A DNA stretch of 64,000 nucleotides, taken from the NCBI GenBank assembly GCA_002104945.1, contig MCFH01000045.1, forward strand, positions 124,001-188,000. Reading direction: 5' to 3'. The notes below the pieces were generated by a model. The model searched no databases. It worked only from the letters and a program-made list of their open reading frames with translations, and was not told the DNA's origin. A program made the position numbers and the translations under genes. Numbering within the stretch: position 1 is the stretch's first letter; each line of letters begins with the position of its first letter. Of this stretch, positions 1 to 64,000 are shown one piece after another. Source of the stretch: Piromyces finnis finn. Its lineage: Eukaryota; Fungi; Neocallimastigomycota.

Positions 1-1986
1 TCCATATTCGTTACATAACTCCTTGAAGTTATTAGAAGTGAATTCAGTTCCATTATCGCTTCTAAGATATTTTACTTTGGATGATAATTCATTAGTAGTT
101 TTATTCAGCCAATTTCCAAATTCTTTGAAAACATCACTTTTATTCTTGACAAATATTACCCATCCATATCGACTGTAATCATCTAAGATACTTAAAAAGT
201 ATACGTTGTCATGAATTGATGGTGTGATTGGACCTACCAAATCGATGTGTACTAGTTCCAAAACACTTGATGCTCTACTATCTGACCTTTTATGAGGGAT
301 TTCTTTCATTTTGCTTCTCATGCATATTGTACAATTGTGAATATTGTTCTTTTCATCATTATTGTTGAAATTCAGATGCCCTATTCTTCTATGCCAGTAT
401 TCACCATTGTTTCGTACATTATCGCACATTGAGTAATTATTAACTACATTACCTTCTTTGATGTACAAATTGAATACATCATATTCATTTGCTTTAACTT
501 CGTATACATTATCTGTTTTCTTATCTTTTATATATGCAAATACATTATTGTTCTTCTCATCAAAGATTATTTGGTAGCCACTTTTAACTAACTTGGCAAC
601 AGAAATTAAATTTCGTTTTACATCTGGGATGTACATTACATCTTCTAATTTTATTGGTTCTTCATTAATAGATCCATTTACTTCACCCATATGTGTTGAC
701 TTTGTAGTCGCTCCATTTGCATAATTGATTGGTTCTACATGTTCAAAAACATTTTTGAGAATTCCTATATCTTTGGTAATATGATTAGAAGCACCAGAAT
801 CTAAAGTCCATGTAGTAAAACTTGTAGGTACATTTTCACAAGATACGTAATTGCATGATTTATTATTACATTCATCATTGTTATTGTCAAATAATGTATT
901 GTAATCAACTGTAAACAAATCTTGATATCCAACTTCTGGTTCAAAGTCTTCAGTGGTTTGTTTATTTACTATTTCACCTGTTGCTAAAAATGCTTCCTTG
1001 CCTTTATTTTTCTCTTTTCTTAGCCTTCTTGTAACTTCTTCTGAAAGTTCTTTTTGAATACGACATTGTTTTACAGTATGTCCTTTTTGATGACAAAAAT
1101 AACATGTAATGTTTTGTTTATTTTTGTTATTCCAATTTCTTTCTTCATTGGACTTTTCTTTTCCTTTATTTGTATTTTTATTATGATTATTACTTTGTTT
1201 GTTGCGGTAGTATTTAGTACTTTCCTTTCTTTTATCACCTTTGTAACTACCTTCAACACTAAAGATATGTCTAATTCCGAAGGTTTCAGATTTCTCTTTC
1301 GGATCAAATTTGTTCATCTTATCTATCATTCTTGCTGTGTCCTTTTTGCATTCTTCCCAGTCTTCATGCTTAAGGACTGTGACTTTCCTATATTTTTCTG
1401 GTAAGGCTTGATACAGTAAACCAATTTTTTCTTCATCATCTATTTTCACATTTAGTTGTTCTAACTTATTAAAGTTGGAATTTAACTTATTTACAAATCT
1501 TGAGAAACTTTCTTTCGGGTCGTATTTTAAGGAGTTTGTTTCCTTAATAAGCCTATTCTTTCTTTCTATTTTATCCCCTAAATAAATGTCTTCTAATAGT
1601 TTCCACATTTCGTAGCTTGTTAAAGACCTATCTTGGATATCTTGTTGGCAGTTTGGGCCTAAAGTATACCTAATTAAAAATTGGATATTCCTATCTGTTT
1701 TTAAGTCATCTTCGGTTACGTTCTTATCATAGTAGGTATTGATTTCAAAAGGTGCCTTTAGATATTCTTCTCCGTCGATATCCATTCCTTCGTCACTTTT
1801 GATCTTTGGGGTTTTGTTTTCATCAACCCAATCTTCAAGACCATAATAATTTAAAATATTCCTCATAAACATTTGCCACGTTATGAAATTTTTATTGTTC
1901 AATTCATAAGTGACCTTTCCTAGCATAACGGTAGGATCGAATATAGGAATTGATCCAGTATCTCCGTTAGATTTTCTTTTTGACAT
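1..1986 (-). mobile_element. Ty1/copia LTR retrotransposon gag-pol ORF (gag, protease, N-terminal part of integrase), truncated by the window edge
   Basis: Manual minus-strand translation from ATG at 1986 (MSKRKSNGDTGSIPIFD...) gives 662 codons with no stop down to base 1. It is missing from the ORF track because it runs off the edge. Motifs in copia order: gag-like LNNKNFITWQMFM; CCHC knuckle CYFCHQKGHTVKQC (1063-1104); protease WTLDSGASNH (DSGA at 790-801); NVMYIP-type DVMYIPDVKRNLISV; WHRRIGHLN...CTIC zinc site (322-393); integrase ELVHIDLVGP and LRSDNGTEF. Integrase directly follows protease, which is the copia arrangement. Confidence 0.96.
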
Positions 1987-3396
1987 ATTAAAAAAAAAAC
2001 TTACTTAAATATAAGAGCAATTGAGACTCTTAATCTGTCAGATAAATTTAGTTTACACTTAAATTTATTTATAAAACTATTTGGGTTTTTATAATCTTTT
2101 ATTTATTTATATTTATTTTATAATATAAATATTGTAACTTTCTTAAAATCTTTTTATTAAAAAATAACCAAAGAATAAAAATGTAGTACAATATTAATTT
2201 ATAATTTTATAAAATACAAATACATAAAAAATACATAAAATATTATTTTGGAATGTATTTTATTTTCACATATAATAATTAATTTTGTTAACTATTTTTT
2301 TAAAAAAAAAAAAAATTTACTCTAAAGAAAAATAAATATAAAAATATCACAAAAAATACATAATATTATTATTAAAAAATAAGATAATGAAATCAAGTAT
2401 TTTATTGATATTTATAATGGAATAATAATTATTTTACATATATAAGAGAAACAATCTTATTATTTTATTAATATTTAAATAAATAATTATATAACTAAAT
2501 ATTTTTATTTTTAATTAGAGTTAACAATATAAAATAAATAAAATTCTTTATATATATATATATTTTTTTCTCATTATTACCAAGTGTAATTATAATAAAA
2601 GGATTAATAATGTTAACTTTTCCACTTCATTTCATAGCTTATTTTAAATTAATAAAAGTATCTACTTAATAATAATTAATATTATATTCAAAAGAATATT
2701 AAAATTTATAAAGTGATATATAATATATTATAATATTTTTTTGTATTATAAAAATATAATTACTTTCAATTTATATATAAAGTTTTTTATAACATACTCT
2801 TTTTTTTAATCGAGACTTTACAAACTTTTCAACGATCAGAAAAAAAATTATTATTTTTTCTTTTTCTTCTTTTTTATTATTTAGTAAAAATAAAAGAAAT
2901 TTAAAATTTATAACTTAAATATTTTAACCCTTCAGATTTTCTAAAATTTTAATGATGATTTAATCTATTTCATGATAAATTTTATTTTATATAAAAAAGC
3001 ATAAAATTTATTTTATATTATTAATTTAATTTATTTTATTGGTAAATATATATATATAAAAAAAAATAAAGAGAAAAAAAAAAAAACATTTCAAATTAAT
3101 TTTAAAATTGATTTCAATTGAATTTTTAAGAATAATAGAAATTGAATGTGAATTATTATATTAATTTATTTAAATACTATCATTTATTTTCACTTTTTAT
3201 ATTATATTAAAGATATTAATGAAATATTGTTAATAATAACTGTTTAATATTTTAATATCTTTTATTTTTTTTTTAATTAATATTAAAAATCATTTTTCAA
3301 TTTACACTCTTTAATTTCATTTGGTTTAATTTATAACTTATAATTAGCAATTTATATTTTTCATTTTATTAAACTTTGTTTTATGTTATATTAATA

Positions 3397-9467
<6,071 letters not shown>

Positions 9468-10324
9468 TAACTAATTACAATTTTTTTCCTTTTAAATTAA
9501 TATAATTCAGATTATATTAACTATACCAACAATATTTCTTTTTCTTTTATAATTAATAAAAAATACTTTTAATCAGTAAAATTAATATTTTTTAATTTAT
9601 TAATGAAAATATTATTATAAAGTAGTTAAAAAAAAGAGGAAAAGGAAAAATAAGTATTTATTGAAAGTGTTGTATATTTCGATACCATTGGATAATTAAA
9701 TATTTAATAAAATAAACAACATTTATAACAAAAAAAAATAATATATATATAATATTATATATATGCTTTTTCATAGTGAACTGTAGAATGAAATTTTGTA
9801 CTTGAAAATTAATTTTGCTTAATGAACTTTTTTATTTTTTATTTATATAATGTTAAAATTTTATAATATATATATAAAAATTATTTATAATATTTCATAT
9901 ACATTTTTTTTTCTGATTTATAAAATCATTTTGTTAACCAATAAAAATGATTTATATTTTGAAATTATCAGTATTAGTAAAGTTGAAAATTTTTTTTTAT
10001 AAAATACTTTTAAGGATATTATACAAGATTTTAATATACATAAAGAACTAATTCTTTTCTCTCAATAAACATTATATATTTTTTATTATTATTTTTTTTA
10101 TTATTTTAAAATCTCATACTTTTTATATTTAATATTTAAATTATATTATATTTTTTATTATATCTTTATTTTTGGTTTATCATTCTATATTATATAAAAA
10201 TTTACAACAAATTTCTTTTCCATCAATAGAAATTTTAAAATTATTAGAAATCCCATTTTAATATCAACAATAAATTGACTAAATAGATAAAAAAGAATAA
10301 TATTATTAAAAATATAAGAGCAGA

Positions 10325-10420
10325 ATGTCAGAAGAAATTGAACCTTTGGATGCTGATGTAATTAATTATTAATGCATAATTTTATTTTTTTCAATTATCA
10401 ATAAAATCATAAATTTAACC

Positions 10421-10467
<47 letters not shown>

Positions 10468-13400
10468 CTTTTTTCCATATCATCTTTTGTTTTATATATT
10501 AATTTCAATTAAAAAATGATTCAATAATTATTTAAATTTACAATTAATTACAAAAGTTTCTTCAACTTACACAAATTACTTCAAATACAACTCTTAAAGT
10601 TACAGAACCATTTGCTGATGAATTAAATCCTTACATTTCTTTGTTAGCAATTTCAAATAAATATGGATTTTTCCTTTTAGGTAGTCAGGAAGGTTTCATT
10701 TATTCAACAATTAAAGATTGTGTTCAAAAATTAACTTCAGATGAAGCTAAACAATCTAGCGTTAAATCCGTACAACTTGAAAATAAAATTAATATTAATG
10801 TTGATGGAACTGTTCAACAAATTGCTTTATCAGAGGATCAACTTACTGCTTTTATTGTTTTAAGTAACAATAAAGTTTTATTATATAACATTAGCCAACT
10901 TTCTAAGGAGGTATGATTTTATATAAAATCATATATATATTTTTTAAAAATTTTTGAATAAGTATAAATTAAGATAGTTTTTTTTTAAAAAAATTAATTC
11001 ATTTAATTTATATTGAAAAATATAAAATATATATATTTTATTGAAATTTATAATAATATAGAAGGAAAATACAAAATCATTTAAAGAATATAGTTATGAC
11101 CATATTGTAAAATCACTTTTACCGAATCCAAAAGATAATAATTCTTTTGCTGTTTTATTGGATAATGACGAATTAAAGGTAGAAAATTTCAAAGATAATT
11201 CCACAAATGTTTTATCTACTGATTCCACAGCAAGTAAATATATTTATATATTGATTTAATGTAATAAATTTTTATAATATTTGATGATATGTATATATTA
11301 ATATAAATGATATTTAATTCGTTTTAGTGACTTGGAGTCTCGATGGTAAATACATATTTACCGGAAATAATGAAGGTAGTATTACAAAATTATCAATGAA
11401 TAAAGAAAAATCTGAAGTGTTAGAATTACAAGAACCTTCAAATAGTAAAGGTAAAAAAAATAATAACAAACAAAAAACATGATATTATTTTATAATAATA
11501 TACAGTAATATTTAATAAAAATAAATAAATTAAGTAAACTTTTAAATTTGCTACAATAATATTAATAAAATCAAATATTATCATAGTTGTATCTATTTAT
11601 TGTCAATCCGATAATGTTACTGCAGCTTTATATTACAATGCTGATGAAGACATGATAAATACATGCATATTTTCTGGAGCTAAGGTAATTATATTTATGA
11701 TAATATTATTTAATTTTATTTTATATTATATTAAAGGTTGATATATGCATATTTATTTTAGGGTATTAAACAAGAAATGTGTGAAGATCCATGCTATGGG
11801 ATTTATGATGAGAGTCAATACTTTAATGTCAATACTCTTTCTCAAATGTAAAATTTTTATAGTATTCATATTTATTAAATTTAATTTCATATTAATATAT
11901 ATATATATTTAGATCTAAAACATATCCAAATATTATTTGCTTTGGATGTACTACTACACCAGATATTGGTGTTATTGGTCAAGCCAATGGTAAATGGCAA
12001 AATTGGACATTACCTGATAGTAATCAAGTTAGTGTTCCATTAAGCGATGATGATGAAGATTGTTACCCATATGGTATGGCTATTGATTATACTTCTGATA
12101 TTAAATTACCTGGTTCAACTCCAGATGAACCAGCTAAAGAACCAGTTCCAATTTTATGGATTTTTGATAGTAATGGTAGATTAAATGGTTTTCATTGTGT
12201 AATTGCTGGTGAAACTGAAAAGTCATCCTTAATGAGTACTCCAATTGCTATTCCACCATACTCCGGAAGTAATATCATTAGATAATTATTTATTATAATG
12301 TTAGTTTAATTATATTGAATTATATATATATTGAATTCAATTAATTTAGATTCTTCTATTCCTGCACCAACAACGGCTTCATTTGGATCTGCTCTTGTAA
12401 GTGTTTTTAATTTATACCGAATTGTTATTATTAATATCTAAAGTTATTACTATGTATTTTGAAATGAAATCATATTATTTTAACGACAAATAATAATTTT
12501 AAATAGGCATCTGGAAAATCACCATTTGGTAGTTCTTCAGGATTCAGTTTCGGAGCTTCAAATATAGATAGTAAACCAAAAACAACTAGTTTTAGTTTTG
12601 CCTCTGCAAAGGAAGAAGGAAAACCCAAAAATACAGGTTTTAGTTTATTAAATAGTCAAGCAACGACTAAAACCGAAGATAAACCAGTTACTTCAGGATT
12701 TAGTTTTGGTGAAAAAAAAACAGAAGAAAAGCCAGTTGCTTCAGGATTTAGTTTTGGTGCTAAAAAAACAGAAGAAAAGCCAGCTACTTCAGGATTTAGT
12801 TTTGGTGCTAAAAAAACAGAAGAAAAGCCAGTTGCTTCAGGATTTAGTTTTGGTGCTAAAAAAACAGAAGAAAAGCCAGCTACTTCAGGATTTAGTTTTG
12901 GTGAAAAAAAAACAGAAGAAAAGCCAGCTACTTCAGGATTTAGTTTTGGTGCTAAAAAAACAGAAGAAAAGCCAGCTACTTCAGGATTTGGTTTTGGTGT
13001 TAAAAAAGCAGAAGAAAAACCAGCTGCTTCAGGATTTGGTTTTACCAATGCTCAAACATCCTCAAATAAGGATGATAAGAATGGTAATAGTGTGTTTGGT
13101 AATGTTAAGCCTTCAATTATATCATCCCAATCAATTCCATTCTCATTTACTAAGTCAAATGTTAAAGCTAAAGTTGAAGTTAAATTTACAAATTGTTTAG
13201 ATAAGAGTAATCAAAATACTTCAACTACTCAAGCTTCAAAATCAGATGAGTTTTCACTTGATAAAAGCATACAAGGTAAGAAATCTGAAGCTCCAAAAAC
13301 TACAAAACTTGATGTAAAGAAGACTCCTATATCAAAACCAATATTTACTAAAGGTAAATTATTCTATTATATTTTTAATTTATAAATTATCAACATATAT

Positions 13401-16400
13401 ATATTAATATTTAAAAATCAATATAAATATCTTTTAGAAAAAAAAATTGAAGATAAAGTCAAACCTCCATCATCAAATAATTTCAATCATAGATTTGTTG
13501 AATCCTTTAATAATAATTACATAGTATTCAGCAATGAAATTGAAGATTTTAAAGAAAAAATCAGCTCCACTATTGAAAATATTAAAGAGATTGAAGAAAA
13601 AACATGTTTAGAATTAAATGAAACTGAATTGGCTGACTGTAGTTTGAATAATAGTGATATTATAAATAGTGAAATCAAAAAGCTTCAAGAAAAGGTTGAC
13701 AATATTAATAAACAAACAGTTGATGTTAATGAACGTAGATTAAATATTCTAACTGAATTAGTTAAAGTTGAAGCTAAAAAAACGGAAATTTTTAAGTTAT
13801 TAAATTCAATTAAAAATAATACTTATCAAAAAGTAAATATGAAATTAGGTCTTGGTCCAGAAATCGAAGAAGCTCAAAATAATATAAGATCAAAGGTATT
13901 TAAAATCGAAAATGATATTAAGGATATCTCAGAAATTATTATTAATATTAGAAAGAAGATGAATAAGAAAGCCGATTTAATTATGAAAGTTCCAGATTTA
14001 GATAGAATTTATAGAAGTATATTATATATTACTCAACACACTATAAAAATTTCTAATAGTTTAAGAAATTATGAATTAGAAATTAGAAAGTATCAAAATG
14101 AATCTCTTCTTAGAGAAAAACCATTACTTTTCAATATTCCAAAGCAAGATACAAAGGAAGATTCCTCTAAACCATTAATTTATGATAATTTATTAAAGAA
14201 TATTGAGAAAGACAAAGAAGATGATACAGAAAGAAAACAAAAGACTTCTCAAAAGATTCAATTTAAAAAATTACTCAAATTAGCTTTAACCTCTGGTAGA
14301 TCTACTTTACTTAATGATAATGTAAAAAAGATTGATAGTATTCCAATTGATAGTGTACAGTATAGTAAAGAAGAAGAAGAAGAAGAAGAAAATTCTGAAA
14401 TTGAAACTGGTGATGATAATGAGGTAACACAAGAAGAATATTATGATGAAAGTGAATATGACAGTAATGAAGACGAATACGATCAATATCTTAAGGAAGA
14501 TGGCCAAAATGATGATGAAGAAGATGAAGATATTATTGATGATGAAAATAGTGATGAAGAAGATGATGAAGATGTACCACCACTATTCAATAAAAATATT
14601 CCAGCAAAACCAAACTTTGCTTTAAGTGTTGAAAATAAGAAATTTAATATTAAACCATTTGGTACTTCAACTACCTCAATATTAAGTTCATCTACTAAAG
14701 CACCTTCTAGTGGCTTTAATTATGCAGCTGCTGGTATGAAGGTTGAAACAGATCCAGAAGGTACATGGACTTGTGAAGTATGTATGGTAAAGAATAAGCC
14801 AGGTGCAACTCAATGTATTGCATGTGAAACTGATAAACCAGGTACTGAAAAGAAAGATAATACTAAACCAACATTTGGTAGTAATAAATTAGGTGTTTCA
14901 TTTGGTGGTTTATCTTCCAATTCATCAAATAAAAAGACAGATGATACATCTTCATCTTCTAAAGTTACTCCAATTTCCGGTTTCTCATTTGGTTCTTCTT
15001 CTACAACAACTACACCATCAACTAAAGCACCTTCTAGTGGTTTTAATTATGCAGCTGCTGGTATGAAGGTTGAAACAGATCCAGAAGGTACATGGACTTG
15101 TGAAGCATGCATGGTAAAGAATAAGCCAGGTGCAACTCAATGTATTGCATGTGAAACTGATAAACCAGGTACTGAAAAGAAAGATAATACTAAACCAACA
15201 TTTGGTAGTAATAAATTAGGTGTTTCATTTGGTGGTTTATCTTCCAATTCATCAAATAAAAAGACAGATGATACATCTTCATCTTCTAAAGTTACTCCAA
15301 TTTCCGGTTTCTCATTTGGTGGTTTATCTGCCAATTCATCAAATAAAAAGACAGATGATACATCTTCATCTTCTAAAGTTACTCCAATATCCGGTTTTTC
15401 ATTTGGTTCTTCTTCTACAACAACTACACCATCAACTAAAGCACCTTCTAGTGGTTTTAATTATGCAGCTGCTGGTATGAAGGTTGAAACAGATCCAGAA
15501 GGTACATGGACTTGTGAAGCATGCATGGTAAAGAATAAGCCAGGTGCAACTCAATGTATTGCATGTGAAACTGATAAACCAGGTACTGAAAAGAAAGATG
15601 ATGCTAAACCAACATTTGGTAGTAATAAATTAGGTGTTTCATTTGGTGGTTTATCTTCCAGTTCATCAAATAAAAAGACAGATGATACATCTTCATCTTC
15701 TAAAGTTACTCCAATTTCCGGTTTCTCATTTGGTGGTTTATCTGCCAATTCATCAAATAAAAAGACAGATGATACATCTTCATCTTCTAAAGTTACTTCA
15801 ATTTCCGGTTTTTCATTTGGTTCTTCTTCTACAACAGCTACACCATCAACTAAAGCACCTTCTAGTGGTTTTAATTATGCAGCTGCTGGTATGAAGGTTG
15901 AAACAGATCCAGAAGGTACATGGACTTGTGAAGCATGCATGGTAAAGAATAAGCCAGGTGCAACTCAATGTATTGCATGTGAAACTGATAAACCAGGTAC
16001 TGAAAAGAAAGATGATGCTAAACCAACATTTGGTAGTAATAAATTAGGTGTTTCATTTGGTGGTTTATCTTCCAGTTCATCAAATAAAAAGACAGATGAT
16101 ACATCTTCATCTTCTAAAGTTACTCCAATTTCCGGTTTCTCATTTGGTGGTTTATCTGCCAATTCATCAAATAAAAAGACAGATGATACATCTTCATCTT
16201 CTAAAGTTACTCCAATATCCGGTTTCTCATTTGGTTCTTCTTCTACAACAGCTACACCATCAACTAAAGCACCTTCTAGTGGTTTTAATTATGCAGCTGC
16301 TGGTATGAAGGTTGAAACAGATCCAGAAGGTACATGGACTTGTGAAGCATGCATGGTAAAGAATAAGCCAGGTGCAACTCAATGTATTGCATGTGAAACT

Positions 16401-17970
16401 GATAAACCAGGTACTGAAAAGAAAGATGATGCTAAATCAACATTTGGTAGTAATAAGTTAGGTATTTCATTTGGAAAAGCAATAGGTGAAGAATCTAAAG
16501 AAAAAGATGTCTCAACAACATCATCAATAAAACCAGTTGTTGGTTTTTCATTTGGTTCTGCTTTAGCCTCATCAAATAATGAGAAGAAAGATAAGGATGA
16601 TAATAAATCAGAAAGTGTTAAAAAAGAAGAAGATAAAAAAGAAACCTCAACAACATCATCAATAAAACCAGTTGTTGGTTTTTCATTTGGTTCTGCTCTA
16701 GCTTCATTAAATGATGAAAAGAAAAATGATACTGATGATAAATCAGAAATTATTGAAGAAGATAAAGAAAAAGATAAAGATGATGATATAGATACTACTA
16801 CAGAAAAAATTGGATCTTTAGGAGGCAATATGTTTGGTAATAATTCACAAAGTAAAACTGAAACACACAATGTATTTGGTGTTTCTCAAGTTAAACCAAC
16901 TGAAACAACTTCAACGATGTCTACTGCATTTGGTACTACATCTTCATCTTCTTCAACAACAACAACAACATCAGCATTTGGTGCATCAACAACTACAAGT
17001 GCTTTTGGTCAATCAACATCATCCAACTCATTCGGTGGATTTAATGCTTCTGCTTCATCTAACACAACAACATCAGCATTTGGATCTTCAACAACACCAG
17101 CATTTGGTCAATCATCATTTGGATCTTCATCAACACCAGCATTTGGTCAATCATCATTTGGTCAAACATCTGCTTTCGGTAAACCTTCTGCTTTTGGAAG
17201 TCAATCCTCATCAAATAATTCATTTGGTCAAACTTCATTAATGAGTAGTTCAGTAATGAGTTCAGGATTTGGAGCATATGCTAATCAAAATAATACAGCT
17301 TCAAATAAACCAGTATTTGGTTCATCAACACAAATTGGTTTTGGTGCTACTTCTGCTCCAGGTATGAATACAGCCTTTGGATCAACATTCCCATTAGGAA
17401 ATAACATATCAGCATTCGGAAATATAAATACATCTTCATCTGGCTTTGGTGCATTTTCAAAGTAAGTCATTTAAATATTTAAATTTTTTTTTTTATATAT
17501 TATAACAAATTAACAAATTTATATATATCTTAAATTAACTAATTTGTTTCTTACCATTTATTTTATTCAAATAAATAATAAATTAGCAATAATAATAATA
17601 ATAATACATCATTTTCATCATTTGCATCAACTGCTGCTAATAATAACAATAATGGTGAAAGTATTTTCGGTAATGGAGGTTCATTTGATTCAAGTAAAAG
17701 GTAAAGAACTAATAAAAAGTATTTTTATATCTTAAAATAATACATTAATTTTATTAACTTAATTTATTCTTATATATATGTCTTTTTAAATTTACATTAT
17801 AAGTCAATTTGGATTTGGCAATTCAGGATCAAAGTAAGTATTATATAAAATTATGTAATATTATATATTAATTAATTATTATAAATTTTTAATTTTATTA
17901 ATTTTAATGCCTTTTTTTTTTTAATAACAAAATTAATAGCAAATCAAGTGCATTTACTCAATATCGTTAA
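10325..17970 (+). CDS. NUP214: Nucleoporin Nup214/Nup159-like: beta-propeller, FSFG repeats, coiled coil, acidic tract, 5x RanBP2-type zinc fingers, C-terminal FG region
   Basis: The propeller contains SLLAISNKYG and WTLPDSNQVSVPLSDDDEDCYPYGMAIDYTS...PVPILWIFDSNGRLNGF, which match Nup214 N-domain motifs as I recall them (SLLAVSNKYG; LPMGVVVDYT...PVLMLLSTDGVL). It has abundant FSFG/FG repeats and a helical coiled-coil at about 13440-14100. Manual splicing of the last three exons ends ...NKSSAFTQYR* at 17968-17970. Confidence 0.88.
12673..13046 (+). repeat. Coding tandem repeat: 8 x 48 bp encoding TEEKPATSGFSFGAKK (FxFG repeats with charged spacers)
   Basis: Unit starts fall every 48 nt (12721, 12769 ... 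12961, 13009). Eight near-identical units. Confidence 0.95.
14694..16470 (+). repeat. Coding tandem repeat with five RanBP2-type zinc fingers (WTCExCMVKNKPGATQCIACETDKP); unit 414 bp, first unit 327 bp
   Basis: The Trp codons of the fingers lie at 14766, 15093, 15507, 15921 and 16335 (spacings 327, 414, 414, 414). The 87-bp difference equals a duplicated 29-aa FG sub-unit. The pattern W-x-C-x2-C-x3-N-x6-C-x2-C is the zf-RanBP signature. Confidence 0.95.
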
Positions 17971-17998
17971 TAATAAACAATATTAAATTAATAATAAC

Positions 17999-18036
<38 letters not shown>

Positions 18037-18555
18037 AAAAATTAAAGAAAGAAAAAAGGAGAAAAAAAGAAATATAAAAATGAGAGAAAAGAAAATTTAT
18101 AATGAAAAAAGTTAACAAGTTATTCAAAAAAAAAAAAAAATTTTTTTTTCCTTTTCATTATTTTAATTTTTAATTTTTAATTTTTTTTTTTTTTTATTTT
18201 ATTGTTATTTTTTATTTTCAGTATTTTTATAATGACCATAATAATTTATCATAAAATCATGTATAATATAAAAGATATTTCAATAAAATAAAAATTTATA
18301 TTATAATTATTATTATTATTATTTTAGTATTTTTTATTGTTTTTGATTTTTATATAAATGAATTATTGAAATATAAATGAATTAATTTTTATTATTCTTA
18401 TATTTAATAAATTTAATAAAAGTTTATTTATACTTTGAGTAATTTTTCTTTCTTTTTAAATGTAAATATTTGCAATACTAATTTTTATCTAACTATTTAT
18501 TTTTTAAAGATTAATCTTCATTAATCTTTCTGTTTGGATAAATTAATGATTAAAA

Positions 18556-18598
<43 letters not shown>

Positions 18599-18672
18599 TA
18601 GTAATAAAAATAAAAAAAAATTAAAGATATATGATGGTTAATTTTATATACTATATAATTATTATAATTAAA

Positions 18673-20043
18673 TTATGATTTATTTTCCTTTTCAACAATC
18701 ATGGGAATAAGTTCATTTGATAAATTAACTTCTGTAATCGTCCATGATTTTTCGAAATATTTTACAAATGCATCTTGAGAAAGCATAGCTATATTAAAGT
18801 TATTTAATGATAATTTGGTATTGGAAGATGATTGAAAATCATTTAATGTAGATTCTGTTGTTTCTTCTTTAGGATTACCATTACCAAGTTTAATGGCAAG
18901 ATTATAAAAGGAACTAATAGCCTTCATAAAGGATTCCTCTTGAATAAATTCATCTTCTGTGTCCAAAGTATTTTCATTTATGCTTGTATTTTCGATTTGC
19001 GTATCAGAATTTTCAAATGATTGTGATTTATTGTCGATAGAGAAAATGTGGAATAAAGTGTCCATTAAATCATTAATTTCATACTCATTTAAAAATCCGT
19101 CACCATCGGTATCATGGAGATCAAATAAAAATTCTAATTTAGTATTTATTGATTTCAACATAATGATTTCAAAAATACGAATCATACCAGCTAAATCAAT
19201 AGAACATGGTAAGTATCTATATTTATTTCCATCTTTAATTGTGAAACCTTTTTTATTATTTTTAAAGGCTTCATTATTTGTTATAGTATTTTTGTATGAT
19301 TGGTAGAAATAAATTCTATCAGATAAAGGTGAACTGTAATCATTATGTAAACTTTTAATTGATAAATTATTAAAATCTTTAATAATATTGTTTTTATCTT
19401 CTAATAAATTTATATTATGCTTGTCATATTCTTCCAATGAACTATAATTTTTTGGAATATATTCTTTTGATTTCCATGGTGATATCATGTTATAAATTGC
19501 TCTGAAATGCTTTAAATCAATAGATGTTGTTAATACTAAATCATCCAAATTATTATATTGATTGTTAGAGATTTTGTTGGTTTCGCTAATATTATCATTC
19601 ATTCCCCATCCTCCTAATTTAAAGAAGTAATTACATTGATCATCATCATTACTAAACCATCCTTTAATATAATTTTCGTAAATTATCTTTTTGACTTCAC
19701 TATTATTATTATTACTATTGTTATTATCATTATTTATATCAAAATATTCTAAATCTTGAAGTTTATCATAAATAATAGAAATCACATTTTCAGAAATGCT
19801 AACAGTTTCACTAATATTTCTAACTTGTGATTTTTTATTTGAATTTTCCATACCATGAACAACTTTTAATCTAAATTTTGATCTTAATCTCTCAATCAAT
19901 TCAGTGCTTACTGTGTTTGAATAAGAATAAGCAACTTCTAATAAATGATTATATAATTCATTACCGATAAGTGCTATATATATTAATTAATATAATTTTA
20001 TATATAATAAAAATTAGTATATAAAATATTAAGTTTTTTTTTT

Positions 20044-20079
<36 letters not shown>

Positions 20080-23000
20080 TAATGATTAGTTAAAAAAAAA
20101 AAAGAATTACGTTTACTACTATGTCCTGTACTTCCAGCTTCATCCAGCATTTCATCTTCATCTTCATCTTCTTTTTCTTCATAATAGGATGTATCGTTTT
20201 CATCAATTTCTAATCTATGGAAGAAAGATTTAATAATATTGATAAATCGTTCATCATCCTTTCCTTCTTCAATTAATAACTTTTCATTTAATTTGAAAAT
20301 AGCAAGACCAAGCCAAAAAATAAACTTTGGACCATCTAAAAAGAATGAGTCTAAAATTCTGATACCAACACGAATTGATACAGAGTTTAAGAATAAACAT
20401 ACAAACCATGGAACACTTACAGTAGACATATCCATATATAACTCATCCATATGTTTGTGAATTTCTGGTAAATATAATTCAACTAAATGAGTAAATACTT
20501 GTTGATCAATAACTGAACCCACAAGAGTTCTAGTATAATGATCCGGCAAAATTCTTTCAATTAAGTTACATAATAACCAGAAAGCATCATCTTCTTTTAA
20601 ATACAATAATAATGTGGCACCAATAATATTAAGGGCTTGTGCATATCCAATAGATTGGTTTCTCCAAGAATAAGCGGTTAAAATTCTTCTTAAAGCATTG
20701 ATACCTTCCTTAGTTTGGTAGGCTGGGTGTTCGGGTAAACTTCTGTAATACCCCCCAAAAATTAAATAATTTTTTTTTAATTAGTAATTATATTATGAAA
20801 TCATGATTTATATTTAATATTAGTTTTATATTTAACATATATTAATATTAATTTTACCTTCTGACATCTTTTTCTATTTCTAATGCATACGTTGATGTTT
20901 CACCGATATGATCTTTTAATAAACTAATGTAATAGTTTTTATCTGGCTTCATATACCATGAACCTGATGTAATCATCCTATTATATATATGTATTTATTT
21001 ATAATATGTTTAATTTTTTTTAAACTATTATTTTAATAGTATTATTATTAGATATATATAGTTACCATATATCTCCTCTATAAATATCAGGAATTCCATT
21101 ACATTTTAATAAAAGTTTTCTCATAAAATTAATATCTCTTATCATACACATATCATTTCCATTAACTTTTAAATATTCTTTCCAAAATTGTTCTGAACTT
21201 ATCTTTTCTTTTTGACGTAAATCATTTTTAATCATATTCATCTTTTCTTTATCAATCTCAATATTTATTGATGGTGATATCACCTTAGAATCACTGATAC
21301 TTGAATAATATTATCAAATTAAAATATTATTTAAGATCAAATTAATCATCATCACCTATATTAATAGTATTAAATTTAATATGTATCTATATAAATATTA
21401 TACCTCATTGTCCGAGCAATGGCAGCTGTTCTATATGTACCATCGTTTTCATATATAAACTTTAAACCAACTGGGGCTAAAGAAGAACTGATACTATCAC
21501 TTTCTTTTATATCTTGTTCCTTTATACTAATTTCTTCATTTGGGTTATAGATATTATAATTATTTAATAAACTAGTTAAAGACTGTATTGTACTTGGTGT
21601 GTCGTTACTTTCACTAATTTCAATGCTGCTAGTATCTTTAATAAAATGTTTATTTTGTTCAATTTCTCTAAAAGTCTTTCCAACATTAGTATTATCAAAT
21701 TCCCAATCGACATTTTTTAATCTTTCCATAATGATATTGTAAATTTCATCTTTAACTTTAACATTATTAAAAGAAAACCAAAATTCATATTTTGATCGAT
21801 TTACAATATGAAGGTATCCAGAATATGCAATATTTAATATACCATTTGGTGACATATTACGTGATAGTTTTTTGGTTGATGTAATTTGATTGAATGCCAG
21901 TACCACAAGTATAGTTGGTTTATAATTATCATTTTTGTTATCATTATTATTAAAACATAAATAATTTTTAGTAATATAAAGGGTACCATTAACATAATCG
22001 TCAATTTGCTTATGATAAAAAGTACAGGAATTTAATAAATAGTGAATGGATTCTGAAGGAGGTAAGTGAAATAAATTTAAGAATTCAAAATTTCTTTTAT
22101 AGTTATCTAAATCATTTACTGTAGTTAAAAGAGATTCCAAATGTATTGGAAAGCGATTTGGTACAACAATTCTTTTCATATTTTGATATTTTCTAGCACT
22201 CTCTTCGGTGAAACTAGCACTTGAATTACTCTCGATATTTTCTAACTTTAACGAAGGATCACTTTCGCTTAGATTTTTTGACAATTCTTTATTACTGTTT
22301 TCGTTATTATTTTTTAAATTACTGCTATTATTGTAATGATTTATTCCTAATGAAGTCATATATAAATCTAAATCACTTCTCATTTTTACTTTATCATTAG
22401 CAATTGTTGAAGAGAACAATTCAGCACCTTTTACTAATTTTCTCATCGCAACATCACACAATGCCGTAATGATTTGTAATACATTATCAATATCTCTAAT
22501 CATAGTAAATGTATATTTCTAATATATGTTAAGTAATATATAAATAATAATAAAAAGTTATAAAATCGACATTTTGTATTAACTACTGGAATTTCATTTA
22601 TTAATATATATAAATATATATTAATATAAATATATTGTATTACCATTTCATTCATTGTTGTGACTTCAATACAATCTTCTGATAATAATTTTCTCCTTAT
22701 TACCTTTCTATCAATTGAATATATATCTTTATATGCTATTAGTAACATGTTCCATTTTTCCGGTGAATTTTTTAGATTAGGTGATAATGTAATATAGTTA
22801 TGGAAACACAAATAATTCTTTGTTATAAACATATGGCCGTTAACAAAACTATTACATTCATTAGTGGATAATAAACAGGAGTAGACTTTATATAATAGTA
22901 TATATATATAAAATTATAATATTAACTATATTTTTCTTTATAAATTATATATATATATATTTTTAATAAACATTGGCTACTATTTAAATTTTTTAATATT

Positions 23001-23351
23001 ACAATTTAACAGTAGTTCATCCTTTAATTTTTTGTCGAATATTTTAATGGTATTTTTCATTTCTTCCATTTGGGTTTTTTCTTGTGAAATTAATAAATTT
23101 TCTTTTAAACAATATAATTAAATTTTTTAATTTATATTGAATATATTAATAATTAATAAATTTAAATATATATTTACCTGAATTTCTTGAAATTTCATTA
23201 AATTGGTGTAATAAATAAAATTCAATTTCGTTATCATTTTCTTTAACATCGATATTCATTATATTATTGTTTATCTAATTATAATTATATAAATTTTCAA
23301 TATTTTATGTTTTAACATTAACATATTATTATTATTATTTTTTTAAAAAAA

Positions 23352-23387
<36 letters not shown>

Positions 23388-23712
23388 AAAAAAAAATTAA
23401 TTTATATACTTTATATAAAAAGGATTGTTCAATTTTATTCCAATCATTATGAATTTTTTCAAAAGAATCATCAACTGCGACAACATATCTTTCCTTAGTT
23501 TCAGAGTGGAAATTTAAAACAATTCTAAAATCATAATAATATATAGTTTTCTTCTCTTCATTTTTATCCTGACGAATTGAACTGAATAAATTTGAAATTA
23601 CTCCCTTTGCTGGTTTATCCTTTGACTCTAGAGTTAAGTATAAATTTGCAGCTCTTTGTATCCATTTTGAATTATCCGTTAACAATAATATATTTATTGG
23701 TTTTATGAACAT
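18673..23712 (-). CDS. TBC1D9: Rab GTPase-activating protein, TBC1D8/TBC1D9/yeast Mdr1(Gyp2)-like (GRAM-GRAM-TBC-EF-hand), multi-exon
   Basis: The N-terminus MFIKPINILLLTDNSKWIQRAANLYLTL resembles the TBC1D9 start. Two GRAM-like motifs: GHMFITKNYLCF and GTLYITKNYLCF. TBC domain: GIPDIYRGDIW, EIEKDVRRSLPEHPAYQ (Arg finger), AYSWRNQSIGYAQALN (Gln finger), EDDAFWLLCNLIERILPDHY. EF-hand: FDLHDTDGDGFL. Confidence 0.92.
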
Positions 23713-24353
23713 TGTGTTATGTTGTTTATAATATATATTTATTTTACTGTTTTTATAATTTTATTTAATATTTTGTATTATTAATTAACTATATATCTAT
23801 ATAATATATATACTATAAAAACATAAATTTTATTTATTAAATTTCTTTTTTTTATTTTTCTTTTTCTTTTCTTTTTTTTGAATACTACTTATTCTTTGTT
23901 AATTCGACATAAATTTATTTATTTTGTAATATTCATTGAAAGTATAAATAGAAAGTATTTAAATATCTTTTAAATAAATTATATATTATATATTTTTTTT
24001 ATTATAATGTTATTTCTTATATACTACTATTAAAACATTTGGTTAAATCCTTTATACATATTTTATAGTTCTTAAAAGGATTTTTTATTTATTTTTTAAA
24101 ATTATTTTTGAAAAGTTTATTATTTAATATTTATTTTATTTTTCTTTTTTTATAAATCTTAATTATTAGTTTATTTATTAATTAATTAATTAAATAATTT
24201 AATTAATATCAAAATCTTTATTATTTAATTTTTGTTGGTTAGACTTTTTTTTTATTGTATGTGGGATTGAAACTTTAAACTGAATGCAATATTTTTTTAT
24301 AAAAGTATTATATTATATGTAATTGTGGCTTATCTATAAATAAGGAAATTTTG

Positions 24354-24396
24354 TTTTTTGTAAACATATTATTCCACAAAATATGTTTACAAAAAA
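24354..24396. repeat. Inverted repeat: 17-bp perfect stem with a 9-nt loop
   Basis: TTTTTTGTAAACATATT-attccacaa-AATATGTTTACAAAAAA. Confidence 0.85.
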
Positions 24397-25527
24397 TTTA
24401 ATAATACAATTTATACAATTTATACAATTTTTAGCATAGTAAATAGTTCATTATAAATCCATTTATTTTAATACTTTTAGTTTGCTTATTTTTTCTCTTA
24501 TTATTAATAAATAATTTATTATATTTTCTAATAGAAAAAATTGAATTTTTTTTTTTTAATTTAGTATATTATTAAATTATCTTTTTCTTTAAGGAATATG
24601 TATAAGTTTTCTGAAACATTAAACCATATTGAGATATGTTTATATTAATAATTGATAATATTAATGTTCTTTTTTTTCATTGTTTTTAGTATGTGTGTAA
24701 ATAAATTATCTTCTTATGAAAATAAAAGAATAATAAAAAGAAATAAAAAAGTGAATCTTTATGCAATTAAATACACTTTTGATTAGAAACTTTTTTTAAA
24801 AAAAATTTTTTATTCAAAATAATTACTTAATTAATATAGACATATATTTGTGGCTTGCTAATAAATTTAATGATACACCATAAACAATAAAATTGGAAGT
24901 AATTAATTTAATTTTAATCTATTTTTTTTTTGGTTATTAATAGAAAGGTATGTGAAATTGAAAAATTTAATTTAAATAATGAAAAAATGGAAATAATAAA
25001 AGACATTATATATAAATATCATACATGATGTAAATACTGTAAATACTATTTTGATATTAAAAAATAGATTAATAAAATATAAAATTAACAATTGTAATTT
25101 TAATAAATGAAAAAATAAATATATATATTTTTTATTAAACTTATATAAAAGTAATACATTTATTAAACTGAAATTACTGCGGCTTTTGACGATAGATTTG
25201 ACCTACAATTTCTTATTTTTCAAAAGATATCAATTGTTCTTGCTCCTAACTACAAATTTATAGAATGCTAATTTAAATAAACATAATATAAAAATTAAAT
25301 ATAAAAATAAAAATTTACATAATTGTCCAAAATCAATTTATATATATATATATATATTATTGACTTTCTAAATATAATTTGTTAAAATATATGTTATTTT
25401 ATTTTTATTTTTTTAATATCTATTTTTTAAAAAACTATTATTTACACTTATAATGGCAGAGATAAAAATTATGATAAAATCGTCATTATATAATTATTTA
25501 ACAAAAATTATAAGCTATTATATAAAG

Positions 25528-25746
25528 CTAGTTTTCAAGATCAACAGTGTTCTTGTTACGATTACTTAAAATTAATTTTTCTAATTTATGGAATTCCTTG
25601 GCTTTTTGATCTCTTTCTTGAATAAGATCGAGTTCATTGAAAATTAATGATTGCAAATAAACAATTTCTTTCATTTCTTCATAGGATTCAAGTTTTTTAA
25701 ATCCTATAAAAAATTTATTTAAAATTATAATTTGGAAAAAAATTAA

Positions 25747-25789
<43 letters not shown>

Positions 25790-27115
25790 ATACAAATATA
25801 TAAAAATAATACCTTGTAGTGACTTTTCTAATAATAATACTATATCGGATAGTTTCTTTTTCTTTTTTTCTATTAAAAATAATGTATACATATATATAAT
25901 TAAAAATAGTTAATTCTGTTTTTTATGCTCATTATTGACATTAACAATTCATTTTCTTTTATTATTATTACCTTTTTTTTCATCATCAATATTACTCATT
26001 GATAATCCGAAAGATAATTTCGTCATTAAACATTTAGCTGCAATTAACAAACATAAGCTTTGAAGCCATAAATTCTCATTAGTTAATGTACATGGAAGAA
26101 TAAAATCCATAATTTCTAAAGCTTTATTATACATATTGATATCTAATAAAACTTGAGCAATTCTTGCAGCTGAATATATATAAAGATTATGGAAATGAAA
26201 ACTTTCACTTAATGAAAGACATGCTAATAAATTATAAAGGGCGGAAACATTGGATGATGAATTCTAGATTAAATAGATTAGATAGGATGATTTTGTTTAT
26301 CATAAAATATATTTAATATAATATTTAATAATTTTTATTTATTTATTTTATATTTTTTACGTATATATTACCATTAAAATTTCAGCGATGTAAAGTAAGC
26401 AATTAAATTTTTTTATATTATTGAAATATTTATAATGTTTATCAATAATATTACTTATACAATCATACGCCTTTTATTTGTAGTTGTTAATAATTAACAA
26501 TAAAAAAAATTATAAAATTCTTAATATTATGAAAAAATATGTAGGGGTGCTTATAAATAAATTAATAATTTACCATATGTTTTTGTTGACTATTATATAA
26601 GAAGAATCCTTTTCGAATAAAAGAATCAATTTCATCTTCGTTATTTTCATTATTATCCAATGCAATTAAAATGGAATGAATAATTCTTGCATTTAAGAAT
26701 TCTCGTTTATATATCGATCTCCTAAATTGAAATTCCATTTTACTTTTATACCATTTTTCACATTGATTTGAATTTTTAGAATGTTTAATAGCATTATTCA
26801 ATAATGAATATGCAAATCGATAGTTTCCATTAATAAAATGCTATTATTTTGGAAAATTAAAAAGTATAGTAAAAGAAAAAAAATATAAATAACGATATAA
26901 TCTATTTAATATTAAATGTAAAAATAAAACTATTCTTAATTATATAATTACCTGATTTACTAATTTACTTATACCCAGGTGTCGATCTTTTTGATGGATT
27001 TCATCATTATAATAATTTAACTGTAATTGAATAGCCAAATTAGCTAAAATATTATTTCCTAAAGAAAATTTTATTTTAATTTTTATGTTTATTTATTTAC
27101 TTATTTGCTATAAAT

Positions 27116-27162
<47 letters not shown>

Positions 27163-30067
27163 AAAATGAATATATTATTTCATTAATAAATTTAATAAAT
27201 TTAAAATTTTACCATATACACTCCACATAGATGATTTTAAGTGTAGACATGAACTAAACATATTATTTAAGGAATTTGATTTTGACATATATTCACTTTG
27301 GAGAAATGATTTAAAAATAGTGGTTGGTGAAATACCCTATTTAAAAAAATAATAAATTAATTTAAAGAATAAAAAATAAAAGAAAATATATAATTAAAAT
27401 AAATATTACTTCATTAATTCCATATTTAATTTTTCTTAATTCATCTATGCATTTCAACTGTAAAAGGCTATTATTTGTTATTTCATACGAATTCATAATT
27501 CTTTTTTTAGAATATTTCATTATTTGCTTGTTTTTGGGTTTAAGTTTATTACTTGAAACTAAATTATTTAGCCAACTTTTATATATATAGATTAAAAACA
27601 ATAATATTTTTATTATTATTAATGCTAATTTATTTTAACATTTAATATCTGTAATATAATGTAAAAAGTAAAAATATATGTATACCATAATGAATAACTT
27701 AAACATTCATAATCTTTATTAATTTTTGACATATAAACAGCTTCTTCTAAACACTATTAATTGTTAGGGGAAAAAAAAAATTAAAATACATGTACTTTTA
27801 TATGTATTAAATAAATTAACTTACTATTTTTTCCATATCAATTTCGTTAAAAAAGGAATGAAACATGGCTAAATTAATTAAACCGTATTGATATAAAGTT
27901 CTTTAAGATAGAATTTAATTATACATTTAGTATAAGATCCGTAATTAATTTATTTTTTTTTTTTTTTTTTTTTTTTATTTTACTATAGTATAAAGTAATA
28001 AAATACCACTTTAAAAATAGGAATATAAATATTAGGAATAAGTGGACTTACTTGTCTTTATTATAATTCAACATTCCACTATAATCAAAAAAACGGTATA
28101 ATTGTTCTAAAGTATTTTCTCTTTCCTTTGCATATAAACAGTTTAAAAAGCTTTTGTTTAAAGAAAAAATGGTTTAGAGTTAGATAAAAAAAAAAAAAAA
28201 AGCAACGAAAAAATATTTATAAAATAAAATTCACAAGTAATGATAAGTTTACCTTAAATAATGAACATTTGCAATAGATGGTAAATACATATGTATTTGA
28301 ATTAATTTTTGCTGTAATTCATTTGAAGGAATTTCACCACTACACTCTATATATTTTTAAATATTTATTATTAAGTCATTACTATTATTCTTTTTTTATC
28401 TTTTTCTTTTTCAAATTAAATATAGTAAACTAATAGAATTAACAAAATTATATATTTACTGTCTAATAAATCAATTTGTCGATTAATAAAATTTTGAATA
28501 TCGTTCAGTGGTAAAACCTCTATGGAATATATAATAGTTTATTATAATATAAACATCAAATATTATTTATTAATATTTCTTATTTATATAGAATTAAATA
28601 CTATCATACTATCACATATAGTATATTGAAATTTCTTTTATAAATTGTATAAATCTGTATAAAAAAAATTACCAATATTTTCATTGGCTATATTCAAATT
28701 TATTTGATCATCATTCATCTTTTGTCGCTTATTTTTATGTTCAGGAATATTACTATCAAATTTTTGAATATAATACAACAGACTACGAAATAAGTTACTA
28801 ATATCATCAAAAGCCATTTGATTAATTTCTAAACAACTTTTTCGAATAAAAACCCCAATGATACTAGTTTTATCCTATTAATTTTTATGGATTAATTTGA
28901 TTTTATTTAATATAAAAAATTAATATTATATATAAATGAATTTTAAAAAAAAAAAAAAAAAAAAAAAGAAAACTTACCACATATAATTGTTGCTCAACCT
29001 ACATATTAGATAATATAATAATAACATTGTTATTATTATTATTATTAAAAATATTATAAAAATTAATATTTATAAATTTTATATTTATTTATTTTTCATA
29101 AATGAAATAAAAGCTGAAATATATATATCATCGATTCAATTTTAATTTAAAACATGAAAACTTACAGAAACATCAATTAGAGCATTTTTATCCACGACCA
29201 ATTGTTTAATTTCTTTAAAAATAATGACGAAATTGAATTAAATTTCAATTTCATTTTAGAGAAATCAGTAAACTTTCCATTTATTATGATAATTTACAAG
29301 CATTATTATATAATTATAAATACCAGAAAAGAAATTTAAAAGGGTATCTGGGCTTTGAATATTACTTAACTATTATTATAAATGGATGAAAATAAAATTA
29401 TATTGAATGATTAAAATGAAATTTCATGAAATCTTAATTTCATAACCAATTTTATCTTTTTATTACAATGATTATAACTATTATTATTTATTAATAGCAA
29501 TAATAACTTTATTGAAATGCATATATATTTACCTTTTTATAAATTGTACTTTTAACAAGTTCAATTTTTTCGTATTCAAGATTTAAATTATTAATTTTTT
29601 GAAATAATGAAATTAGCTCATTTTTTTGAAATTTATTAAGATTCTATTAATAAATATTATTATTAAGATTCATTTGAATAAAAGAAAAAAAAAAATTAAA
29701 TTTTGATAAATTAATCTTTTTAAATAACATTTAATTATCATATTAATAAATTTACATTTAATTCGTCTATGAGAAAAAGTAAAATTGGACTGAGTATATC
29801 CTTATACTTTTCATGGAAAAATTCCTTTATTAGAATTAATAAAGATATTTTGTGTGGTGTTACATATCTTGTAACAACTTTCTTTGTTACACTTTCCTTG
29901 ACACTTTTTTCAATATTATAAGTATTATTGATGTTATTATTGTATGTTTGAGATATTTGATTAGAAGAATATGGAGAAGTAATGGAATCAGGAAGGGATG
30001 GTGATGGTGAAAATGATGTAAATTGAATATACGGTTGACCTTGAGGGGTTACATTATCGAAAGACAT
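25528..30067 (-). CDS. APC5: Anaphase-promoting complex subunit 5 (multi-exon)
   Basis: The first exon contains VTPHKISLLILI, the APC5 N-terminal motif. The manually translated last exon, GFKKLESYEEMKEIVYLQSLIFNELDLIQERDQKAKEFHKL..., matches the APC5 C-terminal helix pattern (IRDVVYFQARLYHTLGKTQERN). Stop at 25528-25530. Many short helical exons lie between. Confidence 0.85.
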
Positions 30068-32300
30068 TGTTATTACAAATTAAATATATATGATATACTG
30101 ATATACCTTTTATGAATATAATACTTAAATATGATGATTTTTATTATCTAACACTTTAATTTCATTTGAAATCTTGAAAATTAAAAATTAAAATTCATTA
30201 AATATTTAATTATATTTCAATATATTAAATAAATTAATATTTTTTAAACTTTAAAAAATATATTTTAAGGTTTGTCCATCCCATAGTAATTATTATTATT
30301 TTATTATTTCTAGTATTACTAACTTTATTATAAAAAATATTTCTGCTGTTGCTACCAGGAAAATTCTTTTTAATCATTTATATAAAGCTATTAAGATGTT
30401 TATTATGATTACTGCTAAATATTAAGTATTTATAATACTTTTTTTTTTTTTTTTAGACTTTGGTAATATAATTTTATTTATTATTTTCATTAAACTAATA
30501 TTTGAATCCTTGGATATTATTAAAATATATGGATTCACTTAAATTATAGTATCTTATGTATGTTCATTTCATTTCATGTTTTAAAAAACTAGCTGAATTT
30601 ACTGTCTTATTTATTCTTTATATTTGAATCATTATAATTAATATTTTAACATATAAATTATAAGGAAATAAAAAAAAAATAATGACAAAACAAAAATGAA
30701 TAAAATAGATACAGTATAATTTAGTAAATTTCATTAAATGATAAAATCCTTTTCATCATTATTGGTCCTATTATTTTTATTTTATTATTATTTTTTTAAA
30801 AAAAAGATATGAAAATATTTATATATTTTTAATTAAATCTATTATGAGTTAAATATATATATATATATATTGCATTCTAATAAATTTAATTATAATAAAG
30901 AAAAGGGACTATTTAAATATTATAATTATATTTGATTTCCATTGTAACTTATATCAAAATTCACAGGAGAGGAAATTATAATCAGCATCAATAATTCTGA
31001 TCTTACTGGTCTATCATTTTTTCTTTACTATTGATATAAAAAAAAAAAAAAAGAACCTGGATAAAATACAGTTTAATTTAGTACTACATAATTTTTTTTC
31101 CCCATTCCACTATTATCTTTTCTCTAAAAAGAATTTTTATTCATACTATAATAGTTATTCACATTAATATTTATTGAATTATTAATCATTGACTAAACAA
31201 TTCCTTAATAAAAATAAAAAAAGAGTTATTTAAAATCAAAATTAGTATCATAATATAGGTTATATTTAATAATAACAACAAACTTTAAAAATTTTTATAT
31301 TTATTCATTAAAATTTTAATAATTTGATATATTATAAATAAAAAAATATGTATATTTAAATTCATTTTTTTTTTATTTATTCTTTAATAGCATCAACTTT
31401 ATTATTAATTTAATTGAAATTATAATACATGTTATTAAAAATAAAAATAAGAATAAAAAAATAGGTTTAAATAAACACAAATGAATAAAAATTGGGTATA
31501 ATGTATTCTGGTAATTTTAATTAAAGTAAGAAATCCACTATTATACTAGGTATAATAATTGTATTTGATTTCTAATGGGACACCGAGCCAAAGATCAACA
31601 ATTTTATCATGGCTCCTGGCCTGTCTTACTGTTTCTTTGGCATTGACTTTTGATTATGGTATGAAATTTCTTTATATTTACTTTTATACTACATTTAAAA
31701 TATAACTTAAAATGATTATTTTTTTAATATCACATTCACCAAGCATAGGGAGTGAGTAACAAAGATTACTACACCTATTAAAAATTACACAATAATTTAT
31801 GTCCTAACCTTCTTTAAAATATTTTTAACCCCCTTAAAATGGAATAACCATTCTCAACCACTAATGTATCATACAAATTAATAATTACTTTATCATCAAC
31901 CAATAATTTTTCATTAAAAACACAATTTTTACACACCATACATTATATTTTTTTTAATTATTTTTTTATTATTTTATTTTATTTTAATAATTTATAAAAA
32001 AAATTTAGCGTATAATTAATTTATGTATTGTAAATATGTATTTTCAAATTGTTAATAGATAGGTTTTTTTATTAATAATTGAATGATCTATACTATTAAT
32101 AAATCAATATATGGATTTATTAATATAAATTTTTTTATGACATTATGTATTTGGTATTTTGGAATAGGAAATTAATATTTTTTTGTTATGTTATTACTTG
32201 TATATTTACATATATTTTATATTATGCATTTTAAAATTTTATCAAAAAAGATTTACTTTTTTTGTATGTTAAAAGAAAACGAATTTAAAAATTAATGTGC

Positions 32301-34262
32301 TTAGTCAACTTCTTCAACAGTTGGACCGTTGTTGGCACCAGCGTTTGGAGCAGCACCACCTGGGAAACCACCTGGAGCAGCACCTGGGAAACCGCCTGGA
32401 GCAGCACCAGCACCAGCACCAGCTTGTTGGTACATCTTAGTCATGATTGGGTTGGCAACACCTTCTAATTCCTTTCTGCGGCTTTCATATTCTTCCTTAG
32501 AGGCTTCTTGGTTGTGGTCTAACCATTCAATAGCATCATCAATAGCCTTGTTTAACTTTTCCTTGTCAGCAGCATCAAGAAGACCAGCGATCTTTTCATC
32601 TTGAATGGTGTTACGAAGTTGGTAAGCGTAGGATTCGAGACCGTTCTTGGCGGCAACACGTTCAGCAACCTTAGCATCTTCTTCCTTGAACTTTTCGGCA
32701 TCGTTAACCATACGTTCAATTTCTTCCTTAGATAATCTACCCTTATCGTTAGTAATGGTAATCTTGTTAGACTTACCAGTGGTCTTATCAAGAGCAGAAA
32801 CGTTAAGAATACCGTTGGCATCAATATCGAAGGTAACTTCAATTTGTGGAACACCACGTGGAGCTGGTGGAATACCAGTTAATTCGAATTTACCTAATAA
32901 GTTGTTGTCTCTGGTAAGAGAACGTTCACCTTCGTAAATTTGAATGGTAACACCAGTTTGGTTATCAGCATAAGTAGAGAAGATATCAGACTTCTTGGTT
33001 GGAATAGTAGTGTTACGCTTAATTAAAGTAGTCATGACACCACCAGCGGTTTCAATACCAAGAGAAAGTGGAGAAACATCAAGTAAAAGTAAATCTTGAG
33101 TCTTTTCAGAAGTTTCACCAGAAAGAATAGCAGCTTGAACAGCAGCACCGTAAGCAACAGCTTCATCTGGGTTGATGGACTTGGATGGTTCCTTACCGTT
33201 GAAGTATTGGGAAACTAAACTTTGGACCTTTGGAATACGAGTAGAACCACCAACAAGAACGATTTCGTGGATAGAAGACTTGTCTAACTTAGAATCGTTA
33301 AGAACCTTTTCAACTGGGTCAATAACATTTCTGAATAAGTCAGAGTTAAGTTCTTCGAAACGAGCACGAGTAATAGAAGTGTAGAAATCAATACCTTCGT
33401 AAAGGGAATCAATTTCAATGGAGGTTTGAGTAGAAGAAGAAAGAGTACGCTTGGCACGTTCACAAGCAGTTCTAAGACGACGAAGAGATCTTGGGTTGGT
33501 AGAGATATCCTTCTTGTACTTTCTCTTGAATTCTTGAACGAAGTGGTTAACAAGACGGTTATCGAAATCTTCACCACCTAAGTGAGTATCACCAGCAGTA
33601 GCCTTAACTTCGAAGATACCATCTTCAATAGTAAGAAGGGAAACATCGAATGTACCACCACCAAGATCGAAAATTAAAACGTTCTTTTCACCTTCAGTCT
33701 TCTTGTCAAGACCGTAGGCAATGGCAGCAGCAGTTGGTTCGTTAATGATACGAAGGACATTAAGACCAGCAATAAGACCGGCATCCTTAGTAGCTTGACG
33801 TTGAGAATCGTTGAAGTAAGCTGGGACAGTAATAACAGCGTTAGCAACCTTGTCACCTAAGTAAGCTTCAGCGGTATCCTTCATCTTAGTAAGAACCATA
33901 GAGGAAATTTCTTCAGCAGTAAAGTCCTTAGTTTCACCCTTGAATTCAACTTGAATGTATGGCTTACCAGACTTTTCAATAACCTTGAAAGGCCAGTGCT
34001 TCATATCAGATTGAACTTCAGCATCAGTGAAACGACGACCGATAAGACGCTTAGCATCGAAAACAGTGTTAGTTGGGTTCATAGCAGCTTGGTTCTTAGC
34101 AGCATCACCAATTAAACGTTCAGAATCAGTGAAGGCAACAAAAGATGGAGTGGTACGGTTACCTTGATCGTTTGGAATAATTTCAACACGATCGTTTTGC
34201 CAGACACCAACACAAGAGTAGGTAGTACCTAAATCAATACCAATGGAAGAGACCTTGGACAT
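32301..34262 (-). CDS. HSP70: Cytosolic heat shock protein 70 (SSA-type), intronless
   Basis: 653-aa ORF with [48 protein letters not shown] and the C-terminal GPTVEEVD. Confidence 0.99.
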
Positions 34263-36281
34263 ATTTTACTAATTTAAATTAATTTTTTTTTTGTTTTTTT
34301 TTAAGTTATCTTTTTTGTGTAAAATTGTATTTTATTTATTAATAGTATATTATGGTATAAAGGTATATTATACTATATAATAAAATATGTTTTTTTATTT
34401 AATAAATAAAAATTTATTATAATAAAATAAGTTTCGTAAAAAGTGTGAAGAAAAATACGTAAAAGGAAAATGATAAGCTTTTTATAGCAGAAAAAAAAAA
34501 ATAAGAATAAATTAAATGAATCATTTATTATAAATACATTTAATATAAATTGAACCATATATTAATATATTAATTTTTCGATACTTTCTAAATAAATAGA
34601 ATATATATATTAAATAAGGTTTTAATCCTACAAAAAAATTTTTTTTCTTTTAGTTTCTTTTATTTTCCATTTTCTTCAATAAATAATATATAAATGAATA
34701 TAAATAATTATTAAAAGTTAATGAATAGAAATAAATCCTATTAAATAAGACATTTAATGGATAATTGAAATTAAATTAATGGATATGGATAGAATCAATA
34801 ATAAATTTCTATTTTTATTATTATTATTATTATGTTACAAATACATAAAAAAGTTCAGTTTTATAAACTTTTTTTCGTAGAAAATAAAGTCCAAAATAAT
34901 GAAAAAATAAATAATAAACAAATAATAATAAGTGGCCGTAGTACTAAGATAGTAACAATTATAAAGAATTTATAATGAATGAATAAATAATAATAATAAA
35001 CAAAAAATAATTGATAAGATGATTAATTTAGATAATGTACATAAATTAAATAAATAGACAAATTAATTTATTATTTAATTTGATGAAACTGTATTAAAAC
35101 ATAAAACTAGTTCAAAGTTTGTTAATTATAATAAGGCTCTTTTTTTTTTTTTTTTTACAGAATCACCACCAAATTCAATAATCAATTAGGAATGGCACAA
35201 AAATCTTTACCATCATAGAAGATTCACTATTGATTTTTGATTATTATATTTTCATAGTATAAATAATAGTTTTATTAAATAGATAATTATCAATTTATTA
35301 TTAATTATATAATATTGTCTGTATAATCCTCATTTTTAGTAATTATTAATATTGCTATTTATAACTCCTCCAACACTCTATTATTAATTGAATTTAGTCT
35401 GAGATTATTCTACAAATATAAAAAAGAAGGCATTACATAAATTATTCTATATAGAAGAAATAATATACAGTAGCATTAATTTAATGGTGTAAATTAAATA
35501 AAAAAATTACTCTATATTAAAAAGTTGGAAAATTTTATTTTAACTAGGTAGGATTTATTTTTACTATTGTGTTGTTATGTATGTTACATATCAAAACTTT
35601 TTGTATAAAAAAAAAGGCTTCCTTTCTAAATAACATTGATTTTTCTTTTATTGAGTTTTAATCTTGATTTGTTATATTAAAACTCAATTTTAATATATTC
35701 TTGTATTCATTAATTTATTGATACGTAATGTAGTTCATAATATAGTTTAATGTAAGAAAGTATAAGTATTATAACTCAGAATGTTACCAAAGATTAAATC
35801 AAATAAAGAAATAAGACTATGCATAGAACATTAGATTTTATAAATAAAAAATAATGTGTTAGTGTCAAATGCTTTTTTTTTTTTTTTTTTAAAAAAAGCG
35901 GATAATTAGATAATAATAAGAATGGAGGATTAACAAAGCATGATACAACATGATAATCTTTTAAAGTAAATTAGTGTACAAATGTACATACAAAACGTAG
36001 AAAAATGTCAAAAATAATGTATCAAAAACTTTAAATAAAATTTCATGTGAACAAAAAAAAAAAAAGAAACTTAAAGAACTTTTGATAGAAGAATAAAAAA
36101 AAAAGTTTCTTTTTGACATAAAGTGGATTTTATAAATAATAAACAAAAAACAATTTATATTTAATTAATTATTTATATTTTATTTATTTATTTTAATAGC
36201 TTTTTCTATGTTATAATAATAATATTCTATAATAATATAATAATAATTGCATAATGAATAAAAGTAAAATAGATATTTTGC

Positions 36282-36401
<120 letters not shown>

Positions 36402-36767
36402 TAGATTTATTTTGTTTATTTACTAGATCCGTAGATTTACAAATAAAGTGTACAACAATAGAATGATGCTTTTTTTAAATAGAATTATTATAATTATTAT
36501 TTTATTTAATGTTTTTAAATTTATATATATATATATATTTATTTTTATTTATTTTTATATTGCTATTATAAACCGGGATAGAAATTTATATCGGTATTGT
36601 CGTTTTTTTTTTTTTATATATAGAGTAAAATTTTCCTTTTTTTATTTTTTAATGAATTGTTTTTTTTTTTTTTTCTTTTTTTTGATAATAATAAAGTTAT
36701 TATTATTATTATTATTTGTTTGAGTGTTTTATGGTTTAATGAATAAATAAATTAATTTAGAAAAAAG

Positions 36768-45612
<8,845 letters not shown>

Positions 45613-45839
45613 TTTTTTTAAAAAAATAATATCACTGAGTAAATAAAAGTGTAAAAATTCGAGATTAATTGAAAATTAATGTTGGAGTTTAAAAATACAT
45701 TTCCATTAAATTATAAATGAAGAATTCCTTATGTATATAATTTATCTATAATAACAATTTATTAAAATTTTAATTTTAATTATCTAATTCTTATATTATA
45801 TTATATTATTATATTATATATTTTATATTTAGCTATTTA

Positions 45840-45870
<31 letters not shown>

Positions 45871-48232
45871 CATAAATAAATTACTTTTAAAAGTGTTTAT
45901 ATAAACTTTTAAAAATATTATGAATTTTATTTTTCCAATAATCAAAATTTAAATTTCTTAATATTATTTAAGAATGTATATTGTTTTTTTCTATATGTTT
46001 ATTAGTTTACTTGTTTTTTGAAGTTTACTTTATTTCTTTACTTTTTTTTTTTATAAGAGAGAAAAAGAAGATTATTATATAATTAACAGTTTTAGATAGA
46101 TACTAAAATTTGATAATATAAAAATTATTGCAATATAATCTTATAAAAAAATTTAAAAAATTTGTATATATATATGATATTTAATTTTACTTTATATGGT
46201 ATATGGTGTAATCTTCGAAAAAAAAATTTTTATTTTTTAATACTTTAACTATTTATAAAAGTTTTTCTTTTCTATTTTATATAGTAAAATAAGACAAAAT
46301 AATGTTTATGACATGTTTTTTATTATCTTAATACAATAAAAAAACCTAAACTGTTTTAATAATGAATAATGAAAAAACAAAATTTCAAAATTAAATATAA
46401 TACTCCAAATGTTGTAATCTATAATATTACAAAAGTGGTGTTTATCAATCCAATTTACAAGCTTTAATGACAATATTCGTATAGATTGTTTTAATAAATA
46501 AATGAAAAAAATATTTATGCATAACTACTTATTTAAATAATAGTAATTGATAATATCTTATTACTTATGAATTAAAATGCCTCTTATATTAACTAAAGAC
46601 ATACATAATTATACATAATTATTGAAGAAGTATCATTTTTTCAAATTAAAAATATAATTTGATTATAAAGCTATTAAGTTTTAATCAGTTCTAAATCTGA
46701 TAAATATAATCAAAGTTCATTTAGAATGTAGATGATAATTATGATAATTAATAAATCTTTTCTGGAATAAAATATTATAAATATTGAGAATCCTATATTT
46801 TCCATTATACATATAGTAATTTAGAGCATCAAGTAAAGAAAAATGAATAAAAAGAAAAGTTTTTTTTTATTATTTTAATGGTAATTTAAAAATATGTCTT
46901 ATAAATGATGATATTGATTCTTCTTATTTTATATGATATAATCCAATATATTTTATTATAAATTAAAGAAACAACGGACTTAATTATAATTCAGAAATTT
47001 ATTATTATTATTTTTTTTTTTTAAAAAAAAAAACTTTTTTCATTCTTGATATAATTACTTAATTATTAAGATAAAATACATATTAATACATAAAAAGAGG
47101 ATAAAAGTATCAAATATATTTACTAAAAAAAAAAAAAAGTGTAATAAGAAAAAAATAAAAATTAATATATGAATCTAACTAATAAAATGGTTAAATAAAA
47201 TAACAAAAATTATATAATTATAATTACCATATATATTCAATAGTATATTATATTATATATATGGATTAAAATTTCTTGTTTTTTTTTTCTTTACACTCAT
47301 TGTTTTGATGATATTATAAAAATAGCTCACTTATTTTTATGGTAGAAGTTCTATTATAAACTATTGTTAAAAAATATTACTTCAAGATTTAAAACTTTTT
47401 CTTTATTTTTTTAAATTAATTGAAAATTTTCCATAAAATTTTAGGTTGATGTTGGAGATATTAAATGAAATATTTTTAAAACTTTAGATAATTTGTCTTT
47501 TTTTTTTTTTTTTTACAAAACATTTATAGCTAATATTTTAAAGATAATTCTATCTAAATTTAAAAAAAAAAAAACTCTTTTATTATTTTAATCATAAATA
47601 TTTTCATTTTATGTTTAACTGATGGTTTTAAATAAAGAAATTATTAATTATATTTACATTAAAAAAATTTTGCTTATTATAACTCTATTGTATATGTATT
47701 ATTTAATTTAATATTCTATTCAGATTCTCCATTTCTTTTATAAATAGTTATATAATTTTAATATTAATAACATTCATTATTTTTTATTCTTTAGTATTTT
47801 TACTTTTTTATTTGTAATTATATTATAATTTTCTGATGACTGATTTGACTAAATTATTTCTATATAACTTTCTTTTTTCTATTTTTAACTTTGAATACCT
47901 TATTATTTTTTCATATAATTAATTATTTGATACCATCTTCATATCATAGTTAAATAAATTTAAAAAGTAAGGATTATTTTTATAGAAAAAAAAGATTAAA
48001 AAACAAAGATTATTTTATAGAAAAAAAAAATTAGAAATTCAATAAAATATTTTTATGAATTTTTAATAAATATATTTTAATATCTATTTGTATTTATTTA
48101 TATTAATATTATTAAAGATTATATAAAATAATTAAAACTCAACTTTTTAATTATAATTATATAACTATATATTTCAAAAAAAAATATTTTTATATTTTAA
48201 TTATTATTGAATATTAATAATAGGTAATGATC

Positions 48233-48561
48233 TTCAGTATGTAAGCATTAGATAAAATATTTATATTTTAATTTTTCTATTCAGTATGTAAGCATTAGAT
48301 AAAATATTTATATTTTAATTTTTCTATTCAGTATGTAAGCATTAGATAAAATATTTATATTTTAATTTTTCTATTCAGTATGTAAGCATTAGATAAAATA
48401 TTTATATTTTAATTTTTCTATTCAGTATGTAAGCATTAGATAAAATATTTATATTTTAATTTTTCTATTCAGTATGTAAGCATTAGATAAAATATTTATA
48501 TTTTAATTTTTCTATTCAGTATGTAAGCATTAGATAAAATATTTATATTTTAATTTTTCTA
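48233..48561. repeat. Minisatellite: 7 identical 47-bp units (TTCAGTATGTAAGCATTAGATAAAATATTTATATTTTAATTTTTCTA)
   Basis: Unit starts at 48233, 48280, 48327, 48374, 48421, 48468 and 48515. No spacers and no variant bases seen. Confidence 0.97.
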
Positions 48562-50170
48562 TTGCGATTTTTATTATTGTACCAATGAATATTAAATTTA
48601 TAACCTTAAATCAATTAAGGTTTTTTTTTTTTTAACCTTAATGCATTTCAATAGTTTTCAAAATAACCTTATTTAATAACACATATATTAAATATTAACA
48701 GGTTTTAACCTTGTTGTTGATAATAAATTAAGTTGGAAAAAACATGGTTACACAATTTTTTGGTTTAATAATTTACCAAGTTATTTGTGGTATGACAAGA
48801 CCATTTAATTTAAAATTGTCAATATTCATATAATATCATTATATAGAAATATATTATTTTTTAACATTTACCAATTTAATTATTATAATAAATTTATAAA
48901 CATATAAAATCAAAATCAAAAACATAATAAATAAACGAATAAATAAACTTTTTTTTTTTATATAAATTTAATAAAATTTCATATAAAATCATAATAATAT
49001 CCTTTTATTTTTAAACTTTTTTTTTTTTTTTTTTTTATAAAATATATATAATTCATTTTTATTAAATAAAGTTTTGTATATATAAAAAGTATTTGTAAAT
49101 AGCAATATACTATTTATAAAAAAAGCCTTTTTTTTTTTAAAAAAATAAAATTCAAAAAGTTATTGATAAAAGTGATAATAAAAGAAAAATATTTTATTTT
49201 TATTTTTAATTAAATAAAAGATTCCCAATATTTTGTTTAATAATGAAGGAACTTATGTGAAAGGCCAATTTGAGTAAAGTAATCAATTAATACAAATAGT
49301 TTTATATAATAAGTAAAAAATATTATATATAAATAAATACATAAATTTATTTCATTGGTCAGTATAACGGATATGATAAATATAATGAATGATTGATAAG
49401 AAAAAAAATCGTGTAATATAATTAAATTAAGAAAATTTATAATATGAAAAAGATCATTAAAAGAAAAAACAAAATATAAATATCAATAAAAATAAATAAA
49501 ACAAAAAGAGAAAAGAAAATATATACATTAATCATATATTATTTAATAATAGAATTTTAATGAGTTTTAAAGACAAAGAATATTTATAAGTAAGATAAAT
49601 CATAAAAAATATTAAAGGCCATGTGCCATGTTAAGAACTACAAATTTTAAAATTTCAGATATCATTAGTTATTATTATTAAATATGTCAGTAATATAAAT
49701 TAATTATTATTTTAATATAATTATCATCATTTTATATAATTAATTATAGTAGTAAAATGAAAATTTAATTAAAAGTCATTTATTTCAATTTTTAAAAATT
49801 TTAATATATAAAAGCAACATATCAATATATATAACTCTAACGTTTAAGTAGTTTAATAAATATCAAAGAATTAAAAGAAATATTTATATTAACAATAAAC
49901 ATTATTTTAAAAAATGTTTTAATTTTGTGTCAAAAAACAATTTTTAATTTTTAATTATATAATAAAATAATAAATAACAACAATTAATAATAATGTTATT
50001 TATAATAATTATAATTTATTACTTTTCTTTGTATAATTTTAATTAAAATTTAAATTATAAAAATTTTTTCAATGTAATTTTAATTTAATTTTCAATTTTT
50101 ATTTTTTTTTCTTTATTTTTTATAAAAACTTATATTTAAAAAACACAAGCTGTATGAAATACTAACAAAA

Positions 50171-51300
50171 ATGAATAATAATAATAATGATCCGGATAAT
50201 GAAGGAAATAATTCATTAGATAGTTTGTAAGTAATTCTAATGATTATTCAATTACTAGTAATATAATATGAATAATATTTTTCTATTATTATAAGAAAAA
50301 AAAAGTATATTAATATTAAATATATTTTATATGTTAATTTTTTTTTTAAAAATAATAATATAAAGATTTCAAGAAGCAAAAAATATATATATTCAACAAG
50401 CACAACCTATTTTATCGTCACAAGGTTTTCAACAATTTCCAACATATCAAACTCCTAATACATCTATACCTCAACAAATTATAGCAGGACCGATTCAAAA
50501 TCAAAATATTTATATATATGATAATGGGGCTCAACCTTCTACATCACAAACATCATTAAGATACCCAACTTTCCCAAATGTTATGAGTGATAATGATAAA
50601 TTAAATCAAAATAATTTCCAACTCAGAAAATTAAAGAAAGCGAGATTAAAGCGTCAAAAGAAAGCAGAATATATTGACTTTTTAGAACAACGTATATCAC
50701 AACTTGAAAGAATAATTAAACAACATAATTTAAAATTTGTAGAACCACCTTCAGAACCTGATAAGAAGGCTGAATCGTCAAATATTGATAATAATACAAC
50801 AGTGTTAACCCCATCATCTGTACAAACACCTAATTTAGAAAATACATTCTCTTCAATAAATGAAGGCAATGACAATGAAAATATTTTGAAAAGAAAAAAT
50901 AATGATGATGGTAAATAAATAAAATGTATATAATAAACAAGATAAAAAGAAAATAATGATTATTGATTAATAATTAATCCAATTATAAATATTTTTAAAT
51001 TAATATAGAACTTGGCATTGAAGATTCATCAAAAAAAACAAAAACTCAAATACCAGAAGAGTCAAAAGAAACATCAACATGTAATCAGAAAACCGATAAT
51101 GAAAATAAAAAGAAAAACAATACATTTTCAATTGAGGATTATCGATTAGATTCCTCAATATTTTTACAAAGTCACTATCTTGATACAGAAATTTCTTTAG
51201 ATATATCAAAAGGTAAATAGTCTATTATTTATTAATATATATAAACTTTATAATCAATAGTATATTTAAATAATATATATATTAATTGTTATATTCTCAA

Positions 51301-51355
<55 letters not shown>

Positions 51356-53235
51356 GTATTACGTATTACTACTATTATATTTGACAAATTTTATATATTT
51401 ATGTTAATATATTTATATCAATTATAAAATGAAGGTTTATTTGAAATGGCGGAGGATTTTTTTAATATTCCAGATGAATTTAGCAGTGATTTTTATGAAC
51501 TTGATAAGCAAAAGATTAATTTTAAAAACGAGTCATTAGAATTAGATGTATTTATAAGATCAAACGATAATAATCAAAACGCTATACCAAATAAAACTAA
51601 TTTACAAATAGACGTAAGTGATCCTTATGGTATATTCAGTAGATCATTTTGCACATTTCATTTTGTTTACAAAACATTTTCAGAAACAGAAAGTTTTAAT
51701 GATTTTGTTGTTGAAATCATTAAAGCACTATTTTTATATTGCTCTTATTTCCCACCGGATGATTTAATCAATTTTACTCTTTTACGAAAGGATTTATATA
51801 CCCACAATTTATTCATGATATATAGTTTATGCTCATATGTAAATATATATTAGTATAATTATATTTTATTTATTAAATGAATAAACTTTTAATAATAATA
51901 AAACTTCATTTAATGTTAATATATTAAAAAAAAATAGGGATTAGCTTTAATTCCTTTTGATATTCCATATAAAGTTGGTAATAATATATCCTTTATAAAT
52001 AGTTGCATAAAAGCTTGTCCAGCAGAAAATCTTGAAGTAGGATATCTACAAAGATAAATGTATTTTATTAAAACATAAATAATTATAACAAAATTAATAA
52101 ATTTAATCAATTTTTTTTTTAGGATTTTTATTTGAAATATATTAAAAATAAGGAAATTACATATAAACATATATTTGCACTGTCAGAGTTATTTTATAGA
52201 GAAGCATTAAAATATCACTTTTTTGACGGACCAATAGAATTACATACAATTGAAGGTTATATTTCCTTAGGGCTATTTAAATGCTGTTTAGGTGAAACGT
52301 TCAAGGCATGTGAATTTTTGGGAATAGCGGTTCGTTATGGTGATGCAATTAATTTAAATTCATTTGTGGATATCGACAATAATGATGTTGAAAATATTAT
52401 AAATAAAAGATTATGGTGGAAATGTTATTCTTATGGTAAATATATATATATATATATAAATATTTTATTTATAATAATACAATTGTTTTTGATAGGTATA
52501 CCATATTAAATCCATATCTTCCTATTTTATTAATTTATATAATAATATATTATTAATGATAAGATGTAATGTCTGTTAGAATATTTGATGTTGAACCATT
52601 ATTCAATAGTACACGATATGATAAATTTCAACGTGATAGGATTGATTATTATAATGATAAATCTAATGATGTAAATAAAACAGACAAAAATTCAACATTT
52701 TTAATTCTTCATCGATTTGTTAGAGTATGGAAAAAAGTAGTTTTATTTACTAATGATATTTTAAATAAACGGTTAAATCGTAATTATTTCTATTCCGTAA
52801 ACTTTGTTAAACCAGGATGTAGTTTATTTGAAAAAATTGTAGAAGACAAGGATATTACTGATAGTGATGATAAATATAGTATTGATACATATAAAGATTC
52901 TCCAGTATTAGATCATGTTCATGAATTATTAAAAATGGAAATCAAAAATTTATGGGATTCTATTCCAGATGCCTTTAAAAAAATAACTATGATTAATTCA
53001 TCATTAAATCCAAATTTTTTAAAATTAATGGCCTCTTATCATATTATTTATTATTCAATTACCATCTGTATTTATCGACCATCAATCGTTCATAAAGATT
53101 TCAAATGGACAAAAGGTTACACTAAACATTCTTATAATAGAACTGTTTGTTTAAAATCTGCTCAACGTACTGCTCGGTTTATTTATTATTATATGAAAAA
53201 TGGAATAATGGATTTAATTCCAAAGTAAGAAAATT

Positions 53236-53273
<38 letters not shown>

Positions 53274-53673
53274 ATTAATAGAATGAAAATATGAAATATT
53301 TATTTGTTTTATTAATAATAATATTATTATTATTTCATATATATAACATTTATAAATTTCAAAACATTAACTTTTTATTATCATTTATCTAATAATATCT
53401 CTTATAATTTTCCTTAGTATTTTAATCTATGCCATATTTGAAGCTGTTGCAGTCATTTTATGTGATTATAAAGCAGAAGAAAATATTTCCAAAAAAATAC
53501 CATTAAAAGTAGATTATAAAGAAAGAAGAGAAAAGATTTTAATTTTGAACATTCTTATTATTTTTTATTATCATAGAGCAAAACATCAATTACTTGCAAA
53601 CTTAATTCTAAAATTTATTCTTGATTACACAAAACAAAATAACATACCAACAATTATAAATGAAATCAAGTAA
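50171..53673 (+). CDS. Fungal transcription factor with a bZIP-like basic/coiled-coil segment and a fungal-specific TF (MHR) domain
   Basis: Spliced model from MNNNNNDPDNEG (50171), through a Q/P-rich region, to RKLKKARLKRQKKAEYIDFLEQRISQLE. The MHR-like block is HNLFMIYSLCSY...FYREALKY...TIEGYISLGLF...ACEFLGIAVRYGDAINL...INKRLWWKCYSY. The C-terminal helices include YHIIYYSITICIYRP and VCLKSAQRT. Stop at 53671-53673. Confidence 0.78.
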
Positions 53674-54451
53674 ACCATTAAATAATTAATGAAAAAAAAA
53701 GTCTTTTATTTTTTTTTAATATTTGATAATTTTTATTAATATCCTTTTTACTATTTTATTTGATTATTATTATTTTTTTTATTATCATTTATCATTATTA
53801 TTTTACTTTTTTGTTATGTTTATATATATATTTAATTTTAGTATATTTAATAATTGTTAATTGAAAAGAGATATAAAAGTTTTTTTTTTTTTTTTTATTA
53901 TAATATCTCATTTCAATGAAATGATATTTTTTTTTTTATTCTTTTTACATTTTCATTTTTGAAAATAAGTAAAAAGAAAAATATAAAAAAGGAAAAAACC
54001 CCTTTCTTTAAATACGTTTTCTTTGAAAATTTTAGAAAACTATAAGGGGAAGTTTTTTTTTTTTTTTTTTTTTTTATAAATATATATGTAGATGTATAAA
54101 ATAAAAAATTTTGAACTTTTAAATAAAGAAAAATTATAAAAGTAACTCATTAATAAAAAGTAGGATTGATTGGAAGAAATAATTTTAAAATATTTTTTAA
54201 ATATATATATATATTTTTTTTTCTTTTTTTAAAAAATTTTATTAAAAATATATTATAATAAATTAAAAAGATAATTGTGACATTTTTTTTTTTTTTTTTT
54301 TACTTGTCTGTTATTAAAAGTATAGAAGGAAAAAGTCAAAAAAAAAAAAAAAAAAAAAAGAAAAAAAAGAAAAGAAAAGAAAATATAGGATACAATAAAT
54401 AATAAAATTTCTGTTATTATTTTCTATTTTAATGAAATTCAATAATTAATA

Positions 54452-55718
54452 ATGGTAAAAACGACTACAGCACCATTAATAACAACACCAACCCAACTTA
54501 AAAATAAAAATGGTAAAAAGAAAAAGTATTTAAAGAAAAAGGAAAAATTATTAAAGTCCAATGAAATTAATAAAAAACAACAAAAGTTATCAAAGAAGGA
54601 AAAAAGAAGATTAAAGAGAGAACAGGAAGAAAAATGGCAAGCATTAGAATTACAGAAAGAAGAAGAATGTAAAAAGAAAATGAAATTAGTAAAATATTTT
54701 ATTGTAGTGGATTTAGAATGGACTTGTTATAACCCAATAGAAAAGGAACGTTCAGAGGTTGGTGTATAGTCATATAACTACAATTTATATTAATGATAAT
54801 ACAATTTTACAAAAGTAATTTTTATTATTATTTTTTATAATTTTAAAATTAAAAAAGATTTTTTTTTTTAAAAAAAAAAATAAAGTATTTATATGTCAAT
54901 ATAAGAAAAATTAAAATTTAATAAATATATGTTTTTTTATGTAAAGATAATTGAAATTGGTTGTCAAATTGTTAAATATTTGCCAAAGCAACAAAAATTA
55001 ATAGATGTTGCCGACTTTCAACAATATGTAAAACCTGTTATCAACTCAAAGCTAACAAAAATATGCAAAGAACTAACGGGAATACAGCAGGTATTTTTTT
55101 TTTTTTTGAATTTTTTTTTTATATTTATTTCAAATAAAGTTTCAGTTATATACATGTAATATATTTATTTTGATATATTAAAACCTAAAACTTTAAATTA
55201 TTATAGTTTTTTTTTTATTATAAATCTTTTATTCATTAATTTATTTATCTATATTACTATTTATCGTATAGGAAACGGTTGATAAAGCACCAACCTTTAA
55301 AATAGCATGGGAAAAATTTTTAAAATTTTTGGATGAACACAAGATAACGACCGAAAATGCTCGTTTTGTAACTTGGGGAACTCGTGATTTTAATCCTGTA
55401 ATACCGGATGCCTTAGAAAGAGAAGAAATACAACCTCCGAAACCTAATGGTTATCCTGCCTATTTTGATTTACAATATGAGTATAGTCTTTTTACCGGAA
55501 AATATTGTCCCTTCTTTAAACTTTCACGAGCTATAGAAGAATGTAAGCTTGATTTTTCACAGTTTGGTGGTCAACATCATTCTGCTATAGTAGATGCTAA
55601 AAGTGAGGCAGGAATATTTAAAAAGATGGTGAGTGAAGGATGGGATCCTTATGAGTTGGTGAATAATTTTGAAATAAAAAATAATTTGGCTATAAAAGAA
55701 AAAAAAGAAGAAGAATAA
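54452..55718 (+). CDS. ERI1: ERI1-family DEDDh 3'-5' exoribonuclease with a Lys-rich N-terminus (3 exons)
   Basis: FIVVDLEWTC (ExoI D-x-E), IIEIG, FQQYVKPVINSKLTKICKELTGIQQ|ETVDKAPTF, FVTWGTRDF (ExoII D) and HHSAIVDA (ExoIII H-x4-D). These are ERI1/ERI2/ERI3-type motifs; the exact paralog is uncertain. Confidence 0.88.
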
Positions 55719-56658
55719 GAGTACCAACAATAATAAAGAAAGATGATATATTGCGTTGTATCTATCAAAAAAAAAAAAAAAAAAAATAAAAGTACAATTT
55801 AATTTTTTTTTTATATAAATTTAGAAGAAGAAGAAAAAAAGATAATTTAAAAATAAAATTATACTTTTTTTTTTGATATATATATTAGACTGTATTTTTG
55901 AAAGTTATATCCTGTTACTACATTTTTTTTTTATTAACCAAAGATTGAATCATATTCTTTTAATAGAATGATTTTAATAATAAATTAATATCAAATTAAA
56001 AATCACTATCAGAATCAAAAATATATATACATAAATAGTTTATAAAAAAAAAAAATTTTTTTTATTACATTTTTTAAGATAAATCCATCATTTAAATAGA
56101 ATACCCAAGTTAAAAGTTTAAATATATATATATATTTTTTCTTTCTTTACCATTTTTATTTACAATGTTTTATATTTCTTATTCTTTCCAATTATATATG
56201 TATAATATCCTCATTAATAAATATTTAATTGTAAAAAAAAAAAAAAAAAAAAAACATAAAGAAATAAAAATAAAATTTTTTCATAGATTTTATAAAAATC
56301 AAGACACAGAAAAAAAAAAAAAAAAAGCTTAATATTACTACTTTTTTTTTTTTACTATTTTTTTTTTTTTAAAATATTTATATTTGGCTTTTATTTTTAA
56401 AAAATTGTATTAAAAATTTTACTTATTATTATTAATACTTTTTTTTTAGTTTTTTTTTTTTTCTGATTATTTTTAATTTTTTTAAATTAAATATGTTCTT
56501 TTAAATTTTTTTTTCTTTTATTTATTTTTTACAGAACTTTCAAAAAAATCTAATATTCTTTTTACCATATTTAAATTAAATAAAAATATAATTTTTTTAA
56601 TTTTAATTTTTTTTTTTTTTTGTTTAAATATTATATTTCTTTTAAAAGTTTAATCTAT

Positions 56659-58972
56659 TTAAAGTTCATCTTTTTTTTCTTCCTTTTTTTCTTCCTTTTT
56701 TTCTTCCTTCTTTTCTTCCTTCTTTTCTTCTTCCTTGCTTTCTTCATTATCTTCTTCACCATTGCTTTCTTCTTCTTCTTCTTCCTTCTTTTCAAAGGTA
56801 ATATCATTACTACATTAAATTTATTATTATTTTAAAAATGTATTTATTTAATAAGTCTTAAAAAAAAATTTAAAATATTTTAATATAAAATAAATAATAT
56901 TAAATAAGTCTTACAGAGAATATTGAGAAATGAAATCAATGTAATCACTCTTGTAGTAATCATTGGTTGGGTAAAGGACTGGTTCATTCTTTCTGTTGGC
57001 ACGGAATAAAACCATAGTTGGGAAACCTATTAAAGTATTATTAAAAAAAAATTATATTAAAAAAAATTATGGTAATATTATATTATAAAAAAAAAGGGAA
57101 TATTGAAAAATTACTTACCATCAATCTTGTTGAATGGTGACTTTCCTGGAATATCGTTTAAGGTGGCATCAATATAAGCAATAGTAATCTTATCCTTTGG
57201 TTCAGCTTCAGCAGCAATTTCTCTTAAAATTGGAAGAGACTAATGATTTCATTTTAAATAAAATAAAATGAATACATTAAAGAAACAAGTAAAAAAAAAA
57301 AAAATTATATATTATGTTAAATAAAAATCATTTAAAGTATTACTTAAAAACAACTTTATACTTACTTCACGACATGGTTTACAGTATTCGGCGTAGAATA
57401 AGACAAAGACATCCTTAGTGATATCAAGAGCAACTTCTTCGAAGGTGTAAGCATTCATTCTAATAAGGTAATCATTTGGCTTACGTGGTTCAAGGTTTTC
57501 ACTGTGGTAGAATGATTTAATCTTTCCATCGAAGTAATCATTAATAAACTTTTGAATGAATTCCTTATCGAAACCGTCAGTGCTATCGTAGGAGTACTTT
57601 AACTTTGACTTTGGATCTTGAATAAGAATAGCTGGCCATTTCTTTTCGATACCAAAGTTTTCAACACTTTCACCATACTTTTCAGTATCGACATAGATAA
57701 AGTTCATCTTTAAACGGTATTTACGAGCAATTTCTTCAATATTCTTACCAATGGTATCAATATCTTCTTGTTTTTCGGTAAAGAAGTAGAATAATGGAAT
57801 TTCAAGGTCTAAATAGTTGTTGTAATTAGCTGAAGAAAGGTTATCCATTAATGGTAATTTAGCTGTGTTAATGAAAGTAGTTAAAATATCATCGGTAATT
57901 GGTTCAACTAAAACATCATTCTTTTCAGTATTGAATTTTTTAACGAAAATGGTATTATTTAATTCAACATTATTCTTTTTGGCAAGTTTTTCATCAGTAC
58001 TAAATACGAATTTGTATTCATCACGTAACTTTTGAGAAACTCTGTATAAGGATTGGTATTCATCAGAATCCTTACTCTTAATGAAGGCCAATATAACTTT
58101 GTCATTTTCCTTTTTAATAGTTTCAAGAGTTTCTTCATCAACTTCGGTAAGTGATGGTGAAGTGAAACTATATTTTTATTATAATATAAAGATATACATT
58201 TATTAAAATATTAAATATACCAACAGAAATAATAATATATTTGATATATACATATATCACATAATTTTAATATAATAATATCATTTATATATTTTGATTA
58301 ATCCCATCCATTATTTGATACTAAAATCAGTAAATATATTAAGTCATTTTATTTTACCTGTTAATAAAAGTTTTGAAGTTTTCAGCAGTATCTTCCTTGT
58401 ATCTGAATTCTAAGATATCACCTTCTCTGTGTAATTCAAACTTTGGATATTTATTTACACCATTATTAATACAAATTTCTTGTTCCAATGTACAATCAAC
58501 TTGAGCAAAAATAATTTTACTGTCTTTTAATTCTTCAGCTGCTTTTTCAAATTCAGATTGAACCTCTATTAAATTTTTGGATTAAAAAAATATATTTATT
58601 AAAAAAAAATAATTAATTTGAATATTCTATATTCTATTTTAAATTTTGATTATTTTTATTTTTATTTTTATAATTTTTATTTATTTATTTTACCTCCACA
58701 TTTGCTATACCAAGGAGCACAGTACTAATATTATAAATAAATAATTTATTTTTATATTCATTAATTTTTGAAATATTTAAATCAATACATATTGATGATA
58801 ATAATAAAATATTATAAACTTTTATTTAAAAATAGTATCATACTTTAACGAAGACATTTGGATTACTATCAATAAATGGAAAGAAGTCATCTTCGTTTAA
58901 ATTTTTAATAGTAACAGCACGAGCAGCTGATAAGGTTGTTATAAATAATGATAAAAGACTTAAAGCTTTCAT
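56659..58972 (-). CDS. PDI1: Protein disulfide isomerase (a-b-b'-a') with signal peptide, acidic tail and KDEL
   Basis: Signal peptide MKALSLLSLFITTLSAARA. The a domain reads YCAPWYSKCGEVQSEFEKAAEELKDSKIIFAQVDCT...KYP and the a' domain VFVLFYAEYCKPCRE...IAYIDATLND...GFPT. The last exon ends EEKKEEKKDEL*, stop at 56659-56661. Confidence 0.92.
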
Positions 58973-61175
58973 TTTTACAACTATTTAATTTTTATTATTT
59001 AATTAAAATATTTTTCAATTTCGTTTTTTAAAAAGTTTATCTTTTTATATACAATAAAAAGAGTTATTTAGTATATGTATATTTGGAATAATACATCTAT
59101 TTTATTAAAAATAATATATATAAATTAAAGATAATTTTTCTTATAAAAATATTTACTTTTTTTTTTTTAAATACTTTGGCTTTTGAATACCTGATTTTTC
59201 AAGCCTTTAATAAATAAGTATAAAAAAAGAAATCTATACAAATATATATGATTAGTATTATTTTATCTAATAATTCATAGATATTATATAAATAAGGTAA
59301 TTGACATATTTTAATATATAAATGATAATAATATATTCATTTATTCATTCATTATATAAAATAATGATAATTGAAGGTTTTTTGGGGGAGTTTTCTTGAA
59401 ACTTTATATTTTTAAATTTATTACTTACTTTATTATATTTATAACTTTAATATATATACAAAAAAAAGAAAAAAGAAACTATTTTTTTTTTTTTTTTTTA
59501 ATTTCCCTTTTTTTCTTTTTTTTTTTTTTTTAAATATAATAATAATATTAAAAAGAAGAAAAAAAAAATAAAAATAAAAATAAAAATTAAAAGATTTATA
59601 TAAATTAAAAATTATAATATTATAATTAATTAAATTTTTAATAATAATTAATAATGGAAATATCAACTTTTTTTTTTTTTTTAAAAAATAGACCTATAAA
59701 TATTTAATAATTCGTTGTAATTAGGTAGGATAGGTAGGTATTAAATGTATTAATAAAAATTAGTATAAAATACATACTATGTAAGCATTACAAATACATA
59801 CATACAATACAATTTCTAATATTTATTTATTACATAGATATTTTATACTCTTTATTACTGAAATAGTAATTTGTTTTGAACCATTACTAATCAATGACTT
59901 TTCTTAGTATTATTCTTATGAATCAAATGTAATCCTTGATTTTTGCTTTGTTTCTGATATTTTTCCACTTGTCACATTATATATTAAATTGTTTTAAGTA
60001 TTATGATTCATACATTTACGTAATGTATACACTAATTTTATTTAATATTGTAAATAGAATTTAACCATATTTATGGTAATGGTAAAAAATATAAATATTA
60101 AAAAAGTGATATACATCACAATAAATTAGCCAATGAAATCGTTCCACCGGTTTTTTGTTTGAAATTTTAATACGACCTCACCATCACAATTAAATAATGG
60201 ATTGGGATGACCTTCCTTTAATAAATAATAAAATTTAAAAGTTACTTGATTTTTATAAGGATTTATTATTGAGTGTTTAAAATTTTTTGTTGTACTAAAG
60301 CTTATTGAAGTTTCTAAGTATTATTTTTTAATTTTATATAAAATATAAAAAATACTATTCTAAAGGTTTTTCTTTATATTTGATCAAACATTTTTATAGG
60401 TAAATCTTCTTTCATAATTAAAACACGTGAACAAATGAATATATGGTGATAACGTATATAATTATATGTAAAGAATACATTAAATATTAGAAGATGAAGA
60501 TTTTGTGTAACATATTATTTTCTTATATACAATATTCCAATTTAATAATAAATGAAAAATTTTGGGAAAGTGATGTATTATACACCATATTAATTTTGAT
60601 AATAATATCATTTGAAAATTTCTTATGCTATTGCATTTTACTTATAAAAAACTTTATTAATTGTATATAGGAAATCATTTTATAATTGTTTTTACATTTG
60701 AATAAAAAATCTATTAAGACTATTATAAATATATGTACTCTTTATAACTAAAAATTTGAAGTTTTATATTTTCAATGATTAAAAAAAACTTTTTATTATA
60801 TATCTGTTTTTATTATATAACTCTGAAACTTTAAAAAAGAAAAGTTATTATGAAAAGTATTAATAAAGTTTATCCATTTTCATTCCATAACTAATAACGA
60901 ATCTGTTTTTCATAATAATATACAAAAAATATTTTACTTATTAAATTATGTAAATGAATTAAAAAAAAAATTACAATTTCATTATAATATCTATAATGCA
61001 TTTTAAAATTTTAATTAGAATACTTAACTACAATATAATTTAATTAATTACTGTTTTTAACTCTTTAATTTTTTTTTAATCTTTCATGTTAAAAGGTTTT
61101 ATGTAAATTTCATCCTTTTATCATAAACCTTAACAATGAAATATTTAAATAAATATATTAAGACGTTTTTTTTAT

Positions 61176-61249
61176 TTATTTATTCAACATTATTTCTAAT
61201 GTTGAATAAATAATAAAATGAAATATATATATATTTCATTTTATTATTT
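61176..61249. repeat. Two overlapping inverted repeats: a 17-bp stem with a 4-nt loop (61176-61213) and a perfect 42-bp palindrome (61208-61249)
   Basis: Base-by-base pairing: TTATTTATTCAACATTA-tttc-TAATGTTGAATAAATAA, and AAATAATAAAATGAAATATAT|ATATATTTCATTTTATTATTT. Confidence 0.85.
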
Positions 61250-61499
61250 TATTATTATTAATGATATAAAATAATTAGATATAATGTATATTAATAATTC
61301 ACATTATTTACATTATTTTACAAAATAAATAAATGGGACAAAAAAAAAAAAGCTATTTTAAAAAAATTCAAAAGTATTTTCCTCAAATCTAAAAAACTTT
61401 ATGTAATAAACAAGTATATAAAATTTCTTATAAAAGAAAAATTTAAATAGAGAGTAACTTGTATTACAAAATATATATATATATGAAATATAAAAAAAA

Positions 61500-62249
61500 A
61501 TGCTATTTTTTAAAAAATTGATTATGTTCCCTTTTATATACCAAGGATTTACCCAAGTTATAATGAATGATAGTGAAAGTTGTGAAAATGAACTAAATAA
61601 TTATAACGATTGTTTAAATTTAATTCATAATATTACAAGTTCAACAAATGAATTTAATAATGAAATAATAAATAATATATGTAATACTTTTTATAGAGAG
61701 CAATGTAAATATGTTATAGATGATGTTTTACTTACTAAAACAGATTGTATTAAAGATACTTTTCCTAATGATAATGATATTGATGCAGGACTATTAATTT
61801 TAAATTCAAGAATAATTTATCTAACCTATTGTGCTCTTGATCATCTAGGTAATACTTGTCCTCTTGCTCAATATTTTAAACAACATTTTAATGAATTTGA
61901 AAGTGATAATACCTCTTCAACTACTAATGTATTAATTGCTCTGGAAACTGATTGTAAAGACAAAAGTTGTAATCAAAGAATACATCATTATGAGAAATTA
62001 GTAAATAATCTCAGAGATATCGAAAACACCACCAAAGATACTTATAACAATACCTCGTCTATATTACCTAAAAATGTTAGAGCCTTTTATGAACAATATA
62101 TTAATAATTATAAATCTAATCTTTGTGGTTCTATCGAAGAATATATTGATGATGAAGATTATGCAAAAAAGAAATATAAAATATCCTATTATATATTACT
62201 ATTAACAGTACTATCTTTTATATATACATATAAATATGTTATATATTAA
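61500..62249 (+). CDS. Cys-rich secreted/surface protein with a C-terminal hydrophobic anchor, intronless
   Basis: 249-aa ORF with a hydrophobic N-terminus, 10 spaced cysteines including YCALDHLGNTCP, many N-x-S/T sequons, and a C-terminal hydrophobic stretch ISYYILLLTVLSFIY. Confidence 0.75.
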   Translation: MLFFKKLIMFPFIYQGFTQVIMNDSESCENELNNYNDCLNLIHNITSSTNEFNNEIINNICNTFYREQCKYVIDDVLLTKTDCIKDTFPNDNDIDAGLLILNSRIIYLTYCALDHLGNTCPLAQYFKQHFNEFESDNTSSTTNVLIALETDCKDKSCNQRIHHYEKLVNNLRDIENTTKDTYNNTSSILPKNVRAFYEQYINNYKSNLCGSIEEYIDDEDYAKKKYKISYYILLLTVLSFIYTYKYVIY

Positions 62250-63165
62250 TAATAAATCTTTTTTTTTTTTAATTTAATTTTTAATAGAAAAATTGCAACT
62301 TTATTTCATATAGAAAATCTTTATTTTTTTTTTTTTATTTTTGTATATTTTGTGTAGCAGATAGTTTAGATATTGTTTTTTTTTAAAGTTTAATTATGAT
62401 TGGAAAAAATGTATAGGTTAAAATTCTGGCAGAAGTCGAATTTCTTCTGGCTAAAATCGCCAAAAATCTAGGATTTATATTAAATCATCATATAATTTAA
62501 CAATTTAAATAAATAAAACATTAAATTGTAGTTTTAAAATAAGATATAAAAAGTAGTTTTAAACATAAGAATATTTAATAAAAATATTAAATGTTTTTTT
62601 TTTCATTTATTAATATTCTATAAATATTTTTTCCTTTTTTTATTTAAATATAAAAAGTAATAAATTAAGAAAAGTTTCGGATTTAATAGTTATATTTCAT
62701 TTCATTTAGGATATGAGAAAGACATATAAAAGTATGTTTTTGTTTTTTTTTTTAATATAATATAATTTTAAAAATTGTTCTTAATAGACATTTGTTTATA
62801 AATGTTAAGTAATATAATTGAAATGTTTATCAAATAATTAAAAAAAAAAGTTTCTTAAATTTGCCAAAAGGTTGATATAGAATTTTTTTTTTATATAAAA
62901 AATAGAATCAATATAGATTATGATAATGGGAAAACTTTTTTTTTTTATTTAATAACCATATAATAAATAAGAAATAGTCAAATAATAGTTTATTATAAAG
63001 AATTAAACTTAATTAAATGTTATTAATGAAAAAATTATTTTCAGAATTTTTACAAAAAAAAAAAAAAAGAAAAAAAAAAAAATAGTTGATTATATAATTG
63101 AATAATAAAATACCGATATATTAATTATTTAAAATACAAATAATTTATATAAAAGGATCATAAAA

Positions 63166-63777
63166 TTATTCTACTAAACCTAATTCTAATAATTTTTTAG
63201 AACTTAGTTCAGAAAATGGAATAACAGGATCAGGTATTGATTTATGTTCATTAAGAATTTTTTCCATCCATACCATATGATACCAACAATTGAATTTATA
63301 ACCACATTTATTAAATAAACCTACTAATCTATAACCTAAATGTTCATGAAAATCTTTACTATTATTTGTAAGATATTCATCTTCTTTTTCAGGATATCCA
63401 ATACAAGCATATAAATTCGTTATATTTTGAACTTTTGAAATGTTTTCTATAACTTCATAAAGTCGTCTTCCTAAACCTTTTTTAATAGCATTATTTTTAA
63501 GATAAATCGTGGTTACTGCAGACCAATTATACGCCTCTCTTCCAATAAATGGACTAGTATAGGCATAGCCAATAACCTCATCATTTTCTTCTGCAACAAT
63601 ATAAGGATATTTTTGAAAACCATTGTTCATTTTTTCTTCCATACGTAAACGAAATTCATTCACCGTTGGTACTTTTATTTCAAAAGTAATAGCTGTCTTT
63701 TCAACATAATATTTATAAATTTTTTGAATTGATTCAGCATCTTTTACCGTTGCTTTTCTTATCTTAATACTTGACAT
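63166..63777 (-). CDS. GNAT N-acetyltransferase, phosphinothricin acetyltransferase (Pat/YncA)-like, intronless
   Basis: IRKATVKDAESIQKIYKYYVEKTAITFE, YPYIVAEENDEVIGYAY, AYNWSAVTTIYL, acetyl-CoA loop KKGLGRRLY, NSKDFHEHLGY and GYKFNCWYHMVWMEK. These are hallmark motifs of the bacterial Pat-like GNAT family. Confidence 0.92.
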   Translation of the reverse strand: MSSIKIRKATVKDAESIQKIYKYYVEKTAITFEIKVPTVNEFRLRMEEKMNNGFQKYPYIVAEENDEVIGYAYTSPFIGREAYNWSAVTTIYLKNNAIKKGLGRRLYEVIENISKVQNITNLYACIGYPEKEDEYLTNNSKDFHEHLGYRLVGLFNKCGYKFNCWYHMVWMEKILNEHKSIPDPVIPFSELSSKKLLELGLVE

Positions 63778-63863
63778 TTACCTTGGATATTTTGAATATT
63801 AATTTTTAATTTTAAATAATACGTTTAATATAAAACTTTTTTTTTTTTTAATATTTTAATATA

Positions 63864-63902
<39 letters not shown>

Positions 63903-64000
63903 AAAGGAAAAATAGAGCAATTTATACAATGAAATAAATTAAACTTTAAAATATTAATTTAACCATAAGAAATATAGGTTTAAATTAATACAGAAATCTT

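What the first reader, a model, noticed from the sequence alone, without database searches (positions are those of the whole stretch)
10325..17970. Nup214/Nup159 orthologue with a five-copy RanBP2 zinc-finger array: a possible fungal stand-in for Nup358
Seen in sequence: one gene joins a Nup214-type beta-propeller, FSFG repeats and a coiled coil to an acidic tract, five zf-RanBP fingers and a C-terminal FG tail. The coiled coil, fingers and tail are in one uninterrupted 3.8-kb ORF (13629-17465), so this is not a gene-model fusion artefact. Established: RanBP2-type zinc-finger arrays in nuclear pores are characteristic of metazoan Nup358/RanBP2 (cytoplasmic filaments) and Nup153 (basket) and bind Ran. 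Yeast Nup159 and human Nup214 have none, and yeasts lack Nup358. Inference: this early-diverging fungus may have placed a Ran-binding platform on the cytoplasmic mRNA-export hub (Nup214-Dbp5-Gle1). That would be a pore architecture I do not recognise as described.
Basis: partly seen in the sequence, partly recalled or inferred. Interest (0 to 1): 0.78.

Follow-up and report, generated by a model that had tools for sequence, protein, structure and literature searches.

The report
Nup214-like pore protein with Ran-type zinc fingers
This gut fungus (Piromyces finnis) has a real gene for the nuclear-pore protein Nup214/Nup159 that also carries five zinc fingers of the Ran-binding kind so far described only in animal pore proteins, and the same design turns up in many other early-diverging fungi.

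Summary
Window 10325-17970 (+) holds a 13-exon gene. All introns are GT-AG, and the translation equals GenBank protein BCR36DRAFT_126265 of Piromyces finnis (2104 aa).

Domain order:
- NUP159/214 beta-propeller (Pfam E 6.7e-32; best fold matches are Nup214 and Nup159 N-terminal domains)
- FSFG repeats
- about 210 helical residues
- an acidic tract
- five nearly identical RanBP2-type fingers set among FG linkers
- an FG tail

It is not a gene-model fusion. An intron-less 6.5-kb contig from a 71%-identical relative encodes the whole architecture in one ORF. In Coemansia umbellata most of the propeller and the fingers share one 2264-codon ORF.

Each finger is closest to the Ran-GDP-binding fingers of Nup153 and Nup358 (E 6e-17). 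Ubiquitin-binding NZF fingers score far lower (E about 4e-3).

The design is not unique. All 16 finger-bearing proteins among the best 150 propeller relatives are fungal: many chytrid orders, plus Coemansia and Smittium. Mortierellomycotina, Dimargaritales, Synchytrium, Fimicolochytrium and vertebrates lack the fingers. Databases hold these proteins under automatic names such as "Nup153" or "RanBP2". I found no paper describing the design.

Ran binding and a Nup358-like role are inferred, not shown. This scan had not reported the gene before. Earlier unchecked notes describe two other pore-related genes elsewhere in this genome.

The parts
10325..17970 (+). Whole coding region of the Nup214/Nup159 orthologue. 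13 exons: 10325-10357, 10557-10910, 11062-11233, 11328-11450, 11587-11684, 11762-11847, 11913-12268, 12350-12396, 12507-13353, 13438-17461, 17587-17700, 17804-17833, 17940-17970.
   Evidence: All introns are GT-AG. The translation equals P0001, 2104 aa. Exon joins are gap-free against the intron-less orthologue P0002.
10560..12204 (+). N-terminal seven-bladed beta-propeller of the NUP159/214 type (aa 13-386, spliced from exons 2-7).
   Evidence: Pfam PF16755 E 6.7e-32. PDB sequence hits to the Nup214 NTD at E 1e-18 to 1e-19. AlphaFold model pTM 0.77, with top Foldseek hits 3fmp, 3fmo, 2oit, 3fhc, 1xip and 3rrm.
12376..13112 (+). First FG region, mainly FSFG (aa 417-625). It includes a 48-bp tandem unit, 7.8 copies, at 12669-13043.
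   Evidence: Translation, TRF and FG census.
13482..14111 (+). Helical, presumed coiled-coil region (aa 721-930).
   Evidence: AlphaFold secondary structure gives four long helices, but at low confidence, pLDDT 44. The region is 72-75% identical between genera. No sequence match to solved Nup214/159 coiled coils.
14367..14576 (+). Acidic D/E-rich tract (aa 1016-1085).
   Evidence: Translation. The same position is acidic in several relatives.
14754..14843 (+). RanBP2-type zinc finger 1 (aa 1145-1174).
   Evidence: Pfam PF00641; coordinates.
15081..15170 (+). RanBP2-type zinc finger 2 (aa 1254-1283).
   Evidence: Pfam PF00641. Best PDB match is the Nup153 finger-RanGDP entry 3gj8, E 5.8e-17.
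15495..15584 (+). RanBP2-type zinc finger 3 (aa 1392-1421).
   Evidence: Pfam PF00641.
15909..15998 (+). RanBP2-type zinc finger 4 (aa 1530-1559).
   Evidence: Pfam PF00641.
16323..16412 (+). RanBP2-type zinc finger 5 (aa 1668-1697).
   Evidence: Pfam PF00641.
14689..16474 (+). Tandem array of the finger-plus-FG-linker module. The first unit is 327 bp; the following units are 414 bp, 3.8 copies.
   Evidence: TRF reports 98% matches and no indels.
16419..17970 (+). C-terminal FG tail (aa 1700-2104), crossing three short introns.
   Evidence: 27 FG motifs. The C-terminus matches that of the intron-less orthologue L001/P0002.

Best explanation
This is the Piromyces finnis orthologue of the cytoplasmic-filament nucleoporin Nup214 (yeast Nup159).

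Shown here:
- It is one gene and one protein.
- It has a Nup214/159-type propeller, FSFG repeats, a conserved helical segment, an acidic linker, five homogenised zinc fingers of the Nup153/Nup358 subclass set among FG linkers, and an FG tail.
- The same order of parts recurs in Nup214/159 orthologues of many chytrids, other Neocallimastigomycota and Kickxellomycotina.

Inferred from what is established for Nup214/Nup159:
- The helical segment joins the Nup82/88-Nsp1/62 coiled-coil hub on the cytoplasmic ring.
- The FG regions bind transport receptors.

Inferred from finger similarity:
- Each finger binds Ran, preferentially Ran-GDP. The mRNA-export hub would then also tether several Ran molecules per protein at the cytoplasmic mouth of the pore. 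In animals that job is done by the finger array of Nup358.

The most economical history is one old insertion of a finger module at the boundary between coiled coil and FG domain in an early fungus. Unit amplification and homogenisation within lineages followed, with loss in Mortierellomycotina, Dimargaritales, some chytrids and, by established knowledge, the well-studied yeasts.
For: - Gene model equals P0001.
- Propeller: Pfam E 6.7e-32; phmmer to the Nup214 NTD at E 1e-18 to 1e-19; Foldseek top six hits are Nup214 and Nup159 NTDs at E 1e-25 to 1e-17, against 1e-12 for generic WD40 propellers; the Atlas nearest cluster is Nup214-like, score 0.96.
- Fingers: Pfam E 5.5e-41, five stretches. A single finger scores E 5.8e-17 against the Nup153 ZnF-RanGDP entry 3gj8. 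It matches all Nup358 fingers. TRABID and HOIP NZF fingers reach only about 4e-3 to 8e-3.
- Bley et al. (bioRxiv 10.1101/2021.10.26.465790) report that all NUP358 and NUP153 fingers except NUP358 ZnF1 bind Ran, with a preference for Ran-GDP.
- Single transcript: L001, a 6484-nt contig, has one ORF (275-6454) encoding propeller plus four fingers at 71% identity. In Coemansia umbellata one 2264-codon ORF holds PF16755 and PF00641.
- Spread: 16 of the best 150 propeller relatives carry fingers, and all 16 are fungal. The fingers sit in the same place in all of them.
Against: - No experiment shows Ran binding, pore localisation or sidedness in any of these fungi.
- The helical region has no detectable sequence match to solved Nup214/159 coiled coils, and its model is of low confidence.
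- Coemansia fingers replace the [LM]-V-x-N core with E-L-K-S/N, so they may bind something else.
- The deep branches of the propeller tree are unresolved. One gain with losses cannot therefore be told apart from several gains.
- Unchecked notes of this scan say the same genome has another finger/FxFG nucleoporin, so Ran-binding fingers may not be specific to this protein.
Confidence: 0.65

Rival explanations
1. Gene-model artefact: a Nup214/159 gene (propeller, FG) and a separate Nup153-like gene (coiled coil, fingers, FG) lie head to tail and were wrongly joined.
For: The link between the FSFG exon and exon 10 rests on one 84-nt intron (13354-13437). The Anaeromyces robustus database model P0006 lacks the propeller.
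Against: - The intron-less contig L001 of a 71%-identical relative carries everything in one ORF.
- Coemansia umbellata has most of the propeller and the fingers in one 2264-codon ORF.
- All nine joins up to exon 10 are in frame and align without gaps to P0002 and P0003.
- P0006 starts inside the conserved helical region, so it is a truncated model.
- Three runs (from two studies) hold 0.66-0.67 of the sampled words. Fully spliced RNA would be expected to hold 0.71. This is only a hint.
Confidence: 0.03
2. The gene is real, but the fingers do not bind Ran. They would act as ubiquitin-binding NZF fingers, as RNA-binding fingers, or as docking sites for COPI or other factors used in nuclear-envelope remodelling.
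For: The PF00641 fold serves several ligands. Weak matches to TRABID and HOIP NZF fingers exist. Coemansia fingers lack the [LM]-V-x-N core. From my own knowledge, Nup153/Nup358 fingers are also reported to bind COPI.
Against: The P. finnis finger matches the fingers of the Nup153 ZnF-RanGDP entry 3gj8 over about 37 residues (E 5.8e-17 for the chain). That is about 13 orders of magnitude better than its match to NZF ubiquitin binders. It keeps M-V-K-N and C-I-A-C where the aligned Nup153/Nup358 fingers have L-V-x-N and C-[IV]-[AS]-C. NUP358 ZnF1 has S-L-K-N at that place, and Bley et al. report that this finger harbours sequence variations at important sites and binds Ran-GDP weakly. Such conservation over a very long divergence fits a very conserved ligand such as Ran.
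Confidence: 0.2
3. The fingers are a recent, functionally neutral repeat expansion inside a disordered FG domain. They would have been acquired independently in several fungal lines by domain shuffling among FG nucleoporins.
For: - Units are 98% identical within P. finnis, and copy number varies from 1 to 6 between species.
- Fingers also occur on other fungal nucleoporins, for example a NUP50 + 5 fingers + RanBD protein in Chytriomyces.
- Distribution is patchy, and the deep tree nodes are unresolved.
Against: - The fingers lie at the same place in every lineage: after the helical segment and at the start of the C-terminal FG domain.
- All four cysteines and the Trp are kept in the fingers listed. 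The core Asn is kept in most, though several Coemansia fingers lack it.
- Each species keeps its own homogenised variant. That means the array is maintained rather than decaying.
Confidence: 0.1

Closest known systems
Human Nup214/CAN and yeast Nup159 (cytoplasmic filament nucleoporin complex)
   Same: The N-terminal propeller belongs to the same Pfam family and has the same fold. FG repeats and a helical segment come in the canonical order. The C-terminal FG domain follows the helical segment, as in the vertebrate Nup214 row of the rough domain map.
   Different: Five Ran-type zinc fingers and an acidic tract are inserted between the helical segment and the FG tail. The vertebrate Nup214 proteins examined have none. 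Yeast Nup159 has none by established knowledge.
Zinc-finger domains of metazoan Nup153 and Nup358/RanBP2
   Same: Same finger subclass. The best solved match is a Nup153 finger bound to Ran-GDP (3gj8), and all Nup358 fingers match. The fingers form a tandem array set in FG-rich disordered sequence.
   Different: No Nup153 N-terminal domain (PF08604), no RanBD (PF00638), no cyclophilin and no Nup358 solenoid is found in P0001. The array is carried by the Nup214 orthologue instead.
Trypanosome NUP149 of the cytoplasmic NUP76 (Nup82/88-like) complex
   Same: It is a nucleoporin of the cytoplasmic Nup82/88-type complex with four zinc fingers, and Ran-TurboID biotinylates it heavily (PMC11825100). 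The idea is the same: fingers on the cytoplasmic export hub.
   Different: [quoted passage not shown] NUP149 also has no Nup214-type propeller.
Chytrid Nup50/Nup2-like protein with fingers (Chytriomyces hyalinus, P0281)
   Same: A fungal nucleoporin with five PF00641 fingers. It shows that these fingers are a mobile module among peripheral nucleoporins of early-diverging fungi.
   Different: It has a NUP50 N-terminal motif and a RanBD. It is therefore probably a basket protein, not the Nup214 hub.

Membership tests
Nup214/Nup159 nucleoporin | N-terminal seven-bladed beta-propeller of the NUP159/214 type | tested here: met
   PF16755 E 6.7e-32. Nup214 NTD chains at E 1e-18 to 1e-19. Foldseek top six hits are Nup214/Nup159 NTDs, TM 0.63-0.80.
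Nup214/Nup159 nucleoporin | FG-repeat regions | tested here: met
   57 FG motifs, of which 16 FSFG. Weak PF13634 match.
Nup214/Nup159 nucleoporin | Coiled-coil segments that join Nup82/88 and Nsp1/Nup62 | tested here: inconclusive
   Long helices are predicted at aa 721-930, but pLDDT is 44. The region is 72-75% conserved between genera. No sequence match to solved Nup214/159 coiled coils.
Nup214/Nup159 nucleoporin | Binds Dbp5/DDX19 and sits on the cytoplasmic face | not testable with these tools
   Indirect only. The best fold matches are Nup214-Ddx19 and Nup159-Dbp5 complexes. A D-Y-T motif (aa 347-349) is invariant in eight fungal propellers and is aligned to D-Y-T in Xenopus Nup214.
Nup153/Nup358-type Ran-binding zinc finger (PF00641 subclass) | W-x-C-x2-C-x3-N-x6-C-x2-C module with four zinc-binding cysteines | tested here: met
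   Five exact matches. PF00641 with five stretches.
Nup153/Nup358-type Ran-binding zinc finger (PF00641 subclass) | Closer to Ran-binding fingers than to NZF ubiquitin binders or other subclasses | tested here: met
   E 5.8e-17 against Nup153 (3gj8) and matches to Nup358. TRABID and HOIP score 4e-3 to 8e-3.
Nup153/Nup358-type Ran-binding zinc finger (PF00641 subclass) | Binds Ran, preferring Ran-GDP | not testable with these tools
   No complex prediction or assay is available here.
Nup358/RanBP2 | N-terminal alpha-solenoid, four RanBP1-type domains, SUMO E3 region, cyclophilin domain | tested here: not met
   The Pfam scan of P0001 at E 0.01 lists only PF00641, PF16755, PF13634 and a weak NZF overlap. 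The protein is not a Nup358 orthologue.
Nup153 | Nup153 N-terminal pore-targeting domain (PF08604) | tested here: not met
   Absent from P0001. Present in the animal Nup153 hits.

The most novel reading that the evidence does not exclude
Ran-binding zinc-finger arrays were an ancestral feature of the fungal, perhaps opisthokont, cytoplasmic Nup214 hub. They would do the Ran-capture job that animals assign to Nup358, and were later lost in Mucoromycota and Dikarya, the only fungi whose pores have been studied.

An unchecked note of this scan reports a separate Nup358-N-terminal-like protein in this genome. Taken with that, Nup358 would be a later assembly of modules that once sat on several pore proteins.
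Probability: 0.3. Interest if true: 0.75.

Novelty: new variant of a known kind. Interest (0 to 1): 0.55.

Why it matters
Textbook and recent review accounts treat Ran-binding zinc fingers at the pore as a property of animal Nup358 and Nup153. Fungal pores are known only from yeasts and Chaetomium, which lack such fingers.

A finger array on the Nup214/159 orthologue, found across chytrids, anaerobic gut fungi and Kickxellomycotina, would change that picture in three ways:
- The cytoplasmic face of many fungal pores may recruit Ran directly.
- Finger modules have moved among peripheral nucleoporins.
- The yeast pore is a reduced state rather than the fungal norm.

It also offers a compact, naturally occurring system for testing what a Ran-finger array does at the mRNA-export hub.

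Tried and rejected
   - Afterwards I sent no DNA of 10909-10950 to any search tool. The Rfam scan started at 10951.
   - Only a local translation script read the last two bases of exon 2, and database protein ids were used for the protein searches.
   - There is therefore no read-level evidence for P. finnis itself. The only hint is that three runs hold 0.66-0.67 of the sampled words, against 0.71 expected for spliced RNA.
2. A search for sequence homology of the helical region to solved coiled coils found nothing meaningful.
3. The AlphaFold model of the helical region has too low confidence (pLDDT 44) for a fold search.
4. The propeller tree resolves only shallow clades, so it cannot settle one gain against several.
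5. Nine literature searches found no description of a Nup214/159 with RanBP2 fingers. The library lacks many subscription papers, so this is not proof of absence.
6. The Rfam scan of 10951-18600 found nothing.
7. No TQT-type dynein-light-chain motifs are present.
8. The antisense ORFs in the repeats (for example 12656-13048 and 16379-16870, minus strand) were judged mirror ORFs of low-complexity repeats, not genes.
Full report
**1. What is there**

The region is very AT-rich. GC is 10-15% in spacers and introns and 20-37% in exons.

A hand-built model joins exons with canonical GT-AG introns. Ten exons reach the stop at 17465. The database protein P0001 (GenBank BCR36DRAFT_126265, Piromyces finnis, 2104 aa) is identical over 2046 residues. 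It continues through three more short exons.

With exon 10 ending at 17461 and exons 17587-17700, 17804-17833 and 17940-17970 added, the translation equals P0001 exactly. The 3.8-kb ORF 13629-17465 is the body of exon 10.

The flanking genes are independent:
- Upstream there is an RQC-domain (RecQ-type) exon at 8766-9029.
- Downstream there is a minus-strand gene with a weak EF-hand at 18673-19899.

**2. Domains**

Pfam gives PF16755 (NUP159/214 propeller, aa 37-379, E 6.7e-32) and PF00641 (five fingers, E 5.5e-41).

The propeller:
- It matches solved Nup214 N-terminal domains by sequence at E 1e-18 to 1e-19.
- An AlphaFold model (pTM 0.77) has as its six best Foldseek hits the Nup214 NTD, alone or with Ddx19, and the yeast Nup159 NTD, alone or with Dbp5. 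These score E 1e-25 to 1e-17.
- Generic WD40 propellers start at 1e-12.

After the propeller come, in order:
- FSFG repeats (48-bp unit, 7.8 copies);
- a region predicted as four long helices, aa 721-930 (low confidence), which is 72-75% identical between genera;
- an acidic tract, aa 1016-1085;
- the finger/FG array;
- an FG tail.

**3. Is it one protein?**

I could not lay reads. Other evidence settles the point.
- P0002, a 71%-identical orthologue, is encoded by a 6484-nt JGI contig with one uninterrupted ORF (275-6454). That ORF holds the propeller and four fingers. The P. finnis gene has twelve introns, so this intron-less contig looks like assembled mRNA. Its protein aligns across all nine joins up to exon 10 and shares the C-terminus.
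- In Coemansia umbellata one 2264-codon genomic ORF contains both PF16755 and PF00641.
- Neocallimastix lanati has the same architecture with five fingers.
- Three public runs, from two studies, hold 0.66-0.67 of the sampled words of 10300-14700. Fully spliced RNA would give 0.71 and genomic DNA about 1. This is only a hint.

**4. What kind of finger?**

One finger with its flanks was searched against all solved chains.
- Best matches are human Nup358 (all eight fingers, 7r5j), Xenopus Nup358, and the Nup153 finger pair bound to Ran-GDP (3gj8, E 5.8e-17; second finger 42.9 bits).
- Many single Nup153 and Nup358 finger-Ran entries follow.
- Ubiquitin-binding NZF fingers (TRABID, HOIP) reach only 4e-3 to 8e-3.

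The fungal finger keeps M-V-K-N and C-I-A-C where the aligned Nup153/Nup358 fingers have L-V-x-N and C-[IV]-[AS]-C. NUP358 ZnF1 has S-L-K-N at that place. Bley et al. report that all NUP358 and NUP153 fingers except NUP358 ZnF1 bind Ran, with a preference for Ran-GDP, and that ZnF1 harbours sequence variations at important sites. They also report that a Phe or Leu in a roughly 10-residue N-terminal extension adds a second contact.

The fungal modules have a conserved G-[MFL] about 7-10 residues before the Trp. It is present in Neocallimastigomycota, Globomyces and Polychytrium. Ran binding is thus a well-founded inference, but it is not shown.

**5. How widespread?**

A profile of eight fungal propellers found 1706 relatives among 1.84 billion representatives. 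Of the best 150, sixteen carry RanBP2-type fingers, and all sixteen are fungal.

With fingers:
- Chytridiomycota: Podochytrium, Physocladia, Chytriomyces, Siphonaria, Entophlyctis, Blyttiomyces, Clydaea/Lobulomyces, Nowakowskiella, Polychytrium, Globomyces.
- Kickxellomycotina: several Coemansia species and Smittium.
- Neocallimastigomycota.

Full-length relatives without fingers:
- Mortierellomycotina, Dimargaritales and Mycoemilia;
- Synchytrium, Fimicolochytrium and a partial Quaeritorhiza model;
- all vertebrate Nup214 examined.

A rough domain map shows the fingers always in the same place, just after the helical segment and any acidic tract, at the start of the C-terminal FG domain. That favours one old insertion followed by losses. 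The propeller tree resolves only shallow clades, so several gains cannot be excluded.

Within each species the finger units are nearly identical but species-specific. The arrays therefore evolve by amplification or homogenisation.

**6. Known or new?**

These proteins are in GenBank and UniProt with automatic names such as "Nuclear pore complex protein Nup153", "E3 SUMO-protein ligase RanBP2" or "RanBP2-type domain-containing protein". The architecture is thus catalogued implicitly.

Nine full-text searches found no paper that describes it. Reviews present Nup358 as animal-specific, and the finger arrays as features of NUP358 and NUP153.

The nearest published parallel is trypanosome NUP149. 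It is a four-finger protein of the cytoplasmic Nup82/88-like complex and is strongly labelled by Ran-TurboID, but its fingers are reported as not homologous.

Fingers also occur on other fungal nucleoporins, for example a Chytriomyces NUP50 + five fingers + RanBD protein. Unchecked notes of this scan mention a second finger/FxFG nucleoporin and a Nup358-NTD-like protein elsewhere in this genome. I did not test those.

**7. Verdict**

It is a member of the Nup214/159 family with an added Nup153/358-type finger array. It is not a Nup358 or Nup153 orthologue, because their defining domains are absent.

The functional reading, a Ran-GDP platform on the cytoplasmic mRNA-export hub, is plausible and testable but unproven.

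The feature is lineage-wide in early-diverging fungi rather than a curiosity of this species. That lowers its oddity but raises its evolutionary interest.

Noticed in passing
window 14689-16474: The five finger modules are 98% identical at the DNA level (414-bp unit). Each related species has its own homogenised variant: five identical fingers in Neocallimastix lanati, four in Polychytrium, six nearly identical in Podochytrium. This is a clear case of concerted evolution or repeated unit amplification inside a nucleoporin.
   Followed up: partly
P0281 (Chytriomyces hyalinus, 890 aa); also P0240 and P0295: These chytrid Nup50/Nup2-like proteins combine RanBP2-type fingers with a NUP50 N-terminal motif and/or a RanBP1-type domain. 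P0281 has all three (five fingers). By precomputed Pfam, P0240 has fingers + NUP50 motif and P0295 has fingers + RanBD. Yeast Nup2 and human Nup50 are not known to have this combination.
   Followed up: partly
P0040, P0043, P0044, P0045, P0073 (chytrid models); P0037 (Coemansia): Several database models carry long N-terminal extensions before the propeller, some with extra fingers or a second propeller-like match. The Coemansia models are fused to Elongator protein 1, whereas C. mojavensis has two separate proteins. These are probably merged neighbouring genes.
   Followed up: no
window 10421-10468: Intron 1 contains an uninterrupted run of about 48 T. A run of about 34 A lies just after the stop codon, at about 18003-18036.
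   Followed up: no
No DNA of it was sent to any search tool afterwards.
   Followed up: no
window 8766-9029 (+) and 18673-19899 (-): Neighbouring genes. Upstream is an exon with an RQC (RecQ C-terminal) domain, E 9e-8. Downstream, on the minus strand, is a 408-aa ORF with one weak EF-hand match.
   Followed up: partly
L002 (Logan SRR33769957 contig, 6737 nt): An unnamed 2008-aa protein with a propeller and one finger groups inside the Coemansia clade in the propeller tree. The run probably contains a member of the Kickxellales.
   Followed up: partly
P0006 (Anaeromyces robustus, 1032 aa): The database model of the orthologue starts inside the conserved helical region and lacks the propeller. 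It is probably a truncated gene model.
   Followed up: partly
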